Shown one piece after another: positions 1-64,000 of a stretch of DNA of 64,000 nt (position 1 is its first letter; every line of letters begins with the position of its first letter). The notes beneath the pieces were generated by a model that ran no database searches, was not told the DNA's origin, and saw only the letters and a program-made list of their open reading frames with translations. A program made the translations under genes and the position numbers. Location of the stretch: positions 41,527-105,526 of the forward strand of contig JADFDS010000044.1 of NCBI GenBank assembly GCA_018262715.1, given 5' to 3'. The DNA is from Bacteroidota bacterium. GTDB taxonomy: Bacteria; Bacteroidota; Bacteroidia; Bacteroidales; VadinHA17.

Positions 1-1030
1 CAGGACGGAACGAAATGATTACCGGTTCTCCTGTTACATATTTCTCTTCATCCATCTCGCGGCGCGTGATGTCAGCATAAAAGTGATCGCCGGCATTGAT
101 GGTGATCTCGTAGCCCAGGGGGGAAGGTACGATGTCTTCGATGACACCGTGAATATTGTTTATCTGCACGCCGGCTGCACCCTGCCTCGAGAGAAGTACC
201 TCGGTGGCAGCAATTATCAGCAGCCCCGAAGAAGGGTAATCTCCTTTCGGCAGTTTGAATTTCGTTCTGTTGTCAGTTATGCATGAGCAACAGTTATATG
301 ATCTGACAAAAGTGACCCGGAAGAAGTTTTTTATTCCGGCGTAGCGGGCCACGAACCTGTTGGCCGGGTGAGTGAATACCTCGTCAGGGGTCCCTTCCTG
401 GATTATCCGTCCGTTGTGCATCACGCCCACCCTGCTGGCAAGGCTTATCGCTTCGCCGAAGTCATGGGTGACATGCACTATTGTCTGACCGTTCCTGTTG
501 AGACGGCGCAGCATCCGCCTGATGCTGTCCTTCAGGCTGGCATCCACTGAGGCCATCGGCTCGTCGAGAAGGAGTATCTTCGGCTGCGTCACCAGTGTCC
601 TTGCCAGCGCCACTCTCTGTTTTTCCCCGCCCGAGAGGTTCTCAGGCTTGCGAAGAAGCAGGTCGGTAATGTTCATCTCCCCGGCAGTTCGCTGAACCCT
701 GTCAACCCTCTCCTTAAGAGGGAGCTTCATTACCTTCAGGGGGTACATGATGTTGTCCTTCACTGAAAAATGCGGGAAGAGGGCCAGGTCCTGGAATACC
801 AGTCCGATGCCACGGTCCTGTACCCGTTTGCGGGTAATATCCTCACCATCCAGGAATATTTTTCCCTTGTCGGGGGGAGTGAGGCCGCAGATGAGCTCGA
901 GGAGCTGTGTTTTGCCAGCGCCGGAGCGGCCCAGCAGCACATAGTAATCACCCTTTGACACCTCCAGTGATATTTCCTGAAGCAGGAAGGCATCGAGCCT
1001 TTTGCACAGTTTTTCAGTCCGTAGCATCAT
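1..1030 (-). CDS. ABC transporter ATP-binding subunit, molybdate/tungstate type (partial; C-terminus lies beyond window start)
   Basis: Own minus-strand translation from ATG at 1030 gives MMLRTEKLCKRL... It carries Walker A GRSGAGKT, signature LSGGEKQRV, Walker B ILLLDEP and H-loop VTHD, then a TOBE-like tail. It stays open to position 1, so it is absent from the ORF track. It overlaps the permease stop by 17 nt. Confidence 0.85.
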   Translation of the reverse strand, partial: MMLRTEKLCKRLDAFLLQEISLEVSKGDYYVLLGRSGAGKTQLLELICGLTPPDKGKIFLDGEDITRKRVQDRGIGLVFQDLALFPHFSVKDNIMYPLKVMKLPLKERVDRVQRTAGEMNITDLLLRKPENLSGGEKQRVALARTLVTQPKILLLDEPMASVDASLKDSIRRMLRRLNRNGQTIVHVTHDFGEAISLASRVGVMHNGRIIQEGTPDEVFTHPANRFVARYAGIKNFFRVTFVRSYNCCSCITDNRTKFKLPKGDYPSSGLLIIAATEVLLSRQGAAGVQINNIHGVIEDIVPSPLGYEITINAGDHFYADITRREMDEEKYVTGEPVIISFRP

Positions 1031-1823
1031 CTTCCCTCCTGAATATCTGGCGGCGTTCTGTGGCGAGCACCCTGAAGAGCACGAAGAAGAACAGGGCCAC
1101 AAGGATAAATATTATTGAAGCGGGCCTGGCGGCGCTGAGGCCGTAGGTATTGAAGCGGTCATAGATCAGCACAGGGGCAATCATGGGGTGGTACGCGATG
1201 ATCACCACAGCTCCGAACTCGCTCATTCCGCGGGCGAACATCATGATGAAGCCCGACACCACCGACCGCCATGCCTGGGGCAGCGAGATGGTAAAGAATA
1301 TGCGCGACTGTGTTGCGCCGAGCATCAGCGCCGCCTTCTCTGTACGTTCCGGTACCGCTGCGAAGCCGTCGCGGGCAGCATTGATGAGGAAGGGAAGACT
1401 GACGAAGGCCATTGCCAGGGCTATACCGGCACCGTTGTTGACAAGCAGTATGCCCGCTTTCTGAGCTGCACCGCCCAGGAATCCGTCACGTGAGATGAAA
1501 CCCAGCAATGCTATTCCCGCCGCCGTGTGAGGGAGCACCACAGGCAGGTCAATAATACCCTGCACAACATTCTTCAGGGGGAACTTCCTGCGTGCCATGA
1601 TCCATGCCAGGGGTACGGCGCCAACTGCAAATATGATGGTCGCCGCAAAGGCGATGGCCAGGGTGTACCACACGCTGCGTATCACAGCCGGATCTGAGGC
1701 AGTGCTGCGCATCTCTTCAGGGGAGGTATGCAGGAACATGCCGGCCAGCGGTGCTATGATAAAGAGAAGCACCAGCGATGCCAGCAATGCAAAGATCCAG
1801 TTGAAGAGCGTATGGCCTTTCAT
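1014..1823 (-). CDS. ABC transporter permease (ModB/WtpB/CysTW-like)
   Basis: 269 aa, multi-TM. It has an EAA-like loop (ARDGFAAVPERTEKAALMLGAT). It sits in an operon between the binding protein and the ATPase. Confidence 0.85.
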   Translation of the reverse strand: MKGHTLFNWIFALLASLVLLFIIAPLAGMFLHTSPEEMRSTASDPAVIRSVWYTLAIAFAATIIFAVGAVPLAWIMARRKFPLKNVVQGIIDLPVVLPHTAAGIALLGFISRDGFLGGAAQKAGILLVNNGAGIALAMAFVSLPFLINAARDGFAAVPERTEKAALMLGATQSRIFFTISLPQAWRSVVSGFIMMFARGMSEFGAVVIIAYHPMIAPVLIYDRFNTYGLSAARPASIIFILVALFFFVLFRVLATERRQIFRREDDATD

Positions 1824-1831
1824 AGCATTGA

Positions 1832-2800
1832 TTACTTTGCCGGGACGGCAGCCATGAATTTCCTCAGTGATGAAGGCACTGCATCAGTGTCATCGGCAAC
1901 GGCAGGAACAAGCGGGTCCTGGCCACACTTCCTGAAGATTGCGGTGCCCTCTTCGCCAAGCATGAATCCGAAAAACCTCATTGCCAGCTCCTTCTGCGGC
2001 GCCTGGTCAAGAACCGTCCCGGAATAACTTATGTAGTCACCCCGTACCTCCGTGCGTATGCCGGGTGCCTCTCCGGGAATCATGTATGAAACAGTTTCGT
2101 ACTGCTCCGTCAACTGCGGTGACGAGAGGTTGATTTCATCAGGCAATTCCAGGTACTTTAATCCATGCTGGATGGCAACAGATTTATACTGGAACATATA
2201 ATCAATCACACCGGAAGAGACAAGTGCCACCAGGTCAACCTCCTTCGGCCTTATATATTCAGTGTTCTTTCCAAGCAGCGAATCAGCAAGCCCGGACCTG
2301 CCATAATACTCTTCCGCCAGCTTCGCGGCGAAGACCGTGCGATACCCGCACGGATCGGCATCAGGATCAGCCCTGCCCATTATGACATCGTCCTTCAGGA
2401 GGATGTCAGCCCAGTTGTCGTCGCGAAAAATCAATGAGTACTTTGACTCCGCCCTGTATGCAATGACGATCTCGTTTGTTGCAAAACGGATATTCCACGA
2501 TGCATAATCCGGTACAAGCAGGCTGCTTACGACGAAATGATCAGCTGAAAGCATGATGTCACATGGCTTGTCCAGCTCGGTTATCTTGCGTGCAGTATGA
2601 AGGCTTCCGGCTGCCTCGGTGAGGATTGTAACGCCGGGATTTTCTTTCATGAACACTTCGGCAAGTTCCTTGACTGGTACCGAGAGGCTGCCGGCATGGA
2701 GGATGATAAGCTTATTATCGCCCCGTCTGCTGCCACTGCCACCGGTACACCCGGAAAACAGGACAGATATTACCGCCATGACCGACAGGATCTTTCTCAT
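1832..2800 (-). CDS. Periplasmic substrate-binding lipoprotein, molybdate/tungstate (ModA/WtpA-like)
   Basis: 322 aa with lipoprotein signal MRKILSVMAVISVLFSGC. It has an LILHAGSL...AAGS pattern typical of oxyanion-binding proteins. ATGA overlap with the upstream regulator gene. Confidence 0.75.
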   Translation of the reverse strand: MRKILSVMAVISVLFSGCTGGSGSRRGDNKLIILHAGSLSVPVKELAEVFMKENPGVTILTEAAGSLHTARKITELDKPCDIMLSADHFVVSSLLVPDYASWNIRFATNEIVIAYRAESKYSLIFRDDNWADILLKDDVIMGRADPDADPCGYRTVFAAKLAEEYYGRSGLADSLLGKNTEYIRPKEVDLVALVSSGVIDYMFQYKSVAIQHGLKYLELPDEINLSSPQLTEQYETVSYMIPGEAPGIRTEVRGDYISYSGTVLDQAPQKELAMRFFGFMLGEEGTAIFRKCGQDPLVPAVADDTDAVPSSLRKFMAAVPAK

Positions 2801-3189
2801 TTTAACCCGTTTATTTCATTAATCCGGTTAAAGAAGACCTTTGCTATGCTCTTCATGGCAATGTCAGTCTCATGGCGAAGGCTGTTGTAGGCTCTCACCA
2901 GCTGTCGTCCCTTTTCTGACAGGATAGTCCGGCCGCCGGATGCTCCGCCGCGTCTCTTCTCCGTCAGGTTGAAGCCCAGGTGTCGTTCCACGTCGTGGAG
3001 CATGCCCCAGGCCTTGCGGTAACTCATTCCCAGGTTACGGGCGGTTGCAGTGAGTGATCCTGTACGGTCAAGATCAACCAGCAGCCCGAATCCCTCTCCG
3101 TCGAGGATGCGGTCCTTTGAAATTGTCTCAAGCCACATCTCGTACCTGAGGAAAATGTCATAGTAGGGTTGCCCCTTATGTCCTGCCAT
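2797..3189 (-). CDS. ModE-N-like winged-helix transcriptional regulator (no TOBE/Mop domains)
   Basis: 130 aa. The segment LLVDLDRTGSLTATARNLGMSYRKAWGMLHDVERHLGFNLTEKRRGGASGGRTILSEKG matches the ModE N-terminal HTH pattern. It is the first gene of the transporter operon. Confidence 0.7.
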   Translation of the reverse strand: MAGHKGQPYYDIFLRYEMWLETISKDRILDGEGFGLLVDLDRTGSLTATARNLGMSYRKAWGMLHDVERHLGFNLTEKRRGGASGGRTILSEKGRQLVRAYNSLRHETDIAMKSIAKVFFNRINEINGLK

Positions 3190-3201
3190 CGGTAAGACGG
3201 T

Positions 3202-3483
3202 TTACTTGTAGAGACACCTGTATGCGGCGGGTTGTGCAAGCTTCAGTTTGAATTTCTGATTTGCGGGCACCACGAAAGTCTGAAAGGGGGCGTATGTCTT
3301 CCACTCTGTCTCACCTGGAAGGAGGACGGTCATCGTACCTGATACCACAGTCATATACTCGACGGTGGAGGTGCCGAACTCGAAGTCGCCGGCTGCCATA
3401 ACACCTACTGTTGCGCGGCCATCTTCATTCTCCAGTGCCATCGATTTTACGTTTCCCTCAAAATACTCATTTACCTTTATCAT
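3202..3483 (-). CDS. ppnP: Pyrimidine/purine nucleoside phosphorylase PpnP (DUF1255/YaiE family)
   Basis: 93 aa. The pattern VNEYFEGNVKS...GRATVGVM..GDFEFGT...E.MTVVSG...VLLPGETEW..Y is colinear with my recollection of E. coli PpnP. Confidence 0.85.
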   Translation of the reverse strand: MIKVNEYFEGNVKSMALENEDGRATVGVMAAGDFEFGTSTVEYMTVVSGTMTVLLPGETEWKTYAPFQTFVVPANQKFKLKLAQPAAYRCLYK

Positions 3484-3568
3484 GTCCGATTTGTTAAGTG
3501 TCCGGCAAATTTACATTTTTTGCATAACGCTTCCAAACCCGGGGGACTGACGACTTCCGCAAGCGCTA

Positions 3569-4336
3569 TTACTTGAACCGTTCGGTAATGAGGGCCGGCC
3601 ATTCCAGGTCGAGTTCCTTCAGCGTCCTCAGCACCACCTCGGCAACCGCATAGAGCTTCTGCCAGTTCTTGTCGGCGGGGGCCACATGCCACGGCACATC
3701 ATTGCAGCGCGTCAGTATCTTCTGATACACCTTCATATACTGGTCGAACTTCTCGCGTGTATCCCAGTCGCCGTCCTTGTGTTTCCAGTGCTTCTCCTCC
3801 ATCTCTATACGCTCCATCAGCCTCTCCTTCTGCGCCTCCTTCGAGACGTTAAGGAAGAATTTAAGCACCTTCGTGCCGTGATCCTCGAGCATCTTCTCAA
3901 AGGTATTTATCGTTTCATACCTCTTCTCAATTATCTCTGCGGGGATGAATTTCTCCACCGAGGGCACAAGGATATCCTCATAATGTGATCTGATGAAGAC
4001 CTGCATCACACCCTTCGCCGGACAGACATTATGGATCCTCCAGAGGAAGTCGTGCGCATACTCCAGGTCAGTCGGCTTCTTGAAACTGTATACCTCTGTT
4101 CCAACAGGGTTGCAGTATTTCAGGAGTCCCTTCGTCACCCCGTCCTTGCCCGAGGCATCGGTTCCCTGCAGCACAACTATTATGCTGTATTTGCCCTGGG
4201 CATACATCTTGTGCTGAAGCTCACCTATCTCCTCCAGCATCTTGTCAGTCTTCTTTTTAATCTCCTTCTTGTCCCATTCCTTGTTAAATGTGGGGTGCTC
4301 TGATATTTTCATGATTTTACGCTTTTGATTCATCAT
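3569..4336 (-). CDS. Polyphosphate kinase 2 family (polyphosphate:nucleotide phosphotransferase)
   Basis: 255 aa. It has the P-loop-like VLQGTDASGKDG, then FLWRIH and FIRSHYEDILV motifs typical of single-domain PPK2. Confidence 0.85.
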   Translation of the reverse strand: MMNQKRKIMKISEHPTFNKEWDKKEIKKKTDKMLEEIGELQHKMYAQGKYSIIVVLQGTDASGKDGVTKGLLKYCNPVGTEVYSFKKPTDLEYAHDFLWRIHNVCPAKGVMQVFIRSHYEDILVPSVEKFIPAEIIEKRYETINTFEKMLEDHGTKVLKFFLNVSKEAQKERLMERIEMEEKHWKHKDGDWDTREKFDQYMKVYQKILTRCNDVPWHVAPADKNWQKLYAVAEVVLRTLKELDLEWPALITERFK

Positions 4337-4469
4337 CTGCTAAATTAGGAATTAAAGCTGAGGAATTCAGATTTCGAACAAAAATGCACAGTTTTTTAAA
4401 ATTCAGCATTGCTGATATATTAAACCTGTGATTATCTGCGTTGTAAAAAAGCACTAACCCCTAAACATC

Positions 4470-7223
4470 ATGAGAAATTGTCTTTTACACGTTGTTGCTG
4501 TCCTTTTTCTGTTGCCTGTCTTTGCTTCAGCACAGCAGCCTGAGATGAAAAACGGTGTCAGGCCTGACGGTGTGGTTACCGTTCAGGACCTGCATCCATC
4601 GGAGCAGGCTGTACATCCTGCTGCAGCGCGTGCAATGGCGCGCGGTGAGAAACCCGGTGCTTTCAGGAACGTCAGCTATGAACTGGCTCCAAATGTCAGG
4701 ATGCTTACTCCTGCCCAGAAGAGCCGTATCAGGCTGCAGCAGGACGGCATACTCGATCTCTCCGGCGGAGCTTTCAGACCAAGTCCGGATTCTGTTTATC
4801 TTGATCCTGAGAGTGACCTTGTAATGCAGGCGGAGCCAGTGGATGACATACGCATGCTGGCACTCCGGCCATCAATGTCAGCCGTTTTTCAGGACATTGA
4901 CGTACCTGAACAGGAGGTTCCGCTGACACTTGCAAACACCGTGTCAATGGCTGAGGGTGTCATTGAAAGTTCCTTGCAGCTGAACAACAAGTATGCGGTC
5001 AATCTCCGGTTTGACAGTGTTACTTTCGTCCTGGACAAGACTGACAAGGACTCACTACTGGCGACACTCGTCGGACAGATACTGATCACAAATCCCCGTG
5101 TTGAGGGGAAGTATACAAAGAACAACGGTTACCGGCTCGTCTTCCTGGCTTCGGAGCAGGTTGACATGAAGATCTATACCAGCATGAAGCTGAAGGAAGA
5201 GGCCAAAACCCCGATATGGGGAACAGTGATAGAGATGTCAGATCTTGGTAAGTGCGAGATAGGTTTGTTTATACTTGCCACCCTGGAAGGTCATGTGACC
5301 CTGGCGGTGGAGATCCACCAGGGGATTGAGATGGCTATGGGAGCCAAGGGTAATACTTTCTGGTACCTGCCCACGAGCATCAAAAATGTTTCAACTATTG
5401 ATTCATGGTGTGACATTGGTTATGATATTACCTCGCAGATGAAGGCCTTTATAGGCTTCCAGTGCACTGCTAACCTGAAGGTTAAGGGTTACAATGCCCT
5501 TGATGTCTATGTCAACGGAGGAATGGAGGGGACTGTTGCCACTGACGGGATGACCCTTGATGCCGATGTGGGGCTCAGGCTCAAGGCTGGCGGGAAGATA
5601 GTATCAAAGAAATTTACGCTGCTCGACAGCTACTATTCTCTCTGGAAATACAAGAAACCTGATTTTCACGGTTACAGCATGGTTATTCATGAAGCTTGCG
5701 CCTGGGGCGACTATGTTGCCGGGGAGGTTCACACTCTTGTGCCCGGAGATGTACCCGGCGTGACGGAAAAAGTACCGTACAAGGGCAGCCTCACTTTACT
5801 GGTCAGCCGGCCGGATGGTTCGGTGGATCAGATCACATCCGTCACGGGTGATGACGGAGTCTTTATTGCACGTAATGTGCCTCTGAAGAATGGTGACAAG
5901 GTGAGGATCAGGCTGCCTGGCGTGCCAAATCCCAGTCCTGAGCTCAGTGTCACGATACCCTTCAGGGAGGTAAAACTCTATGCAGCGGATTACTTCACAG
6001 GTGTGGCTGAGGGCATTGTTGCCGGTTCAGGCAGCAAATGGGCGAAACTTGCCGGAGCACAGCAGGGATCGTCGCCTGCCGCAGCATCTGTCTTTGCAGG
6101 CGGATCTCCTGCTGACCGTTATAAAGGGGCTGTTCCGCAGCAGGAAGCCGTCAGGCGTCTGAATGAGTTCAGAAATAATCTTACCGTTTACCACGGTCCG
6201 ATAGAGTTCATAACCAGTTCCGGACCTGAGGTGAGGCTGGCCGGTGGACCCCTGAATGTCAGTGGCACCAAAGATAAGTCAGGTCAGAAGACCGGTTCAG
6301 GTACCGCCGGGGCACGCGCAGCTACAGGGCAGGGCACCGGGGCACGCGCAGCTACAGGGCAGGGCACCGGGGCACGCGCAGCTACTGTTCAGAACCCGGG
6401 AGCAAGAAGCACTGTCAGTGCGGGTAACAGGACTCCGGCGAACGTTTCTTCCTCAGCCGGCAAGGCTCTTAGTAACCGTGGCACGGTTGACAATCCTCTT
6501 GGAATGTTCTCGGTGGGCGGCCTCACACTTGAACCGGGACAGAAGGTGAAAGCCCGGATAGAGGTGGAAGGGTTCACGGTGGAGTCGGAGTGGATTGAGA
6601 CCGACGGACTGATGGTTTCAGCTGTTGAGCATGAAAATTTCAGGGCATCAGCCAGGCCCGGAAGCGAGACCTTCTCGGCAGACAGCAGCTTCGTGGTGGT
6701 GAGTGCCATCCGCGGTGAGACTGCTCCGGAAGGAACCGTTACGCTGGTGCGCGGAGCCGATGCACCACATGCGTCACTGACAGCACCCCAGTCCGTACCC
6801 GAGTTCCCCGAGGCAAAAAAGGCAAAGGTATGGTTCAGAAAAGAGGTCAGGCTGGTTCCTCTTGCGGAACACCCGGGTGCTGCCATAGCATCAACCGGAC
6901 CTTGGAACGTGGCATACGGATTCTCATCACCGGGAGATGCCCTGGACCCCCTCAAAAACAGGATGCACCCGTTTGAGATGGTGACTTATGTCTTCAAGGG
7001 AAAGAACCTCGGGTACTCAGTCGTCACGGATGAATGTATATCATGCACCGCTCCGGCTAATGTCATTGACAGGATTGGCAGGGAGAGTATTCCCGGAAGG
7101 CCGTCAGACACAACGGGTCGTCCTGCGACGGTTCACAATGAACCCGGTGGCACGCCGGCGGTCAAGCCCGGCCAGCAGGTAAGAAAGCCGGTGGTTATAA
7201 GACAGAGCAGTCCTACTTATTGA
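4470..7223 (+). CDS. Large secreted hypothetical protein (917 aa) with internal Gly/Ala/Thr tandem repeat
   Basis: N-terminal signal peptide MRNCLLHVVAVLFLLPVFASAQQ and a long uninterrupted ORF. I recognise no family. One CarboxypepD_reg-like stretch is present (LLVSRPDGSVDQITSVTGDDGVFIARNVPLKNGDKVRIRL). Confidence 0.7.
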   Translation: MRNCLLHVVAVLFLLPVFASAQQPEMKNGVRPDGVVTVQDLHPSEQAVHPAAARAMARGEKPGAFRNVSYELAPNVRMLTPAQKSRIRLQQDGILDLSGGAFRPSPDSVYLDPESDLVMQAEPVDDIRMLALRPSMSAVFQDIDVPEQEVPLTLANTVSMAEGVIESSLQLNNKYAVNLRFDSVTFVLDKTDKDSLLATLVGQILITNPRVEGKYTKNNGYRLVFLASEQVDMKIYTSMKLKEEAKTPIWGTVIEMSDLGKCEIGLFILATLEGHVTLAVEIHQGIEMAMGAKGNTFWYLPTSIKNVSTIDSWCDIGYDITSQMKAFIGFQCTANLKVKGYNALDVYVNGGMEGTVATDGMTLDADVGLRLKAGGKIVSKKFTLLDSYYSLWKYKKPDFHGYSMVIHEACAWGDYVAGEVHTLVPGDVPGVTEKVPYKGSLTLLVSRPDGSVDQITSVTGDDGVFIARNVPLKNGDKVRIRLPGVPNPSPELSVTIPFREVKLYAADYFTGVAEGIVAGSGSKWAKLAGAQQGSSPAAASVFAGGSPADRYKGAVPQQEAVRRLNEFRNNLTVYHGPIEFITSSGPEVRLAGGPLNVSGTKDKSGQKTGSGTAGARAATGQGTGARAATGQGTGARAATVQNPGARSTVSAGNRTPANVSSSAGKALSNRGTVDNPLGMFSVGGLTLEPGQKVKARIEVEGFTVESEWIETDGLMVSAVEHENFRASARPGSETFSADSSFVVVSAIRGETAPEGTVTLVRGADAPHASLTAPQSVPEFPEAKKAKVWFRKEVRLVPLAEHPGAAIASTGPWNVAYGFSSPGDALDPLKNRMHPFEMVTYVFKGKNLGYSVVTDECISCTAPANVIDRIGRESIPGRPSDTTGRPATVHNEPGGTPAVKPGQQVRKPVVIRQSSPTY
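6308..6386 (+). repeat. Perfect 30-bp tandem repeat, about 2.6 copies (encodes GTGARAATGQ units)
   Basis: ccggggcacgcgcagctacagggcagggca is repeated head-to-tail at 6308, 6338 and 6368 (the last copy partial). It is in frame inside the 917-aa CDS. Confidence 0.9.
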
Positions 7224-8538
7224 ACAGGACCTTCACGTTACCGGATTTTAGCCTGGTTGAGAGCCATTTCTCAACCTGCTCTTTTTCCTTGACGGTGAGG
7301 TCTTTACCCTTGGTCGTCACTATGACCAGCGCCAGTGTGTCAGGAGTTTCCCTCTCCTTCACATAGTTGAGCGTCCGCGCATAGGAGACCTCTGATACCT
7401 GGGGATAAATTACCGCCATCTCGGCAAGGAGGTCACTTCCCTTTTCCCTTATGGCTGAGATTCCGGTCAGCTCGGCATTCCTCTCCCGGAGAAGCAGGTT
7501 CAGACGGTTGATCTCTGCCTTCAGCGTCTCCACTTCACTGTTTCGTAATGCGAGATCGGCATAGGAGAATCCCTGTTCCACCTGGACATTCACATCCCCG
7601 AGAGAGAAGTCGTTGGCCCGTTCGAGGATATCCTCCTTCTGCACCTCGGTGAGGGATGTGCCTCCGTAGATAAGCTGAATTGTGCGGGTTTTGGGGTTGA
7701 TCTCATGCTTGAGCAGATAGTTGCCTTCAACAACACTGATGTTTTCAACATACATTCCGGCCCGTTCAGTGAATTTCTCCTTCTGAACCATCAGGTATCC
7801 AAAATAAATACTGGGAATCAGCACCAGTGTCAGGACAACCGAGATCATCTGGTTAATCCTCTTTTTCTGCGCATCCGCGATGGTGCCCCTGATAGGAAGC
7901 TTGAGTATCTGTGAGATAAGAAAGGCAGACAGGGCGATGAATACCGTGTTGATGGTGAAGAGGTAAAGGGCCCCGAAGAAAAAGGTGAAATGTCCCGTCG
8001 CAAGGCCGTACCCGGCGGTACAAAGCGGTGGCATGAGAGCCGTGGCGATCGCCACCCCCGGGATGACGTTGCCCTTCTTCCTGCTGGTGATGGCCACAAT
8101 GCCGGCCATTCCTCCGAAAAAGGCGATCAGCACATCATATATGGTAGGGCTGGTGCGGGCAAGCAACTCGGAGTGGGCGGTAGAGATCGGGCTGATGGCA
8201 AAATAGGCGGTGGAGGCCAGAAGACCGGCTATCACGGCAAAGGTGAAGTTCTTCAGTGCCTGCCTGAAGAGGGAGAGGTCATAGGTGGCAATGCTGTATC
8301 CGATGCCGTTGATCGGACCCATCAGCGGAGAGATGAGCATCGCACCAATGATCACTGCGGTGGAATTCATGTTCAGCCCAACCGATGCAACCAGGATGGC
8401 AAAGACCAGGATCCAGAGGTTGGTGCCCTTGAAAACGAGCTCCTTCTCTATGGTGTCATGGATATTTTCATATTCATCGAGGTCACTCTCAAGGTTAATC
8501 AGCTCGAGCATTCTCCTGAGCGGTCTGTTGTATTTCAT
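7213..8538 (-). CDS. DUF389-family integral membrane protein
   Basis: Motif GLNMNSTAVIIGAMLISPLMGPINGIG plus multiple TM segments and a coiled C-terminal half. The track ORF starts at a TTG (8559). I prefer the ATG at 8538 (MKYNRPLRRML). It converges on the 917-aa gene with an 11-nt overlap. Confidence 0.75.
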   Translation of the reverse strand: MKYNRPLRRMLELINLESDLDEYENIHDTIEKELVFKGTNLWILVFAILVASVGLNMNSTAVIIGAMLISPLMGPINGIGYSIATYDLSLFRQALKNFTFAVIAGLLASTAYFAISPISTAHSELLARTSPTIYDVLIAFFGGMAGIVAITSRKKGNVIPGVAIATALMPPLCTAGYGLATGHFTFFFGALYLFTINTVFIALSAFLISQILKLPIRGTIADAQKKRINQMISVVLTLVLIPSIYFGYLMVQKEKFTERAGMYVENISVVEGNYLLKHEINPKTRTIQLIYGGTSLTEVQKEDILERANDFSLGDVNVQVEQGFSYADLALRNSEVETLKAEINRLNLLLRERNAELTGISAIREKGSDLLAEMAVIYPQVSEVSYARTLNYVKERETPDTLALVIVTTKGKDLTVKEKEQVEKWLSTRLKSGNVKVLFNK

Positions 8539-8583
8539 AATCTCTGTTTGCTGATACAAATATAGTTATTTGGGGTATTCTGG

Positions 8584-8712
8584 TCAGGCAACAGTCCAGT
8601 CAGCAGTCTGAGACTGCAGCGGCAGCGCAGGATCAGTCCCGTATCCGCCACCGGCGGATCGGGAAGGCAGTATTAGTAAGCAGCCGGCAGTCTGAGACTG
8701 CACCGCCGGGCG
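8584..8712 (+). repeat. Dispersed palindromic intergenic repeat, copy A (REP/MITE-like)
   Basis: Contains GCAGTCTGAGACTGCAGCGGCAGCGCAGGATCAGTCCCGTATCCGCCACCGGCGGATCGGGAAGGCAGT, plus a second GGCAGTCTGAGACTGCA at 8687-8703. Two hairpin cores are present (GCAGTCT-G-AGACTGC and ATCCGCC-ACC-GGCGGAT). It is homologous to 13691-13807 (inverted) and to 20171-20272. Confidence 0.8.
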
Positions 8713-8715
8713 GAA

Positions 8716-10458
8716 TCACTTCAGTTCCGCCGTCTTGCTGATGGTGCCCGCCTTGCGCGACTCGTACTTAATCTCAATATCACCCCTGCCGCTGACCAGG
8801 AACTGGTACTCCACCTTTCCGAGACCCGGCACCTGGCACATTTGTACCTCGGGACGGTACTCCTTGTAAGTGACAAGATTCATCCATGCGTTGGTCAGCA
8901 CCCCACCGCCGGCCACTTTGGCACTCCGACCCGTAACAGTCAACTTATCAATTGGATACAACTTATTCTGCATCGTCTCGTATGTTACTGACGGCAGGGC
9001 GCCGCTGTTCACCAGCCTAACCCTTACACTCCACAGGTCACCGCCAACCTTTTTCACCTCAAACACATCCATCGTAATTTTCGGTGTCTGCCTGGCAGCG
9101 AAGATGACTGAAGAGGCGTTCCTGTGCACCAGGTCCTGCAGCATGAACGGATGCGGCAGACGCGAACTCATTTTCGTCCACCCTCCAATCTCTATGTCAC
9201 CGTAAAGCGGATGCTTATAAGCCTTCCACTCCTTAAAGAGCTCACCCTGGTTAACGTTGTCATCGAACAACAGTCTCTGCCGCTCACCTGCTGAGGGATC
9301 TTCACTTCTTGAACGCTCTTCCTCACCCCTCTTCATCGTGCCGTCATAGGTCTCAGTCTCAGGTTGGTACAGCTCTCCCACCAGTGAGTATGACCCTACA
9401 AGCTTGTCTGTAAAATCAGTAAAGTCGCCGTAGGTAGAATAGAGGTCCTTCCAGCTGATCAGGTACTGGTATCCGGGCACGATCTTCTCCATGTGCCCTC
9501 CGAGGTAGTCATATACTGCCACGTCTCCCTGAGGAAGCTCGCCGGCAGCCTTTGAGGTGGGGCCCCTGAGATACATGCCTCCGTTATTGTGGAAGGCAAA
9601 CACCAGGATGATATTGGGCCTTGCCAGCATCCATTCGGCGATGGCCCTGATGCCCTTCCCCTCGAAGGGGTAGTTTCCCGCTCCGCTCTGCACGTAAGGA
9701 GGATTCCAGTTCATTCCCCAGTTGCGGTTTCCGTCGACATACCCTTCGCCATCCTCATTGACCTGTCCGTCGCCGTCATTGTCTATCCCTTCCTGCCCGA
9801 GCCGTGTCCATTCACCCTTCTCACCGGGCTTGACGGTGATCATCAGCCGTTTGTCGGAAGGGTCGCTCCTCAGCCTGCCGAGGGTGTCCCTTATTCTCAT
9901 GTTGGTGATATTTCCGTCGCCGTCGAGGTCATCCGGACCGTCCTCATCATACAATCCGTCGCGATCATCATCCATCCGTATCCGCAGTCCCCTGTTAGAG
10001 CTGGGAGTATTTGCATCCGAGAAGAAATGCGCCCTGCCGTCGACATTCACCACCGGTATTATATAGAACACGTTACGGTCTACAACATCAGTTATCTCAG
10101 TAATTTTCCCGTAGTTTGTCAGCAGCCTGTTGGCCAGGTAAAGACAAACCTCCCCTGCCTGGATCTCGTTGCCGTGGATGTTGCCGTCGACATACACTCC
10201 CGGCTTGGAAAATGGCTCTCCGGTCTTCGGGTTATTGATTGTCAGCGCCCAGATTATCCTTCCTTCCTCGCTTCGTCCCACCTCATCAAGCTTTGTGAAT
10301 TCCGGATATGCTGTGTTGAGCGCCTTCATTGCCTCAACCATCTTTTCATAACTGTAATAGAAATCAAAGCGGAGGGGCACCTTCACCTCCTGCGCCCGGG
10401 CTAGCATGACGGCAAGCGCCATCAATGCCAATGTCATAAATACTCTTTTTCTTTCCAT
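8716..10458 (-). CDS. M14-family zinc carboxypeptidase (secreted), apparently catalytically intact
   Basis: HxxE zinc motif in VYVDGNIHGNEIQAGE, a second His in FAFHNNGGMYLRGP, and Asp-rich inserts (DDDRDGLYDEDGPDDLDGDGNITNMR). I prefer the ATG at 10458 (MERKRVFMTLALMALAVMLARAQ signal) over the track start at 10494. Confidence 0.8.
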   Translation of the reverse strand: MERKRVFMTLALMALAVMLARAQEVKVPLRFDFYYSYEKMVEAMKALNTAYPEFTKLDEVGRSEEGRIIWALTINNPKTGEPFSKPGVYVDGNIHGNEIQAGEVCLYLANRLLTNYGKITEITDVVDRNVFYIIPVVNVDGRAHFFSDANTPSSNRGLRIRMDDDRDGLYDEDGPDDLDGDGNITNMRIRDTLGRLRSDPSDKRLMITVKPGEKGEWTRLGQEGIDNDGDGQVNEDGEGYVDGNRNWGMNWNPPYVQSGAGNYPFEGKGIRAIAEWMLARPNIILVFAFHNNGGMYLRGPTSKAAGELPQGDVAVYDYLGGHMEKIVPGYQYLISWKDLYSTYGDFTDFTDKLVGSYSLVGELYQPETETYDGTMKRGEEERSRSEDPSAGERQRLLFDDNVNQGELFKEWKAYKHPLYGDIEIGGWTKMSSRLPHPFMLQDLVHRNASSVIFAARQTPKITMDVFEVKKVGGDLWSVRVRLVNSGALPSVTYETMQNKLYPIDKLTVTGRSAKVAGGGVLTNAWMNLVTYKEYRPEVQMCQVPGLGKVEYQFLVSGRGDIEIKYESRKAGTISKTAELK

Positions 10459-10462
10459 GGCT

Positions 10463-12310
10463 CTACCCTCCGATGTTTGTCGTTTCACTGTCATTACCTG
10501 CCTGTTTCGACTCCAGCCTGAGTGTCAATGTCCCTTTCTTCGGGCTCCTGACGAGCCAGACATATTTGACTGATTTCATGCCTCCCACCTCGCCGACGGG
10601 AGTCCTTTTCTTGCCGGAAAGGATTTCAATCCCATCTCCTTCGAGGGTCAGTATGGCGGGTGCCGGCACCTTGTTCCGCTTGCCCATAGCTATAGGGAAG
10701 GAGAGGTAACCCTCATTGGTCACCCATGCCTCAAGCTGGTAAACTCCGCCTCCCTTTTCCGTTGTCTTAACCTCAGCGATAGCAAGCCGTGGCAGTCTTT
10801 TCACCAGTTCCGGGATGTAAGGAAGCTGCAGGTCCAACAGTGAGTCAATCATGCTTTCCGGGGGTGTGTTGTCAATGAACGGAGTAAACCCGCCTATCTC
10901 CACCTCGCCAAGGGTCGGATGCCTGTAGCTCTTCCAGGGAATGAATCCATGGCCATCGAGCCATTTGTCGGAGAAAGCCAGCTGTGCCAACTCCTTCGGA
11001 TCGCCCTTCTTCTGGTTTACCTTCACTGTGTCGTTCTTCTTTTCATCGCCCTGGCTTTCCTTCTTTTCCTCCTTCGGTTTCGGAAGGCCCCAGAAATCCA
11101 TGGTGAACACCGGCAGACCGAGCTGGTAGTATGCCCACTGCTCGAATGATCCGTCTTCCGGCTGGGCCGGATCGAACCTTTCGGCGGTGACGCCCTTCTT
11201 CTTCAGGTACTCCTTGTAGTCTGACGAGATCTCATTATAGAATGTCATGTCATCAGGCATCGGGTTAACCACGGCCCCAAGGCCAAGAAAGCTGGCTATC
11301 ATGCTCTCGTCAGCCGTCATGCCTGGGGGCAGCATCGGCTGCACCAGTTCAATGACCTCGGCCATGGTATAGGTTCGTGAGACGTCAATACCGAGTGAGG
11401 CGCCTATCTCCCGTGGTATGCGGATGTTTTCGGTATCAACCGGGCCCTTTTTGCCACCCTTCGGGGGCGAAACGAGGTAGTTGGTCTGACCGAAGGCAAG
11501 AACCATGGCAATTTCGGGATGCGAGAACGCGAACTTAAGCATCGCCTCCGACTCAGGCTCCGAACCGGGATAAAGGCCGCTGCGCCTGCCGAATTTTTTA
11601 AACAGGTGCGGGAAGTTGATGTTGACGTTCGTGCCGCCAGGCACATCCTCGTTATACTGACCGTCACCGTCGTCATCGATGCCTTCAGTGTAGAGCTTAT
11701 AGATTCCCCTCTCGCCCTTTGCGGCATCAGCCTTTCGCATCAGGCGCGGTTCGCCCTCAACGGGTACCCATGTGCCGTCAGGCACCTTCACCCTCATCTG
11801 CGTTATGATGCCGTTGCCGTCGAGGTCATTGTAGCCGTCCTCATCAGTCTGGTCATCAGTATCATCGTTGAACGGCCTGCCGTTGCCGGGATCGGCCCAG
11901 AGCGGTTTGGTGAAGTAACGGGCATAGGCATCAGGATTGCCCACTGGCAATATGTACCATGTCAGCTTCCCGTTCAGCGACGCGTCGGAGACAACCCGCG
12001 AGGCTAGTGACATTGCAGCCTCCGTAGCAAGCGGAGTAAGGCCTGAAAAATTGGCACCGACGAGCACCGCCGGAACGGAAGTGCCTGACTTTCCAATCTC
12101 AATCATCAGCATCTCCCTGCCGCCGGGGGTGACTGCGAGCTTATGCACCTTCACCAGCGAAGGATTCGCCAGTCGGAGCTGCTCTACCATGCGGTTCACT
12201 GCTGCCGGATCACTGTACTTTTCGGTTGCTCTGACCGGTGCCGGCGCCATCAGCAGCAAAGCGACAAGAAGCATCATGCCTCCCATCACGTGTAATCTGG
12301 TATAATTCAT
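10463..12310 (-). CDS. M14-like paralog lacking the zinc ligands (probable pseudo-peptidase)
   Basis: It is colinear with the downstream M14 (NDDTDDQTDEDGYNDLDGNGIITQMR; EGIDDDGDGQYNED). The HxxE position reads NFSGLTP, and the second His position reads LAFGQTN. Confidence 0.7.
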   Translation of the reverse strand: MNYTRLHVMGGMMLLVALLLMAPAPVRATEKYSDPAAVNRMVEQLRLANPSLVKVHKLAVTPGGREMLMIEIGKSGTSVPAVLVGANFSGLTPLATEAAMSLASRVVSDASLNGKLTWYILPVGNPDAYARYFTKPLWADPGNGRPFNDDTDDQTDEDGYNDLDGNGIITQMRVKVPDGTWVPVEGEPRLMRKADAAKGERGIYKLYTEGIDDDGDGQYNEDVPGGTNVNINFPHLFKKFGRRSGLYPGSEPESEAMLKFAFSHPEIAMVLAFGQTNYLVSPPKGGKKGPVDTENIRIPREIGASLGIDVSRTYTMAEVIELVQPMLPPGMTADESMIASFLGLGAVVNPMPDDMTFYNEISSDYKEYLKKKGVTAERFDPAQPEDGSFEQWAYYQLGLPVFTMDFWGLPKPKEEKKESQGDEKKNDTVKVNQKKGDPKELAQLAFSDKWLDGHGFIPWKSYRHPTLGEVEIGGFTPFIDNTPPESMIDSLLDLQLPYIPELVKRLPRLAIAEVKTTEKGGGVYQLEAWVTNEGYLSFPIAMGKRNKVPAPAILTLEGDGIEILSGKKRTPVGEVGGMKSVKYVWLVRSPKKGTLTLRLESKQAGNDSETTNIGG

Positions 12311-12337
12311 CCTGGAAATGGTTTTGCGTGGTATCTG

Positions 12338-13570
12338 CTACTTCACTTCGATTCCAAATAACTCTTTGTATGACTGTATTATATAGCCGTCGAGCCATTT
12401 ATAGTGTTCGAGGATAGCCTCTTTCTGTTGCTTTCCCTTTGCAGGTAATGCCTCAACCAGGCCGGCAGTTTTCATGAAGATCTCTGTTTCCACCGGTCCG
12501 AGCTTCTGCAGAATACCGGTTTTTTCCTGATTGAGGAGTATGGCTACATTTATGTACTTCGGACCGGAGCCCCTTTTAATGGGGAAGAGCTGGTTCTTGA
12601 GGGTCATGGCCGCATCACAGAGGGGAGCATGCATATTTTCCTTCATGCTCACCACAGCCGGCAGGTTCTTTCCTGCGCTGACCCACACCGGTACTGCCAC
12701 CGTCGTCAGCGGGAAGCCTGCAAGTGTCCACATCATGGCACCGGCCGGGTCTTCACCCGGGGCTGCGCCGACAACCATCATCACGGATGCTGTTGAAGGC
12801 CTTGGAATGAAGTCCTCAAAATACCTGAACCTGGCATCTGCAGGGCTTGCAGGAAGATTGTCGCGAAGGTTTTCCTTCGTCAGGGCGTGTGACAGGTTGC
12901 GCGATATGCTGTTGAGCAGGTTCTGCGGATCGAGCTTTTTCTGTGCGAGCGCCATGTTCAGGGCGAGGCTTGCAGCCTCATACCTGATATAGCCGAAACC
13001 TATGTCCGGAGTGCCGGTGAATGAGTGGTTGGTGCGTATTATAAGACCGTAAGGTGCGATTGCCGGGTCATTGGCATCAATCTTTTTCCAGCTGAAGTTG
13101 CCGGTTTCATAATAGGCTGCACCTCCCTGTGCGTCAATTACTCCGAAGTTGGCATCAACTCCGATTGGTTTTGGCATTTCGCTGAGCATCTTCTCGAAAT
13201 CGGCCAGGGTGGCGCAGGAGGCAAGAGCCATCTTCATCACTTCGCCCTCGCGGTCTGCCAGCTTGGTGGTATCACCGCTGTTGTTGTTATAGGCAGCTGA
13301 GTTCATGATGGCGAAGCCTGCGGAGTTGAATCCGCCCCATACCTCGCGCTTCCACGACTCCTTCGAATCAACCAGCCCGATATAGTCGTACTTGCCGTCG
13401 GTGAAATATACAAGGGCGTTGTCGAGGGTGCCGGTATCCCTGTTTTTGTACAGCAGAGGCCTGCCGTCAGGGGTGTGCTTGCCTGACATGAGGAATGTGG
13501 TGCATGACCAGACCTCGCCCGTAGTGCCGGCAAGCAGCATCACGAACGCAAACAGTGTCAGTTTCTTCAT
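12338..13570 (-). CDS. Secreted Ntn-hydrolase-superfamily cysteine amidase/peptidase (C45/C59-like)
   Basis: Signal peptide ending ...GEVWS, followed by CTTFLMSGKHTPDGRPLLYKNRD. This is the classic N-terminal nucleophile Cys-Thr...DG...N.D pattern. Confidence 0.6.
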   Translation of the reverse strand: MKKLTLFAFVMLLAGTTGEVWSCTTFLMSGKHTPDGRPLLYKNRDTGTLDNALVYFTDGKYDYIGLVDSKESWKREVWGGFNSAGFAIMNSAAYNNNSGDTTKLADREGEVMKMALASCATLADFEKMLSEMPKPIGVDANFGVIDAQGGAAYYETGNFSWKKIDANDPAIAPYGLIIRTNHSFTGTPDIGFGYIRYEAASLALNMALAQKKLDPQNLLNSISRNLSHALTKENLRDNLPASPADARFRYFEDFIPRPSTASVMMVVGAAPGEDPAGAMMWTLAGFPLTTVAVPVWVSAGKNLPAVVSMKENMHAPLCDAAMTLKNQLFPIKRGSGPKYINVAILLNQEKTGILQKLGPVETEIFMKTAGLVEALPAKGKQQKEAILEHYKWLDGYIIQSYKELFGIEVK

Positions 13571-13690
13571 AGGGGTTAAAATATAGTTTGGATAAAGTTA
13601 TGTTTTTTTTAACCCCGTCAGGTCCGCCGGGTAACATGTTAAGATTTTTTAACCCGCAACCCCGTCCGTGGCATTGAAAACCACAATTTC

Positions 13691-13807
13691 TGACCGGTAC
13701 TGCCTTCCCGACTGCTACTGCCGACCGCCGACTGGCACTGCCTTCCCGATCCGCCGGCCGGCGGATGCGGGACTGATCCTGCGCTGCTGCTGCAGTCTCA
13801 GACTGCC
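13691..13807 (-). repeat. Dispersed palindromic intergenic repeat, copy B (inverted relative to copy A)
   Basis: The reverse complement reads GGCAGTCTGAGACTGCAGCAGCAGCGCAGGATCAGTCCCGCATCCGCCGGCCGGCGGATCGGGAAGGCAGTGCC...CGGGAAGGCAGTACCGGTCA. It abuts the stop codon of the 13810 gene. Confidence 0.8.
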
Positions 13808-13809
13808 AA

Positions 13810-15483
13810 CTATTTTATCCTCTTCCCTTCGACCTTCTGCCCTCCCTGGTAAAGTATCATCCTGTTGAATTTCCCGTCAGGGTCAGCCACAAACTCAACC
13901 TGGGCTTCGACCACCTTCAGGAAGAACTTCGTCTCGCTTTCAGCGAAAACTTCGAATTTACCCTGTCCTGTTGCCTGTGTCATCAGCCGGTTGCCTTCAC
14001 GGGTGAACGTGATTGTGAATCCGGGCTGCAGTTCAAATTCACCTGTGTACCTGTCAAGAGTAGCTTCACTGAGTGTGATTGCTTTCTTTTCCTCAATCTT
14101 CTTGTCCGTCAGTTTCCATTCATCAAGCCTGCCCCTGTCGTCAGACACGAATGATACGATTTTACCGGCAGCATCACGGCTGAAGGTTGCATACATGAAT
14201 GCATCATCAACCAGGAACTTATCCTTTTCAACCGGGAACATCTTCCGCGTTCCTGCCCCTGTCAGGGTGGCCGAAAGCTGGTTCCCGCCCCTCGTTACTG
14301 TTACCTCCCTGCCGGCGTCATTGAAATAAACCCCGGCGTATTGATCAAGGGTTGCTTCGTCAAGCGTTATCCCGGTGGTTACCAGCGGCTTGCCTATAGC
14401 CATGGCGGCCATCTTCAGAGCTGTGAATTCAGGTGCTTTGGCAGTGCTGTTGGAGAAGAGTGCAACATAGACATCCTCTTTCGGAAGGTAGACTGAGCTT
14501 GTCAGGTAACCGAAAATTCCGCCTCCGTGCTCAACTGTGGGGCTGCCCTGGAGCTGGGACAGGAACCAGCCGTAGCCGTACCCGGAACCTTTTCCGTTGC
14601 TAAGCCTGTACTCAGTAACGGCTTTTTCAAGAGTCTCCTTTTTTACCAGTTTGCCTGCGTAGAGCGCCTGGTGCCATTTGAAGAGATCACCGACGGTTGA
14701 CATTATGGAACCTGCCGAGTAAGGTTGTGTCATGCTGCAGTAGTCGGAATTCGCCACGCCATCGCCCCCCTGCTGATAACCATAGGCGCGGTTTTTAATA
14801 ATTTTTGTATCACTTCCGTAGCATGTGGAGGTCATTCCGAGAGGGGTGAAAAAATTCTCCTGGATATAATCCGGGTAGCTCTTTCCGGTGACTTTCTCAA
14901 TGATATACCCAAGCAGGAAATAACCTGAGTTGTTATAATTCCATTTCGTTCCAGGGGCAAATTCCATCGGCTGGTTTTTGAAAGTATTTATCAGTTCGTC
15001 GGGCTTCATGTCAGTCCTGACATTCTCAATGTAACCGGGCAGGTTTGTATAGCTTTTTATCCCTGAGGTGTGGGTCAGCAGATGTTCAATAGTAATAGTA
15101 TAGGCCTGTGTCGGGTAATCAGGGATAAATTTTGTTATATCGTCCTGCAGTGAGAGTTTTCCCTGTTCCATTAGCTGGAGGATTGCAACTGCAGTGAATT
15201 GTTTGGTGATTGAGCCAATCCTGAATACCATATCTGGTTGCATCGGCACATTCAGCTCGAGGTTGGCCATGCCAAAGGCCCGGGTGTATATCACCTGACC
15301 GTCCTTTGCAACCAGAGCTGCGCAGCCGGTCTCGTCAGGCTTGAATTGTTCAAGAAGCATTTTGTCATAGTCCACAGCAAGTTTTTTGACATTAAGCGGC
15401 TGTGCTGCAAGAGGAACAGTGATAAAATAAGAGATCACTGACAGTATAACTGTCACAAGGAATCCTGCTTTTTTCATGGTCAT
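13810..15483 (-). CDS. Beta-lactamase-fold serine hydrolase (class C/PBP4*-like) with two C-terminal lipocalin-like repeats
   Basis: SxxK motif in FRIGSITKQFTAVAILQL and a YNNSGY (YxN) motif. The C-terminal half is duplicated (LDQYAGVY... / LDRYTGEF...). Signal peptide present. Confidence 0.85.
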   Translation of the reverse strand: MTMKKAGFLVTVILSVISYFITVPLAAQPLNVKKLAVDYDKMLLEQFKPDETGCAALVAKDGQVIYTRAFGMANLELNVPMQPDMVFRIGSITKQFTAVAILQLMEQGKLSLQDDITKFIPDYPTQAYTITIEHLLTHTSGIKSYTNLPGYIENVRTDMKPDELINTFKNQPMEFAPGTKWNYNNSGYFLLGYIIEKVTGKSYPDYIQENFFTPLGMTSTCYGSDTKIIKNRAYGYQQGGDGVANSDYCSMTQPYSAGSIMSTVGDLFKWHQALYAGKLVKKETLEKAVTEYRLSNGKGSGYGYGWFLSQLQGSPTVEHGGGIFGYLTSSVYLPKEDVYVALFSNSTAKAPEFTALKMAAMAIGKPLVTTGITLDEATLDQYAGVYFNDAGREVTVTRGGNQLSATLTGAGTRKMFPVEKDKFLVDDAFMYATFSRDAAGKIVSFVSDDRGRLDEWKLTDKKIEEKKAITLSEATLDRYTGEFELQPGFTITFTREGNRLMTQATGQGKFEVFAESETKFFLKVVEAQVEFVADPDGKFNRMILYQGGQKVEGKRIK

Positions 15484-15577
15484 GGTTTTATGATGGTACT
15501 CAATAAAGACGACATTTGGGCATCAGTGCTGCTGTGAACATCTGAGGGCTGCAGTTGTTTCATTAAAGTTATGCAAA

Positions 15578-16075
15578 ATGAGTAACTGTATGAAATTATT
15601 TATTGCAGCAATTGCATTGCTCATTTTCGGACTGGCGCCATTACCGGCACAAAAGATCGAAAAGATCGGTATCCCCGGACTGGAAAAGATTCTTGCCAGC
15701 CCTGAAGATCAGTTGTATGTGGTCAACTTCTGGGCTACCTGGTGCCCGCCATGTGTCACAGAACTGCCATACTTTGAAAAGCTTTCCAAAGAGTACCAGG
15801 GCAAGGGAGTAAAATTCATCCTCGTAAGCCTTGATTTCCCCAGCCAGATTGACTCGAAACTCATCCCCTTCCTGAAGAAAAACAAGATCACCGCTGATGT
15901 AAGGCTGATGACAAACCTCGACTACAACAGCTGGATCGACAAGGTTGATCCCGGCTGGCAGGGAAACCTCCCGGCAACCCTGTTCTTCAATAACGCTGAG
16001 AAAACAAAATACTTTCACCCCTCAGAGGTGGATGAAAAAGAGCTGAGAGATCTGATAACCAAATACAAACAGTAA
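15578..16075 (+). CDS. TlpA-like thiol:disulfide oxidoreductase (thioredoxin fold)
   Basis: 165 aa with a signal/anchor, then VVNFWATWCPPCVTELP containing a CxxC active site. Confidence 0.8.
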   Translation: MSNCMKLFIAAIALLIFGLAPLPAQKIEKIGIPGLEKILASPEDQLYVVNFWATWCPPCVTELPYFEKLSKEYQGKGVKFILVSLDFPSQIDSKLIPFLKKNKITADVRLMTNLDYNSWIDKVDPGWQGNLPATLFFNNAEKTKYFHPSEVDEKELRDLITKYKQ

Positions 16076-16098
16076 TTATTAATAAAACCGACAAGATC

Positions 16099-16707
16099 AT
16101 GAAGAAGTACCTGTTTATATCTGTGGCGGCCCTTATGATGACGGGCCTCCTGAACGCGCAGTCGCAATACAAGGCTGGCGACATCGCATCTGATTTCAAT
16201 CTTAAAAACGTTAAAGGCGAACCGGTATCACTGACAGATATTAAAGACGCTGACGGATTCATCGTTGCCTTCTGGTGCAACACCTGCCCGGTGGTGAAGA
16301 AGTATGACCAGCGCCTGCAGGAGCTGCACGCGAAGTATGCACCCAAGGGATACCCGGTGGTTGCAATCAACGCGAATGACCCGGCCGTTTCTCCGGGCGA
16401 TTCATATGACAGGATGAAGGAGACCGCCGCTAAGCTGAACTATAAGTTTGAATACCTCTTTGATGAGACCCAGGAGACAGCACGTAAATACGGAGCAACC
16501 AATACACCACATATATATATATTGTCATGGAAGGACGGCAGACTGGTTGTTGATTACGTCGGTGCCATCGACAACAATGCTGATGATGCAACCGCAGCAG
16601 ACAAGAAATATGCAGAGGATGCCCTGAACAGCATCCTGAAGGGTCAGGCCGTCGCCGTGGCCGGCACGAAGGCTGTGGGATGTTCCATCAAGTGGAAGAA
16701 AAGCTGA
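16099..16707 (+). CDS. Thioredoxin-fold (redoxin/AhpC-TSA-like) protein
   Basis: 202 aa with a signal peptide. FIVAFWCNTCPVVKKY carries a CxxC-type motif, and the C-terminal GCSIKW is typical of this group. Confidence 0.7.
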   Translation: MKKYLFISVAALMMTGLLNAQSQYKAGDIASDFNLKNVKGEPVSLTDIKDADGFIVAFWCNTCPVVKKYDQRLQELHAKYAPKGYPVVAINANDPAVSPGDSYDRMKETAAKLNYKFEYLFDETQETARKYGATNTPHIYILSWKDGRLVVDYVGAIDNNADDATAADKKYAEDALNSILKGQAVAVAGTKAVGCSIKWKKS

Positions 16708-16757
16708 GTTGCCCCGATAAGGTAAACCTGTTTAACTTAATGAATGGCATCCGGCAT

Positions 16758-16985
16758 TTACCTGCCGGGTGCCGTTTCTGTTTCCCCCGGTTTGATAGCG
16801 GCATCTTCAGCCGGCGGCTCGGAGGTGATGTTTCCGAACTTGTCGACGTAAGCTATCATATTATCCAGTCCGCCACCCGGTGAGTTCTCCCTCCGAAGCT
16901 GCTTCTTCTGCTCCTTTTCCTTTCTCTTCTTCAGACGCTTCTCGGTCTTTTGCTTTTTAATGAAACTGTTGTTTGGTCCTGCCAT
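16758..16985 (-). CDS. Small basic hypothetical protein encoded downstream of the DEAD-box helicase
   Basis: 75 aa with a Lys/Arg/Glu-rich N-terminus (KKQKTEKRLKKRKEKEQKKQLRRE), then GGGLDNMIAYVDKFGNITSEPP. It lies 12 nt after the helicase stop on the same strand. Confidence 0.5.
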   Translation of the reverse strand: MAGPNNSFIKKQKTEKRLKKRKEKEQKKQLRRENSPGGGLDNMIAYVDKFGNITSEPPAEDAAIKPGETETAPGR

Positions 16986-16997
16986 ATATTACTGATT

Positions 16998-18203
16998 TTA
17001 ATTAACAAATGTGATTGCCCTGCCGCTTGCCCCGGCTCTGCCCGTGCGGCCGATACGGTGAATGTAGCTTTCCATGTCTCTGGGTTGCTGGAAGTTAATT
17101 ACATGTGATACGTGAGAGATATCAAGCCCTCTCGCAGCCACGTCAGTTGCCACAAGCACCTTTATTTTCCTGTTCCTGAAAGATTCAAGGGCTTTAATCC
17201 TGTAATTCTGCGATTTGTCGCCGTGAATCTCATCGGCTGTTATGCCGCCTCTGCGGAGGTCTCGGCATATCCTGCTCACTCCACGCTTTGTTTCGGCAAA
17301 GACGAGCACCTTCTCAAAAGAGTCTTCACGCACCATTTCAAGGAGAATCTCAATTTTCCTTTCTCCATCCTTAACTGAGATGATATCCTGTTCTATATTG
17401 TCAGCGCTGATGTTGCCGGTACGGACCCTGACGACAAACGGGTTTTCCATCAGTCCGTCAATAATCTTTCGCTGGCTGCTGTCCTCCGTGGCTGAGAAAA
17501 GTATCGTCTGTTTCCGGCGGCCCATCCCTTCAACCAGTTTCTGGATCTCAGGGGCAAAGCCCATGTCGAGCAACCGGTCAAACTCATCCAGCACAAGTAC
17601 CGAAAACCTCCGCAGGTCGAGGGCTCCCTGCCGCACCATGTCGGCCAGCCGACCCGGCGTGCCAATGATTACATGGCCCGGTTTTCTCAGTTTTTCGATA
17701 TCGTGCCTGACGCTTGTGCCGCCAATGAGGCAGGTGCTGAAGAGCTTCAGGCCATGGGCAATGCTTCTGAACTCGGTGTCGGTCTGAAGTGCAAGCTCAC
17801 GTGTCGGAGAGATAACCAGAACATTGCCTGACGGGTCTTTTCTTATCAGATTATTAATTAAAGGTATAAGAAATGCTGCGGTCTTTCCTGTCCCTGTCTG
17901 AGCCAGGCCTATAAGGTTCCGGCCCTCCAGCAATGCTTCCAGGGTCTTGTCCTGAATCTCAGTGGGCACCTCGTAGCCCTTCTTTCTCAGGTTGCTGATG
18001 ATTGAACCTTCAACGGGGAGGTCAGTGATTAATCTTCCGGCCCTGTAGATAGTTTCATCTGCAGGAACAGCCTTCCTGACGAAGCTCTCGGGAGGGAGCT
18101 CCCCTGCGTTATGTTTTTTCCTGCTGTTGAAGTTTGCCGTTTCTTTTTTTCCCTTTTTGTAAGTCCTGTTTTTTGCAGATCGTCGATCTTTTTTGTATTC
18201 CAT
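16998..18203 (-). CDS. DEAD-box ATP-dependent RNA helicase (motif II reads DEFD)
   Basis: Q-motif region, motif I AQTGTGKTAAF, PTRELA, motif II VLVLDEFD, SAT, and motif VI HRIGRTGRAG. Confidence 0.9.
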   Translation of the reverse strand: MEYKKDRRSAKNRTYKKGKKETANFNSRKKHNAGELPPESFVRKAVPADETIYRAGRLITDLPVEGSIISNLRKKGYEVPTEIQDKTLEALLEGRNLIGLAQTGTGKTAAFLIPLINNLIRKDPSGNVLVISPTRELALQTDTEFRSIAHGLKLFSTCLIGGTSVRHDIEKLRKPGHVIIGTPGRLADMVRQGALDLRRFSVLVLDEFDRLLDMGFAPEIQKLVEGMGRRKQTILFSATEDSSQRKIIDGLMENPFVVRVRTGNISADNIEQDIISVKDGERKIEILLEMVREDSFEKVLVFAETKRGVSRICRDLRRGGITADEIHGDKSQNYRIKALESFRNRKIKVLVATDVAARGLDISHVSHVINFQQPRDMESYIHRIGRTGRAGASGRAITFVN

Positions 18204-18572
18204 TCTGAATTAATTGGTTAATGCCTCTGAAAAATCATTAACCAGATATCTGTTCAAAATGGTAATGTTCTTATGGCGAAAAAATGACTGAGCCTAGGCT
18301 GGTGGTGGTAGAAAGGATCTCTGAAAAATTTCGGGGAGATTCGCGGTCTATACAGATCTAACCTATGCCAGAATCGCGGCAAAGATACATTTTTTTCAGA
18401 TACCCCGCAAACAGGTCATGGCTGAATGCCGGTCGGTGTCAATCCGCGGACAGTCCACGAGACATTGCCGGCGAAAGCCTGCCTGAGTACAGGCGATGGA
18501 TCAAAGCCGGAGGAAACCGCCTCGCGGAGGGCAACCCGGGCAGCGTTGAAAATAAGTGTTATCTTGGCGGAT

Positions 18573-19133
18573 ATGAAAAAGATCGCTATCATCAGCCCAA
18601 GCGTGAGGCAGGGAAGGAAGAGCCACAGGGTGGCACTCTGGTTCCGTAGTTACCTGAAACAGAATAACCTGGCAGAAACTGATATCATTGACCTTTCGGA
18701 ATACCGGTTCCCGCTCTTTGAAGAGAGGCTGAAGATGCAGCAAACACCGCTCCCTGAAGCGATTGAGATTGCAGGGAGGGTCAGGTCGGCTGATGGCGTA
18801 ATCATAATCGCACCGGAATACAACGGAGGTTACCCGGCCAGCCTGAAGAATGTCATCGACCTGCTCACCGATGAGTGGCGCCGCAAGCCCGTAGCCATCT
18901 CCACTGTTTCAGACGGCCCCTTCGGGGGAACACAGGTCATCACCTCGCTCCAGTTCACCCTCTGGAAGATCGGAACGATCACAGTCCCGGCAATGTTCCC
19001 CGTGCCACGGGTCGAAGAAGCATTCAGTGAGACAGGTGTACCGGCAGAGGCCGAAGCCATGAACAGGCGCTCTGCCAGGTTCACTGGCGAACTCCTGTGG
19101 TTCATCGAGGCAAAGGCAAGGATGGAGAGCTGA
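18573..19133 (+). CDS. NADPH-dependent FMN reductase family oxidoreductase
   Basis: From the internal ATG it reads MKKIAIISPSVRQGRKSHRV...IIIAPEYNGGYPASLKNVIDLL, the typical flavodoxin-like FMN_red pattern. The track start at 18426 adds an unlikely 49-aa extension. Confidence 0.8.
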   Translation: MKKIAIISPSVRQGRKSHRVALWFRSYLKQNNLAETDIIDLSEYRFPLFEERLKMQQTPLPEAIEIAGRVRSADGVIIIAPEYNGGYPASLKNVIDLLTDEWRRKPVAISTVSDGPFGGTQVITSLQFTLWKIGTITVPAMFPVPRVEEAFSETGVPAEAEAMNRRSARFTGELLWFIEAKARMES

Positions 19134-19222
19134 CGCTTTCTCTCCTGCCCCATGGCTGCCCCTGATCCATGTCTTTTTATATTTTTCAAATAATGAGCCA
19201 CATAGCCATTTTGTGCAATCTT

Positions 19223-19238
19223 TGGCATAACTTTTGAA
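19223..19238 (+). promoter_or_regulatory. Sigma54-like -24/-12 element (weaker copy): TGGCAT-N5-TTGAA
   Basis: TGGCATAACTTTTGAA lies 44 nt upstream of the ATG at 19282. It aligns with the near-consensus site at 37233, matching about 18 of 20 surrounding positions by eye. Confidence 0.35.
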
Positions 19239-19281
19239 TTTTACTATCGCGAAGAGACAGTTCTTCGTAAAACGTAAAGAG

Positions 19282-20781
19282 ATGAAAAAGTTTTTCTGCA
19301 CTACGATCCTCACAGTCCTGATGGCTTCAGCGGCAATAGCCGGAAGGCAGGATTATCCTGAGGAGTACCTGGGTCTCCCGGGTGACAACCTGAACCTCTA
19401 CGCAGTCATGAATCTTTTCCAGGAGTCAGAGACTCTTGAGGCCTTTGAAAGAAGCCTTAACGAGGAGAACTCCAGGATCAACAACCTCGACCTGAACAAC
19501 GACGGTTATGTCGATTACCTTACCGTTTCCGATTTTGTCAGCGGCAATGTCCACACGATAGTCCTCCGTTCGGTTCTTGACCGTAACGAGTACCAGGACG
19601 TGGCAGTATTCACCGTTGAGCAGCTTCGCAACGGCGAGGTTCAGATACAGCTGATCGGCGACGAGGCTCTTTACGGAAGGAATTACATAGTTGAGCCTAA
19701 CTATGCTGAGACGCCCAATCCCGGTTACACCGGACGGACCGTCCAGAGGAACAATGTGACCGTGGTCACCACCACCTACTATGAGGTAGCAGCCTGGCCG
19801 GTGATCAGGTACATCTACAGTCCCCGCTACGTCATATGGCGCTCCAACTGGTACTGGGGTTACTACCCGGTCTACTGGCATCCCTGGAGGCCGTTCTTCT
19901 GGCACCACTACTACGGTTACCACTACCACTGGTATCCACACTACTACGCTCACTACCGTCACTGGCACCAGCCGAGGTGGAACCACTACCACGACTACTA
20001 CTACGGCAGCGTAAGAGCTTACTCACCCAATGTATCGCACCGCATCACTGCCGGTTCATACAAGCAGACCTACTCGAGGCCTGAAACAAGGAGAGACGGT
20101 GAAGCTCTTTACGCCAGCACGGCAGGAACACGCAGCAGGTCAGTCGGCAGTCAGGCAACAGCCGGAAGGAGGCAGTCTGAGACTGCAGCGGCAGCGCAGG
20201 ATCAGTCCCGCACACGCAGTGTCGGGACAACAGCCGGAAGGAGGCAGTCTGAGACTGCAGCGGCAGCGCAGGGCAGTGAGACACGCAGGTCGGCAACGAC
20301 CCAACCCGCAACCAGAACTCAGAGCAGCAGCAGCGGACGCAACAGCGCACCCGCAACCAGAACTCAGAGCAGCACCAGCAGAAGCAGCAGTGCTCCCGCA
20401 GCAAGAACTCAGAGCAGCACCAGCAGAAGCAGCAGTGCTCCCGCAGCAAGAACTCAGAGCAGCACCAGCGGACGCAGCAGTGCACCGGCAGCAAGGAGCC
20501 AGAGCAGCAGCAGCGGGCGCAGCAGCGCACCGGCAGCCAGGACCCAGAGCAGCAGCAGGAGCAGCAGCGTACCGGCAGCCAGGACTCAGAGCAGCAGCAG
20601 GAGCAGCAGCACACCGGCAGCAAGGACCCAGAGCAACAGCAGCGGACGCAGCAGCGGAACTGTCTCAAGCCGCAGCAGTAAAAGCAGCAGCAGAAGCAGC
20701 GGCACCCCTTCAAAGAGCAGCAGCAGAAGCAGCAGCTCATCAGGAAAATCAGACAACAGCAGCCGCTCATCCCGAAGATAA
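19282..20781 (+). CDS. Secreted protein: conserved N-domain with DxNxDG loop, Tyr/Trp/His-rich core and Ser/Arg/Thr/Ala-rich repeat tail (paralog of 37289..39121)
   Basis: Signal peptide MKKFFCTTILTVLMASAAIAG. The N-domain YPEEYLGLPGDNLNLYAVM...NNLDLNNDGYVDY...LIGDEALYGRNYIVEP is about 70% identical to the paralog by hand count. The aromatic block reads WYWGYYPVYWHPWRPFFWHHYYGYHYHWYPHYYAHYRHWH. I prefer the ATG at 19282 to the TTG at 19234. Confidence 0.7.
   Translation: MKKFFCTTILTVLMASAAIAGRQDYPEEYLGLPGDNLNLYAVMNLFQESETLEAFERSLNEENSRINNLDLNNDGYVDYLTVSDFVSGNVHTIVLRSVLDRNEYQDVAVFTVEQLRNGEVQIQLIGDEALYGRNYIVEPNYAETPNPGYTGRTVQRNNVTVVTTTYYEVAAWPVIRYIYSPRYVIWRSNWYWGYYPVYWHPWRPFFWHHYYGYHYHWYPHYYAHYRHWHQPRWNHYHDYYYGSVRAYSPNVSHRITAGSYKQTYSRPETRRDGEALYASTAGTRSRSVGSQATAGRRQSETAAAAQDQSRTRSVGTTAGRRQSETAAAAQGSETRRSATTQPATRTQSSSSGRNSAPATRTQSSTSRSSSAPAARTQSSTSRSSSAPAARTQSSTSGRSSAPAARSQSSSSGRSSAPAARTQSSSRSSSVPAARTQSSSRSSSTPAARTQSNSSGRSSGTVSSRSSKSSSRSSGTPSKSSSRSSSSSGKSDNSSRSSRR
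20171..20272 (+). repeat. Two in-frame copies of the intergenic palindromic repeat core, inside the CDS tail
   Basis: GGCAGTCTGAGACTGCAGCGGCAGCGCAGGATCAGTCCCG at 20171-20210, and GGCAGTCTGAGACTGCAGCGGCAGCGCAGG at 20243-20272. Both are translated as RRQSETAAAAQ. Confidence 0.85.
20290..20650 (+). repeat. Coding tandem repeat with a period of about 45 nt (units like STSRSSSAPAARTQS)
   Basis: agaactcagagcagcaccagcagaagcagcagtgctcccgcagca recurs at 20359, 20404 and 20449, followed by degenerate units. It creates long shadow ORFs in other frames. Confidence 0.8.
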
Positions 20782-20823
20782 GGGGCACAGAGCAGGTTGC
20801 TCAGTGCATTGATTATACCGCCA

Positions 20824-20859
20824 GGTGCAGGGGAAAAACACCCCTGCACCTTTTTTTTT
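20824..20859 (+). terminator. Rho-independent terminator
   Basis: Stem GGTGCAGGGG / CCCCTGCACC with a 7-nt loop, followed by T9. Confidence 0.8.
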
Positions 20860-20948
20860 CATGTACCTGAACCCCTATTGTGAATTAGAATATTTTCTAT
20901 TTACTTAGATGCGCTTAACTTAAACCTAAAAACCAAACTAGTGTCATG

Positions 20949-21626
20949 TCAATTATGAATTGACGGATATAATCTGTGTAATTTCACTCTGGCATCTGTG
21001 GTTGTAAACTGCCATTTTATTCTTGAGTCCTTATTATTCCGGTTACTTTGCCAGGCTTTGACCTCAGTCTTAATCGTTTGTAAATCCTCAATTCTTCTGT
21101 TCAGGCATTGCTTTGTTAGTACATTGAGCTCAATCTCAGCCATATTCAGCCAGCTACCATGTTTAGGTGTAAAAATAAACTCAAGGCGATCCCATATCCT
21201 CTTTGCCTCCTCGGGTTCAAACGTCTCATATAATGCGGCAGCACTGTGTGATGACAGATTATCCATAACCAGTGTGATAACCTCTGCGTCAGGGTATAAC
21301 TTATCGCATATGTATTTTACCAATAATGCCCAATCTTTCTTGGTCCTTTGGTTGGTGACCTTTGTGAAGCGCTTTCCTGCCAGTGGTTCATTTATCATGA
21401 AAACATTGCATACACCACAACGTGAATATTCATAATCAACCCTTTCTTCAAAGCCTGGCTTGGGAGGCAATGCTCTGCGAACCTCTTTTATCAGCTGTTT
21501 TGGCGTTTCATCCATACACACTACCGGCCTTGATTTGTTGTATGGGCGTTTGTAAACATCCAGAACCTGCTCCATCGCTGCCACAAAGTGACTGTTTTCT
21601 TGGGGAGGAATCACCCATCCCTTCAC
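20949..21626 (-). CDS. IS630 transposase, DDE catalytic part (orfB; likely expressed as an orfAB fusion)
   Basis: WVIPP, VVCMDETP, LVMDNLSSHS and FTPKHGSWLNMAEIE are the DDE motifs typical of the IS630/Tc1 superfamily. Confidence 0.85.
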   Translation of the reverse strand: MKGWVIPPQENSHFVAAMEQVLDVYKRPYNKSRPVVCMDETPKQLIKEVRRALPPKPGFEERVDYEYSRCGVCNVFMINEPLAGKRFTKVTNQRTKKDWALLVKYICDKLYPDAEVITLVMDNLSSHSAAALYETFEPEEAKRIWDRLEFIFTPKHGSWLNMAEIELNVLTKQCLNRRIEDLQTIKTEVKAWQSNRNNKDSRIKWQFTTTDARVKLHRLYPSIHN

Positions 21627-22084
21627 TCTCCAAGGCTTAAGTTCGTTTTTTTTAGAACCTTTCTTACAGTCTCATGCGAAATGACATCAACATATTCCAA
21701 CTCTACCATACGGTCTGCAAGTAATCTTAATGACCATCGGGCATAACCCTTTGGTGGTTTACCGCAAGCAATCGCTATTAAATGAGCCTCAGCTTCTCCG
21801 TCTACTCTCTTTCGATATACCCTGCTTGTTGGGGCAATGTCCAGTGCGGCATCAAGTCCTTCAAGAACAAACCGCTTCTTTACCCGGTCTATCGTTCTCA
21901 TGCCGATCTTGAGAACTTTGCAGATCTCTTCATTGGTTTGCTGATCTTCAGAGTACTTACCTTCATCAACATTAAGCAGGATTAGTGAATGAATAACTTT
22001 CTTGGCAGTATGACTGCCTTTTCTGGTTATCTCTTTCAATTGTTCTCTCTCTTCCTGGGTAAGGGTTACTTTGTACTTTATCAT
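21623..22084 (-). CDS. IS630 transposase, N-terminal HTH part (orfA)
   Basis: 153 aa with helix-turn-helix segments. It ends at ...VLKKTNLSLGE just after an A8 run. Confidence 0.85.
   Translation of the reverse strand: MIKYKVTLTQEEREQLKEITRKGSHTAKKVIHSLILLNVDEGKYSEDQQTNEEICKVLKIGMRTIDRVKKRFVLEGLDAALDIAPTSRVYRKRVDGEAEAHLIAIACGKPPKGYARWSLRLLADRMVELEYVDVISHETVRKVLKKTNLSLGE
21646..21653 (-). promoter_or_regulatory. Putative -1 programmed ribosomal frameshift site (A AAA AAA)
   Basis: Frame 0 reads CTA AAA AAA ACG (LKKT...stop). The -1 frame continues AAC GAA CTT AAG CCT TGG = NELKPW RVKGWVIPP, restoring the canonical IS630 KKNELKPW junction. Confidence 0.6.
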
Positions 22085-22151
22085 GGCTTTTATTTTTGAT
22101 AAAGATACAAAATATTTAATTACGTCATACTATAGTTGACATGACACTAGT

Positions 22152-25100
22152 ATGAAGAAACTTTCACTGTTGATTGGTTTGCTTGTATTGAGTGTGACAG
22201 CACTTATCGGGCAAACGAAAGTCATTACAGGCACAGTTACCTCCGCCGTTGAGGGGGAGGGCGCTCTGCCGGGAGTTACCGTACAGGTTAAGGGGACAAC
22301 AATTGCCACCCCGACCGATGTCAACGGTAGATACTCATTAAATGTGCCGGAAAACGCAACTACTCTTGTTTTCAGCTACATCGGCATGAAAAAGCTGGAA
22401 GTTGAGATCGCAGGACGGTCAGTCGTAGACGCAGTTCTTGAATCTGAAATGGTCGGTCTGAATGAAGTGATTGTATCCGCATTCGGTATCAAGCGTAATG
22501 CGAATGAGATCGGTTCAGCCGTTACCACGATTGAGAATGAATTGATTACCCAGGCAAAAGCCACCGACGCCGCATCGGCCCTGTCAGGTAAGATTGCCGG
22601 CCTTCAGATCAATACCGTGAATGCCAGTGTTAACCCTGATGTCAGGGTCGTCCTCAGGGGTAACCGCTCATTCCTGGGCAACAACCAGGCTCTGCTCGTC
22701 CTTGACGGCATCCCCGTTAACCTTGCCTACCTCTCAACCCTGAACCCGAATGACATTGAAAGCATGAACGTCCTCAAGGGCGGTAACGCTGCTGCTCTTT
22801 ACGGTTCAGAAGCCGCAAACGGTGTTATCATCGTGACAACCAAATCAGGATCGCGTGACAAGACCTCCATCCAGTTCAGCACAACAACAACCTTTGACAA
22901 AGTATCATTCTTCCCGCAGCTGCAGGATCGCTTTGGCTCAGGTTCAGCATCTGACAACTACGGCAACCCGCTTTACGAAGCTTTTGAAAATCAGTGCTGG
23001 GGACCGGAGTTTGACGGATCAATGGTTCAGATAGGTCTCGATGATGAGAATGGCGCAAAACTGATAGTACCCTATTCACCACTCCCGGATGAGAAGTACA
23101 AGTTCTGGGATACCGGCATGACCTATCAGAATGACCTTTCATTCTCTTCGGGAAATGAGACAGGTACCATCTACCTTGCCATACAGGATGTAAAAATCAA
23201 TGGCGTTGTCCCCGGAGATGAAGCCCGCCGTGACGTATTCCGTTTCAACGGATCAAAGAATTACAGAGGCTTTACAGCCAGTGCAAGCATCAACTACACC
23301 ATCCGTACAACCAATACCTCAAGGTCAGGTGTCTACTGGAACGTTCTGAACACCCCCATGCAGATTCCTCTTACCGACTTCAGCGACTGGAGCGGCAAAT
23401 ACACTGACGCGGCAGGAAATCCTATGACAAACTGGGCAGACATAGACCATTATTATAATGCATATTACCCCAACCCCTACGAAGAGCTTGAAAGGCTGAG
23501 GCAGGAGACAAGGAGAGACTACTTTACCGGTGTCGTTACCCTTGAACAAAAATTCACGAAGTGGCTCAAGTTCGAGGTCAGAGGTTCAATAGCCCCAAAC
23601 TGGTATCGTTACGAGAATAAGAACTATGCCCGTACCTACAGTCCGTACGGACTTCTCATGTACACACAGTATGGCCGCAGCGTAAGCCGTACCAAAAACC
23701 TGTCAGCCTATACCGTTGGTGAAAACATGGGCTTCAGGTTCACCACCGATGCTATCCTTACATTTGATCACAAGTTCAATGACATTTCAGTAAGGGCTAT
23801 CGCCGGCGGAACCACCAGGGACAGCTTTGGCAAGAGCGGTGAGCATGTTGCTGCCACTCTCGAAATCGATGACTTCTTCAATATCAAGAACCGTGTTGGG
23901 GAACTTGGCGGATCAGCCAGCTGGAACCAGAACAGGAGCATGGGTCTCTTTGGAGACATAACCCTTGGTTACAAGAACTATGCTTACCTGCATGCTTCAG
24001 GCAGAAATGACTGGTCGAGCCTTCTTGATCCCAGCCAGTGGTCATTCTTCTACCCGGGCGTTGATGCATCACTTGTCCTTTCAGAGCTTATTCCGGGCCT
24101 CAAGGGTGATATCATCAGCTACCTGAAAGTCAGAGGAGGTGTATCAAAGGTTGGTTCTATCAACATTGACAACTACTCACTTGAGAATACTTTCGGTGTT
24201 GCAGGCAACTTCCCCTTCGGAAGCCTTTCAGCATACAGTGTTGGTAACACCCTCAACAACAGGTATCTTGAGCCTGAATTCACCCTCTCAAAAGAAGCCG
24301 GGGTGGACATCAGCTTCCTGAACAGCCGTATCAACACAAGCATCACTGCTTACCAGACGAACACCACCAACCAGACGGTTGATATGACGGTTTCAAGCGC
24401 AACCGGTTACACCAGCTCCAAGATCAATGCCGGTGAGATGCTTAACAAGGGTATTGAGCTTGAACTCAAGACAACCCCGATAGCTACTCCCAACTGGAGA
24501 TGGGATTTCAATGCCAACTATGCATACTGGTATAACAGAGTTGTATCACTTGCAGGCGACCTTGAAGAAATCGACCTCGGCAACACTGCCATATATGCTA
24601 TCAAGGGCATGGCCTTCCCGACAATCAAGGTTACCCAGTTTACACGTGACCCGCAGGGAAGAGTCATAGTTGACGGAACAACCGGCATGCCTACGATCGA
24701 TGCACAGACCATCCCGAGAGGCCAGACGGTTCCCAAGCACCTTATCGGACTTCAGTCAAGCCTCAGCTGGAAGAACCTTTCGCTCGCAATCAGTGCTGAT
24801 TATCGCGGCGGACATATCTTCCGTTCCGACCTGTATTATGACCTTCTCTTTACCGGTGTCGGCAAACTTTCTGCCATCAACGCACGTGAAAGATTCGTAT
24901 TCCCCAATTCAGTCATAAATACAGGGACCGCAGAAAACCCGGTTTACACTCCCAATACGAATGTTACAATTCAGGACGGTGGCGCCGCATGGTGGACAAG
25001 CACGATGAGAAACCTCAGCTACTACTCAGTGAACAGCGCTGCTGTATGGAAGATCCGCGAAATATCACTCACATATGATATTCCTCAGTCAGTACTGGGC

Positions 25101-25292
25101 TTTACGAATAACGTCGTTAAAGGACTCACAGTTGGTGTTGTCGGTAGAAACCTGTTCATGTTCCTGCCGAAGAACAACCTCTACACAGACCCGGAATTTG
25201 GCAACACCACAGGTAACGCTGTCGGTCGGACAACCAGTTCTCAGACTCCTGCAACAAGGACTTACGGTGTCAACCTGACTGTATCCTTCTAA
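22152..25292 (+). CDS. susC: SusC/RagA-family TonB-dependent outer-membrane transporter
   Basis: 1046 aa. It has a CarboxypepD_reg-like start (ITGTVTSAVEGEGALPGVTVQVKGTT), plug motifs (LSGKIAGLQI; VLDGIP; MNVLKGGNAAALYGSEAANGVIIVTTK) and a C-terminal aromatic residue. Confidence 0.92.
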   Translation: MKKLSLLIGLLVLSVTALIGQTKVITGTVTSAVEGEGALPGVTVQVKGTTIATPTDVNGRYSLNVPENATTLVFSYIGMKKLEVEIAGRSVVDAVLESEMVGLNEVIVSAFGIKRNANEIGSAVTTIENELITQAKATDAASALSGKIAGLQINTVNASVNPDVRVVLRGNRSFLGNNQALLVLDGIPVNLAYLSTLNPNDIESMNVLKGGNAAALYGSEAANGVIIVTTKSGSRDKTSIQFSTTTTFDKVSFFPQLQDRFGSGSASDNYGNPLYEAFENQCWGPEFDGSMVQIGLDDENGAKLIVPYSPLPDEKYKFWDTGMTYQNDLSFSSGNETGTIYLAIQDVKINGVVPGDEARRDVFRFNGSKNYRGFTASASINYTIRTTNTSRSGVYWNVLNTPMQIPLTDFSDWSGKYTDAAGNPMTNWADIDHYYNAYYPNPYEELERLRQETRRDYFTGVVTLEQKFTKWLKFEVRGSIAPNWYRYENKNYARTYSPYGLLMYTQYGRSVSRTKNLSAYTVGENMGFRFTTDAILTFDHKFNDISVRAIAGGTTRDSFGKSGEHVAATLEIDDFFNIKNRVGELGGSASWNQNRSMGLFGDITLGYKNYAYLHASGRNDWSSLLDPSQWSFFYPGVDASLVLSELIPGLKGDIISYLKVRGGVSKVGSINIDNYSLENTFGVAGNFPFGSLSAYSVGNTLNNRYLEPEFTLSKEAGVDISFLNSRINTSITAYQTNTTNQTVDMTVSSATGYTSSKINAGEMLNKGIELELKTTPIATPNWRWDFNANYAYWYNRVVSLAGDLEEIDLGNTAIYAIKGMAFPTIKVTQFTRDPQGRVIVDGTTGMPTIDAQTIPRGQTVPKHLIGLQSSLSWKNLSLAISADYRGGHIFRSDLYYDLLFTGVGKLSAINARERFVFPNSVINTGTAENPVYTPNTNVTIQDGGAAWWTSTMRNLSYYSVNSAAVWKIREISLTYDIPQSVLGFTNNVVKGLTVGVVGRNLFMFLPKNNLYTDPEFGNTTGNAVGRTTSSQTPATRTYGVNLTVSF

Positions 25293-25319
25293 TAACCCAT
25301 TCAAAATTTCAGAAAGAAC

Positions 25320-26978
25320 ATGAAAAAGTTAATAATAATCTTAATAGCTGTAGCGACTATCGGGTTGTCAGGTTGTGAAAAATGGCTTGACATAAACAAA
25401 AACCCCAACGATGCTACCAGAGCCAATCCCGACCTGATTCTGCCGGGAGTTCTCAAGACATGGGGAGCTGATGTTCAGAACCTCACCCAACTTTATGGAG
25501 CATGGATGGGTTACTGGTACCATGCAGGCGGATGGTCAGGATGGTACAGTGAAAAGAAATACGAGATCACTGCCAGTTACCTGAACCGTTTCGACTACTA
25601 CCCGGGCCAGCTGACTGACACCAGGTTTATCCGGTTGAATTCAGGTGACAATGTAATGTATCCTGCAATTACAGATGTTGTTGATGCATGGTATTATTCA
25701 CGTCTGATAGACCTTTACGGAGATGTTCCTTACTCCGAGGCATGTCAGCCTGAACTGACTCTTACTCCAAAGTATGACGATGCAGAAACCATCTGGCTTG
25801 ACCTGATCGACAGGCTCGATAATGCAATTACCGTATTCAACAATGCAGTGAATGCAGCTGACCATGCAACAAATCCGATCTATAGTTTCAAGCCTGCCAG
25901 TGACATAGTCTTCTCAGGTGATTTTACCAAATGGAAGCAATTTGCCAATACTCTTAAGCTGAGGCTGGTAATGAGGCTCACCAACGTCAGGACTGCCGCA
26001 GAACTCAAGGGAATGATGGACAACACCGTTGCTCACGGCTTTATCACGGCCAACGTTAGTGTCAACCCGGGCTATTCGTCATCAGACGGTAAGACCAACC
26101 CCTGGTGGAACACCTTTGGCAAGAACTTCAGTGGCACCGTTCAGACCTCCAACACCCAGTATGTCCTGAACAGGTACTTCCACGAGAAGATGGCAGCACT
26201 TGCTGATCCGCGCCTTGAAAAGTATTTCTTTGCACCTGCATCGGCTTCTCCTGCCGGTACCCTCATTTCAAGGGTTCTCGGCGTTGACGGCGACCTGGTC
26301 ACCCAGCCCAACTCAACCACCGCAGCCAACTATTCATGGCTCTTCATAGCAGCGAATGCTACTGTGACAAGCGGCAGGGTCAACAGTGGTGACGGCGCTC
26401 TTGACAGGGCTGTCATCATGATAGGTCCTGAGGCATACTTCCTCCAGGCTGAAGCCGCTTCCCGTGGTATTATTACCACCGGCATGACTGCACAGGCAGC
26501 CTACGAGGCAGGTATAACAGCTTCAATGACTGCTTCAAAAGTTGCTTCAGCTGACATAGACCCGTACCTCACCAGTGTAAACGTGGCATGGAACACAGCA
26601 TGGTCAGCCACCGAACAGATAAAAAGGATCATTGACCAGAAGTATATAGCAAACTACTTCCTGAACCATTTCGAATCATTCTGTGACTACCGTCGTACAG
26701 GATATCCGAACCCGATGCACCCGACATTCACCAATGACGCGGCTCTTGACCCGCTTAGGGAGATGCTGAGCTACTATCCGGGTGGTCTCATCAGGAGGCA
26801 GATACCGAGGCTGTTCCCGTATCCGCAGGCTGAAATCAACATTAATAATGATGCTACAATGGCTGCCATCAATGCTCAGATTTCAAAGAATGGCGTTACA
26901 TTCAACACCACTTCCTACCCGTTTGACGCCAGGACATTCTGGGATACTGCACCCAAGACAATCGGATACGATTATTAA
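25320..26978 (+). CDS. susD: SusD/RagB-family nutrient-binding outer-membrane lipoprotein
   Basis: 552 aa with lipoprotein signal ...IGLSGC. It lies immediately downstream of susC and has a TPR-like helical pattern (ANTLKLRLVMRL; QKYIANYF). Confidence 0.88.
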   Translation: MKKLIIILIAVATIGLSGCEKWLDINKNPNDATRANPDLILPGVLKTWGADVQNLTQLYGAWMGYWYHAGGWSGWYSEKKYEITASYLNRFDYYPGQLTDTRFIRLNSGDNVMYPAITDVVDAWYYSRLIDLYGDVPYSEACQPELTLTPKYDDAETIWLDLIDRLDNAITVFNNAVNAADHATNPIYSFKPASDIVFSGDFTKWKQFANTLKLRLVMRLTNVRTAAELKGMMDNTVAHGFITANVSVNPGYSSSDGKTNPWWNTFGKNFSGTVQTSNTQYVLNRYFHEKMAALADPRLEKYFFAPASASPAGTLISRVLGVDGDLVTQPNSTTAANYSWLFIAANATVTSGRVNSGDGALDRAVIMIGPEAYFLQAEAASRGIITTGMTAQAAYEAGITASMTASKVASADIDPYLTSVNVAWNTAWSATEQIKRIIDQKYIANYFLNHFESFCDYRRTGYPNPMHPTFTNDAALDPLREMLSYYPGGLIRRQIPRLFPYPQAEININNDATMAAINAQISKNGVTFNTTSYPFDARTFWDTAPKTIGYDY

Positions 26979-26998
26979 ATCAATAAAAACTACTGACA

Positions 26999-27928
26999 AT
27001 GAAAAATATAAGTATAAAACTGTTATCGCTTCTGGTCCTTCTGACGATGTCTCTCACATCATGTCTGAATGACCTCGAAGATTTCATTGGTGATTTCAGC
27101 AGTGTTCCAGCGATAGCCGAATTCAATGAAGCAACGAATGCTTCCACAGGTACCGTGGGAAGGGAGATTATCGACCCGACCGCACCTGCAGAGTTCTCTC
27201 TCCGTCTGAACATCACTGTAATCAACACTCTCAGCACCGATACAAAGATCACCCTTGCTATCGACAATGCCCTGGTGGCAGCTTACAACACCTCCAAAGG
27301 GCTTACGGGTGCAGCTGCTGCCGTACCGGTTCCTGCAGCTGCTATCACTGCTCCCACACTTGAGGTGACCATACCTGCAGGACAGAGGGAGGCAGAATGG
27401 GAATTTTCAATTGATGCCACAAAAGTTCCCAATCCTGTGACCACCTTCTACATCCTTCCTGTGAAGATTGCCTCCGTGAATAATGACATTACAATCAGCG
27501 GAAACAATTACATCAGGCTCGTGAGAATCCTGGCAAGGAATGAGTTCGACGGCAAATACAAGATGAAAGGCTTCATCATGAGACCCGGTGACACCGGAGG
27601 CCTCGAAGGCTGGTTCAAGGATCAGGATTACAGTCTCAGCACTGTCAGCGGCAATGCAGTCAAGATGAACAGGGTTCAGGTATGGGCTAACGGCTCAAAC
27701 GTTGGCGGTATCGAAGCCTGGACTATCGTCGTTGACAACTCTGGCACCTCGCCCTATCCGATCACTGTTATTGATAATGTCCAGGGAGCAGCATTCATCA
27801 TGGTTCCGGGCTATGACAGCCGCTATGATGCTGCATCCAAGACATTCTTCTGGAGCGTTGAATGGGGTACGGCAACTCCCAAGAACAGGGGATGCACAGA
27901 TACCCTTGTTTACGTAGGCCCAAGATAA
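26999..27928 (+). CDS. DUF1735-like surface lipoprotein (candidate SGBP of the PUL)
   Basis: Lipoprotein signal LLTMSLTSC. The pattern ...ITLAIDNALVAAYNTSKGL... is typical of BT_3987-like N-domains. It is the third gene after susCD. Confidence 0.6.
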   Translation: MKNISIKLLSLLVLLTMSLTSCLNDLEDFIGDFSSVPAIAEFNEATNASTGTVGREIIDPTAPAEFSLRLNITVINTLSTDTKITLAIDNALVAAYNTSKGLTGAAAAVPVPAAAITAPTLEVTIPAGQREAEWEFSIDATKVPNPVTTFYILPVKIASVNNDITISGNNYIRLVRILARNEFDGKYKMKGFIMRPGDTGGLEGWFKDQDYSLSTVSGNAVKMNRVQVWANGSNVGGIEAWTIVVDNSGTSPYPITVIDNVQGAAFIMVPGYDSRYDAASKTFFWSVEWGTATPKNRGCTDTLVYVGPR

Positions 27929-27952
27929 TGGCTTGACAATTTTGACTATAAG

Positions 27953-27984
27953 AGAGGCTGCCTCAGAAGGGCAGCCTCTTTTTT
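27953..27984 (+). terminator. Rho-independent terminator
   Basis: Stem AGAGGCTGCC / GGCAGCCTCT with a 7-nt loop, followed by a T-run. Confidence 0.8.
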
Positions 27985-28040
27985 GTCTCCGTCTGCAGAT
28001 ACACAGCTGTCAGATTATCCTATGTCTCATACGGTACCGG

Positions 28041-30446
28041 TCACCGCTGACCCTTTCTACCATTCCCGGCGGCGATCACTGAAAATACTGACTCCTCCCC
28101 GGTTCTTATCACAACCGGATTATCTGAAATGATACGTTCGCCAAATCCGTCGAGGATGATCTTTCTTAACCGCAGCTCACCTCCGAAAACTTTTAATTTA
28201 GCCTCCCGGACTCCCCTGTCGCCTGTCACAACACATTCGCCCCAGGCGTAGCCGTTTGACCAGAAGGTGACTCCTTCTGAAGACCTTATCTGAAATGACT
28301 CATCCACCGCGGAATAACGGAACCGGGTGAGTGCAATCACTGGGGTCCATGCTGCCATTGACTGCACCCCCCGGCACAGACAATCGGGATCGCCGAAAGG
28401 ATTTCCACTGAGACCGTCATGGTCTGATTGCACTCTGGCTAGAATCTTCAGTCCGTCCCCGGGCTTTCCGCTCAGGAACATACCGGCAGCTGTAATGTAT
28501 TCATGGCCGGACTCCGTACCGGGTTGCCTGCCTTCAGTTTTTATCCGCGTACCGCTCCTGAAAAGATTGCCCAGGCCGCAGATATCAGCCATGTACCGGC
28601 CGGCCATCTGACCGCCAGAAACAGTTCTGCCGAGCGTCCGTTTCAACATGTTATCGTCTGTCCATTCCGAGCCCCGCCTGAACAGCCCGTCAGTCAATCC
28701 GGTGAAATCACTGTCATTCACAGCCTTTGACATCTCATTCGCAGCCCTCAGGGCCCCGAGGTACCATATCTGTGTCTGTAAGTCAGCCTGAAATCTTCCG
28801 GCATCAGAAGATCCATTGTTGGCTCTGTCAATCACTCCGTCCCTGTCATGGTCCGGTCCGCCTGCAGACCAGGCGTTGGTAATGACTGACTTTATCCTGC
28901 CCCAGCGCTCCGTAAGGAACAGGCTGTCTCCTGATAATTGCCAGTCACGGTAAAATCTCATTACAGCACCCAGTTGCCCCTCAAAGTCAGCAGCAGGAAG
29001 GGCCGCTGCTGCAAAGCCCGGCACTTCTGTTACCGACTGTGCAGTTCCTGTAAAGCTGTCACCTGGAATGTCAAATTCAATTTCTCTCATTGATCTGGCA
29101 AGCCTGCCAAATAGAAAAGGCATTGCCTGTTCATTGTTCCATCCAGTGGTGCAGTAATCCTGGCAGGGGTCATCACCATTGATGGATCCTTCCCAGCCGC
29201 GGAACTTCCCGTCAGCCGTACGGAACAGCTGCGGAGACCGCAGGCCGCTCAGGTTGAAAAGTGCGGCTTCCAGAACCGGCTGAGGAAGTTTGCTTGCCAT
29301 CAGCGTTCGCACAAACCTGACCGAGTTCTCCTCAAGTAAAGGCATGTACGGGATTATTTTCTTTGTGACATCCCATGCATTGGTGAAATCTCCTGTATAG
29401 AAATTAACGTCATTGCTATGACCCGGCAGTTCTTTACTGACGGGAAAATGCCATGTAATTATGAACCTGAAATACCTGCTCCGGCCCGGCCCTATCGTAT
29501 CCCTGAAAGCCAGTGATGCAAATGGCTGACCTTCAGGCCCAGTCTGCAACTCAGTGAGTTCACCGTCACTGCTGAAGTCATCGCGGATCTCCTTTATTGC
29601 GCCAGCCAGGTCAGAAGCTTCAGATCCGGTCCTCCATGATATTGTATCCTCTCCCGCTGTTGAGAGAGCCATGGTGCGCCGTGCAGGATCAATGATGTCA
29701 GCGTCGCCGGAAGACATATATATTCCCTGGATATCCCTGTAAAAGATATATTCATTCCAGGGCTGGCCGGACCCTTCAGGTATTCCACCTACGTCGGGAT
29801 TCATCACCGGCTCGCCCGCGCTACCACCAATGAAGTTTCTCATGGTGCCGCAGACTGACACTATCACGTCGTCCATGGTTTTGTTCCTGACTTCGAAATA
29901 AAGGGCCGCAACAGGCAGTCCGCTAACCTCCGGTTCACCCGGGACCATCGGGTTGAATGCCCTGATTGTCACATCCACCGGCATCTCATCGTCAGAGAGA
30001 TGCACCTGTCCAAAGGGGAAGGCTGCATCAAACGAAGCATTGGCAAACCGTGGCAGACCATGCAGCAGTTCAGAGTCTCCGCCCCTGTTTTGATCTCCCT
30101 CCGCGCATGCCGGTCCAGCCAGGGCCTTGACAACAGCTCTTGAACCACCTGTCCTGGCATAAATTGAAAAGAAGGGAGCATTCTCCGGGTCTCCTGTTGC
30201 CTCAGATCCTGTGAGAGGCATGCCGGAAAGTCTCCAGTCCTTCAGTTCGCCGTTCCCGGCCAGGGAGACCGTCCCTGTTCCTATTCCTCCCAGAGGGAGG
30301 GCAATCCGGCACAGGTGATCCATGTCATATGACCTGATTACCGGCCACTCACCGGGCGGGGAGACAGTCACGAAGTCGTCAGAACAGGAAAGGGAGATCA
30401 GTGTTATAAAAACAAATGCCAAAAATGCTGAGCCTTTGGTTCTCAT
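28041..30446 (-). CDS. GH116-like glycoside hydrolase (GBA2-type beta-glucosidase N-domain plus DUF608-like catalytic domain)
   Basis: 801 aa with lipoprotein signal LISLSC. The N-terminal LPLGGIGTGTVSLAGNGELKDWRL is the hallmark of the GBA2/GH116 N-domain. The assignment is from memory of the family. Confidence 0.6.
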   Translation of the reverse strand: MRTKGSAFLAFVFITLISLSCSDDFVTVSPPGEWPVIRSYDMDHLCRIALPLGGIGTGTVSLAGNGELKDWRLSGMPLTGSEATGDPENAPFFSIYARTGGSRAVVKALAGPACAEGDQNRGGDSELLHGLPRFANASFDAAFPFGQVHLSDDEMPVDVTIRAFNPMVPGEPEVSGLPVAALYFEVRNKTMDDVIVSVCGTMRNFIGGSAGEPVMNPDVGGIPEGSGQPWNEYIFYRDIQGIYMSSGDADIIDPARRTMALSTAGEDTISWRTGSEASDLAGAIKEIRDDFSSDGELTELQTGPEGQPFASLAFRDTIGPGRSRYFRFIITWHFPVSKELPGHSNDVNFYTGDFTNAWDVTKKIIPYMPLLEENSVRFVRTLMASKLPQPVLEAALFNLSGLRSPQLFRTADGKFRGWEGSINGDDPCQDYCTTGWNNEQAMPFLFGRLARSMREIEFDIPGDSFTGTAQSVTEVPGFAAAALPAADFEGQLGAVMRFYRDWQLSGDSLFLTERWGRIKSVITNAWSAGGPDHDRDGVIDRANNGSSDAGRFQADLQTQIWYLGALRAANEMSKAVNDSDFTGLTDGLFRRGSEWTDDNMLKRTLGRTVSGGQMAGRYMADICGLGNLFRSGTRIKTEGRQPGTESGHEYITAAGMFLSGKPGDGLKILARVQSDHDGLSGNPFGDPDCLCRGVQSMAAWTPVIALTRFRYSAVDESFQIRSSEGVTFWSNGYAWGECVVTGDRGVREAKLKVFGGELRLRKIILDGFGERIISDNPVVIRTGEESVFSVIAAGNGRKGQR

Positions 30447-30542
30447 AAAGAAAGATGTTGATCCACAGATTAAAACTTGTAATAACAGGTGATATGCAGT
30501 CCGCTTTCAGGCCATTATCGTCCCGTGAGGCAGCAGCATCCG

Positions 30543-31250
30543 CTACCTCTTTGTTCCGACAAGGGTTATCAGGATGACACCGCCGCCACCCCTTGAGCCG
30601 TAAATTGCAGCGTCAGAGCCCTTCAGCACGCTGATCGACTTGACCTGGCGGGGACTGATATTATCTATTGTACTGACCACAGCGCCATCAACCACGAAAA
30701 GCGGGTCGGTGCTGAGCATAATGGAGTTTATTCCCCTGATTGTGATCTTGTTGCCATTCACCTGTACTCCCGGCACCTTACCCTGGATAAGCTGATAAAT
30801 ATCTGTATATACCGCGTTCTCATCAGCCTGTCCATCAATGTAACCCACATCGGTTGTCAGATCCTTCCTCTTGATTGTCCCGTATGCAACCTCGATTTCC
30901 TTTTCTCCTTCAGGCATTTCAAACTCGAAATTCATTAGCGCCTCCCTGCCGTCAAGAACAAAATCAACCACGGGCGCTCCGTCATATTCCGTCAATGCAG
31001 AGCCCATATTTGTGCTGTATACCCCGAGGCTCTTCACTTCCGGCCTGATCCGTATCCTGTAGGCGCCGTTTCCTCTTGTCACCACCCCGGTACTCTGCCC
31101 GTCTGCTATAATCAGCACTCCGCGAACGGGTGCCATGGTTGTATCGGTAACCATTCCGGTGACCGTCACCATCCTGGCCCGTTTCTGCCCCATGACCTGC
31201 ATGGCTGCGACAGTCACAAGCAATATCAGTATTAAAGTAATTGTTCTCAT
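30543..31250 (-). CDS. Stand-alone CarboxypepD_reg plus TonB-plug-fragment protein (no beta-barrel)
   Basis: 235 aa with a signal peptide. VTGMVTDTTMAPVRGVLIIADG is the regulatory-like domain. QGKVPGVQV...FVVDG...ISVLKGSDAAIYGSRGGGGVILIT is plug-like, and the protein ends right there. Confidence 0.65.
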   Translation of the reverse strand: MRTITLILILLVTVAAMQVMGQKRARMVTVTGMVTDTTMAPVRGVLIIADGQSTGVVTRGNGAYRIRIRPEVKSLGVYSTNMGSALTEYDGAPVVDFVLDGREALMNFEFEMPEGEKEIEVAYGTIKRKDLTTDVGYIDGQADENAVYTDIYQLIQGKVPGVQVNGNKITIRGINSIMLSTDPLFVVDGAVVSTIDNISPRQVKSISVLKGSDAAIYGSRGGGGVILITLVGTKR

Positions 31251-31417
31251 TTACCATGATTTAACATCACGCAATTTACGAAATTGAGAACCATTTTTCA
31301 AATTGATCCAGTGACACCGGTGCTCATCCTCGGCCACTATTCCAGCCTGACAAAGTTTTCGATCTTTTTTTACTACTTTTGCTGCCCTCCACACTGGAGA
31401 TTATTAATCAAACATTT

Positions 31418-32620
31418 ATGACTTTTGACGAGCTTGATCTGGACCCCGAAATTCTTGATGCAATTGACTACATGGGATTCAGGGAGACCACCCCTATACA
31501 GGAGAAGGCGATCCCGGTGATCCTTGAAGGGCATGATCTTATTGCCTGTGCACAGACAGGCACCGGGAAGACGGCTGCTTACCTCCTGCCTGTGATGAAT
31601 GACATTGCATATCACCGGCCTGCACATACCCACACCCTTATACTTGTTCCGACACGTGAGCTGGCCCTTCAGATTGACCAGCAGATACAGGGTCTGGCAT
31701 ACACGCTTAATATTACCTCACTTGCCGTTTACGGAGGAGGCGAGGGTAGTGCCTGGGACCAGGAGAAAGCTGCGCTGACACACGGGGCTGACATTATTGT
31801 GGCGACTCCGGGAAGGCTTATATCACATCTCAACCTCGGTTATGTACAATTCACGGAGTTGCAGGTGCTTGTGCTTGACGAAGCAGACAGGATGCTTGAC
31901 ATAGGTTTCCATGATGACATCATGAAGATCATTTCCTTCCTTCCGAAAAAGCGTCAGACACTGATGTTCAGCGCCACAATGCCGCCAAAAATAAGGTCGC
32001 TTTCCAAACATATAATGAAGAACCCGGAGGAGATCTCCCTGGAGATGTCGAAGCCGGCCGAGGGGGTGCTCCAGGCTGTTTACCTGCTTGAGGAGCCGCA
32101 GAAACTCCCCCTGCTCAACAGCCTCCTGGCGGACAAGCCCGAATACCACAGCATCCTCATCTTCAGCTCAACAAAGAAGAAGGTGCATGAGATTGTCAGG
32201 GGGCTCCGCTCACGTGACTACACTGTGGAAGGCATCTCATCAGACCTTGAACAGAAGGAACGTGAGGAGACTCTGCTGCGGTTCCGCTCCAGGCGGACGC
32301 GTGTACTGGTTGCCACCGATGTGCTGAGCCGGGGTATCGATATAAAGGACATCAACCTGGTTGTCAATTTCGACGCACCCTCAGACGCGGAGGACTATGT
32401 GCACCGTGTGGGCCGTACGGCTCGTGCTGACACCACAGGGGTGGCAATAACCCTGGTAACCAGGGCTGACCTGTTCAAGCTCCAGAGAATTGAAAAACTG
32501 ATCGGTTACCAGGTGTTCCGTGCACCGCTGCCCGACTTCATCTCTTCAGGTCACGGTGACACTGCGGGCCATCGCCCGTCGCGTCCCCGCTCCGGGAACA
32601 GGAAATTCAGGCGCCGCTGA
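31418..32620 (+). CDS. DEAD-box ATP-dependent RNA helicase (RhlE-like)
   Basis: MTFDELDLDPEILDAI, TPIQ, AQTGTGKTAAY, PTRELA, VLVLDEAD, SAT and HRVGRTARA, with a basic C-tail. I prefer the ATG at 31418. Confidence 0.9.
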   Translation: MTFDELDLDPEILDAIDYMGFRETTPIQEKAIPVILEGHDLIACAQTGTGKTAAYLLPVMNDIAYHRPAHTHTLILVPTRELALQIDQQIQGLAYTLNITSLAVYGGGEGSAWDQEKAALTHGADIIVATPGRLISHLNLGYVQFTELQVLVLDEADRMLDIGFHDDIMKIISFLPKKRQTLMFSATMPPKIRSLSKHIMKNPEEISLEMSKPAEGVLQAVYLLEEPQKLPLLNSLLADKPEYHSILIFSSTKKKVHEIVRGLRSRDYTVEGISSDLEQKEREETLLRFRSRRTRVLVATDVLSRGIDIKDINLVVNFDAPSDAEDYVHRVGRTARADTTGVAITLVTRADLFKLQRIEKLIGYQVFRAPLPDFISSGHGDTAGHRPSRPRSGNRKFRRR

Positions 32621-32735
32621 AATCTTTCGCGGTATCGCGGAAGAACCCCACGTTCTGTTTTAAAAACCGGGCAGGGAACCATTGTTGATTATCTGATTGT
32701 TCTATAACTTTGATCTCCACTAATCCTTTTTCCCG

Positions 32736-34247
32736 ATGACATCAGACGAAAAAACAATGATCATTATCGGCGGAGGCTTTGCCGGCCTCGCCGCAGGTAT
32801 TTACGGACGCCTCAACGGCTATAAAACAGAGATCTACGAGATGCACAGTCAGCCGGGCGGACTGTGTACAGCATGGAAGAGAAACGGCTACACCTTCGAC
32901 GCCTGCATTCACTGGCTGGTGGGCTCCTCGCCTGAGAGCAACATGAATAGCATGTGGATCGAGACAGGTATCGCACCAGGAAGGAAATTCGTTTACGCCG
33001 GCGAATACTACCGCGCCGAGGGGGCTGACGGGAGAACAATTATCTTCCATGCTGATCCTGACAGGCTTGAGAAGCATCTCCTTGAGGCTGCCCCTCAGGA
33101 TAAGGAAACCATAAAGGATTTCATCGCAGGGATAAGAATGTGTTCTGCATTTGACTTCCCTTCCGAAAAAGAACCGTTCCTGACACGGATCAGGAAACAT
33201 GTCAAAACCTTCTTTACGTTCATGAAGTACGGAAAAGAGTTCCGCAGGTGGACCGGCATTACCGGTGAGGAGTTTGCTTCGCGCTTCAGCGATCCCCTCC
33301 TGAAGCAGGCATTCCGCGAGATATGGATCCCGGAATTCTCGATGGTCTTCCTCTTTTTCACTTTCGCTTACCTAAGCAAGCGCAACGCCGGGTACCCGAT
33401 AGGCGGGTCAATGCCAATGTCGGAAGCCCTTGAAAAACGATACAGGGACCTTGGCGGAGTGATACACTATAATAAAAGGGTGGCGAGGATACTCACCACT
33501 GACGGCCGGGCTACCGGAATAAGGCTCGTTGACGGCACCGAGGCAAGTGCCGGCAGGGTCATCTCTGCAGCTGACGGGCATGCCACACTGTTTGATATGC
33601 TTGACGGAAAGTTCCTTGATGACAAGATAAGGGAGCAATATGATACATGGCCGGTGTTTCATTCACTCCTGTTCGTTTCGCTTGGAATAAAAAGGAAGTT
33701 TGATGATATGCCGGTCAGTGTCTCCGGATTCTCCTTCCCGCTGAATGAGCCGGTAATGGTTGCAGACAGGATGAGAGACAGGCTTCCTGTGCATATCTAT
33801 AACCAGGATCCGACCATGGCTCCTGACGGGAAGACATCAGTGATAATAATGCTGGAATCAGACTACGCATACTGGAAGAAACTGGCCGAAGACCGGAATA
33901 TCTATGTTCAGAAGAAGGATGAGGTGGCCGGGCTGATAATCAGGCTGCTCGGGCAGCGATTCCCGGGGATCGGGGACCAGGTGGAGGTTACCGATGTAGC
34001 AACTCCGCTTACGTTCGAGAGCTTCACCGGAAACTGGAAGGGTTCATTCGAGGGATGGCTCATCACCCCGAAGAATGCTTACACGATGATGAAGCCGATG
34101 CCTCAGACAGTGCCGGGGCTGCGAAATTTCTACATGTGCGGCCAGTGGGTTGAACCGGGAGGCGGGCTGCCCACCGCCATCATGTCAGCCCGGAGGCTTA
34201 TCAGGCAGATCTGCAGGGAAGACGGCAGGAAATTCAAGACTGAATAA
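32736..34247 (+). CDS. FAD/NAD(P)-dependent oxidoreductase, phytoene-desaturase (CrtI/CrtD)-like
   Basis: Dinucleotide-binding motif IIIGGGFAGLAAGIY...E at the N-terminus, 503 aa, and a C-terminal FYMCGQWVEPGGGLPTA motif. Confidence 0.75.
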   Translation: MTSDEKTMIIIGGGFAGLAAGIYGRLNGYKTEIYEMHSQPGGLCTAWKRNGYTFDACIHWLVGSSPESNMNSMWIETGIAPGRKFVYAGEYYRAEGADGRTIIFHADPDRLEKHLLEAAPQDKETIKDFIAGIRMCSAFDFPSEKEPFLTRIRKHVKTFFTFMKYGKEFRRWTGITGEEFASRFSDPLLKQAFREIWIPEFSMVFLFFTFAYLSKRNAGYPIGGSMPMSEALEKRYRDLGGVIHYNKRVARILTTDGRATGIRLVDGTEASAGRVISAADGHATLFDMLDGKFLDDKIREQYDTWPVFHSLLFVSLGIKRKFDDMPVSVSGFSFPLNEPVMVADRMRDRLPVHIYNQDPTMAPDGKTSVIIMLESDYAYWKKLAEDRNIYVQKKDEVAGLIIRLLGQRFPGIGDQVEVTDVATPLTFESFTGNWKGSFEGWLITPKNAYTMMKPMPQTVPGLRNFYMCGQWVEPGGGLPTAIMSARRLIRQICREDGRKFKTE

Positions 34248-34339
34248 TCCCGGCCGACAGCTGCCGGCATTCGCTATGGGCGCTATGAAGCCCCGGCAAA
34301 AGCAATCGCCATAGTCATTTGCGAAGTGATCACCAAAAA

Positions 34340-34378
34340 TATATTTGCATTTGTACAATAAAATATTGTATTTTTACA
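34340..34378 (+). promoter_or_regulatory. Candidate Bacteroidota promoter (-7 TAnnTTTG) with overlapping inverted repeats (possible PadR operator)
   Basis: TATATTTG at 34340-34347. Inverted repeats TACAATA-AAA-TATTGTA at 34354-34370 and TGTA-N4-TACA at 34367-34378. The region is AT-rich and lies 30-65 nt upstream of the padR-like ATG. Confidence 0.35.
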
Positions 34379-34406
34379 TTATATAAACATCTTATATATT
34401 ATCAAT

Positions 34407-34751
34407 ATGCTTCAAACTGATCTTATCAAAGGTTCTCTCCGGACAATCGTTCTCAAGCTGCTGAAGGAAAACGGCCGCATGTATGGGTATGAGATAACCC
34501 GCAGGGTTGAGGAACTCACCTCCGGAAAAATCAAGCTTACGTACGGTGCACTTTATCCCGTGCTCCATAAGCTCGAAAGTGAGGGAGTACTGGTCACGGA
34601 GGCAGAAAATTTCAACAACCGCATCCGGATCTATTACAGCCTGACGGAGATAGGCCATTCACTGGTCAGTGAAAAGGTCAGGGAACTGATGGAGTTCATA
34701 GAATCTCTCCAGGGCATTGTTAACCCGAAGACTGGTCCGAGCTATGCCTGA
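34407..34751 (+). CDS. PadR-family transcriptional regulator
   Basis: 114 aa. GSLRTIVLKLLKENGRMYGYEITRRVEELTSGKIKLTYGALYPVLHKLESEGVL is the canonical PadR winged HTH. Confidence 0.9.
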   Translation: MLQTDLIKGSLRTIVLKLLKENGRMYGYEITRRVEELTSGKIKLTYGALYPVLHKLESEGVLVTEAENFNNRIRIYYSLTEIGHSLVSEKVRELMEFIESLQGIVNPKTGPSYA

Positions 34752-36186
34752 GCTGACTTTCAGTGATATTGATTGCATCAGGCAGGATGTGATTCGTCAG
34801 GAAATCTGCTATTCGCACCTTGCTGACGAGCTCATCGATCATCTCTGCTGCGATGTGGAGAATGAGATGGCCGGTGGTCTCAGCTTCCGCGACGCATACA
34901 GGAAGGTGAAGGAATCACTTGGGCACCGCAGGCTCAGGGAGATACAGGAAGAAACTCTTTATGCTGTAGACACCAAATACAGGAATATGAAAAACACAAT
35001 GAAAATTTCAGCAATAACCGGTACCATAATGATCGGTTTTGCTGCCCTGTTCAAGATCATGCACTGGCCCGGCGCCGGTATCATGCTTACCCTCGGCAGC
35101 CTTTTACTGGCTTTTGTCTTCATGCCATCGGCACTGACGGTTCTCTGGAAAGAGACACACAGCGGGAAGAAACTCTTCCTGTATATATCGGCATTCATCA
35201 CCGCAATGCTCTTAATAATAGGTGTAACCGCAAAGGTACAGCACTGGCCGATGGCCGGACTGATCCTGGCTGTTGCATCACTGTCAGGGACCCTTGCCTT
35301 TGTCCCTGCCCTGCTCTCTGCAAAACTGAAGGATCAGGAAAACAGGTCGAAAAAGATAGTCTATATCTTAGGTGCTGCAGGCTTGATCTGTTCCATCATG
35401 GGATTGCTCTGCAAGATTCAGCACTGGCCACTGGCAACCATACTTCTGACATTCGGGACTGCAGTCATATTCTTCGCAGTATTTCCATTGTACACCTGGA
35501 TGACCTGGAGGGAAGAAAAAAACGTCAGCGCCAGATTCATTTTCATGATAGTCGGCCTGATAGGTCTGATGTTGCCGGTTTTAATGCTCAACCTCAGCCT
35601 GCAAAGGACTTTTGAGGCAGGTTACTACATACATCATGAAGAACAACAGGCTCTGTTTGATTACAGGTTCAGGTCAAATCAGTCATTGATCAGTCACTGC
35701 AATGACTCCTCTGCTTTACCAATCCTTAAGGAGCTAAATGACAGGACCGTTGAACTGATATCAGTCATCAACAATACCGAAGCCAGGCTCATTGCCGAAG
35801 CTGAAGGAAAACCCGGGGTGCCGGCAATACTGACCAATCAGATGGCAAAAACTGAGACCGGACCTGTAATACAGTTCAAGGCGATAAAGCAGCCGTTCCA
35901 TACTGCTCCTTTCAGGAACTTCCTGATGAAGGATTCAGGCCTGCGGAATGAACTTGCCGCTGCCCTGAAGAAATACTCTGATTATCTGTCGGGTCAGTTG
36001 CCTGCAGATAAGTTTGAAATGTACGCGAAGCTTCTTGAACCTTCCGTTTACCTGCAGGAGGTAAATCCTGAAACCGACAGGATCCCGCTGATAACCGGAC
36101 TGCATATGTTGGAACTGCTGAAAAACAGCATCCTTGCTGCAGAGGCATATGCAATTGAAACGGTTTCGGGAACTAATAACCAATAA
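34744..36186 (+). CDS. Membrane protein: HAAS-like cytoplasmic head, three GldL-like TM hairpins, and a TM plus GldM-N-like periplasmic domain
   Basis: The ATG overlaps the padR stop (ATGCCTGA). The head reads LADELIDHLCCDVENEMAGGLSFRDAYRKVKESLG. The hairpins carry LFKIMHWPGAG, AKVQHWPMAG and CKIQHWPLAT. The last TM ends ...LMLNLSLQ, and the C-terminus reads PLITGLHMLELLKNSILAAEAYA. Confidence 0.6.
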   Translation: MPELTFSDIDCIRQDVIRQEICYSHLADELIDHLCCDVENEMAGGLSFRDAYRKVKESLGHRRLREIQEETLYAVDTKYRNMKNTMKISAITGTIMIGFAALFKIMHWPGAGIMLTLGSLLLAFVFMPSALTVLWKETHSGKKLFLYISAFITAMLLIIGVTAKVQHWPMAGLILAVASLSGTLAFVPALLSAKLKDQENRSKKIVYILGAAGLICSIMGLLCKIQHWPLATILLTFGTAVIFFAVFPLYTWMTWREEKNVSARFIFMIVGLIGLMLPVLMLNLSLQRTFEAGYYIHHEEQQALFDYRFRSNQSLISHCNDSSALPILKELNDRTVELISVINNTEARLIAEAEGKPGVPAILTNQMAKTETGPVIQFKAIKQPFHTAPFRNFLMKDSGLRNELAAALKKYSDYLSGQLPADKFEMYAKLLEPSVYLQEVNPETDRIPLITGLHMLELLKNSILAAEAYAIETVSGTNNQ

Positions 36187-36197
36187 AACTTAAGGAT

Positions 36198-37136
36198 ATG
36201 AAACAGAAGATATATACCCTGGGGCTTATCATTACGTCGGTAATCTTTCTTGGTGCTCTGCTTAAGATAAATCACTGGCCCGGCGGAGGGCATCTTTTGA
36301 CTCTTGGTATTGTCACGCTCGCCGTGGTATTCCTTCCGCTGGCTTTGAGAAATCATTACAGGACTGAAGGCGGGAGAAAGAATCTGCTGCTTTACATTGT
36401 AACATGGGTCACATGTTTAGTTATGTTCGGTGGTATGCTTTTCAAGCTGATGCACTGGCCGGGAGCGGGAAAAGCCCTGCTGATAGCCCTCCCCTTCCCG
36501 TATGTTGTTTTCCTCCCGGTTTTTCTTGCTGTGACATCAAAGGATAAGAATTTCAGCATTCATAATACTGTTGCTGTACTTTTCCTTCTTGCAGGCACGT
36601 CAATCTCCTCTGCATTGCTGTCGCTCAATGTTTCGAAGGAGAGGCTTGATGACAGCATGCGGTTGTCGCGGAGTTATAACAGGATTGAGGCGGTACTTGA
36701 TGAGATCCCTTCTGCTGCGGGTCACACAACGGCTATAAACAATATAGATGAACTTCTGGGCATTATTGATGACTATCAGCGCAGAATATTCTCCATTGAG
36801 GGTATGTCGGAGGAAGACTGGAATAATGATCCATGGACATTCCCGTTCCCGGAAAAAACATCTATCGCAGATAAAACCCTGTTCATCGGAGGGAAGGATC
36901 CCACTTATGACACAAGGCTACAGACCGGGCTGGGAGAACTCGCCGGCGAACTTCAGAAGTCTGCCGCCAATGAAGAGATTGCCGGCAAAATACCATTAAT
37001 CCTTGGCTTCTATGAGACGCCCGGTGACAACCTGGGGTGGACGCAGGGTATGTTTGTTGTAAATCCCCGCGTGTGGTCACTTATTTATCTTGACGGCCTG
37101 GAAACAAATCTGAAGCTGATCAGGGCAGGAATCTGA
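36198..37136 (+). CDS. Membrane protein: two GldL-like TM hairpins, and a TM plus GldM-N-like periplasmic domain
   Basis: LLKINHWPGGG and LFKLMHWPGAG hairpins. The third module reads ...SSALLSLNVSKERLDDS (compare GldM ...MNVSKEV...). The C-terminus reads VWSLIYLDGLETNLKLIRAG. Confidence 0.6.
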   Translation: MKQKIYTLGLIITSVIFLGALLKINHWPGGGHLLTLGIVTLAVVFLPLALRNHYRTEGGRKNLLLYIVTWVTCLVMFGGMLFKLMHWPGAGKALLIALPFPYVVFLPVFLAVTSKDKNFSIHNTVAVLFLLAGTSISSALLSLNVSKERLDDSMRLSRSYNRIEAVLDEIPSAAGHTTAINNIDELLGIIDDYQRRIFSIEGMSEEDWNNDPWTFPFPEKTSIADKTLFIGGKDPTYDTRLQTGLGELAGELQKSAANEEIAGKIPLILGFYETPGDNLGWTQGMFVVNPRVWSLIYLDGLETNLKLIRAGI

Positions 37137-37232
37137 CCTTGTGAATAAAAGCCATCTTCCGGATCTGAAGATATCATACATCTTACAAAATACATCCTGA
37201 CAGCCTCATCCCATGAGGGTTTGCGGAGGTTT

Positions 37233-37248
37233 TGGCACACCCTTTGCA
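37233..37248 (+). promoter_or_regulatory. Near-consensus sigma54 (RpoN) -24/-12 promoter: TGGCAC-N5-TTGCA
   Basis: TGGCACACCCTTTGCA has GG and GC at canonical spacing. It lies 41 nt upstream of the ATG at 37289. The paralogous gene carries a related element at the same distance. Confidence 0.55.
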
Positions 37249-37288
37249 TTACCTCCATTGAAGAGCGATCTTCATAAAACGTAAAAAG

Positions 37289-39121
37289 ATGAAAAAGTCA
37301 GTTATCACATCGGTCCTCGCAGTTCTGGCAGCCTTAACGACGACAGTCGGGGCACAGAACTACCCGAAGGAATACCTGGGTCTCCCCGGTGACAACCTCA
37401 ACCTCTACGCGGTCATGGACCTGTTCCGTAATGCTCCCACCCTTGAAGCTTTCGAGAGAAGCCTCAACGAGCAGGACTCACGGATCAACAACCTCGACCT
37501 CAACGGTGACTGGAGGGTTGACTACATTGCCGTATCGGACTACCGCGACGGCAGGGTGCACAACATCGTGCTCCGTGCGGTGCTCGGGCGCAACGAGTAC
37601 CAGGATGTGGCGGTGATAGTGGTGGAAAGGATGAAGAAGAAGAGGGTTGTGATACAGATAATCGGCGACGAGCTCCTCTACGGGAGGAACTACATAATAG
37701 AACCGGTCTACGCCAAAAAGCACAGGATCAGGCACGAGTACGGCCCGGTCTACTACGGAGGCGCGACGATATACAACAACTACTACTACGACATGTGGGA
37801 CTGGCCGGTGGTTGTCCACATCTACAGTCCTTACTACGACGGATGGAGCTCATCATGGTACTGGGGTTACTACCCCACCTGGTATGAGCCCTGGAGCCCC
37901 TGGTACTGGGACTACTACTACGGATACCACTCCGGGTGGCACAGCCACTACCACAGCTACTATCACCACAGTGACCGCTACAGGTACCAAAGGTACAATG
38001 ACTACTACTACCACAGTGTAAGGCAGGAGTCGCCCCAGGTACAGCGCAGGGTAGCTGAAGGCAACTACAGGCAGACCTACTCACGCCCCGAGCAGAGGGC
38101 TGAAGGGATGGATCTGCAGCGCAGGACCCGCGAAGCGATAACTGAAGGCACCCGCAGCCAGGCTCCGGCGAACGCCGGCACAAGGCGGCAGGCAACCCCT
38201 CAGGCAGTGAGCGGAACGGTTCCTTCTGAGGGCAGGAGGACCGCCGCAGGCACCGAAGGACGACGTGCAGCGGAGACTGAAGCAACCAGAAGGGCTTCCA
38301 CCGAGACTGTCAGCAGGAATGCTGAGGAGAACGGACAGACCAGAAGAGCCGGCACCGGCACCGTCAGCAGGGAAGCTGCCGGGAACGACGCCACCAGGAG
38401 GAGCACCACCGGCACGGTAAGCAGGGAAGCAGCCACCACTGAGGAAGCAAGAAGGGCTCCTGCAACGTTAAGCAGGACCGATCAGAACAGTGAGCACAAC
38501 GCGCAGACAGGTGAGACGGTCAGAAGGACTGCTGCCTCTGCCCCGGTAACGGTGAAGAGCGCTGAAAGCGAGGCCGCAGAGGCACGCGAAGCTCAGGCAC
38601 GCGAAGCTCAGGCCCGTGAGGTACAGGCCCGTGAGAATGAGAGAAGGGCAGCTGAAGCCAGGGAAGCACAGCAGCGCGCCGCAGAGCAGAGGGCAGCTGA
38701 AGCCAGGGCCGAGCAGCAGAGGATGAGCGAACAGCGTGCCGCAGAGGCCCGCGAAGCTCAGGCCCGTGAGGTACAGGCCCGTGAGAATGAGAGAAGGGCA
38801 TCTGAAGCCAGGGAAGCACAGCAGCGTGCCGCAGAGCAGAGGGCAGCTGAAGCCAGGGCCGAGCAGCAGAGGGTGAGCGAGCAGCGTGCCGCAGAGGCCC
38901 GCGAAGCTCAGGCCCGCGAGGTACAGGCCCGTGAGAATGAGAGAAGGGCATCTGAAGCCAGGGAAGCACAGCAGCGTGCTGCAGAGCAGAGAGCTGCAGA
39001 ATCACGCGAGAATGAAAGAAGAGCCGCCGAAGCCCGTGAAAACGAAAGAAGAGCCGCCGAGAACAGAGCCGCCCAGCAGAGAACACTGGAATCAGGTTCC
39101 GACAGAATCAGCCGCAAATAA
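37289..39121 (+). CDS. Secreted protein: conserved N-domain, Tyr/Trp/His-rich core and Glu/Arg/Ala/Gln-rich 50-aa repeat tail (paralog of 19282..20781)
   Basis: Signal peptide MKKSVITSVLAVLAALTTTVGAQ. The N-domain reads YPKEYLGLPGDNLNLYAVM...NNLDLNGDWRVDY...IIGDELLYGRNYIIEP. The aromatic block reads WYWGYYPTWYEPWSPWYWDYYYGYHSGWHSHYHSYYHH. The tail contains (AEAREAQAREVQARENERRASEAREAQQRAAEQRAAEARAEQQRVSEQRA)n. Confidence 0.75.
   Translation: MKKSVITSVLAVLAALTTTVGAQNYPKEYLGLPGDNLNLYAVMDLFRNAPTLEAFERSLNEQDSRINNLDLNGDWRVDYIAVSDYRDGRVHNIVLRAVLGRNEYQDVAVIVVERMKKKRVVIQIIGDELLYGRNYIIEPVYAKKHRIRHEYGPVYYGGATIYNNYYYDMWDWPVVVHIYSPYYDGWSSSWYWGYYPTWYEPWSPWYWDYYYGYHSGWHSHYHSYYHHSDRYRYQRYNDYYYHSVRQESPQVQRRVAEGNYRQTYSRPEQRAEGMDLQRRTREAITEGTRSQAPANAGTRRQATPQAVSGTVPSEGRRTAAGTEGRRAAETEATRRASTETVSRNAEENGQTRRAGTGTVSREAAGNDATRRSTTGTVSREAATTEEARRAPATLSRTDQNSEHNAQTGETVRRTAASAPVTVKSAESEAAEAREAQAREAQAREVQARENERRAAEAREAQQRAAEQRAAEARAEQQRMSEQRAAEAREAQAREVQARENERRASEAREAQQRAAEQRAAEARAEQQRVSEQRAAEAREAQAREVQARENERRASEAREAQQRAAEQRAAESRENERRAAEARENERRAAENRAAQQRTLESGSDRISRK
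38573..39075 (+). repeat. Coding tandem repeat, period 150 nt, about 3 copies plus degenerate ends
   Basis: gcagaggcccgcgaagctcaggcccg... recurs at 38741 and 38891, exactly 150 nt apart. An earlier variant copy starts at about 38575. Confidence 0.85.
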
Positions 39122-39141
39122 AACTTAACTGACTGTTCAAT

Positions 39142-39178
39142 AGTCCCGCTGACCACCAGATCAGCGGGACTTTATTAT
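39142..39178 (+). terminator. Rho-independent terminator
   Basis: Stem AGTCCCGCTGA / TCAGCGGGACT (11 bp) with an 8-nt loop, followed by TTTATTATT. Confidence 0.8.
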
Positions 39179-39243
39179 TCTATCCCGGACTTGCCGGAAC
39201 ATATCAACATTATAATTGTTCTATATTCGTTAAAAAAACAACA

Positions 39244-40173
39244 ATGCAGACAATTCTCGGCGCTAACGGTACCATAGGAAAGATCCTTGCAAAAGAACTT
39301 CCCGTGTACACTGACAGGATACGGCTTGTAAGCCGGAACCCGATCAGGGTGAACGAAACTGATGAACTGATGCCCCTTGATCTGACGCAACCGGGAGCTG
39401 TCGATAAAGCCGTGCAAGGCTCCGAGGTCGTATACCTTGTAGTGGGCCTTGAATACAAGTTGAGGGTATGGGAACAATACTGGCCGACCCTGATGAGAGA
39501 TACAATCAATGCATGTCTCAAATATGGGGCAAAACTGGTGTTCTTTGACAATGTCTATATGTACGATAAGAACCACATGTCACAGCTTTCCGAGAACACC
39601 CCGGTCAACCCGCCCAGCCGCAAGGGTGCAGTCAGAAAATGGATTTCCGAAATGCTTCTGGAAGCGGTAAAGGATATGGGTCTGCAGGGGCTGATAGCCC
39701 GTTCGGCCGACTTTTACGGTCCTGCCACTGAAAACAATTTCGTGACCCAGATGGTTCTGAAGAACCTTTCTGACGGTAAGAAGCCGATGTGGTTTGTGGG
39801 ATCTGACATCAGGCACTCCTTCACCTACACCCCTGACGCAGGCAAGGCGACAGCCCTGCTTGGCAATACGCACGACGCCTACGGCCAGGTCTGGCACCTT
39901 CCTACTGACAGCAGGCCTGTCACAGGCAAACAGTTCATATCAATGATTGCCACCGAATTGGGTACCACAGCACCAAAACTCACCATACTTCCCAAATGGA
40001 TGCTCCGCCCGCTGGGCCTGTTCATCCCCGTGATGAAAGAGATGCCGGAGATGATGTACCAGTACGACAGGGAATACTTCTTCGACTCATCTAAATTCAC
40101 CGGCCGGTTCGGTACAAAGGCCACTCCCTACGAGGAAGGAATCAGGGCAACCTGTCAGGCTTACAGGCACTGA
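39244..40173 (+). CDS. NAD(P)-binding SDR-family protein (epimerase/dehydratase-like, atypical)
   Basis: The N-terminal ILGANGTIGKIL matches GxxGxxG; 309 aa. Confidence 0.75.
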   Translation: MQTILGANGTIGKILAKELPVYTDRIRLVSRNPIRVNETDELMPLDLTQPGAVDKAVQGSEVVYLVVGLEYKLRVWEQYWPTLMRDTINACLKYGAKLVFFDNVYMYDKNHMSQLSENTPVNPPSRKGAVRKWISEMLLEAVKDMGLQGLIARSADFYGPATENNFVTQMVLKNLSDGKKPMWFVGSDIRHSFTYTPDAGKATALLGNTHDAYGQVWHLPTDSRPVTGKQFISMIATELGTTAPKLTILPKWMLRPLGLFIPVMKEMPEMMYQYDREYFFDSSKFTGRFGTKATPYEEGIRATCQAYRH

Positions 40174-40371
40174 TAAACAGTGCAATGCATTCTGAGTGGC
40201 CATATCAGGCATCACCCACCTCCCATTTTGGAATGAATTTTGTTTAACCGGTAATGCCATTCTTTTAGACAGGCATGCTATTTTTGCCGATAGAGGCTGT
40301 TAATAATACTGAAAAAAGTAAGGCGGAACCGAAAAGCCAAACGAGTAGGAAAACATTAAAACTTTTTTATC

Positions 40372-40839
40372 ATGAAGAAAATGTTATTTATTGTTGCACT
40401 GATAAGCCTTAGCGCTGTTGCAGGCGCACAGATCAGTTCCAATGCCCTTGGTGCCCGTCTCTACGGAGGCGACAGCTTCAGCGGGGCAGAACTGTCATAC
40501 CAGAAGGGACTCAACGACAGGAACAGGCTTGAGCTTGATGCCAGCTTTGGCTTCAGCAGTGAGTTTACCAGGGTGGCGCTTGTTGGGATCTATCACTGGG
40601 ACTGGAATATCGCCGGAGGATTCAACTGGTATGTAGGTCCTGGCGCAAGTGTTGCATATGACAACTTCAATGAAAATTCCTACGTCAATATCGGCCTTGG
40701 CGGCCAGATTGGCATTGAATATAAATTCAAGGATCTGCCTATTTTGATCAGCCTTGACAGCCGCCCGATGTGGGATTTCCTGGGTGATGTCAACGGACTG
40801 GGATGGGGTGCAGCCCTCGGCATAAGGTTTACCTGGTAA
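40372..40839 (+). CDS. Small outer-membrane beta-barrel protein (OmpA-beta/OmpW-like porin family)
   Basis: 155 aa with a signal peptide, an alternating beta-strand pattern, and a terminal ...GIRFTW aromatic. Confidence 0.7.
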   Translation: MKKMLFIVALISLSAVAGAQISSNALGARLYGGDSFSGAELSYQKGLNDRNRLELDASFGFSSEFTRVALVGIYHWDWNIAGGFNWYVGPGASVAYDNFNENSYVNIGLGGQIGIEYKFKDLPILISLDSRPMWDFLGDVNGLGWGAALGIRFTW

Positions 40840-40878
40840 CCCAGGACACCGGGTAAACCCGGATGCATTTAAAAGACA

Positions 40879-41373
40879 GTGAAATACCTTCTCAGCATAC
40901 TGCTGCCACTCCTGCCATTGATCATGTCAGGCCAGGCAGCATCAACGGAACCGGAAGTGTGGTTCACCGTCACCCGCGTGGTTGACGGTGACACCTTCTG
41001 GGTTGATGACGGCAGCGAGAAGGGAATGAAAATAAGGCTTATTGGCATTGATGCGCCTGAGCCGCGAAACACCGGAACAAGACCGAAAGGGTTTTTCGGT
41101 GCCGAGTCAACCAGTTACCTCCGGGAGCTGTTAAGAGGAAAGAAGGTCAGGCTCGAATACGATGTCTCACGCCTTGATCGTTACAGGCGCACACTTGCGT
41201 ATGCATACCTTGAGGACGGCACTTTTATCAACGCCGAGCTGGTGCGAAACGGCTATGCCACGGTGATGACAATGCCTCCCAATGTGAAATACGCTGAGAC
41301 ATTCAATGAGCTGGCCTCGAAGGCCCGAAAACAAAAGAAGGGACTCTGGAAAGAGTCGCCTTCTTTAAAATAA
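40879..41373 (+). CDS. Secreted thermonuclease (staphylococcal nuclease/SNase family)
   Basis: VTRVVDGDTFWV...IRLIGIDAPE...LDRYRRTLAYAYL..G..INAELVRNGYA are SNase hallmarks. GTG start. Confidence 0.85.
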   Translation: MKYLLSILLPLLPLIMSGQAASTEPEVWFTVTRVVDGDTFWVDDGSEKGMKIRLIGIDAPEPRNTGTRPKGFFGAESTSYLRELLRGKKVRLEYDVSRLDRYRRTLAYAYLEDGTFINAELVRNGYATVMTMPPNVKYAETFNELASKARKQKKGLWKESPSLK

Positions 41374-41397
41374 GATAACAGGAAGCTGACTGTACGG

Positions 41398-42012
41398 TTA
41401 CTTTACCTGCTCCAGGAGCGAGTTAAGACGCGTCCTTGCTACTGAACCCTTTGTTGTGCCTCCCACTTCTTCCACTTCCTTGTGAATGGCACCTTCGTAT
41501 GACCCGGTGATTTTCCCTGTCTCGGTATATGTGGTATTATCCCCCATCAATTCATAGTCGCCAACGCTGATATCATTGAACTTAACCGAGTAGAGGCCGT
41601 CAGGGTTAACGGTTACATCAACGCTTCCGCCATCACCGGTCAGGTAATATGAATCTCCGTCAAACGAAATACCGCTGATGAAAAACAGTGCAAACGGATA
41701 GAGACACCTGTCATCATCCTCAGTATAGCCAAGTGAAGGATAGTTGCCGCTGAGGGTCTTGACATTCTTATCCAGAACAGCCAGCGCAAGCATGGTTGTG
41801 TCTCCGTTTTCAATGTTTCCGAACATGAACTGGAAGACATGCATCTCATTTGAAGCTCCCTTATTGAAGACCTCTTCTATAAGGTAAAGATCATTGATCA
41901 GGTACTCATCTCCGTCAAATGTAAATGAGTTCACCGGATCATTGTTCTTTGAACAGGAAAACAGTGTCAGCAGGGCAGACAGCCCGACAAGCAGAATTGC
42001 ATTTTTTTTCAT
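41398..42012 (-). CDS. Hypothetical lipoprotein
   Basis: Lipoprotein signal LLTLFSC. 204 aa with no recognised motif. Confidence 0.6.
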   Translation of the reverse strand: MKKNAILLVGLSALLTLFSCSKNNDPVNSFTFDGDEYLINDLYLIEEVFNKGASNEMHVFQFMFGNIENGDTTMLALAVLDKNVKTLSGNYPSLGYTEDDDRCLYPFALFFISGISFDGDSYYLTGDGGSVDVTVNPDGLYSVKFNDISVGDYELMGDNTTYTETGKITGSYEGAIHKEVEEVGGTTKGSVARTRLNSLLEQVK

Positions 42013-42182
42013 GACAATTGGTTTAATGAATCATTATAAATGAGTTATCAGAAGACAATTCCCGTTATACGGTTGCAGACCCGTATTACTTGAAACACAG
42101 GCAAACGCTGAATTATTGCAGGAAAGCAAATAAAAATTGATAGTTTTACAGCAGAATACATTATCCGTCTGATACCCGTCAT

Positions 42183-43127
42183 ATGAAAAAAATTGCCCTT
42201 CTGCTGGCACTGACAGCCGTTGCAACAGGCCTGTTCTGCCAGGTTGACACAACCTCAGTATCTTATGTAGCATACTGGTCCACAGGTGATTCATACGATT
42301 TCAGGGTTCACAAAACCAGCATGCAGTGGGTTGGTGACTCCCTCACAAAAAATGACATTTCGGAGTATACAGCCAACTTCGAGGTGGTTGATTCAACTGA
42401 CACCTCCTACACCGTGGTCTGGACATTCAGCAATGAGCTTATCAATACGTGGGATATACCTGACGAACTGCTTGAAGAGCTCTCGAAATACTCAGTAACT
42501 GAAGTAGTTTATACCACAACCGAACTTGGCGAGTTCAACGGTATTGAGAACTGGAAGGAGCTCGGGGAAATGATGCGTTCCATGTTTTCCGACGTCTTCA
42601 GGGTGATCTCGAAAGACTCCGGAGAGGAATATGAAAAGCTGATGCAGACTGCCCGGCCAATCATCGACATGTACAGTTCAAAGGAGGGCGTGGAACAGAT
42701 GGCCTTCCCGGAGCTGATGCTGTTTCATTTCCCCTTCGGGGCGATGATACCCGTGGCTGACACCATTTCATACGAAGACCTGTTCCCAAACCTTCTCGGC
42801 GGCGATCCGATAAGGGCTGATGCAAAACTGTGGTTCGAAGAGGTCGATTTCGAAGAAGAACGAAGCGTACTGGTGCAGGAGTCGAAACTGAACAGGGATG
42901 ATACGATGGCTTTCCTCCGGAGTATTTTTGACAGGATGGGGGTGGAAGACGCATCACTGACCGAGGCTCTGGCGATGGCTGTTTATGAGATCAATATCAG
43001 CAACCGGTACGACTATTACTATTATCCCGGCGTTCCTGTCAATATTGAATTTAAGAGGAACATGACCATTGACGTTGCCGGGCAAAGGACCAGGAGAAAT
43101 GACACGATCACCATCGAGCTCCTCTGA
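42183..43127 (+). CDS. Hypothetical secreted protein
   Basis: Signal peptide MKKIALLLALTAVATGLFCQ. 314 aa with no recognised motif. Confidence 0.6.
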   Translation: MKKIALLLALTAVATGLFCQVDTTSVSYVAYWSTGDSYDFRVHKTSMQWVGDSLTKNDISEYTANFEVVDSTDTSYTVVWTFSNELINTWDIPDELLEELSKYSVTEVVYTTTELGEFNGIENWKELGEMMRSMFSDVFRVISKDSGEEYEKLMQTARPIIDMYSSKEGVEQMAFPELMLFHFPFGAMIPVADTISYEDLFPNLLGGDPIRADAKLWFEEVDFEEERSVLVQESKLNRDDTMAFLRSIFDRMGVEDASLTEALAMAVYEINISNRYDYYYYPGVPVNIEFKRNMTIDVAGQRTRRNDTITIELL

Positions 43128-43138
43128 TACCCGGGAAA

Positions 43139-43804
43139 ATGGCTTCAGAGGCTGACATAAGATCCGGAATACAATTGAAGGAATTACGATTGATATTTGT
43201 CTTTCTGGCAGTTGCAATGCTGCTGTTGGCTGGATCCTGTTCGCGCAGGGCTGTGCCTGCTGACTCAGGCAATGGCAACTCCGGGCGAAGTGCAGGCGGT
43301 GTTCTCATCAAAACTCCTGAATTTTCCCTGCGTATACCCGATGTCTCCATCAGTCCGTCCGAAACGAAGCGGCTGGAACAGTTCATGAATGCCGGGATTG
43401 AACGTTCAGTTGGTACCGGTACTGTCTCCCCCGCTGCGATAATCGGTACGGCACGAGAATACCTGGGTGTGCCGCACTGCATGGGTGGCACGACGGAGAA
43501 GTGCACGGACTGTTCAGGGCTGATATTCAGGGTTTTTGCAACACACGGGATAATACTTCCGCACAACTCAGAGGAACAGGCCAGGTACGGCAGGATTATT
43601 ACTGAAAGGGAGCTGCTCATGCCGGGCGATCTGGTCTTTTTCGTCAGGACATACAACACCAGCCGGCTGATAACTCATTCGGGCATTTTCATCGGTGAGG
43701 GCAGGTTCATCCATACCTCTTCCAGCCAGGGAGTGACAATCACTCCGCTGGATGATCCGTACTGGAAGGATCGGTACCTCTTCGGTACGAGAATCTTCGA
43801 GTGA
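43139..43804 (+). CDS. NlpC/P60 (C40) cell-wall peptidase lipoprotein
   Basis: Catalytic Cys in CTDCSGLIFRVF and His in ITHSGIFIGEGRFIHTSS. PGDLVFF motif and lipobox LLAGSC. Confidence 0.85.
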   Translation: MASEADIRSGIQLKELRLIFVFLAVAMLLLAGSCSRRAVPADSGNGNSGRSAGGVLIKTPEFSLRIPDVSISPSETKRLEQFMNAGIERSVGTGTVSPAAIIGTAREYLGVPHCMGGTTEKCTDCSGLIFRVFATHGIILPHNSEEQARYGRIITERELLMPGDLVFFVRTYNTSRLITHSGIFIGEGRFIHTSSSQGVTITPLDDPYWKDRYLFGTRIFE

Positions 43805-43918
43805 AACTCACTCCACGGGCATGTCCCGTGCCGCATCCTGGGCCGGTTATACGAGATCCCTTACCTTCCGTGTTGCTCCTGTTTGGAGAGAGAACTGATC
43901 ATTGAGTCAAGCATTTGC

Positions 43919-44866
43919 TTAAGCCTCAGGATTCCACTTTATCACAACCTTGCCCCGGGCGTGTCCGCCGGCAGCATACTTCATTGCTTCAGCAGTTGTT
44001 TCCGGTGAAAAGTATTTCTCAATCACCGGTTTGATTATCCCATCGGATGCAAGCCCGAGCAGGTACCTGAGGTCGTTGGTGTCCGTTTTTGCAGCCAGGA
44101 AAAGCATCTTCTTCCTGCCCAGGGATAAGGGCTTCCCGATCACTATGGCCTTAAAGATCTGGGAAAGAGCTCCTCCGACCAGCACATACCTTCCATCGGC
44201 CTTCAGTGCCTTCCGGCATTTCAGCAGGGAATAATTCCCGTTAACAGCTATAATCAGGTCATATTTCCTGTTTCCCACCGCAAAATCCTCCTTCGAATAG
44301 TCTATTACACGGTCTGCGCCCAGCAATTGCGATTGCTCCACATTCTGCGTGCTGCATACGGCAGTTATTACCGCGCCGAAATGTCTGGCCAGCTGAATGG
44401 CGATTGTCCCCACCCCGCCGCTGCTACCCAGTATGCAGACCTCCTGCCCTTTCTGTATCTGTCCCTTGTTCCTGAGAGCCTGCAGGGCGGTCATCGAGGC
44501 CATGGGCAGGGCCGCTGCCATCTCAAATGAAAGGCCTGCAGGTTTATGAACAAGAGCTTTCTCAGTAGCCAGGGCGAAATCGGCAAAACCTCCGAATCCG
44601 CACCCTGAGAGATCACCCACAACCTCATCGCCCGGCCTGAACAGCTTTACATTTTTGCCGGCTGATTCCACTACTCCCGAAATATCTGCCCCGAAAATCT
44701 TACGGGCAGGTATCATCCCCATCTTCATCGAGCGGTAATCTGCAGCATTGACCGAGGCCGCGCGTATACTGACCAGCACCTCATCATCCTTCGGAAAAGG
44801 CTTCTCAACCTCTCGAAGAACAAGCCTGTACGGCTTTGCTTCCCTGTTATATACAACCGCCTTCAT
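43919..44866 (-). CDS. Medium-chain dehydrogenase/reductase (quinone oxidoreductase-like)
   Basis: 315 aa with GDEVVG, and an ILGSSGGVGTIAIQLA Rossmann motif. Confidence 0.85.
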   Translation of the reverse strand: MKAVVYNREAKPYRLVLREVEKPFPKDDEVLVSIRAASVNAADYRSMKMGMIPARKIFGADISGVVESAGKNVKLFRPGDEVVGDLSGCGFGGFADFALATEKALVHKPAGLSFEMAAALPMASMTALQALRNKGQIQKGQEVCILGSSGGVGTIAIQLARHFGAVITAVCSTQNVEQSQLLGADRVIDYSKEDFAVGNRKYDLIIAVNGNYSLLKCRKALKADGRYVLVGGALSQIFKAIVIGKPLSLGRKKMLFLAAKTDTNDLRYLLGLASDGIIKPVIEKYFSPETTAEAMKYAAGGHARGKVVIKWNPEA

Positions 44867-44875
44867 TATACTGTA

Positions 44876-45286
44876 CTATATCTCCTTCGGCCTGCCCCAC
44901 GTAAGTACTATGATCATTCCCACAATTGCCATTACCACAGCGCTGGCAAGGGTCTCGAGCACAACAGGCACCAGCGAGTTGTACATAGTGGTCATCGAAA
45001 AAAGCGACAGGTCGATGGTGGCAGTAAAAAGAGCTCCGAACAGCGCGCCTGTTTTCAGTCCGTCAACAATACCGCGGGCCCCGGACCACTTCAGGAACAG
45101 TGTCAAAAACAATGCGATAAGGAGATTGGACAGGATCATTGCCCACCAGATCATCTCCCCTTCCGGGCGATTGGCACATGTGTTGGTCATCGGAGCGAAG
45201 AAATTGTACAGCAGCACGCCGTAAACGAGCCAGCCAATGAGGAAGTAAGCTATTCCCCCGAATAAAGTACCTCTTAAGATTTTCAT
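44876..45286 (-). CDS. Small 4-TM membrane protein (DUF1761-like?)
   Basis: 136 aa and hydrophobic. The N-terminal ...GGIAYFLIGWLVYG pattern suggests the family, but the assignment is uncertain. Confidence 0.5.
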   Translation of the reverse strand: MKILRGTLFGGIAYFLIGWLVYGVLLYNFFAPMTNTCANRPEGEMIWWAMILSNLLIALFLTLFLKWSGARGIVDGLKTGALFGALFTATIDLSLFSMTTMYNSLVPVVLETLASAVVMAIVGMIIVLTWGRPKEI

Positions 45287-45460
45287 AGCAAGTGTTTTTC
45301 TGGTTAATGGTACAATTTATGAAAAACTCAGAATCTGTCCCTTTTGAAATAAATCACTGACTGCTGATGAAGTCACAGTCATACTATTCACCCTCCCGTT
45401 GCCGTTAAATGATAGTCAAGGGATGAACCCGAAAGGGGGGAGAACATTTAAAGGGACAAG

Positions 45461-46450
45461 ATGAGCCAGGGAGCGAAGCAGCCGGACCACGCCAATCATG
45501 GCGATGACTATTCATATGCAATAAAATCAGCACTTTTCGGGGTAGCCGTCGGCGACGCGCTGGGAGTGCCTGTCGAATTTAAATCCAGGGATTACATGAA
45601 TCTCCACCCGGTAACCGGGATGACAGGTTACGGGGTTCATAACCAGCCTCCCGGCACATGGTCTGATGACAGCTCCCTCACCTTCTGCCTGGCGGAAGCG
45701 CTGACTCAGGGATATGACCTCAGTGCAATTGGCCAGAGCTTTGTGAACTGGTACTTCAGGGATTACTGGACAGCCGGCGGGAAGGTCTTTGACATTGGCA
45801 CATCCACCGGTGAGGCTATTGTGCGTATTTTCAAAGGAACAAATCCGGAGCTGTCGGGTGACACAGCAGTGTCATCAAACGGCAACGGTTCGCTTATGCG
45901 GATACTGCCGCTGATGTTCCGGCTGCTCCCAAGGCCGCTGACAGAGCGTTTCGAGATAACCCGTCAGGTCTCTTCCGTCACCCACGGACACATACGGTCA
46001 ATAATATCCTGCTTCTACTACCTCGAGTTTGCGAGGCAGATCCTTGAAGGCCGGGAGAAGTATGATATATACAGGGATCTCCAGAAAATCGTTTCCGGCC
46101 ACCTCTCAGCCCTGCTGATTGACCCGGCAGAGGTGGTGGTTTTTGACCGCCTCCTCAAGTATGATATATTCAGGCTGAATGAAAACGAAATCCGCAGCGG
46201 CGGTTATGTCATTGATACCCTGGAGGCAGCCGTTTGGTGCCTTCTCACCACAGGCAGCTATAGCGAAGCAGTTCTGCGCGCAGTCAACCTTGGCAGTGAC
46301 ACCGACACCACAGCAGCCGTCACCGGCGGGCTTGCCGGGCTGCTTTACGGATTTGACACCATACCGGATTCATGGGTAAAGCAGATTGCACGAAGAAAGG
46401 ATATTGAGGAACTTGCAGAAAAGCTTGCTGTGGGCCTGAACGGCAACTGA
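45461..46450 (+). CDS. ADP-ribosylglycohydrolase family protein
   Basis: GVAVGDALGVPVEF, WSDDSSL, GNGSLMR, and the C-terminal GSDTDTTAAVTGGLAGLLYG are family hallmarks. Confidence 0.85.
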   Translation: MSQGAKQPDHANHGDDYSYAIKSALFGVAVGDALGVPVEFKSRDYMNLHPVTGMTGYGVHNQPPGTWSDDSSLTFCLAEALTQGYDLSAIGQSFVNWYFRDYWTAGGKVFDIGTSTGEAIVRIFKGTNPELSGDTAVSSNGNGSLMRILPLMFRLLPRPLTERFEITRQVSSVTHGHIRSIISCFYYLEFARQILEGREKYDIYRDLQKIVSGHLSALLIDPAEVVVFDRLLKYDIFRLNENEIRSGGYVIDTLEAAVWCLLTTGSYSEAVLRAVNLGSDTDTTAAVTGGLAGLLYGFDTIPDSWVKQIARRKDIEELAEKLAVGLNGN

Positions 46451-46516
46451 CATTTTTTTTACCTTTAACCCTCCGTGGAGACCGGAGAACTAAACCCCCG
46501 GTAGCCAATGCCGTAA

Positions 46517-47011
46517 ATGGAGGCAGAAATCATTATAAGAGACCTTGACCAATCAGAAACAGGCATCCTCAAAACGATGCTCTACAATGCCATATTCATA
46601 CCTCCTGAAGAGGTAAAACCCCCTCCGGAGATAATAGAACTGCCTGAAATTGCCGTATATATTAAAGATTTCGGAAGAGAGGGCGATATTTGCCTCGTAG
46701 CTGAGATTGAAGGTGTCATTGCCGGTGCGGTATGGACCAGGCTCTTCACTGCCGGAGCTCAGGGTTACGGATTCATAGCACCGGAGATTCCGGAGCTGAG
46801 CATGTCGGTGCTGGAGCAATACCGGCGCCAGGGCATCGGGACCATGCTGCTGGCCGGAATGCTCAAAAAGCTTGCCTCAAAAGGCTTCAGGCAGGTCTCC
46901 CTGAGCGTTGACCTTGCCAACTATGCATACCGGATGTACAGGAAACAAGGGTTTGAAGATTATGCCCGTCATGATGAATCGATGACAATGCTCAGGCAAT
47001 TAAAGCCGTAA
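46517..47011 (+). CDS. GNAT-family N-acetyltransferase
   Basis: The acetyl-CoA motif RRQGIGTMLL is embedded in a 164-aa GNAT-sized protein. Confidence 0.8.
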   Translation: MEAEIIIRDLDQSETGILKTMLYNAIFIPPEEVKPPPEIIELPEIAVYIKDFGREGDICLVAEIEGVIAGAVWTRLFTAGAQGYGFIAPEIPELSMSVLEQYRRQGIGTMLLAGMLKKLASKGFRQVSLSVDLANYAYRMYRKQGFEDYARHDESMTMLRQLKP

Positions 47012-47025
47012 TTTACAGCGACGAG

Positions 47026-47694
47026 ATGGAGACAAGAATAAAGATATGCTGTATCCATGATATCCGTGAGGCAGAGACAGCCATGAGGTACGGCGCTTCT
47101 GCAATAGGCCTGGTGGCAGCCATGCCCAGCGGCCCCGGTCCCATACCTGATGAGCTCATCAGGCAGATCGCCGCCACAACGCCACCGCCAATTGCAACAT
47201 TCCTGCTCACAAGCCGGACTTCGGTCAGGGAGATCATTGAACACCACCGTCTGACACATACGAATACTATCCAGATAGTTGATGCACTGTCTGAGGGTAC
47301 CTACGCAGAGCTTAAGTCTGCCCTGCCGGGTGTTAAGATTGTGCAGGTGGTTCATGTGCTCAGAGAGGAGTCTGTGGAGGAAGCCGTAAGAATCTCACGG
47401 TCTGTTGATGCAATACTGCTTGACAGCGGTAACCCGAATCTCAGGGTGAAGGAACTCGGAGGAACAGGGCGGGTGCATAACTGGCAACTGAGCCGCAGAA
47501 TAAGGGAGCAGGCCTCCTGCCCGGTGTTTCTTGCCGGCGGACTGAAGCCGGAGAATGTAAAGGAGGCCATTGAGACTGTTGAGCCGTTTGCGGTCGACGT
47601 ATGCAGCGGGGTAAGGACCAACGGTCTGCTTGACGCAGAAAAGCTTGGCAGGTTTATAAGTGAGGTGCGGGCAGCAGACAGAACAATTCATTAA
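47026..47694 (+). CDS. trpF: Phosphoribosylanthranilate isomerase (orphan, no other trp genes nearby)
   Basis: KICCIHDIREAETAMRYGASAIGLV...ILLDSG...GGTG...W...PVFLAGGL is the TrpF TIM-barrel pattern. Confidence 0.75.
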   Translation: METRIKICCIHDIREAETAMRYGASAIGLVAAMPSGPGPIPDELIRQIAATTPPPIATFLLTSRTSVREIIEHHRLTHTNTIQIVDALSEGTYAELKSALPGVKIVQVVHVLREESVEEAVRISRSVDAILLDSGNPNLRVKELGGTGRVHNWQLSRRIREQASCPVFLAGGLKPENVKEAIETVEPFAVDVCSGVRTNGLLDAEKLGRFISEVRAADRTIH

Positions 47695-47704
47695 AAATGA
47701 TATC

Positions 47705-48160
47705 ATGAAACTGAAAATTCTGGTCGGCAGCGGAAGGAAAATAGGGTTATTCACCCTTCCCTTCCTGGTGGCAGGAGTCGCCCTCAATCTACTTTTCCCG
47801 CAGTTTTTCAGGGTTGGCGGTCCGACGGATACCCTCAAATGGCTATCCGCCGCCATACTCGTACCGGGAGTAATAATCTGGATCTGGTCAGTTGTACTGA
47901 TACTTGTTAAAGTACCACGGCATGAGCTTATCACCACCGGGCCTTATGCCCTGGTCCTGCACCCGCTATATATAGGCGTGGCGCTGCTGGTGCTTCCATG
48001 GTTCGGGTTCCTGCTGAACACCTGGCTGGGGCTGCTGATAGGGCTGGTGGTCTACACAGGGTCAAGGCTCTATGCTCCTGAGGAAGAGAAGATCCTCGCG
48101 AAGATTTTCGGGGAAAGATGGGACAGCTATCGCAAAAAGGTACTGCTCCCCTGGCTGTAA
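47705..48160 (+). CDS. Membrane methyltransferase, ICMT/phospholipid-methyltransferase-like
   Basis: LITTGPYALVLHPLYIG and EE.IL...FG..W..Y motifs with 4 TM segments. I prefer the ATG at 47705. Confidence 0.65.
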   Translation: MKLKILVGSGRKIGLFTLPFLVAGVALNLLFPQFFRVGGPTDTLKWLSAAILVPGVIIWIWSVVLILVKVPRHELITTGPYALVLHPLYIGVALLVLPWFGFLLNTWLGLLIGLVVYTGSRLYAPEEEKILAKIFGERWDSYRKKVLLPWL

Positions 48161-48197
48161 GCCGGACCTGCACATTAATCCTAACTCTATACTTGCA

Positions 48198-48629
48198 ATG
48201 GACAAATCAAAAGAACTGACAGCCACTGTCAGGCTCATCAATGACAAACTGAACTTTTCCGGCACTGTTGAGGGGAACATTCCGGTATCAATTGATTACA
48301 CCCCGCCCCTGGGTGACAACCTGGGATACACATCACTGGAGTTGCTGTTACTAAGCCTCTCATCGTGCCTCGGAAGTGCAACCCTCACCTTCCTCAGGAG
48401 GATGGGCAAAACCATTACCGGCTTTGAAATCAGGTCGAAAGGTTTCAGGAAGCCGGAGCATCCGACAGGCTTCTCTAATATCATTATGGAAATGGACATC
48501 ACATCCGATAATCTTCATGAAGCCGAAGTGGACAAGGTGGTGAAGCTTGCGGAGGCGACCTACTGCCCTGTATGGTCGATGCTCCGGGGCAATGTGACCG
48601 TCGAGGTGAAATATAACTTCATGAAGTAA
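48198..48629 (+). CDS. OsmC/Ohr-family protein
   Basis: It has two conserved Cys contexts (LLSLSSCLG and ATYCPVWSML) and a typical size of about 143 aa from the ATG at 48198. Confidence 0.75.
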   Translation: MDKSKELTATVRLINDKLNFSGTVEGNIPVSIDYTPPLGDNLGYTSLELLLLSLSSCLGSATLTFLRRMGKTITGFEIRSKGFRKPEHPTGFSNIIMEMDITSDNLHEAEVDKVVKLAEATYCPVWSMLRGNVTVEVKYNFMK

Positions 48630-48653
48630 AAGTGCTGTTACATTCAAGTCAGA

Positions 48654-49595
48654 ATGGACGAACCGAAAACCTCCAGATCAGAGTATATCTCAAGGATCAA
48701 CAAAACCCTGGATTATATAGACTCCAACATTGAAAATCTGATGACCCTGGGTGAGCTGGCATCAGTGGCAAACTTCTCCAAATACCACTTCAACAGGATA
48801 TTCCACTCCATTGTGGGCGAAACCCCTTTCCAGTTCATCCAGCGGGTAAAGATAGAAAAAGCAGCCATGCTTCTTCTGACAAACAGGAAGATGACCGTAT
48901 CCGGGATAGCTACGAAATGCGGATTCTCAGATCTGTCGGTATTTTCACGCAATTTCAAAAGCTGCTTCGGGGTATCCCCTACAAGTTACAGGGCGAACAA
49001 ACCACAGAATAGCAATTTAAGTCAAACGGTTAGCAAGGGCAGTCAAGCCGAAGCAAAAGCCGTCCCTTATTTTTGTCCTGAGTTACAAACAATTAAATGG
49101 AGGACAAATATGAAACTGAACAAAAGTGTTGAGGTTAAGGAACTGCCGAAGATGACACTTGCCTACATCAGGCACATCGGACCGTACAAGGGTGACGACA
49201 AGCTTTTCGAGGGTCTGTGGAACAGCCTGTTTGCATGGGCCGGTCCGCGCGGCCTCATTGGCGGCAAAGGCTTCAGGTCACTGGTGATCTATCATGATGA
49301 TCCCGGTGTTACAATTGAGGACAAGCTAAGGATGAGCGTCTGTATCACAGTACCGCCGGAAACGAAGGTTGACGGGGAGATCGGAAAGATGGAGCTGGAA
49401 GCTGCAAAATATGTCATTGCCCGCTTCGAGGTCAATGCACAGCAGTTTCAGGAGGCATGGGACTGGCTATACGGAGAGTGGTTTCCTGCCAGCGGTTACC
49501 AGCCGGACGAAAAGCCCTGCTTCGAGATGTACCCCGAGGAACCAAGGGACGGGAAATTCGTGGTTGACATCTGCGTGCCGGTGAAGCCGATATGA
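48654..49595 (+). CDS. AraC-family regulator fused to a GyrI-like effector-binding domain
   Basis: The N-terminal double HTH reads LASVANFSKYHFNRIFHSIVGETPFQFIQRVKIEKA...GFSDLSVFSRNFKSCFGVSPTSYR. The C-terminus reads ...YEMYPEEP... and is GyrI-like. Confidence 0.85.
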   Translation: MDEPKTSRSEYISRINKTLDYIDSNIENLMTLGELASVANFSKYHFNRIFHSIVGETPFQFIQRVKIEKAAMLLLTNRKMTVSGIATKCGFSDLSVFSRNFKSCFGVSPTSYRANKPQNSNLSQTVSKGSQAEAKAVPYFCPELQTIKWRTNMKLNKSVEVKELPKMTLAYIRHIGPYKGDDKLFEGLWNSLFAWAGPRGLIGGKGFRSLVIYHDDPGVTIEDKLRMSVCITVPPETKVDGEIGKMELEAAKYVIARFEVNAQQFQEAWDWLYGEWFPASGYQPDEKPCFEMYPEEPRDGKFVVDICVPVKPI

Positions 49596-49621
49596 TAAAA
49601 TCCGGGGTGTCAGTGAGATTT

Positions 49622-49652
49622 GAGCCTGCCACAGCGCAGGCTCTCTTTTTTT
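49622..49652 (+). terminator. Rho-independent terminator
   Basis: Stem GAGCCTGC / GCAGGCTC with a 6-nt loop, followed by TCTTTTTTT. Confidence 0.75.
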
Positions 49653-49769
49653 AGAAACCACCGGCGGGCAGCATCTGGCGGCTCTTTGCTGATTGAATAA
49701 CTGCTCATTCTCAATATTTTCCGTGAACTTTTCAGCCGGTTAATCCTTATTACTGAAAACAAACCGGTT

Positions 49770-50840
49770 ATGAAATTCAGGCGGATAGTGTTTCCCTCTA
49801 TTGTCAGAACCGTACTCCTGCATATTCTGTTCTGGATTATGACGGTTATATACTTTGCCTGGGGTTTTGGCCTGAATGTAAATCCCGGAAGGTCTCTGAT
49901 AAATTCCGCACTTTATCTTCCCGGATTCTTTCTGATGGTATACACGCTCCTGTATGTGCTGGTTCCAAGATTCCTTTTGAAAAAGAAGCTTTTTTTGTTT
50001 TTTGCCGGACTGGGGATTGTACTGGCAATCTGTATGATCTACTCCAACCTTGCCCAGCTGGGCCTTGATGCTTCAGCCCCTCTCAAGGGCATGACCCTTA
50101 AAGTCGGCAGGAATGTGCTCCCCTATCTTCATGTAGCTGGAATAGCTCTTTCAGTCAGGATGCTTATGTACTGGTATGAACAGCGTGAGCAAACCCTGGA
50201 AGCGGAACAGAAGAAAACAGCAGTGGAACTGCAGTTGCTGAAGGCACAGCTCCATCCTCATTTTCTCTTCAATACACTGAACAACCTCTACTCCCACACC
50301 CTCGAGGCATCACCCAGATCTCCGGAAATAGTGCTGAAACTTTCAGAATTGCTGAGGTCTATGATCTATGACAGCAATGCCCCTAAAATTCCCCTTGCAA
50401 AGGAAATAGGACTGCTGCGAAACTACATTACCCTTGAACAGATTCGCTATGGAGACCGCCTTGAAATTTCAGTCACAGTAACAGGAGAGGCCGGCAGATA
50501 TCAGATTGCCCCGTTCCTGCTTCTCCCCTTCCTTGAGAATGCATTTAAGCACGGCACCGGAAAGCAACTGGGACGGTGCTGGATAACCATCGATATTGAA
50601 GTGGCAGGCCCGGTCATGTATTTTAAACTGGTCAACAGCGCAGATCCTGAAAAGGATGAGGAACCTGCAAATACAGGAGGATTGGGTCTTGCGAACGTCA
50701 GAAGAAGACTGGAACTGATGTACGCTGACAGGCACCGTTTACTGACGACCAGGCTGAAAGAGACTTTTGTCGTGGATCTTGTTATGACACTGGAAAAAAC
50801 CGAGGAAAGATATGCAGAAATGGAAATGTCTTATTGTTGA
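49770..50840 (+). CDS. LytS/YehU-type sensor histidine kinase (membrane)
   Basis: 4-5 N-terminal TM segments. The His_kinase box reads LKAQLHPHFLFNTLNNL, followed by a GHKL ATPase region (ENAFKHG; GGLGLANVRRRL). Confidence 0.85.
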   Translation: MKFRRIVFPSIVRTVLLHILFWIMTVIYFAWGFGLNVNPGRSLINSALYLPGFFLMVYTLLYVLVPRFLLKKKLFLFFAGLGIVLAICMIYSNLAQLGLDASAPLKGMTLKVGRNVLPYLHVAGIALSVRMLMYWYEQREQTLEAEQKKTAVELQLLKAQLHPHFLFNTLNNLYSHTLEASPRSPEIVLKLSELLRSMIYDSNAPKIPLAKEIGLLRNYITLEQIRYGDRLEISVTVTGEAGRYQIAPFLLLPFLENAFKHGTGKQLGRCWITIDIEVAGPVMYFKLVNSADPEKDEEPANTGGLGLANVRRRLELMYADRHRLLTTRLKETFVVDLVMTLEKTEERYAEMEMSYC

Positions 50841-51537
50841 TGATGAGCCCCCGGCGGCGAGAGTCCTCCGCAACTATATCGAATCCCTCGATTACCTCGA
50901 GGTTGCAGGAACATGCAGTAATGCCTTTGAGGCAATAGAGATGCTGAACTCGATGAAGGTTGACCTGATGTTTCTCGACATCAGTATCCCTAAGATGCTG
51001 GGTACGCAGATGGTCAGGACCATCCGGACTACCCCGCGGGTGATTTTCATCACTGCTCACAGGGACTATGCTGCAGAGGCATTTGAACTTGATGCTGTTG
51101 ACTACCTGATGAAGCCTGTCTCCTTCGAGCGGTTCATGAAAGCTGTAAACAAATTCCGGCAGGTATGCACCCCTGACCCGGAGTTGAACGACCACTCTCC
51201 GGGCTTCCTTTACTTCCGCACTGAAAGGAAGATGGTGAAGGTCTTTCTCGATGACATTACCTATATCGAAAGCTTCAGGGATTATATCATCATCCACAGG
51301 CAAACCGCAGCTGACCTGAAAGTAAAATGCGGAATAAGCAGTGTTGAAAGCATGCTGCCCCATAACCGGTTTCTCCGGATACACCGCTCCTTCATCGTGT
51401 CAGTGCCGAAGGTGACAGCATTTACAACAAATGATGTCGAAATAGGCACCAGGGAATTGCCCATCGGAAGGAGTTACCATGAAGTTCATGAGAAACTTAC
51501 ATCCGGTAATGCCGTTTTCAGGGGGATTGAGCTTTAG
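50812..51537 (+). CDS. LytTR-family response regulator
   Basis: The receiver domain reads KCLIVDDE...DLMFLDISIP...IFITA. The C-terminal LytTR reads DITYIES..DYIIIH...FLRIHRSFIV. It overlaps the kinase gene by 29 nt. Confidence 0.9.
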   Translation: MQKWKCLIVDDEPPAARVLRNYIESLDYLEVAGTCSNAFEAIEMLNSMKVDLMFLDISIPKMLGTQMVRTIRTTPRVIFITAHRDYAAEAFELDAVDYLMKPVSFERFMKAVNKFRQVCTPDPELNDHSPGFLYFRTERKMVKVFLDDITYIESFRDYIIIHRQTAADLKVKCGISSVESMLPHNRFLRIHRSFIVSVPKVTAFTTNDVEIGTRELPIGRSYHEVHEKLTSGNAVFRGIEL

Positions 51538-51550
51538 TCAATGATTGAAA

Positions 51551-51580
51551 AATCCGGCCGGGAAAGTGTCCGGCCGGATT
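51551..51580. terminator. Bidirectional hairpin terminator between convergent genes
   Basis: AATCCGGCCGG / CCGGCCGGATT stem, flanked by A-runs on the left and T on the right. Confidence 0.65.
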
Positions 51581-51605
51581 TCACATTACATGGAAAACTG
51601 CAACC

Positions 51606-52967
51606 TTAAAGAGCCCTGAGGTTATTGGCAAAGACGAACCTTGCCAGCTCACGTCCCTTCATTTCTCCATGGATGACATCATTCCTGAAATGGTACCCGA
51701 TGTAGATCCTTGATTCTGCGCATTCACTTGCGAACTGCGAGAAGGAGGAGAAACTGCGCTCCACACCCGGAAGCGAGTAACTGCCTATCTTGTACTGAAC
51801 GTTATCCCTCTTGAAATAGAGATGCAGAATCTCAGTTACTGCCCCTGCGGCCTCTGCATGAGTTGAAGGATATGTCGGAGTCGGAGGCGTATTCCTTGCG
51901 CCACTCAGAATAGACCACCCGGCATCACCCGTCGTTGCTCCATTGCCATCAAGTTCGCCTAGCCTTATAGCAGTTTCAGGCCTCCAGAGATTGTAATGAT
52001 ACTTCCCTTCAAATGAACTCTGAACTGCGTCGAACTGGGCCATATGGACAAGAGCCAACAGCCTGGCCGTTTCCCAGCAGTCGAGATTGAATTTGACTGC
52101 CACTACCCGTACAACCCTGTTGATGGAGCTTGCCACGTTGTCAAGGAAGAATAATCCCATCTCAGCCTGCTCCGGAGTTCTTGCGGTGCTGCTGTTGCTG
52201 CCGAGGAGCTTCACCTCATTGTAGTCATCGGCGTATTCGAAAGAACCGACAGAATACGGCGGTATTGCACGGAACTGGTCACTTGACAGGACCCCAAACG
52301 GTTCAAGCTCCCCGAGGTCCGGGGCATAAGCCGCATTGGCCGGCCAGTTCGGGCCTGGATTTGCAAAATTGCCGGGCGATCTGTACTGACCGGGCTCAGT
52401 TCCCTGTGGATAAGCCTGGAAAATGAGCGGAAGGTCTCCACTCCTCTTAAGGAGCATAGCCGCAGCTGCCCTTGCACCTGCATCAATGGCCATGTCCCTG
52501 TACTCTGATGCTTCAACCTCTTCCAGACAGGCCTCAAGAAGTATACCTGCATCACGCTCCGTAGCCGGAACCAGTGCCACCAGGACATCATGTGCAGCCT
52601 GTGACGCTGCAGCATTGGCAAGGCCCTGGATAACCTTCCTGGTAATGCCCTTCGTGTTTACACCGCTGTTATCAAGCGCATAGGTCTCATAATAAGGGAT
52701 AACCTGGTTAAGCGCATCATGCATGGCAAGCATCACCATGGCATATATCCTCGCCTCCGGCGGAGGCGGCATCTTGTTGTCCACCACCTTGCTTACAGCC
52801 TCATTCCATTTCAGCACAATACTGTTGTCAGTAGGCTTTATCAGTCCATTGTAGGCAATCTTAAGATCACCAAATTCAGATTCGTCAATCGGTTCATCCG
52901 TTTCGCAGGAGCCAAGTGCTACTCCTATTATGACAGCGGCCCCCAGCAGTTTAAAGTGTTTTTTCAT
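51606..52967 (-). CDS. PAP2-superfamily / vanadium-dependent haloperoxidase-like lipoprotein
   Basis: All three signature motifs are present: KX6RP (KYHYNLWRP), PSxH (YPSTHAEA) and SRX5HX3D (SRIYIGYHFRND). Lipobox ALGSC follows the ATG at 52967. Confidence 0.75.
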   Translation of the reverse strand: MKKHFKLLGAAVIIGVALGSCETDEPIDESEFGDLKIAYNGLIKPTDNSIVLKWNEAVSKVVDNKMPPPPEARIYAMVMLAMHDALNQVIPYYETYALDNSGVNTKGITRKVIQGLANAAASQAAHDVLVALVPATERDAGILLEACLEEVEASEYRDMAIDAGARAAAAMLLKRSGDLPLIFQAYPQGTEPGQYRSPGNFANPGPNWPANAAYAPDLGELEPFGVLSSDQFRAIPPYSVGSFEYADDYNEVKLLGSNSSTARTPEQAEMGLFFLDNVASSINRVVRVVAVKFNLDCWETARLLALVHMAQFDAVQSSFEGKYHYNLWRPETAIRLGELDGNGATTGDAGWSILSGARNTPPTPTYPSTHAEAAGAVTEILHLYFKRDNVQYKIGSYSLPGVERSFSSFSQFASECAESRIYIGYHFRNDVIHGEMKGRELARFVFANNLRAL

Positions 52968-53200
52968 GACTGTTTTGTTTTTAATGGTTTTATGATGCAA
53001 TATTAAAGGACCCGGATATCCTTTTATATTACCTGATGACATTTGATAAGGTTTGGTCGACGAACAGCAATTTCAGGTGGACGAATCGGAAGACCTTTTT
53101 GTCTGCCATTTTGCAGCGCTTTTGAATCCGGAAGGTCTTTAGCCTGGGAATCATCCCCAGCCATCAGCCTGAGGTCAGAAGCGACACAAAACATATTGAT

Positions 53201-54112
53201 ATGAAAAAGTCATTACTATTTCTTTCGGCCCTCCTGCTGGGAGTGGTGGTATGTGCCCAGGAGAGGCACATCATTACTACTGACGGTGTAGACCTTTATG
53301 TAAATGTCAAAGGTGAAGGAACTCCCTGTCTTTATCTCCACGGTGGCCCGGGAAGCGGGTCATACTGGCTTGAGAAGTTTGCCGGCGACTCGCTCGAAAA
53401 GCATTTCCGGATGATTTATCTCGACCAGAGAGGTGTGGGCCGCTCCTCCAGTCCCGCTGACGGCAACTATTCGATGGACAGAATGGTGAAAGACTTCGAG
53501 GAGGTAAGGGAAGCGCTGGGAATCAGCCGGTGGATCACGCTGGGGCACTCGTTCGGAGGCCTTCTGCAGATGGGCTATTCACTGAGGCACCCGCCGGCAG
53601 TTGAAGCCATGGTAATGATAAACTGCTCGCTGAACATGGGGCTAAACTACAAGACCAGCTGGTGCCCGAAAGCCTGTGAATTGCTGGGAATCACTGACAG
53701 AAGCTATTTCGTGGATGAATCGATCCCGCTCCACGTCCGTTGGGACAGCCTGATCACTGCCCTGAACAGCAGTGACATGATGTGGAAGATGGGTTTCGCT
53801 TCGCGCGAAGAGATGAATATAATGAACAGCACATACGGTGAGTTGCCATCGTGGAACGGCGATTTCAGCGAAGCGGCGATGAGGATGGATGATTATGGTG
53901 AAGACTTCACTGAAGCCACCGCGAAGGTCAACATGCCCGTTCTCTTCATATACAGTACCAGGGATTGGATGATCGGACCGGAGCACTACAAAACGGCACA
54001 GTTCCCTGAGATGATGCTGGTCAGCATCGATGCGGCACATATGCCCTTCTTCGGCGACAATGCCGCGGTCATGAAAGCAATCAGTACCTTCCGGAAGAGA
54101 TACAGGCTGTAA
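53201..54112 (+). CDS. Alpha/beta hydrolase (proline-iminopeptidase-like)
   Basis: HGGPG oxyanion motif and nucleophile elbow GHSFGG, with a signal peptide. Confidence 0.8.
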   Translation: MKKSLLFLSALLLGVVVCAQERHIITTDGVDLYVNVKGEGTPCLYLHGGPGSGSYWLEKFAGDSLEKHFRMIYLDQRGVGRSSSPADGNYSMDRMVKDFEEVREALGISRWITLGHSFGGLLQMGYSLRHPPAVEAMVMINCSLNMGLNYKTSWCPKACELLGITDRSYFVDESIPLHVRWDSLITALNSSDMMWKMGFASREEMNIMNSTYGELPSWNGDFSEAAMRMDDYGEDFTEATAKVNMPVLFIYSTRDWMIGPEHYKTAQFPEMMLVSIDAAHMPFFGDNAAVMKAISTFRKRYRL

Positions 54113-54224
54113 TATCCGGGGGATTCCCTTTGATTTTCGTAAATTGTTGTCCGGATTTTACATCTGCGGATTGATCTGTGAACTCCTTGAATGTAATTTC
54201 CTTTATCAGAAAAAGTTATCTACA

Positions 54225-54650
54225 ATGGCAGAGCTTAAAACAAAGAAAAGCGGGGCTGATGTTAATGAATTCATTAACTCATTTGCCGACACCGAACAAA
54301 AGCGGAAGGATAGTTTCGAACTGTTGAAGCTGATGCGTGAGTTCACCGGCTTCGAGCCGAAGATGTGGGGTGCATCCATGATCGGATTCGGACAGTATCA
54401 TTACAAATCAGAGCGCAGCAGCCAGGAGGGCGACTGGCCACTCGTTGGTTTTTCACCGCGAAAAGCGGCTATCTCGCTGTACGTTTATACCGGGGCGCCC
54501 GAACATGAGCACCTGCTGGAGGGGCTCGGCAAATTCAAGAAGGGTGCAGCGTGCATCTATGTTAAAAAGCTGTCTGACATTGACCAGGAAGCTCTGAAGA
54601 AGCTGATGAAGACAACCATCGGATTCCTCCAGGCCAGGCACGGAAAGTAA
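54225..54650 (+). CDS. DUF1801 (YdhG-like) domain protein
   Basis: The pattern VNEFINSF...KRKDSFELLKLM...PKMWG.SMIGFG.YHY...G.W..VGFSPRK..ISLY is typical of the family. Confidence 0.7.
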   Translation: MAELKTKKSGADVNEFINSFADTEQKRKDSFELLKLMREFTGFEPKMWGASMIGFGQYHYKSERSSQEGDWPLVGFSPRKAAISLYVYTGAPEHEHLLEGLGKFKKGAACIYVKKLSDIDQEALKKLMKTTIGFLQARHGK

Positions 54651-54666
54651 CCTCAAACATAGAACC

Positions 54667-55188
54667 ATGAAAGGCAGAATTCTGACAGTAATGATCACAG
54701 CGCTGGTTACGATAATCCTGATCGCTGTGGCAGTTTATCTTATCTTCGGCTTCAGTTCCAAACCGGGCAAAATCATGTCCGTCAATTCCCCGCAGGGATC
54801 ATTTGAAGCATATGTGGTTGAAAGTCCTTCGGCGGACCCGCCCAAACAGAGTCTTTTCATTGCAAAAGCCGGCACCGGTGAGTTCAGGCTCGTTGCCAGC
54901 CTGCCCGAGGATATTGAGTCGGCGCATAAAATTTACTGGACTGAAGACGGCAATAAAGCCATCTTCGTAACCAGCTGGCACCTGTTCGTTACGGATGTTC
55001 AGACATTCAATACGATGAAGATAAGCCTCAATCCCGACTGGTGGAAGATGCACGAGGGGAAGAAGACCTTTTCAAGCTCCGGCACCTCTGTTGTTATGGA
55101 AGAGCTCATTCTGAACGGGTCTGACAGTCTGACCTACAGGACGAACCTGATGACTCAGCCTGTGACGGTAAGCCTGACTGGTCTCTGA
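54667..55188 (+). CDS. Hypothetical membrane-anchored protein
   Basis: N-terminal TM segment (ILTVMITALVTIILIAVAVYLIF). 173 aa with no recognised motif. Confidence 0.55.
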   Translation: MKGRILTVMITALVTIILIAVAVYLIFGFSSKPGKIMSVNSPQGSFEAYVVESPSADPPKQSLFIAKAGTGEFRLVASLPEDIESAHKIYWTEDGNKAIFVTSWHLFVTDVQTFNTMKISLNPDWWKMHEGKKTFSSSGTSVVMEELILNGSDSLTYRTNLMTQPVTVSLTGL

Positions 55189-55203
55189 TGATCACAATCC
55201 CGG

Positions 55204-55365
55204 ATGGAACAAAGAGATTACCTGCTTCGCGAGATTGAAAAGACAGGAGCCATCATCATGGCTATCCGCCGGAAGCTCTTTGGCAGGACGGATGAACCAG
55301 CCATATCCGTGGAGAACCAGGCCGAAGCGCTGCAGGATGACAGGCCGGAAGAACGCAACCATTGA
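55204..55365 (+). CDS. Possible small ORF (53 aa), below the track cutoff
   Basis: Own translation: MEQRDYLLREIEKTGAIIMAIRRKLFGRTDEPAISVENQAEALQDDRPEERNH. It fills an otherwise empty gap. There is no further support. Confidence 0.3.
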   Translation: MEQRDYLLREIEKTGAIIMAIRRKLFGRTDEPAISVENQAEALQDDRPEERNH

Positions 55366-55383
55366 AAGGATAATTGCATCAAT

Positions 55384-55938
55384 GTGAAAAGTACCATTGT
55401 GAAATCTATTGTCATATTAACACTTATTGCCCTTCTGTGCCCCGGATGCGACAAGGGCAGCTTCGACTTCAATAATCCTGATGTCACCGGGTTCGTCAGA
55501 CAACTTGAAAACGGGACCTATAACCAGTATGAATACACCGAAGATGGTGAGCGGCTCTGGACGAAGATGCCTGCTTTTCAGAAGAAAGATATACCTGAAC
55601 TGATCAGCCTGGCGAAGGAAACCGGACTGATCTCCCCGTGCGATCATTTCCCGGTCAATCCGATATCTTCCATGTGGCCGTTCAGGGTTGTTGACGGCAG
55701 GGAATGCATTATGCTTGGTGAATACCTGTTATGGTGTGCCGAGGCTGTCATTGAAGGAAAGGACTTCGCCTCGCTCAACCCGGTGCTCTACAATAAGGAT
55801 TACCCCAATGATCAGCGCCTCGACGCCGCTGAGATCATGGCCGTAAGAAAGCTTTACCAGGAGTGGTGGGATGAGTACGGGCACCAGGCTGACCCGGAAA
55901 AACTACCGCTTGAAGGAACCGTTTACATCTGGAGATAA
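55384..55938 (+). CDS. Hypothetical lipoprotein
   Basis: GTG start and lipobox LLCPGC. 184 aa. Confidence 0.6.
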   Translation: MKSTIVKSIVILTLIALLCPGCDKGSFDFNNPDVTGFVRQLENGTYNQYEYTEDGERLWTKMPAFQKKDIPELISLAKETGLISPCDHFPVNPISSMWPFRVVDGRECIMLGEYLLWCAEAVIEGKDFASLNPVLYNKDYPNDQRLDAAEIMAVRKLYQEWWDEYGHQADPEKLPLEGTVYIWR

Positions 55939-55958
55939 ACCCTTATTTTTTCTTTACA

Positions 55959-56318
55959 ATGATTAAGTACCACAAGACAGCAAAAGGCATATCCATTGCC
56001 GAGATCCTGCCTGGTTCAGAGACAATAGGCACCACTGAAGACCTGCTTGATATCCTCGCCGATGCCGGCTATAACGGCAGCACCGGGCTGATAATCCATT
56101 CCGCAACACTTACCGGCAGTTTCTTTGACCTGAAGACAGGCATCGCGGGTGAGATACTGCAAAAGTTCTCCAACTACAGGATGAGACTTGCCATCATCGG
56201 CGACTTCGCGAATGTCAGGAGCAAGGCACTTCGCGATTTCATCCGCGAGAGCAACACCCGCGGAACGATAAACTTCGTGGAAACGGCTGAGGAAGCCTTA
56301 AGCAGGTTAGAAAAATGA
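55959..56318 (+). CDS. DUF4180 domain protein
   Basis: FFDLKTGIAGEILQKFSNYRMRLAIIGDF...RDFIRESN.G..I.FV matches my recollection of DUF4180. Confidence 0.7.
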   Translation: MIKYHKTAKGISIAEILPGSETIGTTEDLLDILADAGYNGSTGLIIHSATLTGSFFDLKTGIAGEILQKFSNYRMRLAIIGDFANVRSKALRDFIRESNTRGTINFVETAEEALSRLEK

Positions 56319-56881
56319 TAGTTGAACCCACTGTCATTACCGGATTGATTATTGTCATTCCCATCCTGCTGACCAGGTATCTGCTGACATCGCTTCTGAG
56401 TAAGGAGGCTGTCAGGCGGGCGGCATTCTTCCCTCCCACCCGGGGTCTTGAGAAACCTGCATACCTGGTAAATATCGGGACCACCCTGCTGCTTCTGGTC
56501 ATTCCTTTTTTCCTGAGGATTAAGCTTAACGGTTTCATGGGTATTGCAGGCGTCTGCCTGTCACTGGCGGCCCTGGTTCTTTATGGTATGAGCATCGTTC
56601 AATTCGCGAGGCCTGATGCCGGCGGCATAAACCGGTCGGGATTGTACGCCGTCTCGCGCAACCCGATGTACGTCGCATTTTTCCTCTACTTTCTGGGTGC
56701 ATGCATGGTTACCCGTTCGTGGCTTCTGCTGGCAATCCTGCTGGTTTTCCAGGTTTCCGTTCACTTCATGATCCTCGCCGAGGAGCGGTGGTGCAGGGAG
56801 ACATTCGGGGAAACCTTCGATAAATACATGGAGAAAGTAAGCCGGTACGGCTTAGGCCATTATAAAAGCATCCTGCACTAA
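56315..56881 (+). CDS. Membrane methyltransferase, ICMT/PEMT-like
   Basis: GLYAVSRNPMYVAFFLYFLG and EERWCRETFGETFDKY motifs. ATGA overlap with the DUF4180 gene. Confidence 0.65.
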   Translation: MIVEPTVITGLIIVIPILLTRYLLTSLLSKEAVRRAAFFPPTRGLEKPAYLVNIGTTLLLLVIPFFLRIKLNGFMGIAGVCLSLAALVLYGMSIVQFARPDAGGINRSGLYAVSRNPMYVAFFLYFLGACMVTRSWLLLAILLVFQVSVHFMILAEERWCRETFGETFDKYMEKVSRYGLGHYKSILH

Positions 56882-56983
56882 TCGCTCTCTTCATAGCTGA
56901 ACAGTTTGTCAGGTGATTAACACTGTATATATTTGTTTTTACATGACGGAGATCCGATGATCTGCCATGAATAACCCCAAAAA

Positions 56984-57903
56984 ATGTCTGCCATGAAACG
57001 TAATCTTATCTGCCTGCCTGCCGTCCTGTTGCCACTTCTCCTCATCACCGGCTGCCAGCCAGGGACACAATCCCGGTATTCACCCGAAACGGAGGAGAGG
57101 ATAAAACTGGTCGAAAACAACCTGGGCGACTGGGTAAAAGGTTACGGCTGGGCCGATGTCGACGAAAAGCGACCGGTGACGGAGAAAACCCTGTTCCAGG
57201 CAGCATCTATCAGCAAGTCGCTCAACGGAGTGGGTGTGTTGAAACTGGTGCAGGACGGGAAGCTGGATCTTTATACTGATATAAATCAGTACCTTAAATC
57301 ATGGAAATTCCCCTATGACAGTGTCTCCGGGGGCAAGCCCATAACACTGTCCGCCCTCCTGAGCCACACTGCAGGGCTGACAATACACGGATTTCCCGGA
57401 TACGCACAGGGCGACACTCTCCCGTCGGTTCAGCAGGTAGTCGACGGACAGAAGCCCGCCAACACTGAAGCTGTACGCTCCTTCATAGAGCCTGGTACCT
57501 GCGTTGTTTATTCAGGAGGAGGAACCACGATAACCCAGCAGATAGTGACCGATGTCACAGGCCGGCCCTATGATGAGTATATGCAGAAGAACGTCATTGA
57601 CCCTATGGGAATGAAATCCAGTTCATACAGGCAACCTCCGGCCGGAACAGACACCAGCCTGCTGGCAACAGGTTACAAGGCAGACGGCACCAGGGTAGAT
57701 GGCAAATTCCATATCTATCCCGAGCAGGCCGCGGCCGGACTGTGGACCAATCCCACCGACCTGTCTGGGTGAAGGCTTACTTCACCTATGATACGGATTT
57801 CTTCGTCAGGGAGTCGCGCGAGGACATGAAATTTATACTTGACCCGGCCGGCAAAGTCACCGGCTTCAGCGCCGGCGGAACTCTGGTCAGGAAGGTGAAC
57901 TGA
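56984..57903 (+). pseudogene. Degraded beta-lactamase-fold serine hydrolase (frameshift/deletion)
   Basis: The SxxK motif is retained (AASISKSL). The ORF stops at 57772, right after ...GLWTNPTDLS. The family C-terminal module resumes in another frame (VKAYFTYDTDFFVRESREDMKFILDPAGKVTGFSAGGTLVRKVN, 57769-57903). The N-terminal region also looks shortened. Confidence 0.7.
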
Positions 57904-58090
57904 ATCCTGAGCATGCCGGCCTGTTCCGGAACTATGTTGAGAACCAGTCATATGAAAACAACATGCCGGGGACTGTGATCACCACCGGTACCTGGCTTCT
58001 GGCCGCCATTGTACAATGAAATAATAAAATCAACGCCATCATATATAATACGGATAATTAAGGACGGGGAAAACACAAAACACCATAATA

Positions 58091-59545
58091 ATGAAAAGAT
58101 ACTATGCCATTGCAATCCTGGTTTTTATGAGTATTACCGGCTTGTCACAGAGTCCGCGCATGGACTATTCTGAAGCATTCAAACTGATTGAAGTATGGCT
58201 CGATGCACAGAGGGATTATGAACGTCTTCCTGCACTGACCGCAGCGGTGGTTCATGACCAGGAGGTGCTCTGGGCAGGCGCATTCGGACTGGCTAACGCT
58301 GAAGATTCAGTTAAGGCTGAACCTTCAACCATCTTCAGCATTTGCTCCATCTCGAAACTCTTTACCTCTGTGGCAATTATGAAACTGTATGACGAGGGGA
58401 AACTCAGGCTGGATGACGAGATTGGTGATCTTTTGCCCTGGTATGACCTTAAACAAAAATACCCTGAAAGCGGACCAATAACCGTTAGAAGCCTTCTTAC
58501 CCATTCATCCGGTTTGCCAAGGGAAGCAGACATACCTTACTGGACGGCTCCCGACTTCCGGTTTCCGTCACGTGACCAGGTAAAAGCAGCGCTGGGCAAC
58601 CAGGAGACGCTGTATCCCTCATCAACCATCTTCCAGTACAGCAACCTTGGCATGAGTTTGCTTGGCGAGGTAGTTGAGCAGGTATCAGGTATGCCGTATG
58701 ACGAATACATGGAAAGAAACATACTCGGGCCTCTGGGGCTGAATGAGACAGGAACCAGTTTGCCTGAAGCCTGTCACGGGACAAGGATGGCAGTAGGATA
58801 CAGTGCCGTGAACCGGAACCTGGAAAGGAAAGAAGTGAACTTTTTCCAGGCTAATGCCATTAAGCCTGCGGCAGGATTCTCATCAACTGTCCTTGACCTG
58901 GCGAAATTTGCCTCCTGGCAGTTCCGCCTGATGGATACAACCTCAGAAGAAGTACTGAAACCATCCACACTGAAATACATGCATAATGTCCACTGGACAG
59001 ATCCGGACTGGAATATAACATGGGGCCTGGGCTTTGTCGTTACCAGGGGTGAGGATGGGAACACGTGGATTGGCCATGGAGGGGAATGTCCGGGCTACAG
59101 GACACTTTTACAGTTATGTCCGAAAACAAAGCTGGCAATATCCATAATGATCAATGCCAACAACACAAATCCCGACAAATATGCAGGTGCAATAAATGCC
59201 ATACTGGCCGGAGCTGTGGCAACCACTCCGAGAGACTCCGGTATACCCGGAAAGAAGAATGCTGATCTCCAGGATTATGTCGGATATTATTCTGATCAAC
59301 CCGCAACCAGTGAACTGTATATCTCCACATGGGGAGGTGACCTTATTTTACTTACGCTTCCGAATGACGACCCGGCAGGCTCAATGGTCCTTTACAGGCA
59401 AGTCGGGAAAGACACCTTCCGGAGAGTCGGGAATGACGGTGAGCTGCGGGAGACCCTGGTATTTGAACGTGACACGGACGGGCGGGTGTTCAGGTACAAA
59501 ACCTTTGAGAATTACGTTATCAGAATAAGCCGGAAGCAGGCATAA
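58091..59545 (+). CDS. Beta-lactamase-fold serine hydrolase (intact paralog)
   Basis: SxxK in FSICSISKLFTSVAIMKL, a YSN motif (FQYSNLG), an HGG region (IGHGGECPGY) and a C-terminal lipocalin-like module. Confidence 0.85.
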   Translation: MKRYYAIAILVFMSITGLSQSPRMDYSEAFKLIEVWLDAQRDYERLPALTAAVVHDQEVLWAGAFGLANAEDSVKAEPSTIFSICSISKLFTSVAIMKLYDEGKLRLDDEIGDLLPWYDLKQKYPESGPITVRSLLTHSSGLPREADIPYWTAPDFRFPSRDQVKAALGNQETLYPSSTIFQYSNLGMSLLGEVVEQVSGMPYDEYMERNILGPLGLNETGTSLPEACHGTRMAVGYSAVNRNLERKEVNFFQANAIKPAAGFSSTVLDLAKFASWQFRLMDTTSEEVLKPSTLKYMHNVHWTDPDWNITWGLGFVVTRGEDGNTWIGHGGECPGYRTLLQLCPKTKLAISIMINANNTNPDKYAGAINAILAGAVATTPRDSGIPGKKNADLQDYVGYYSDQPATSELYISTWGGDLILLTLPNDDPAGSMVLYRQVGKDTFRRVGNDGELRETLVFERDTDGRVFRYKTFENYVIRISRKQA

Positions 59546-59665
59546 TTCAACCCGGCTATAGCCAAAGGCTAACATCCTGGCATTCTTAAATCGTTATTAA
59601 TAACTTTGAAATCACTGTACTGTGATACTATCACCGCTTATCAGATTTCTGAATTCAGACCAAAG

Positions 59666-60781
59666 ATGAAAAACACAAAGATCAGGCAAATCATTCTGAT
59701 ATTGTTGCCACTGGCGCAACCAGTTTATTCCCAGAATAATAATTACATCCAGGCCGATAGTGTAATGACGATTGGCATAGACCTTATTAAAGGATTGCCA
59801 AATCAGAACTCGCAATTCGTAGCGGTGAAAAGGAAGGCCGGGGAGATCAGGTATCTTCCTTATCAGTTAACAGGATATGGTTTCCGGGGCGGGCCGGAGT
59901 ACGTTTCCAGAAGCATCATTGTAAACGGTCAGCCTGAAAGGGTTTTCCTTGAAAGAATCAGCAAGGGGAGAATTAATCTTTACTATTATACTGAAAAAGG
60001 CCTCAAAACCTACTTCCTGGAGAAGGATAGCACGGTCTTCGCTGAAATACCTGATCGCTATGATTTCCGGGCACCGATCCTCGAACATACTTCTGACTTT
60101 AACTGGAAAGCCAGCCAGGTTCAGCTGGCCCGTTACCACAGGAATTCACTTAAGAAACTGATTTCGATGTACAACAAGGGCATAAACCGGCCGCTTCCGT
60201 TCCCCAGGTTCGGAGTTGCAGCAGGCTATTCAGTGATGAACCTGGCTGTGCCGGTGGGGCTGAATGTCGGAGAGGCGCCTTTTCTTTCCTTTTCACCGGC
60301 CTCATCCCCTCAGGTGGGGATTTTCGCCGACCTGCCCGTCTTAGTGAGTGATTTCTCCGTCAATACGGGAGTGTATCTTTCTAAGCACGGCTTCAGCGCC
60401 AATTCTGTTACCTCCATGGCAGACATAGATGTCGTGGTCAACCTGATCTCGGCAAGATTGCCCGTGCTGCTCCGTTACACGGTCCCGACACTGACCTGGC
60501 GACCCTTCATCAATGCCGGCGGCATCGGTTCCTGGCATTTGAAGTATAAAAGAGAGATTTATGAATCCACCATCAGGGAGAACAGTATAATCATCAATGA
60601 GGTTGAGTCTTCATCTGTCTCTTCCCGTGTGAGGTTTGGCTATTCTGCCGGGGCGGGCATGCAGTATAACCTGAACAACAGGAACGCTGCCTCCCTGGAG
60701 GTGAGATACAGTCAGTTCCCCGCGACACTAAGGGAATCAGACATGAGTTTCACTGAAGTCTTACTAAGTTATTCCTTCTGA
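59666..60781 (+). CDS. Outer-membrane beta-barrel protein with a soluble N-terminal domain
   Basis: Signal peptide from the ATG at 59666. The C-terminal half has alternating strands ending ...VRFGYSAGAGMQYNL...LEVRYSQF...LLSYSF. Confidence 0.6.
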   Translation: MKNTKIRQIILILLPLAQPVYSQNNNYIQADSVMTIGIDLIKGLPNQNSQFVAVKRKAGEIRYLPYQLTGYGFRGGPEYVSRSIIVNGQPERVFLERISKGRINLYYYTEKGLKTYFLEKDSTVFAEIPDRYDFRAPILEHTSDFNWKASQVQLARYHRNSLKKLISMYNKGINRPLPFPRFGVAAGYSVMNLAVPVGLNVGEAPFLSFSPASSPQVGIFADLPVLVSDFSVNTGVYLSKHGFSANSVTSMADIDVVVNLISARLPVLLRYTVPTLTWRPFINAGGIGSWHLKYKREIYESTIRENSIIINEVESSSVSSRVRFGYSAGAGMQYNLNNRNAASLEVRYSQFPATLRESDMSFTEVLLSYSF

Positions 60782-60783
60782 TC

Positions 60784-62493
60784 ATGAAAAGGAAACTGGC
60801 TGAACCGGGAATCCTCTTTCTCTGCATTTTACTCCTTGCGGGCTGTGAGGATGCTGAAAGGGGCCCGAAGGATTATCCTTTCGTACAAATGGATAATGTC
60901 GATGTTCTGTCAGACGGAGTCACCTTCCAGGCCCGGATTACCAGCCCCGGAACTCAGAACATCGTTTCATACGGATTCGTCTGGAACGAGACTGACAATA
61001 CTGAATTCGAAACCTGGTCAGAAAAGGAATTAACAGGGATCCTGAGTGGCGGTACATTCCAGGCAGAAGTCCATACTGATATTGTAAAGGATCAGGTTTA
61101 TCATGTGAGACCCTTCGTAAAGACTGTAGAAACGACTGTATTCGGACCAGTCACCATGTTCACAGGCAGGGGTTCGAGGCCGGCAAGGGTGACGGACTAC
61201 AGTCCGAAGGAGGGATTCGACGGCACCGTGGTCAAGATGTACGGTTCAAATTTCAGCCAGAAACAGGGGAACCTGTCAGTCTTCGTTGACATTGCCCCTG
61301 CAGAGATAATAATATCTTCTGAAGACTCATTGGTCTTTAAAATACCTGAAACACCTCTGGCTGGCCGCGTCCGGTTAAAAGTGGTTTCCGGAGACCGGGA
61401 GATCATAATAGAAAATGCATTTGAAATTTTTGGCCCCGAAATATTTGAAAGCTCAGTTACAGAAGGTTACGCTGGTGACATAATAACCATCAGGGGCAAA
61501 AACCTTACCCACTATGGCCCGCCCACGCTCCACTTTGACTCATTTGTGGCTGAAACAATTGAGTCAGAAGAAGATCAGGTAACCGCCGTGATACCTTTTG
61601 TAAACAACTTCTATCACGATAAGGCAGTTAGCGTCTCCTTCTTCAGCGGACAGAAATTCGGCGGCCTGAATACTCCTTTCACCGTTAAAAAATCGTGGGA
61701 CACAAAGACTCCCACTCCCTTTGACTGGACCTGGACCTATGATGCCTTCAGCTATAACGGCAAGGGATACATCCTCGAGATAAACGCCAAACTGCTGTAT
61801 GAGTATGATCCTGTTGCAGACAGTTGGGATCCGGTCTCAGACTTCCCGGGCGAACGCTCAGAAAACAACATTTTCCTCCCCCATGATGATAAGTTCATCG
61901 TTATCGGCGGAAATACCGACGGCGCCTCATGCCCGGTCTGGGAATACGATTTCACAACAAAAATATGGACCAGGCAGGACGATGCGCCATTCATCTTTAC
62001 ACTGGCAACCCACGTCACCCTGAATGGCCTGGAATATATAATTACCGACAGCGGACTGGTCTGCACGTACAACTATTCGACACGCGGGTTCACAAAGAAA
62101 TACCACTTCCTTCACCCCGTCAACCTGTTTTTGTTTGCATACATCGCGAACGGAAAAATACATTTGGTTACATACGGATCCACATGGTCATATGACGAAG
62201 GCACGGACAGCTGGACAAAAGTCTCGGATAACCAATTCGAGAAAGATTACTACTATGTTCCTGCCATTGGATTTTATTACAGCGGAAGTCCCTATGTGCT
62301 GGAAGATGGCGTTGAACTTTACAAGTACCTTGCTGATTATGACAGATGGGTCCTGTGCGGGTACTATCCCGGATGCCGCGGGGACAATTCATACAAGACC
62401 GTGTTTGTCATCGGTGACTACGCTTACGTTGCAGCCACAACCAGCAACTATGACGGATGCGCCCCGTTGCATTTTGCATACCGTGACCGGTAA
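60784..62493 (+). CDS. Lipoprotein with IPT/TIG repeats and a Kelch-like beta-propeller
   Basis: Lipobox LLLAGC. Two IPT-like modules are present (VTDYSPKEGFDGTVVKMYGSNF...; ITIRGKNLT...). The C-terminal repeats are W/Y-rich blades (YEYDPVADSWDPV; WEYDFTTKIWTRQ; WSYDEGTDSWTKV). It starts 3 nt after the barrel gene. Confidence 0.65.
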   Translation: MKRKLAEPGILFLCILLLAGCEDAERGPKDYPFVQMDNVDVLSDGVTFQARITSPGTQNIVSYGFVWNETDNTEFETWSEKELTGILSGGTFQAEVHTDIVKDQVYHVRPFVKTVETTVFGPVTMFTGRGSRPARVTDYSPKEGFDGTVVKMYGSNFSQKQGNLSVFVDIAPAEIIISSEDSLVFKIPETPLAGRVRLKVVSGDREIIIENAFEIFGPEIFESSVTEGYAGDIITIRGKNLTHYGPPTLHFDSFVAETIESEEDQVTAVIPFVNNFYHDKAVSVSFFSGQKFGGLNTPFTVKKSWDTKTPTPFDWTWTYDAFSYNGKGYILEINAKLLYEYDPVADSWDPVSDFPGERSENNIFLPHDDKFIVIGGNTDGASCPVWEYDFTTKIWTRQDDAPFIFTLATHVTLNGLEYIITDSGLVCTYNYSTRGFTKKYHFLHPVNLFLFAYIANGKIHLVTYGSTWSYDEGTDSWTKVSDNQFEKDYYYVPAIGFYYSGSPYVLEDGVELYKYLADYDRWVLCGYYPGCRGDNSYKTVFVIGDYAYVAATTSNYDGCAPLHFAYRDR

Positions 62494-62668
62494 CCTCCCA
62501 CTGCTGGCACCTCGGGTCTTGAGGCTCTGACACGATCCGGCACCTCCCTGTGTTGAGGATCTGCCCCTATCCGGCACAGTCGGGCATGAAAGTCTCTGCC
62601 CGGGATTTCCCCCCGTGACCCGGTCAGGCATCGGGACCTCCACCTCACGTATTGAGACAATATCGAAG

Positions 62669-62959
62669 ATGGATGGCGTCGGCTTCACCTGGGCACCGGA
62701 CGAAGGGCTCAGAATCGGCCCCACCTATCGTATCGATTACCATATCATCGAAGGGAAGGCAAGGTACCCGAGCTATTTCGTGGTGAAGGACGGCGGGGAG
62801 ATGATTAAGGTCGAAAAGGAGAATTTTGATCCTCTGTTTGAACAGTTATTTGGCGACTGCCCCGCGATGCAGGAAGAGCTGGCCATGAACCCGGACCTGA
62901 AAAAGTTTAAAAACTTCATGATTCTTGCGGAGGTCTATAACAGGCTCTGTGCGCTCTAA
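62669..62959 (+). CDS. Hypothetical small protein (possibly a remnant)
   Basis: ORF with a plausible ATG at 62669. It is preceded by about 170 nt of GC-rich non-coding-looking sequence, and I recognise no motif. Confidence 0.35.
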   Translation: MDGVGFTWAPDEGLRIGPTYRIDYHIIEGKARYPSYFVVKDGGEMIKVEKENFDPLFEQLFGDCPAMQEELAMNPDLKKFKNFMILAEVYNRLCAL

Positions 62960-63609
62960 GGCTGACGACGGAATATTCCTGACATCACGGCAGCCATTAT
63001 TTCTCCCCATATCAGCTCCGACGGAGGCACAATGGGTGGGGCGTCCATCTTCCGCAGCATTAATCTGAGCCGTCTTCTTTCGAAGATGCCGCGATTCTCC
63101 AGGTCAGCCGACATACGCTCATTCGCATTTATTTCTTCCTCGATCACCTGCTTCTTAATCTTTATCGCTTCATCATTAACCTGATTTCTGACAACCAGCC
63201 CGGATTCCGGTCCATACTCCCTGCCTATGAGCCGGCTCAGCTTCTCCATGATAATTTCCATCTCCGGGTGGTTGACCTTCTCCCTCATCTTCATCAGCAG
63301 GCCAAGTATCTGCTCCGCCAGTCCCGCATCGGTGATGCGAAGACTTAGAATCGAGTATCCCGGGTCGGAATAGAAATAGAATCCTGACTCCTGCTTTATC
63401 GGTGCATTGAACCCGAGGATGTCGCTTCGCATCACTCGGATATCATCACGGAGGGTCCGCTCCGAGACGGTGGCATACCTTCCCCTGTCTGAGGCAAGGG
63501 CCTCGGAGCATCTCGCCCTCAGCTCGTCAATTGACCACCTGCGTCTTCCCCCTGCAAGGCAGGAGTTGATAGTCTTGTATCTTATCAGTGCGTTAAGGTT
63601 TGCCGGCAT
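62956..63609 (-). CDS. HTH transcriptional regulator resembling the N-terminal part of Bacteroidota WYL/YafY-type regulators
   Basis: From the ATG at 63609 it reads MPANLNALIRYKTINSCLAGGRRRWSIDELRARCSEAL...VSERTLRDDIRVMRSDILGFNAPI. The assignment is from memory of the family. Confidence 0.5.
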   Translation of the reverse strand: MPANLNALIRYKTINSCLAGGRRRWSIDELRARCSEALASDRGRYATVSERTLRDDIRVMRSDILGFNAPIKQESGFYFYSDPGYSILSLRITDAGLAEQILGLLMKMREKVNHPEMEIIMEKLSRLIGREYGPESGLVVRNQVNDEAIKIKKQVIEEEINANERMSADLENRGIFERRRLRLMLRKMDAPPIVPPSELIWGEIMAAVMSGIFRRQP

Positions 63610-63704
63610 GATTTTCTTTTTTTTCCATTGCAGAAAGGCTGCAATGCCATGGTTTTTCTTTGCCCACAGTTTAAAATTAATAATTATAAATGAGTAACAA
63701 AACC

Positions 63705-64000
63705 ATGAAAACAAAAGCGATCCATTTCACATCTTTTGGCAATGCCGTGATCGTCCAGATCAGCAGCCAGCCTCTCTCTGCATTCCCCTTCCTCCCCGCC
63801 GGGCCAGCCATCAGGAACGGCAGCCTCATCATCTCGGAGCTGACAGCCTCCGGCTCAGTAGGCCAGCTCGCGGCCATCAACCAGACCTCTGACTACCTCC
63901 TGCTCACCGATGCCGACGTCCTCACCGGTGCGAAGCAGAACAGGGTTGTCAACAGGTCGGTGCTGCTGGCCCCGTCGTCAAAGACCGTCATAGAGGTCTC
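63705..64000 (+). CDS. Hypothetical protein, 5' part only (runs off window)
   Basis: Own translation: MKTKAIHFTSFGNAVIVQISSQPLSAFPFLPAGPAIRNGSLIISELTASGSVGQLAAINQTSDYLLLTDADVLTGAKQNRVVNRSVLLAPSSKTVIEV. It is divergent from the HTH gene. Confidence 0.5.
   Translation, partial: MKTKAIHFTSFGNAVIVQISSQPLSAFPFLPAGPAIRNGSLIISELTASGSVGQLAAINQTSDYLLLTDADVLTGAKQNRVVNRSVLLAPSSKTVIEV

Follow-up and report, generated by a model that had tools for sequence, protein, structure and literature searches.

Which of the four genes encoded between positions 34340 and 39178 of the analysed 64-kb stretch of Bacteroidota DNA (here called the window) belong together, and what might the unit formed by them do? All four open reading frames are co-directional on the forward strand. 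They comprise padR (34407-34751; 114 aa, a single-domain PadR-type winged-helix regulator), G2 (34744-36186; 480 aa, a membrane protein with 7 transmembrane (TM) helices), G3 (36198-37136; 312 aa, a membrane protein with 5 TM helices) and g4 (37289-39121; 610 aa, a secreted protein). The block is closed by an intrinsic terminator on the same strand (39142-39180), with a stem of 11 bp including 7 G-C pairs, an 8-nt loop and the T-run TTATTATT (39142-39171). No terminator was predicted between G3 and g4. An earlier note, made from the sequence alone, had combined the four genes into one envelope module. The sequence features on which it was built, namely four co-directional genes, the overlap at padR, an AT-rich upstream region and a strong terminator, were all found present, and most of its domain calls, made by eye, were upheld by profile and fold searches. 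The grouping of all four genes was not, as universal co-occurrence was observed only for padR, G2 and G3.

The conserved unit is a three-gene cassette of padR, G2 and G3, with g4 as a neighbour. The trio was found in 89 of 89 related loci, at identities as low as 24%, and in all 84 loci of a genome scan (80 species-level genomes, drawn from 269 confirmed hits). It also recurs in distant relatives at 24-32% identity. G3 was always located downstream of G2, with a gap of mostly 4-24 nt. The survey of gene neighbourhoods for four-gene synteny gave a divided answer: padR-G2-G3 was universal, but a member of the g4 family was nearby in only ~27 of 84 loci. No match of the cassette to the PADLOC defence models was obtained. 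In at least one carrier a Por_Secre_tail (T9SS-sorted) protein is encoded beside the cassette.

The padR product matched Pfam PF03551 (PadR) with an E-value of 4e-18 and 65.6 bits (gathering score 27), bearing out its proposed identity. The best NCBIfam match, TIGR03433 padR_acidobact (E=4e-17), stayed under its cutoff. As judged from the Pfam profile match, an extra ligand-binding C-terminal domain is absent from the 114-aa protein. The gene shares an 8-nt start/stop overlap with G2, ATGCCTGA at 34744-34751. This coupling, already suggested before, is real and was retained in 71 of 73 related loci. Upstream of padR, a conserved putative promoter/operator region (34340-34406) contains promoter-like motifs of the Bacteroidota type (TATATTTG/TTTG at 34340-34353 and a TAnnTTT-like motif at 34369-34376) and a 9-3-9 dyad, TTATATAAA-CAT-CTTATATAT, at 34379-34399. 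The AT-rich promoter/inverted-repeat region recognized by the earlier note corresponds to a block of ~55 nt which was conserved in 34 aligned loci, with a consensus including AATATTnTATATTTGCAATATATAAGnAACTTATATAT, and which holds the dyad. The dyad core ATAAR-N3-YTTAW was found 22-27 nt ahead of the padR ATG in 41 of 72 loci, compared to a background of 0.1 per kb. The dyad is a candidate PadR operator; its role and that of the promoter motifs are predicted from sequence.

The N-terminal part of G2 (aa 1-86, nt 34744-35001) is a cytoplasmic helical head with a SHLxDELIDHxCCDxE motif. The D-E-L-x-D-H...G-x-S-F-x-x-A pattern, on which an assignment to the HAAS/DUF1700 sensors had been based, is present (ADELIDHLCCDVENEMAGGLSFRDAY), and its conservation within the family is extreme and far above that of the periplasmic domain. 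The sole family match of the head, NCBIfam perm_prefix_1, was sub-threshold for the G2 of the window (aa 25-61, E=0.017) and was obtained for 13 of 67 relatives (best E 3e-6). The DUF1700 part of the assignment did not hold: none of 42 heads matched DUF1700, DUF1129 or DUF1048 at E<=10, and the GxP kink motif is absent from the G2 head. Membership of the head in HAAS is weakly supported by the sub-threshold perm_prefix_1 match and by genomic context. HAAS domains always adjoin a standalone PadR gene and, on the N-terminal side, precede multi-TM sensors of various kinds, which include FtsX permeases and uncharacterised 6TM domains (PMC11237479).

Behind the head of G2, three GldL-type hairpins (nt 35005-35154, 35164-35328 and 35335-35517) are followed by a GldM-type TM helix and a periplasmic D1-like domain (nt 35530-36183), detected by GldM/PorM profile and fold matches. 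G3 consists of two GldL-type hairpins (nt 36207-36353 and 36384-36533), a GldM-type TM helix (LSLNVSKE) and a D1-like periplasmic domain (nt 36555-37133). Pfam GldL_N exceeded its gathering score in both proteins (three stretches in G2, E=5e-16; two in G3, E=1e-15) and was found in 67 of 67 family members. The C-terminal half of G3 aligned to that of G2 over 189 columns (hhalign probability 98%, E=1.8e-12). Pfam GldM_1st was detected in 54 and TIGR03517 GldM in 48 of the 67 members, and a distant G3-type orthologue has a recorded GldM_1st match. Comparing the family profile with the PDB, E-values of 1e-22 to 1e-13 were obtained for GldM/PorM chains (8.5e-23 for GldM 7SAU_A) and of 1e-5 for GldL chains. 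The AF2 model of G2 (pLDDT 76.7; single-chain pTM only 0.46) showed 7 long hydrophobic helices, with the PorM N-terminal structure 6EY0 as best PDB fold match (probability 1.0, TM 0.63). The proposed GldL- and GldM-like nature of both membrane proteins, as well as their related architecture, was confirmed by these searches. Summed up, the GldL-type hairpins of G2 and G3 number five and the GldM-type units two, as in the stoichiometry of GldL5GldM2. The hairpin motif positions are fixed (K104/164/224 in G2, K23/83 in G3), most distant relatives included, and the KxxH motif corresponding to GldL Lys27/His30 is kept in all five hairpins. The topology agrees with the positive-inside rule, the loops that connect the hairpins being rich in Lys/Arg.

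A motor-like complex in the working sense, as envisaged before, was not supported. None of 74 G2 and 70 G3 orthologues has an acidic residue in its TM helices. Counterparts of Glu49 and Arg9 are missing in all orthologues. In the five hairpins the Glu49 position is occupied by Leu, Gly, Leu/Ile, Leu and Pro, with 7SAU GldL and 7SAT PorL as positive controls both giving Glu there, and Arg9 is replaced by Phe or Tyr. The GldL cytoplasmic domain and GldM D2-D4 are missing, and because only D1 is present, G2 and G3 cannot span the periplasm. The GldM-type axle helices are tied to the ring hairpins by loops of ~10 residues. With its axle tethered to the ring and without the Glu/Arg pair for proton coupling, the assembly cannot be a rotary motor. 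G2 and G3, in which the 5:2 parts are fused together and the charge-relay residues are absent, give the impression of a motor scaffold that now serves in membrane signalling.

We propose that padR-G2-G3 is an autoregulated, one-component-style PadR/HAAS-type signalling cassette with a locked pseudo-5:2 scaffold as sensor, a reading whose chances we see as evenly balanced. PadR would repress by binding to the conserved 9-3-9 dyad overlapping its own promoter. The start/stop overlap couples the two genes and would keep PadR and G2 in fixed proportion, and PadR may bind to G2 via the cytoplasmic head, a putative PadR-interacting module akin to the "permease prefix" on PadR-linked FtsX permeases. 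G2 and G3, judged by their domain composition, would assemble 1:1 in the inner membrane, with the 3+2 GldL-type hairpins forming a ten-helix ring that encloses the pair of GldM-type helices, and with the D1-like domains of G2 and G3 pairing in the periplasm; the GldL5GldM2 architecture would thereby be rebuilt from two polypeptides. A periplasmic or membrane cue might move the D1 pair and the helices, the scaffold acting as conformational transducer, and this movement might be passed to the head, where PadR would be sequestered or released and transcription of the operon, possibly also of other targets, altered. The partnership of PadR and head is argued from the near-universal translational coupling, from the head motif, which is conserved to an extreme degree, and from the published co-migration of HAAS and PadR. 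The earlier idea of a membrane-gated PadR/HAAS-type switch fits the genomic context. A PadR protein of Listeria, LltR, is a repressor of the operon it lies in, where a DUF1700 membrane protein and an exoprotein are also encoded (PMC6624303).

One of the closest known systems is the proton-driven 5:2 T9SS/gliding motor GldLM/PorLM (PDB 6YS8, 7SAT, 7SAU, 7SAX, 7SAZ; PorM 6EY0). The two-helix GldL hairpin including its FKxxH(W)P motif, the GldM TM helix (LALNVSKE motif) and the periplasmic D1 helical domain are homologous, and the summed parts agree in number. In contrast to the motor, the cassette has its subunits fused in two polypeptides (3+1 and 2+1), lacks the salt-bridge residues GldL Glu49 and GldM Arg9, the GldL cytoplasmic C-terminal domain and GldM D2-D4, is located outside a gldK/L/M/N operon, and possesses an upstream, translationally coupled PadR gene and an extra cytoplasmic head on G2. 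With the HAAS-PadR-like wHTH two-component-like systems (Ravi et al., 2024, PMC11237479), including Listeria LltR-Lmo0600(DUF1700)-Lmo0601 and LstR-Lmo0421 (PMC6624303), it shares a short standalone PadR gene directly before a membrane protein, an N-terminal cytoplasmic helical domain ahead of a multi-TM sensor, and an apparently autoregulated operon with another envelope protein encoded downstream. However, its head is without GxP, is unmatched by the DUF1700, DUF1129 and DUF1048 models and bears a family-specific, nearly invariant DHxCC[DE]xE motif, and a GldL/GldM-derived sensor module is not among the fusions in PMC11237479. The combination of PadR (TIGR03433) and ADOP-type FtsX permeases with "permease prefix domain 1" (NF038403), known above all from Acidobacteria, follows a common logic, a PadR beside a prefix-bearing membrane protein, and is echoed by the padR_acidobact and perm_prefix_1 matches. 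Both matches, however, fell short of the curated cutoffs, and the cassette differs in its membrane domain, of GldL/GldM and not FtsX/MacB type, and in its host phylum, Bacteroidota. MotAB, ExbBD, TolQR and ZorAB, other repurposed 5:2 inner-membrane complexes with an envelope-facing domain (PMC9389320), resemble the cassette in the general idea of five-ring and two-axle coupled to such a domain. They differ from it in being ion-driven, in being assembled from individual subunits and in retaining an acidic residue within the membrane, and the cassette shares no sequence relationship with them.

Alternatively, PadR itself might sense a small molecule, a phenolic or membrane-active compound, with G2 and G3 as PadR-controlled, stress-protective membrane products and the head as an anchor or chaperone-like piece without relay function. 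Classical PadR regulators bind their ligands directly, and the autoregulatory dyad would fit equally well. Moreover, overproduced membrane proteins of Listeria PadR operons cause a phenotype (PMC6624303). We nevertheless consider direct sensing by PadR unlikely, as the near-universal coupling of padR and G2 points to a specific partnership with the head, the head motif is far more conserved than the periplasmic domain, HAAS and PadR co-migrate (PMC11237479) and the short PadR lacks an extra ligand-binding domain. G2 and G3 might also modulate or decoy the real T9SS motor by mixing with PorL/PorM (GldL/GldM) or docking to the same partners. They would then tune or report the assembly of the T9SS, and PadR would link this state to transcription. 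The true homology to both motor subunits, D1 dimerisation domain included, the retained KxxH motif and the Por_Secre_tail protein beside the cassette in at least one carrier agree with such a role. It appears quite unlikely, however, as no gldK, gldL, gldM, gldN or por genes adjoined the cassette in any inspected locus and the hairpin count of exactly 3+2 points to a complex that is complete in itself.

The remaining gene, g4, is driven separately by sigma-54 and, as a lineage-specific neighbour, lies near the cassette only in one subclade. Its -24/-12 element TGGCACACCCTTTGCA (37233-37248), an exact TGGCAC-N5-TTGCA, is the sole exact consensus match in the window. The single site is not statistically compelling, since 6 matches with one mismatch were observed compared to 2.5 expected. 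The RpoN promoter noticed before is genuine, as TGGCA[CT]-N5-TT[GT][CA] was found 56-58 nt before the ATG in 33 of 33 g4-family copies, those of the related loci having sufficient upstream sequence. Such an element also precedes the second g4-family copy in the window, at 19223. A 5'-leader stem-loop, TGAAGA-GCGA-TCTTCA (37259-37274; -6.6 kcal/mol, z=-2.35), is located at about the predicted transcript start. Since its arms GAAGA/TCTTC are invariant in 34 family members while the loop varies in sequence and length (4-6 nt), an RNA hairpin would explain the leader better than a protein operator with fixed spacing. The protein has a signal peptide (aa 1-22), a Tyr/Trp/His/Pro-rich block (~aa 160-245) and a charged repeat tail, the latter variable, rich in E/R/A/Q and encoded with a 150-nt repeat (2.6 copies, 97% identity, 38595-38991), as well as a conserved N-terminal beta-rich domain. 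No match was obtained in Pfam and NCBIfam; the AF2 core reached a pLDDT of 80-90, with no significant match among PDB folds. In Bacteroidales MAGs g4 belongs to a large family with multiple copies, and in the window itself the second member lies 15 kb away. The ~27 of 84 loci refer to members within 8 kb of the cassette, at variable positions; loci with a G2 identity under ~52%, like the distant relatives, had none within this distance. The subclade with the g4 neighbour also retains DEAD-box helicase and oxidoreductase neighbours.

One four-gene system, in which padR, G2 and G3 control or act with sigma-54-promoted g4, is very unlikely on these data. In the ~27 loci the g4-family gene does lie directly downstream, upstream or both, always on the same strand in several arrangements, G3 and g4 are not separated by a predicted terminator, and the Listeria lltR operon likewise ends in an exoprotein (PMC6624303). 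Yet the family is absent beside the cassette in about two thirds of the loci, is multi-copy, and carries its own sigma-54 promoter and leader on every copy, near the cassette or not, so the secreted repeat protein cannot be counted to the conserved system as had been proposed. As the subclade retains other neighbours too, the linkage of g4 looks like inherited synteny. A functional ion-driven 5:2 motor or stator that powers a process in the envelope, perhaps export or handling of the g4 protein, would agree with the 5:2 parts list, the GldLM homology and the secreted neighbour in the window's clade, but is disfavoured and most improbable, given TM helices without acidic residues, replaced Glu49 and Arg9 equivalents, parts chained by short loops, D1 alone in the periplasm, no GldL cytoplasmic domain and no g4 near the cassette in most loci. 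The carriers of the cassette were all uncultured MAGs of Bacteroidales.

The region was found to be organised as the earlier note had described it, with four co-directional open reading frames on the forward strand: padR (34407-34751, 114 aa), the membrane protein genes G2 (34744-36186, 480 aa) and G3 (36198-37136, 312 aa), and the gene of a secreted protein, g4 (37289-39121, 610 aa). The padR stop codon and the G2 ATG overlap in ATGCCTGA, 11 nt separate the G2 stop from the G3 start, and a spacer of 152 nt containing an RpoN-type site lies between G3 and g4. A terminator-type hairpin with an 11-bp G+C-rich stem followed by a T-run (39142-39171, forward strand) is located behind g4. The genes around these four are of ordinary housekeeping types: upstream lie those of a DEAD-box helicase and an FAD oxidoreductase, downstream that of an NAD epimerase.

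Scanning 185,579 species-representative genomes yielded 269 confirmed loci, and 80 of them were kept, each from the MAG of an uncultured member of the Bacteroidales/Bacteroidia. padR, G2 and G3 were adjacent and co-directional in 84 of 84 genome-scan loci, and padR stood directly upstream of G2 in these 84 and in 5 distant loci. Coupling of the two genes by the 8-nt overlap was kept in 71 of the 73 fully resolved loci, and the gap between G2 and G3 in related loci was mostly 4-24 nt. Relatives at only 24-32% identity still have the trio, its lengths and hairpin positions unchanged, next to wholly different flanking genes, so that by comparison of sequences padR-G2-G3 is an old, tightly linked three-gene unit. 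A cultured host was sought by cluster look-up and profile search; both returned metagenome or MAG sources only, and the absence of a cultured carrier among the matches limits immediate testing. Members of the family are named "hypothetical", "GldL-related protein" or, misleadingly, DMT permease, PQ-loop or flippase in the databases. The architecture described below thus gives concrete content to a family present in at least 269 species-level Bacteroidales genomes and until now "hypothetical" or mislabelled.

Profile-HMM searches against the PadR, GldL and GldM families gave matches to all three, the last of them via relatives. The PadR protein carries the winged-helix domain of Pfam PF03551 (65.6 bits versus a cutoff of 27, E=4e-18, aa 15-86), and its best NCBIfam match was the model of an acidobacterial PadR paralogue. 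In front of padR, loci with proteins of just about 50% identity share a conserved block of about 55 nt, with the consensus AATATTnTATATTTGCAATATATAAGnAACTTATATAT. The TTTG/TAnnTTTG motifs of this block resemble promoter elements of the Bacteroidota type. The block also contains a 9-3-9 dyad, ATATATAAG-N3-CTTATATAT, which in the window occupies 34379-34399 (forward strand), with the left arm fitting 7 of 9 positions. Its core was found 22-27 nt before the padR ATG in 41 of 72 loci, versus a background of 0.1 per kb. The dyad is a likely operator at which PadR would bind, and this would imply autoregulation of padR, of the kind demonstrated for LltR of Listeria (PMC6624303).

Both membrane proteins carry domains of the T9SS motor GldLM/PorLM, as the earlier note had proposed for GldL and GldM alike. 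Pfam GldL_N scored above its gathering threshold in three stretches of G2 (E=5e-16) and two of G3 (E=1e-15). Each stretch is a two-helix hairpin bearing an FKxxHWP motif, with an exact spacing of 60 residues (motif lysines K104/164/224 in G2 and K23/83 in G3) and loops of 8-12 residues joining the hairpins. The model for full-length GldL, TIGR03513, reached 42.8 and 43.4 bits versus a cutoff of 68.3, matching at model positions of about 6-51 only. Searched alone against Pfam and NCBIfam, the window proteins returned GldL_N and PadR and no GldM or HAAS match; the GldM homology surfaced only via 67 diverse relatives and a comparison of the family profile with the PDB. A phmmer search of 1.84 billion representatives gave 1406 relatives, of which 176 reached E<=1e-30, and 67 diverse full-length relatives (24-51% identity) were aligned with the window protein as first row. 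GldL_N was matched by 67/67 of these relatives, Pfam GldM_1st by 54/67 (best E=1.9e-24) and TIGR03517 GldM by 48/67. The alignment profile found GldM/PorM chains in the PDB (7SAU_A, E=8.5e-23; 7SAT_A, 9e-21; 6YS8_A, 6e-13) with its positions 273-477, which correspond to the GldM transmembrane helix and first periplasmic domain (D1), and the GldL chains 7SAU_C and 7SAT_C at E=1e-5. In the AF2 model of G2 (mean pLDDT 76.7) a helical domain comes after seven long hydrophobic helices, and the PDB entry closest to this model in fold was the N-terminal PorM fragment 6EY0 (probability 1.0, target TM-score 0.63). In G3 the C-terminal half is made up of TM5 with a GldM-like LSLNVSKE and of a periplasmic domain, and hhalign aligned it to the matching half of G2 (98%, E=1.8e-12, 189 columns). 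A Pfam scan of 48 G3 orthologues gave no match to GldM_1st, and for a distant G3-type orthologue such a match is recorded. By these homologies G2 is a cytoplasmic head (the N-terminal helical part, aa 1-86) with three GldL hairpins and a GldM helix/D1 unit, and G3 is two GldL hairpins with a GldM helix/D1 unit. The loops between the hairpins are rich in Lys/Arg, and by this the head and all connecting loops are assigned to the cytoplasmic side of the membrane and both D1-like domains to the periplasmic side.

In the GldLM/PorLM structures five GldL hairpins surround two GldM helices. G2 and G3 together hold exactly five hairpins and two GldM-type helix/D1 units, in a 3+2 split that is invariant in the family, and thus a 1:1 heterodimer would reproduce the 5:2 parts list of the motor. 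The salt bridge between GldL Glu49 and GldM Arg9 is functionally important and conserved across the phylum. Indexed as His+15, a position at which the controls 7SAU GldL and 7SAT PorL give Glu, the Glu49-equivalent is Leu, Gly and Leu/Ile in the G2 hairpins and Leu and Pro in those of G3. At the Arg9-equivalent position G2 has Phe or Tyr, and G3 has Phe, Tyr, Thr, Ser or Ala. Across 74 orthologues of G2 and 70 of G3, the transmembrane helices contain no Asp or Glu. Loops of about 10 residues tie the "axle" helices to the "ring", the cytoplasmic C-terminal domain of GldL is absent from both proteins, and both end right after D1 without D2-D4, so that free rotation should be impossible for them and they should not reach across the periplasm. 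Among the neighbouring genes of the inspected loci, neither GldK nor GldN families were found. Whereas the GldLM motor is built from separate subunits with Glu49/Arg9, D2-D4 and a gldK/L/M/N operon, in G2 and G3 the units are chained into two polypeptides and all of these are missing. The homology is real, but G2 and G3 do not have what defines a working GldLM motor, and the motor-like complex suggested from the first reading of the DNA is not borne out.

The head was compared with HAAS domains, three-helix modules with a GxP kink in the third helix which always adjoin a standalone gene for a PadR-like wHTH protein and stand N-terminal to multi-TM sensors, including FtsX permeases and uncharacterised 6TM domains (PMC11237479, Ravi et al., 2024). 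Within G2, conservation is highest in the first approximately 86 residues, which follow the pattern SHLxD(E/D)L(I/V)DHxCC(D/E)xE...G..F..A(Y/F)...G...(I/V)Q(E)xT...Y(R)xMK. His33 and Glu39 do not vary, and at least 90% of members have the Cys-Cys pair. The AF2 model places helices at aa 6-18, 26-43 and 48-58, followed by a helix running into TM1, and the positive-inside rule is obeyed. The assignment to HAAS/DUF1700 made in the earlier note held for the context, that is the PadR neighbour, the helices and the position N-terminal to a multi-TM domain, but not for the family models: none of 42 heads matched the Pfam models DUF1700, DUF1129 or DUF1048 at E<=10, and the GxP motif is absent, the nearly invariant G60 being followed by xR, xG or similar and never by a conserved Pro. 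A head profile did not match the HAAS structure 2O3L (DUF1048) in the PDB at E<=10. A weak match to GLD-1 in the searches with the head was put down to chance. The NCBIfam model perm_prefix_1 (NF038403) matched G2 of the window with E=0.017 and 15 bits versus a cutoff of 30 (aa 25-61) and 13 of 67 relatives at E<=1 (best 3e-6). This prefix of PadR-linked FtsX permeases is the only sequence bridge, and a weak one, from the head to HAAS, and it fits the best match of the PadR protein to an acidobacterial PadR model. That perm_prefix_1 equals HAAS is our assumption, drawn in part from the ADOP example cited in PMC11237479. The head is therefore described as "HAAS-like by context, weakly by sequence". 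Within it, DH-x-CC-(D/E)-x-E (aa 33-39, 34840-34862) with its vicinal cysteine pair is nearly invariant in all relatives, and His25 is conserved together with it; such a site could be metal- or redox-sensitive, and no such feature is described for HAAS or perm_prefix domains.

We consider the chances even that padR-G2-G3 is an autoregulated switch of the PadR/HAAS type, in which a periplasmic or membrane cue would be relayed by a pseudo-5:2 scaffold of G2 and G3 to the head, and the head would sequester or release PadR. More tentatively, and with the odds somewhat against it, G2 and G3 may form a covalently "locked" pseudo-5:2 GldLM-type assembly without ion coupling, a former rotary motor turned into a switch whose head directly gates PadR. 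Ion-driven 5:2 motors (MotAB, ExbBD, TolQR, GldLM, ZorAB) were recognised as a class of machines recently, and the GldLM version seems here to be written into two chains in 5:2 proportion, without the charge-relay residues and wired to a transcription factor. If the locked switch is true, a motor would have evolved into a signal transducer by a route not described before, and HAAS-PadR signalling would have a new kind of input module. If the assembly is real, it would show the scaffold of a rotary motor domesticated into a sensor, offer a natural "single-copy" pseudo-symmetric 5:2 complex useful for structural and mechanistic study of ring-axle contacts, and provide a defined, abundant example for the HAAS-PadR signalling model, itself still hypothetical. 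PadR, the HAAS-type partner, the GldL and GldM folds and RpoN promoters are of known kinds. The fused, de-energised module of 5:2 proportions coupled to PadR appears, as far as our searches show, to be new: GldL or GldM linked to PadR, or GldL/GldM fusion proteins, were not found in the literature searched. PADLOC matched none of the proteins of padR, G2, G3 and g4 to a defence system.

Other readings of the same genes are less probable than an autoregulated switch. It is unlikely that G2 and G3 are mere effectors of a PadR protein which itself senses a ligand, and we give little credence to their being modulators or decoys of a true PorLM motor. Slightly lower still we rate the four-gene system of the earlier note. 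The three cassette genes stay together in every genome-scan locus, as stated, but only about 27 of 84 loci have a g4-family gene at a distance of up to 8 kb from the cassette. These loci all belong to the subclade with a G2 identity of at least about 52%, and the position of the g4-family gene varies (directly downstream, directly upstream, both or farther away). A working motor is the least probable of all.

The subclade with linked g4 also keeps the DEAD-box helicase and the oxidoreductase as neighbours, and the proximity of g4 seems to reflect local synteny kept by descent, not a functional need; we regard g4 as a unit of its own under sigma-54. Orthologues of the DEAD-box RNA helicase (window 31418-32620) with 79-97% identity occur no farther than 8 kb from the cassette in 29 of 84 loci, in one subclade and at varying positions. 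The Listeria PadR/DUF1700 operon (lltR) has a cold-growth phenotype (PMC6624303), and by analogy a link of the cassette to cold adaptation via its helicase neighbour is conceivable.

A second finding concerns secreted aromatic-rich proteins, a multi-copy family that forms a sigma-54 regulon and shares a conserved leader hairpin. The g4 protein matched no Pfam or NCBIfam family and belongs to a large Bacteroidales family with a common layout of signal peptide, conserved beta-rich N-domain, Tyr/Trp/His/Pro-rich block and variable low-complexity tail. The N-terminal 270 aa of g4 were modelled by AF2 with a core pLDDT of 80-90, and this model had no significant fold match in the PDB. The tail is a 50-aa E/R/A/Q repeat (150-nt unit, 2.6 copies, 97% identity, 38595-38991), the high repeat identity implying recent expansion. 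Its alternating charges resemble single-alpha-helix spacers of the ER/K type.

The near-consensus RpoN promoter reported before g4 proved to be an exact TGGCAC-N5-TTGCA at 37233-37248 (forward strand), the sole exact match in the window. TGGCA(C/T)-N5-TT(G/T)(C/A) was present at -56 to -58 in 33 of the 33 family genes of the fetched loci with enough upstream sequence, about half of them with the TTGA variant at -12. This fixed distance strongly supports an RpoN-type promoter. Between the element and the start codon, all 34 g4-family genes of the loci L001-L074 carry a GAAGA...TCTTC stem with invariant arms and a variable loop of 4-6 nt, then a conserved AAAACTTAAAGAG-ATG; in g4 the stem-loop occupies 37259-37274 (forward strand; -6.6 kcal/mol, z=-2.35). 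Situated at the predicted 5' end of g4, it looks like an RNA element and may be a 5'-terminal mRNA hairpin or a regulator site common to the g4 regulon. Rfam gave no match in 34000-39400, the stem-loop included.

No GAFTGA-containing ORF was found in the 64-kb window. An exact GAFTGA search of the related loci gave one locus only; the search was too strict and missed activators seen by Pfam in the loci L002 and L003. There, a histidine kinase and a sigma-54-activator response regulator (L002, 209-2998; L003, 896-3766) lie on the opposite strand, two genes upstream of the cassette, and a g4-family gene follows just past them in the same contig (L022). The pair is a candidate activator of the g4 regulon.

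A second member of the g4 family is located at 19223-20781 (forward strand; ATG at 19282, ORF 19282-20781, 499 aa). Signal peptide, N-domain and aromatic block are as in g4, the repeat tail is Ser/Thr/Arg-rich, and the gene is preceded by the variant sigma-54-like element TGGCATAACTTTTGA at 19223 and by the same GAAGAG...CTTC leader hairpin. Another DEAD-box helicase (16998-18203) closely precedes it on the opposite strand. Right after this second copy, two adjacent IS630/Tc1-type transposase-like ORFs, an HTH part and a DDE part, occupy 20949-22084 (reverse strand) and are possibly joined by a frameshift. The pair of this second helicase and second g4 copy is contiguous with the padR cassette in relatives such as the loci L025, L051, L066 and L069, and therefore an insertion or rearrangement may have split it from the cassette in the window.
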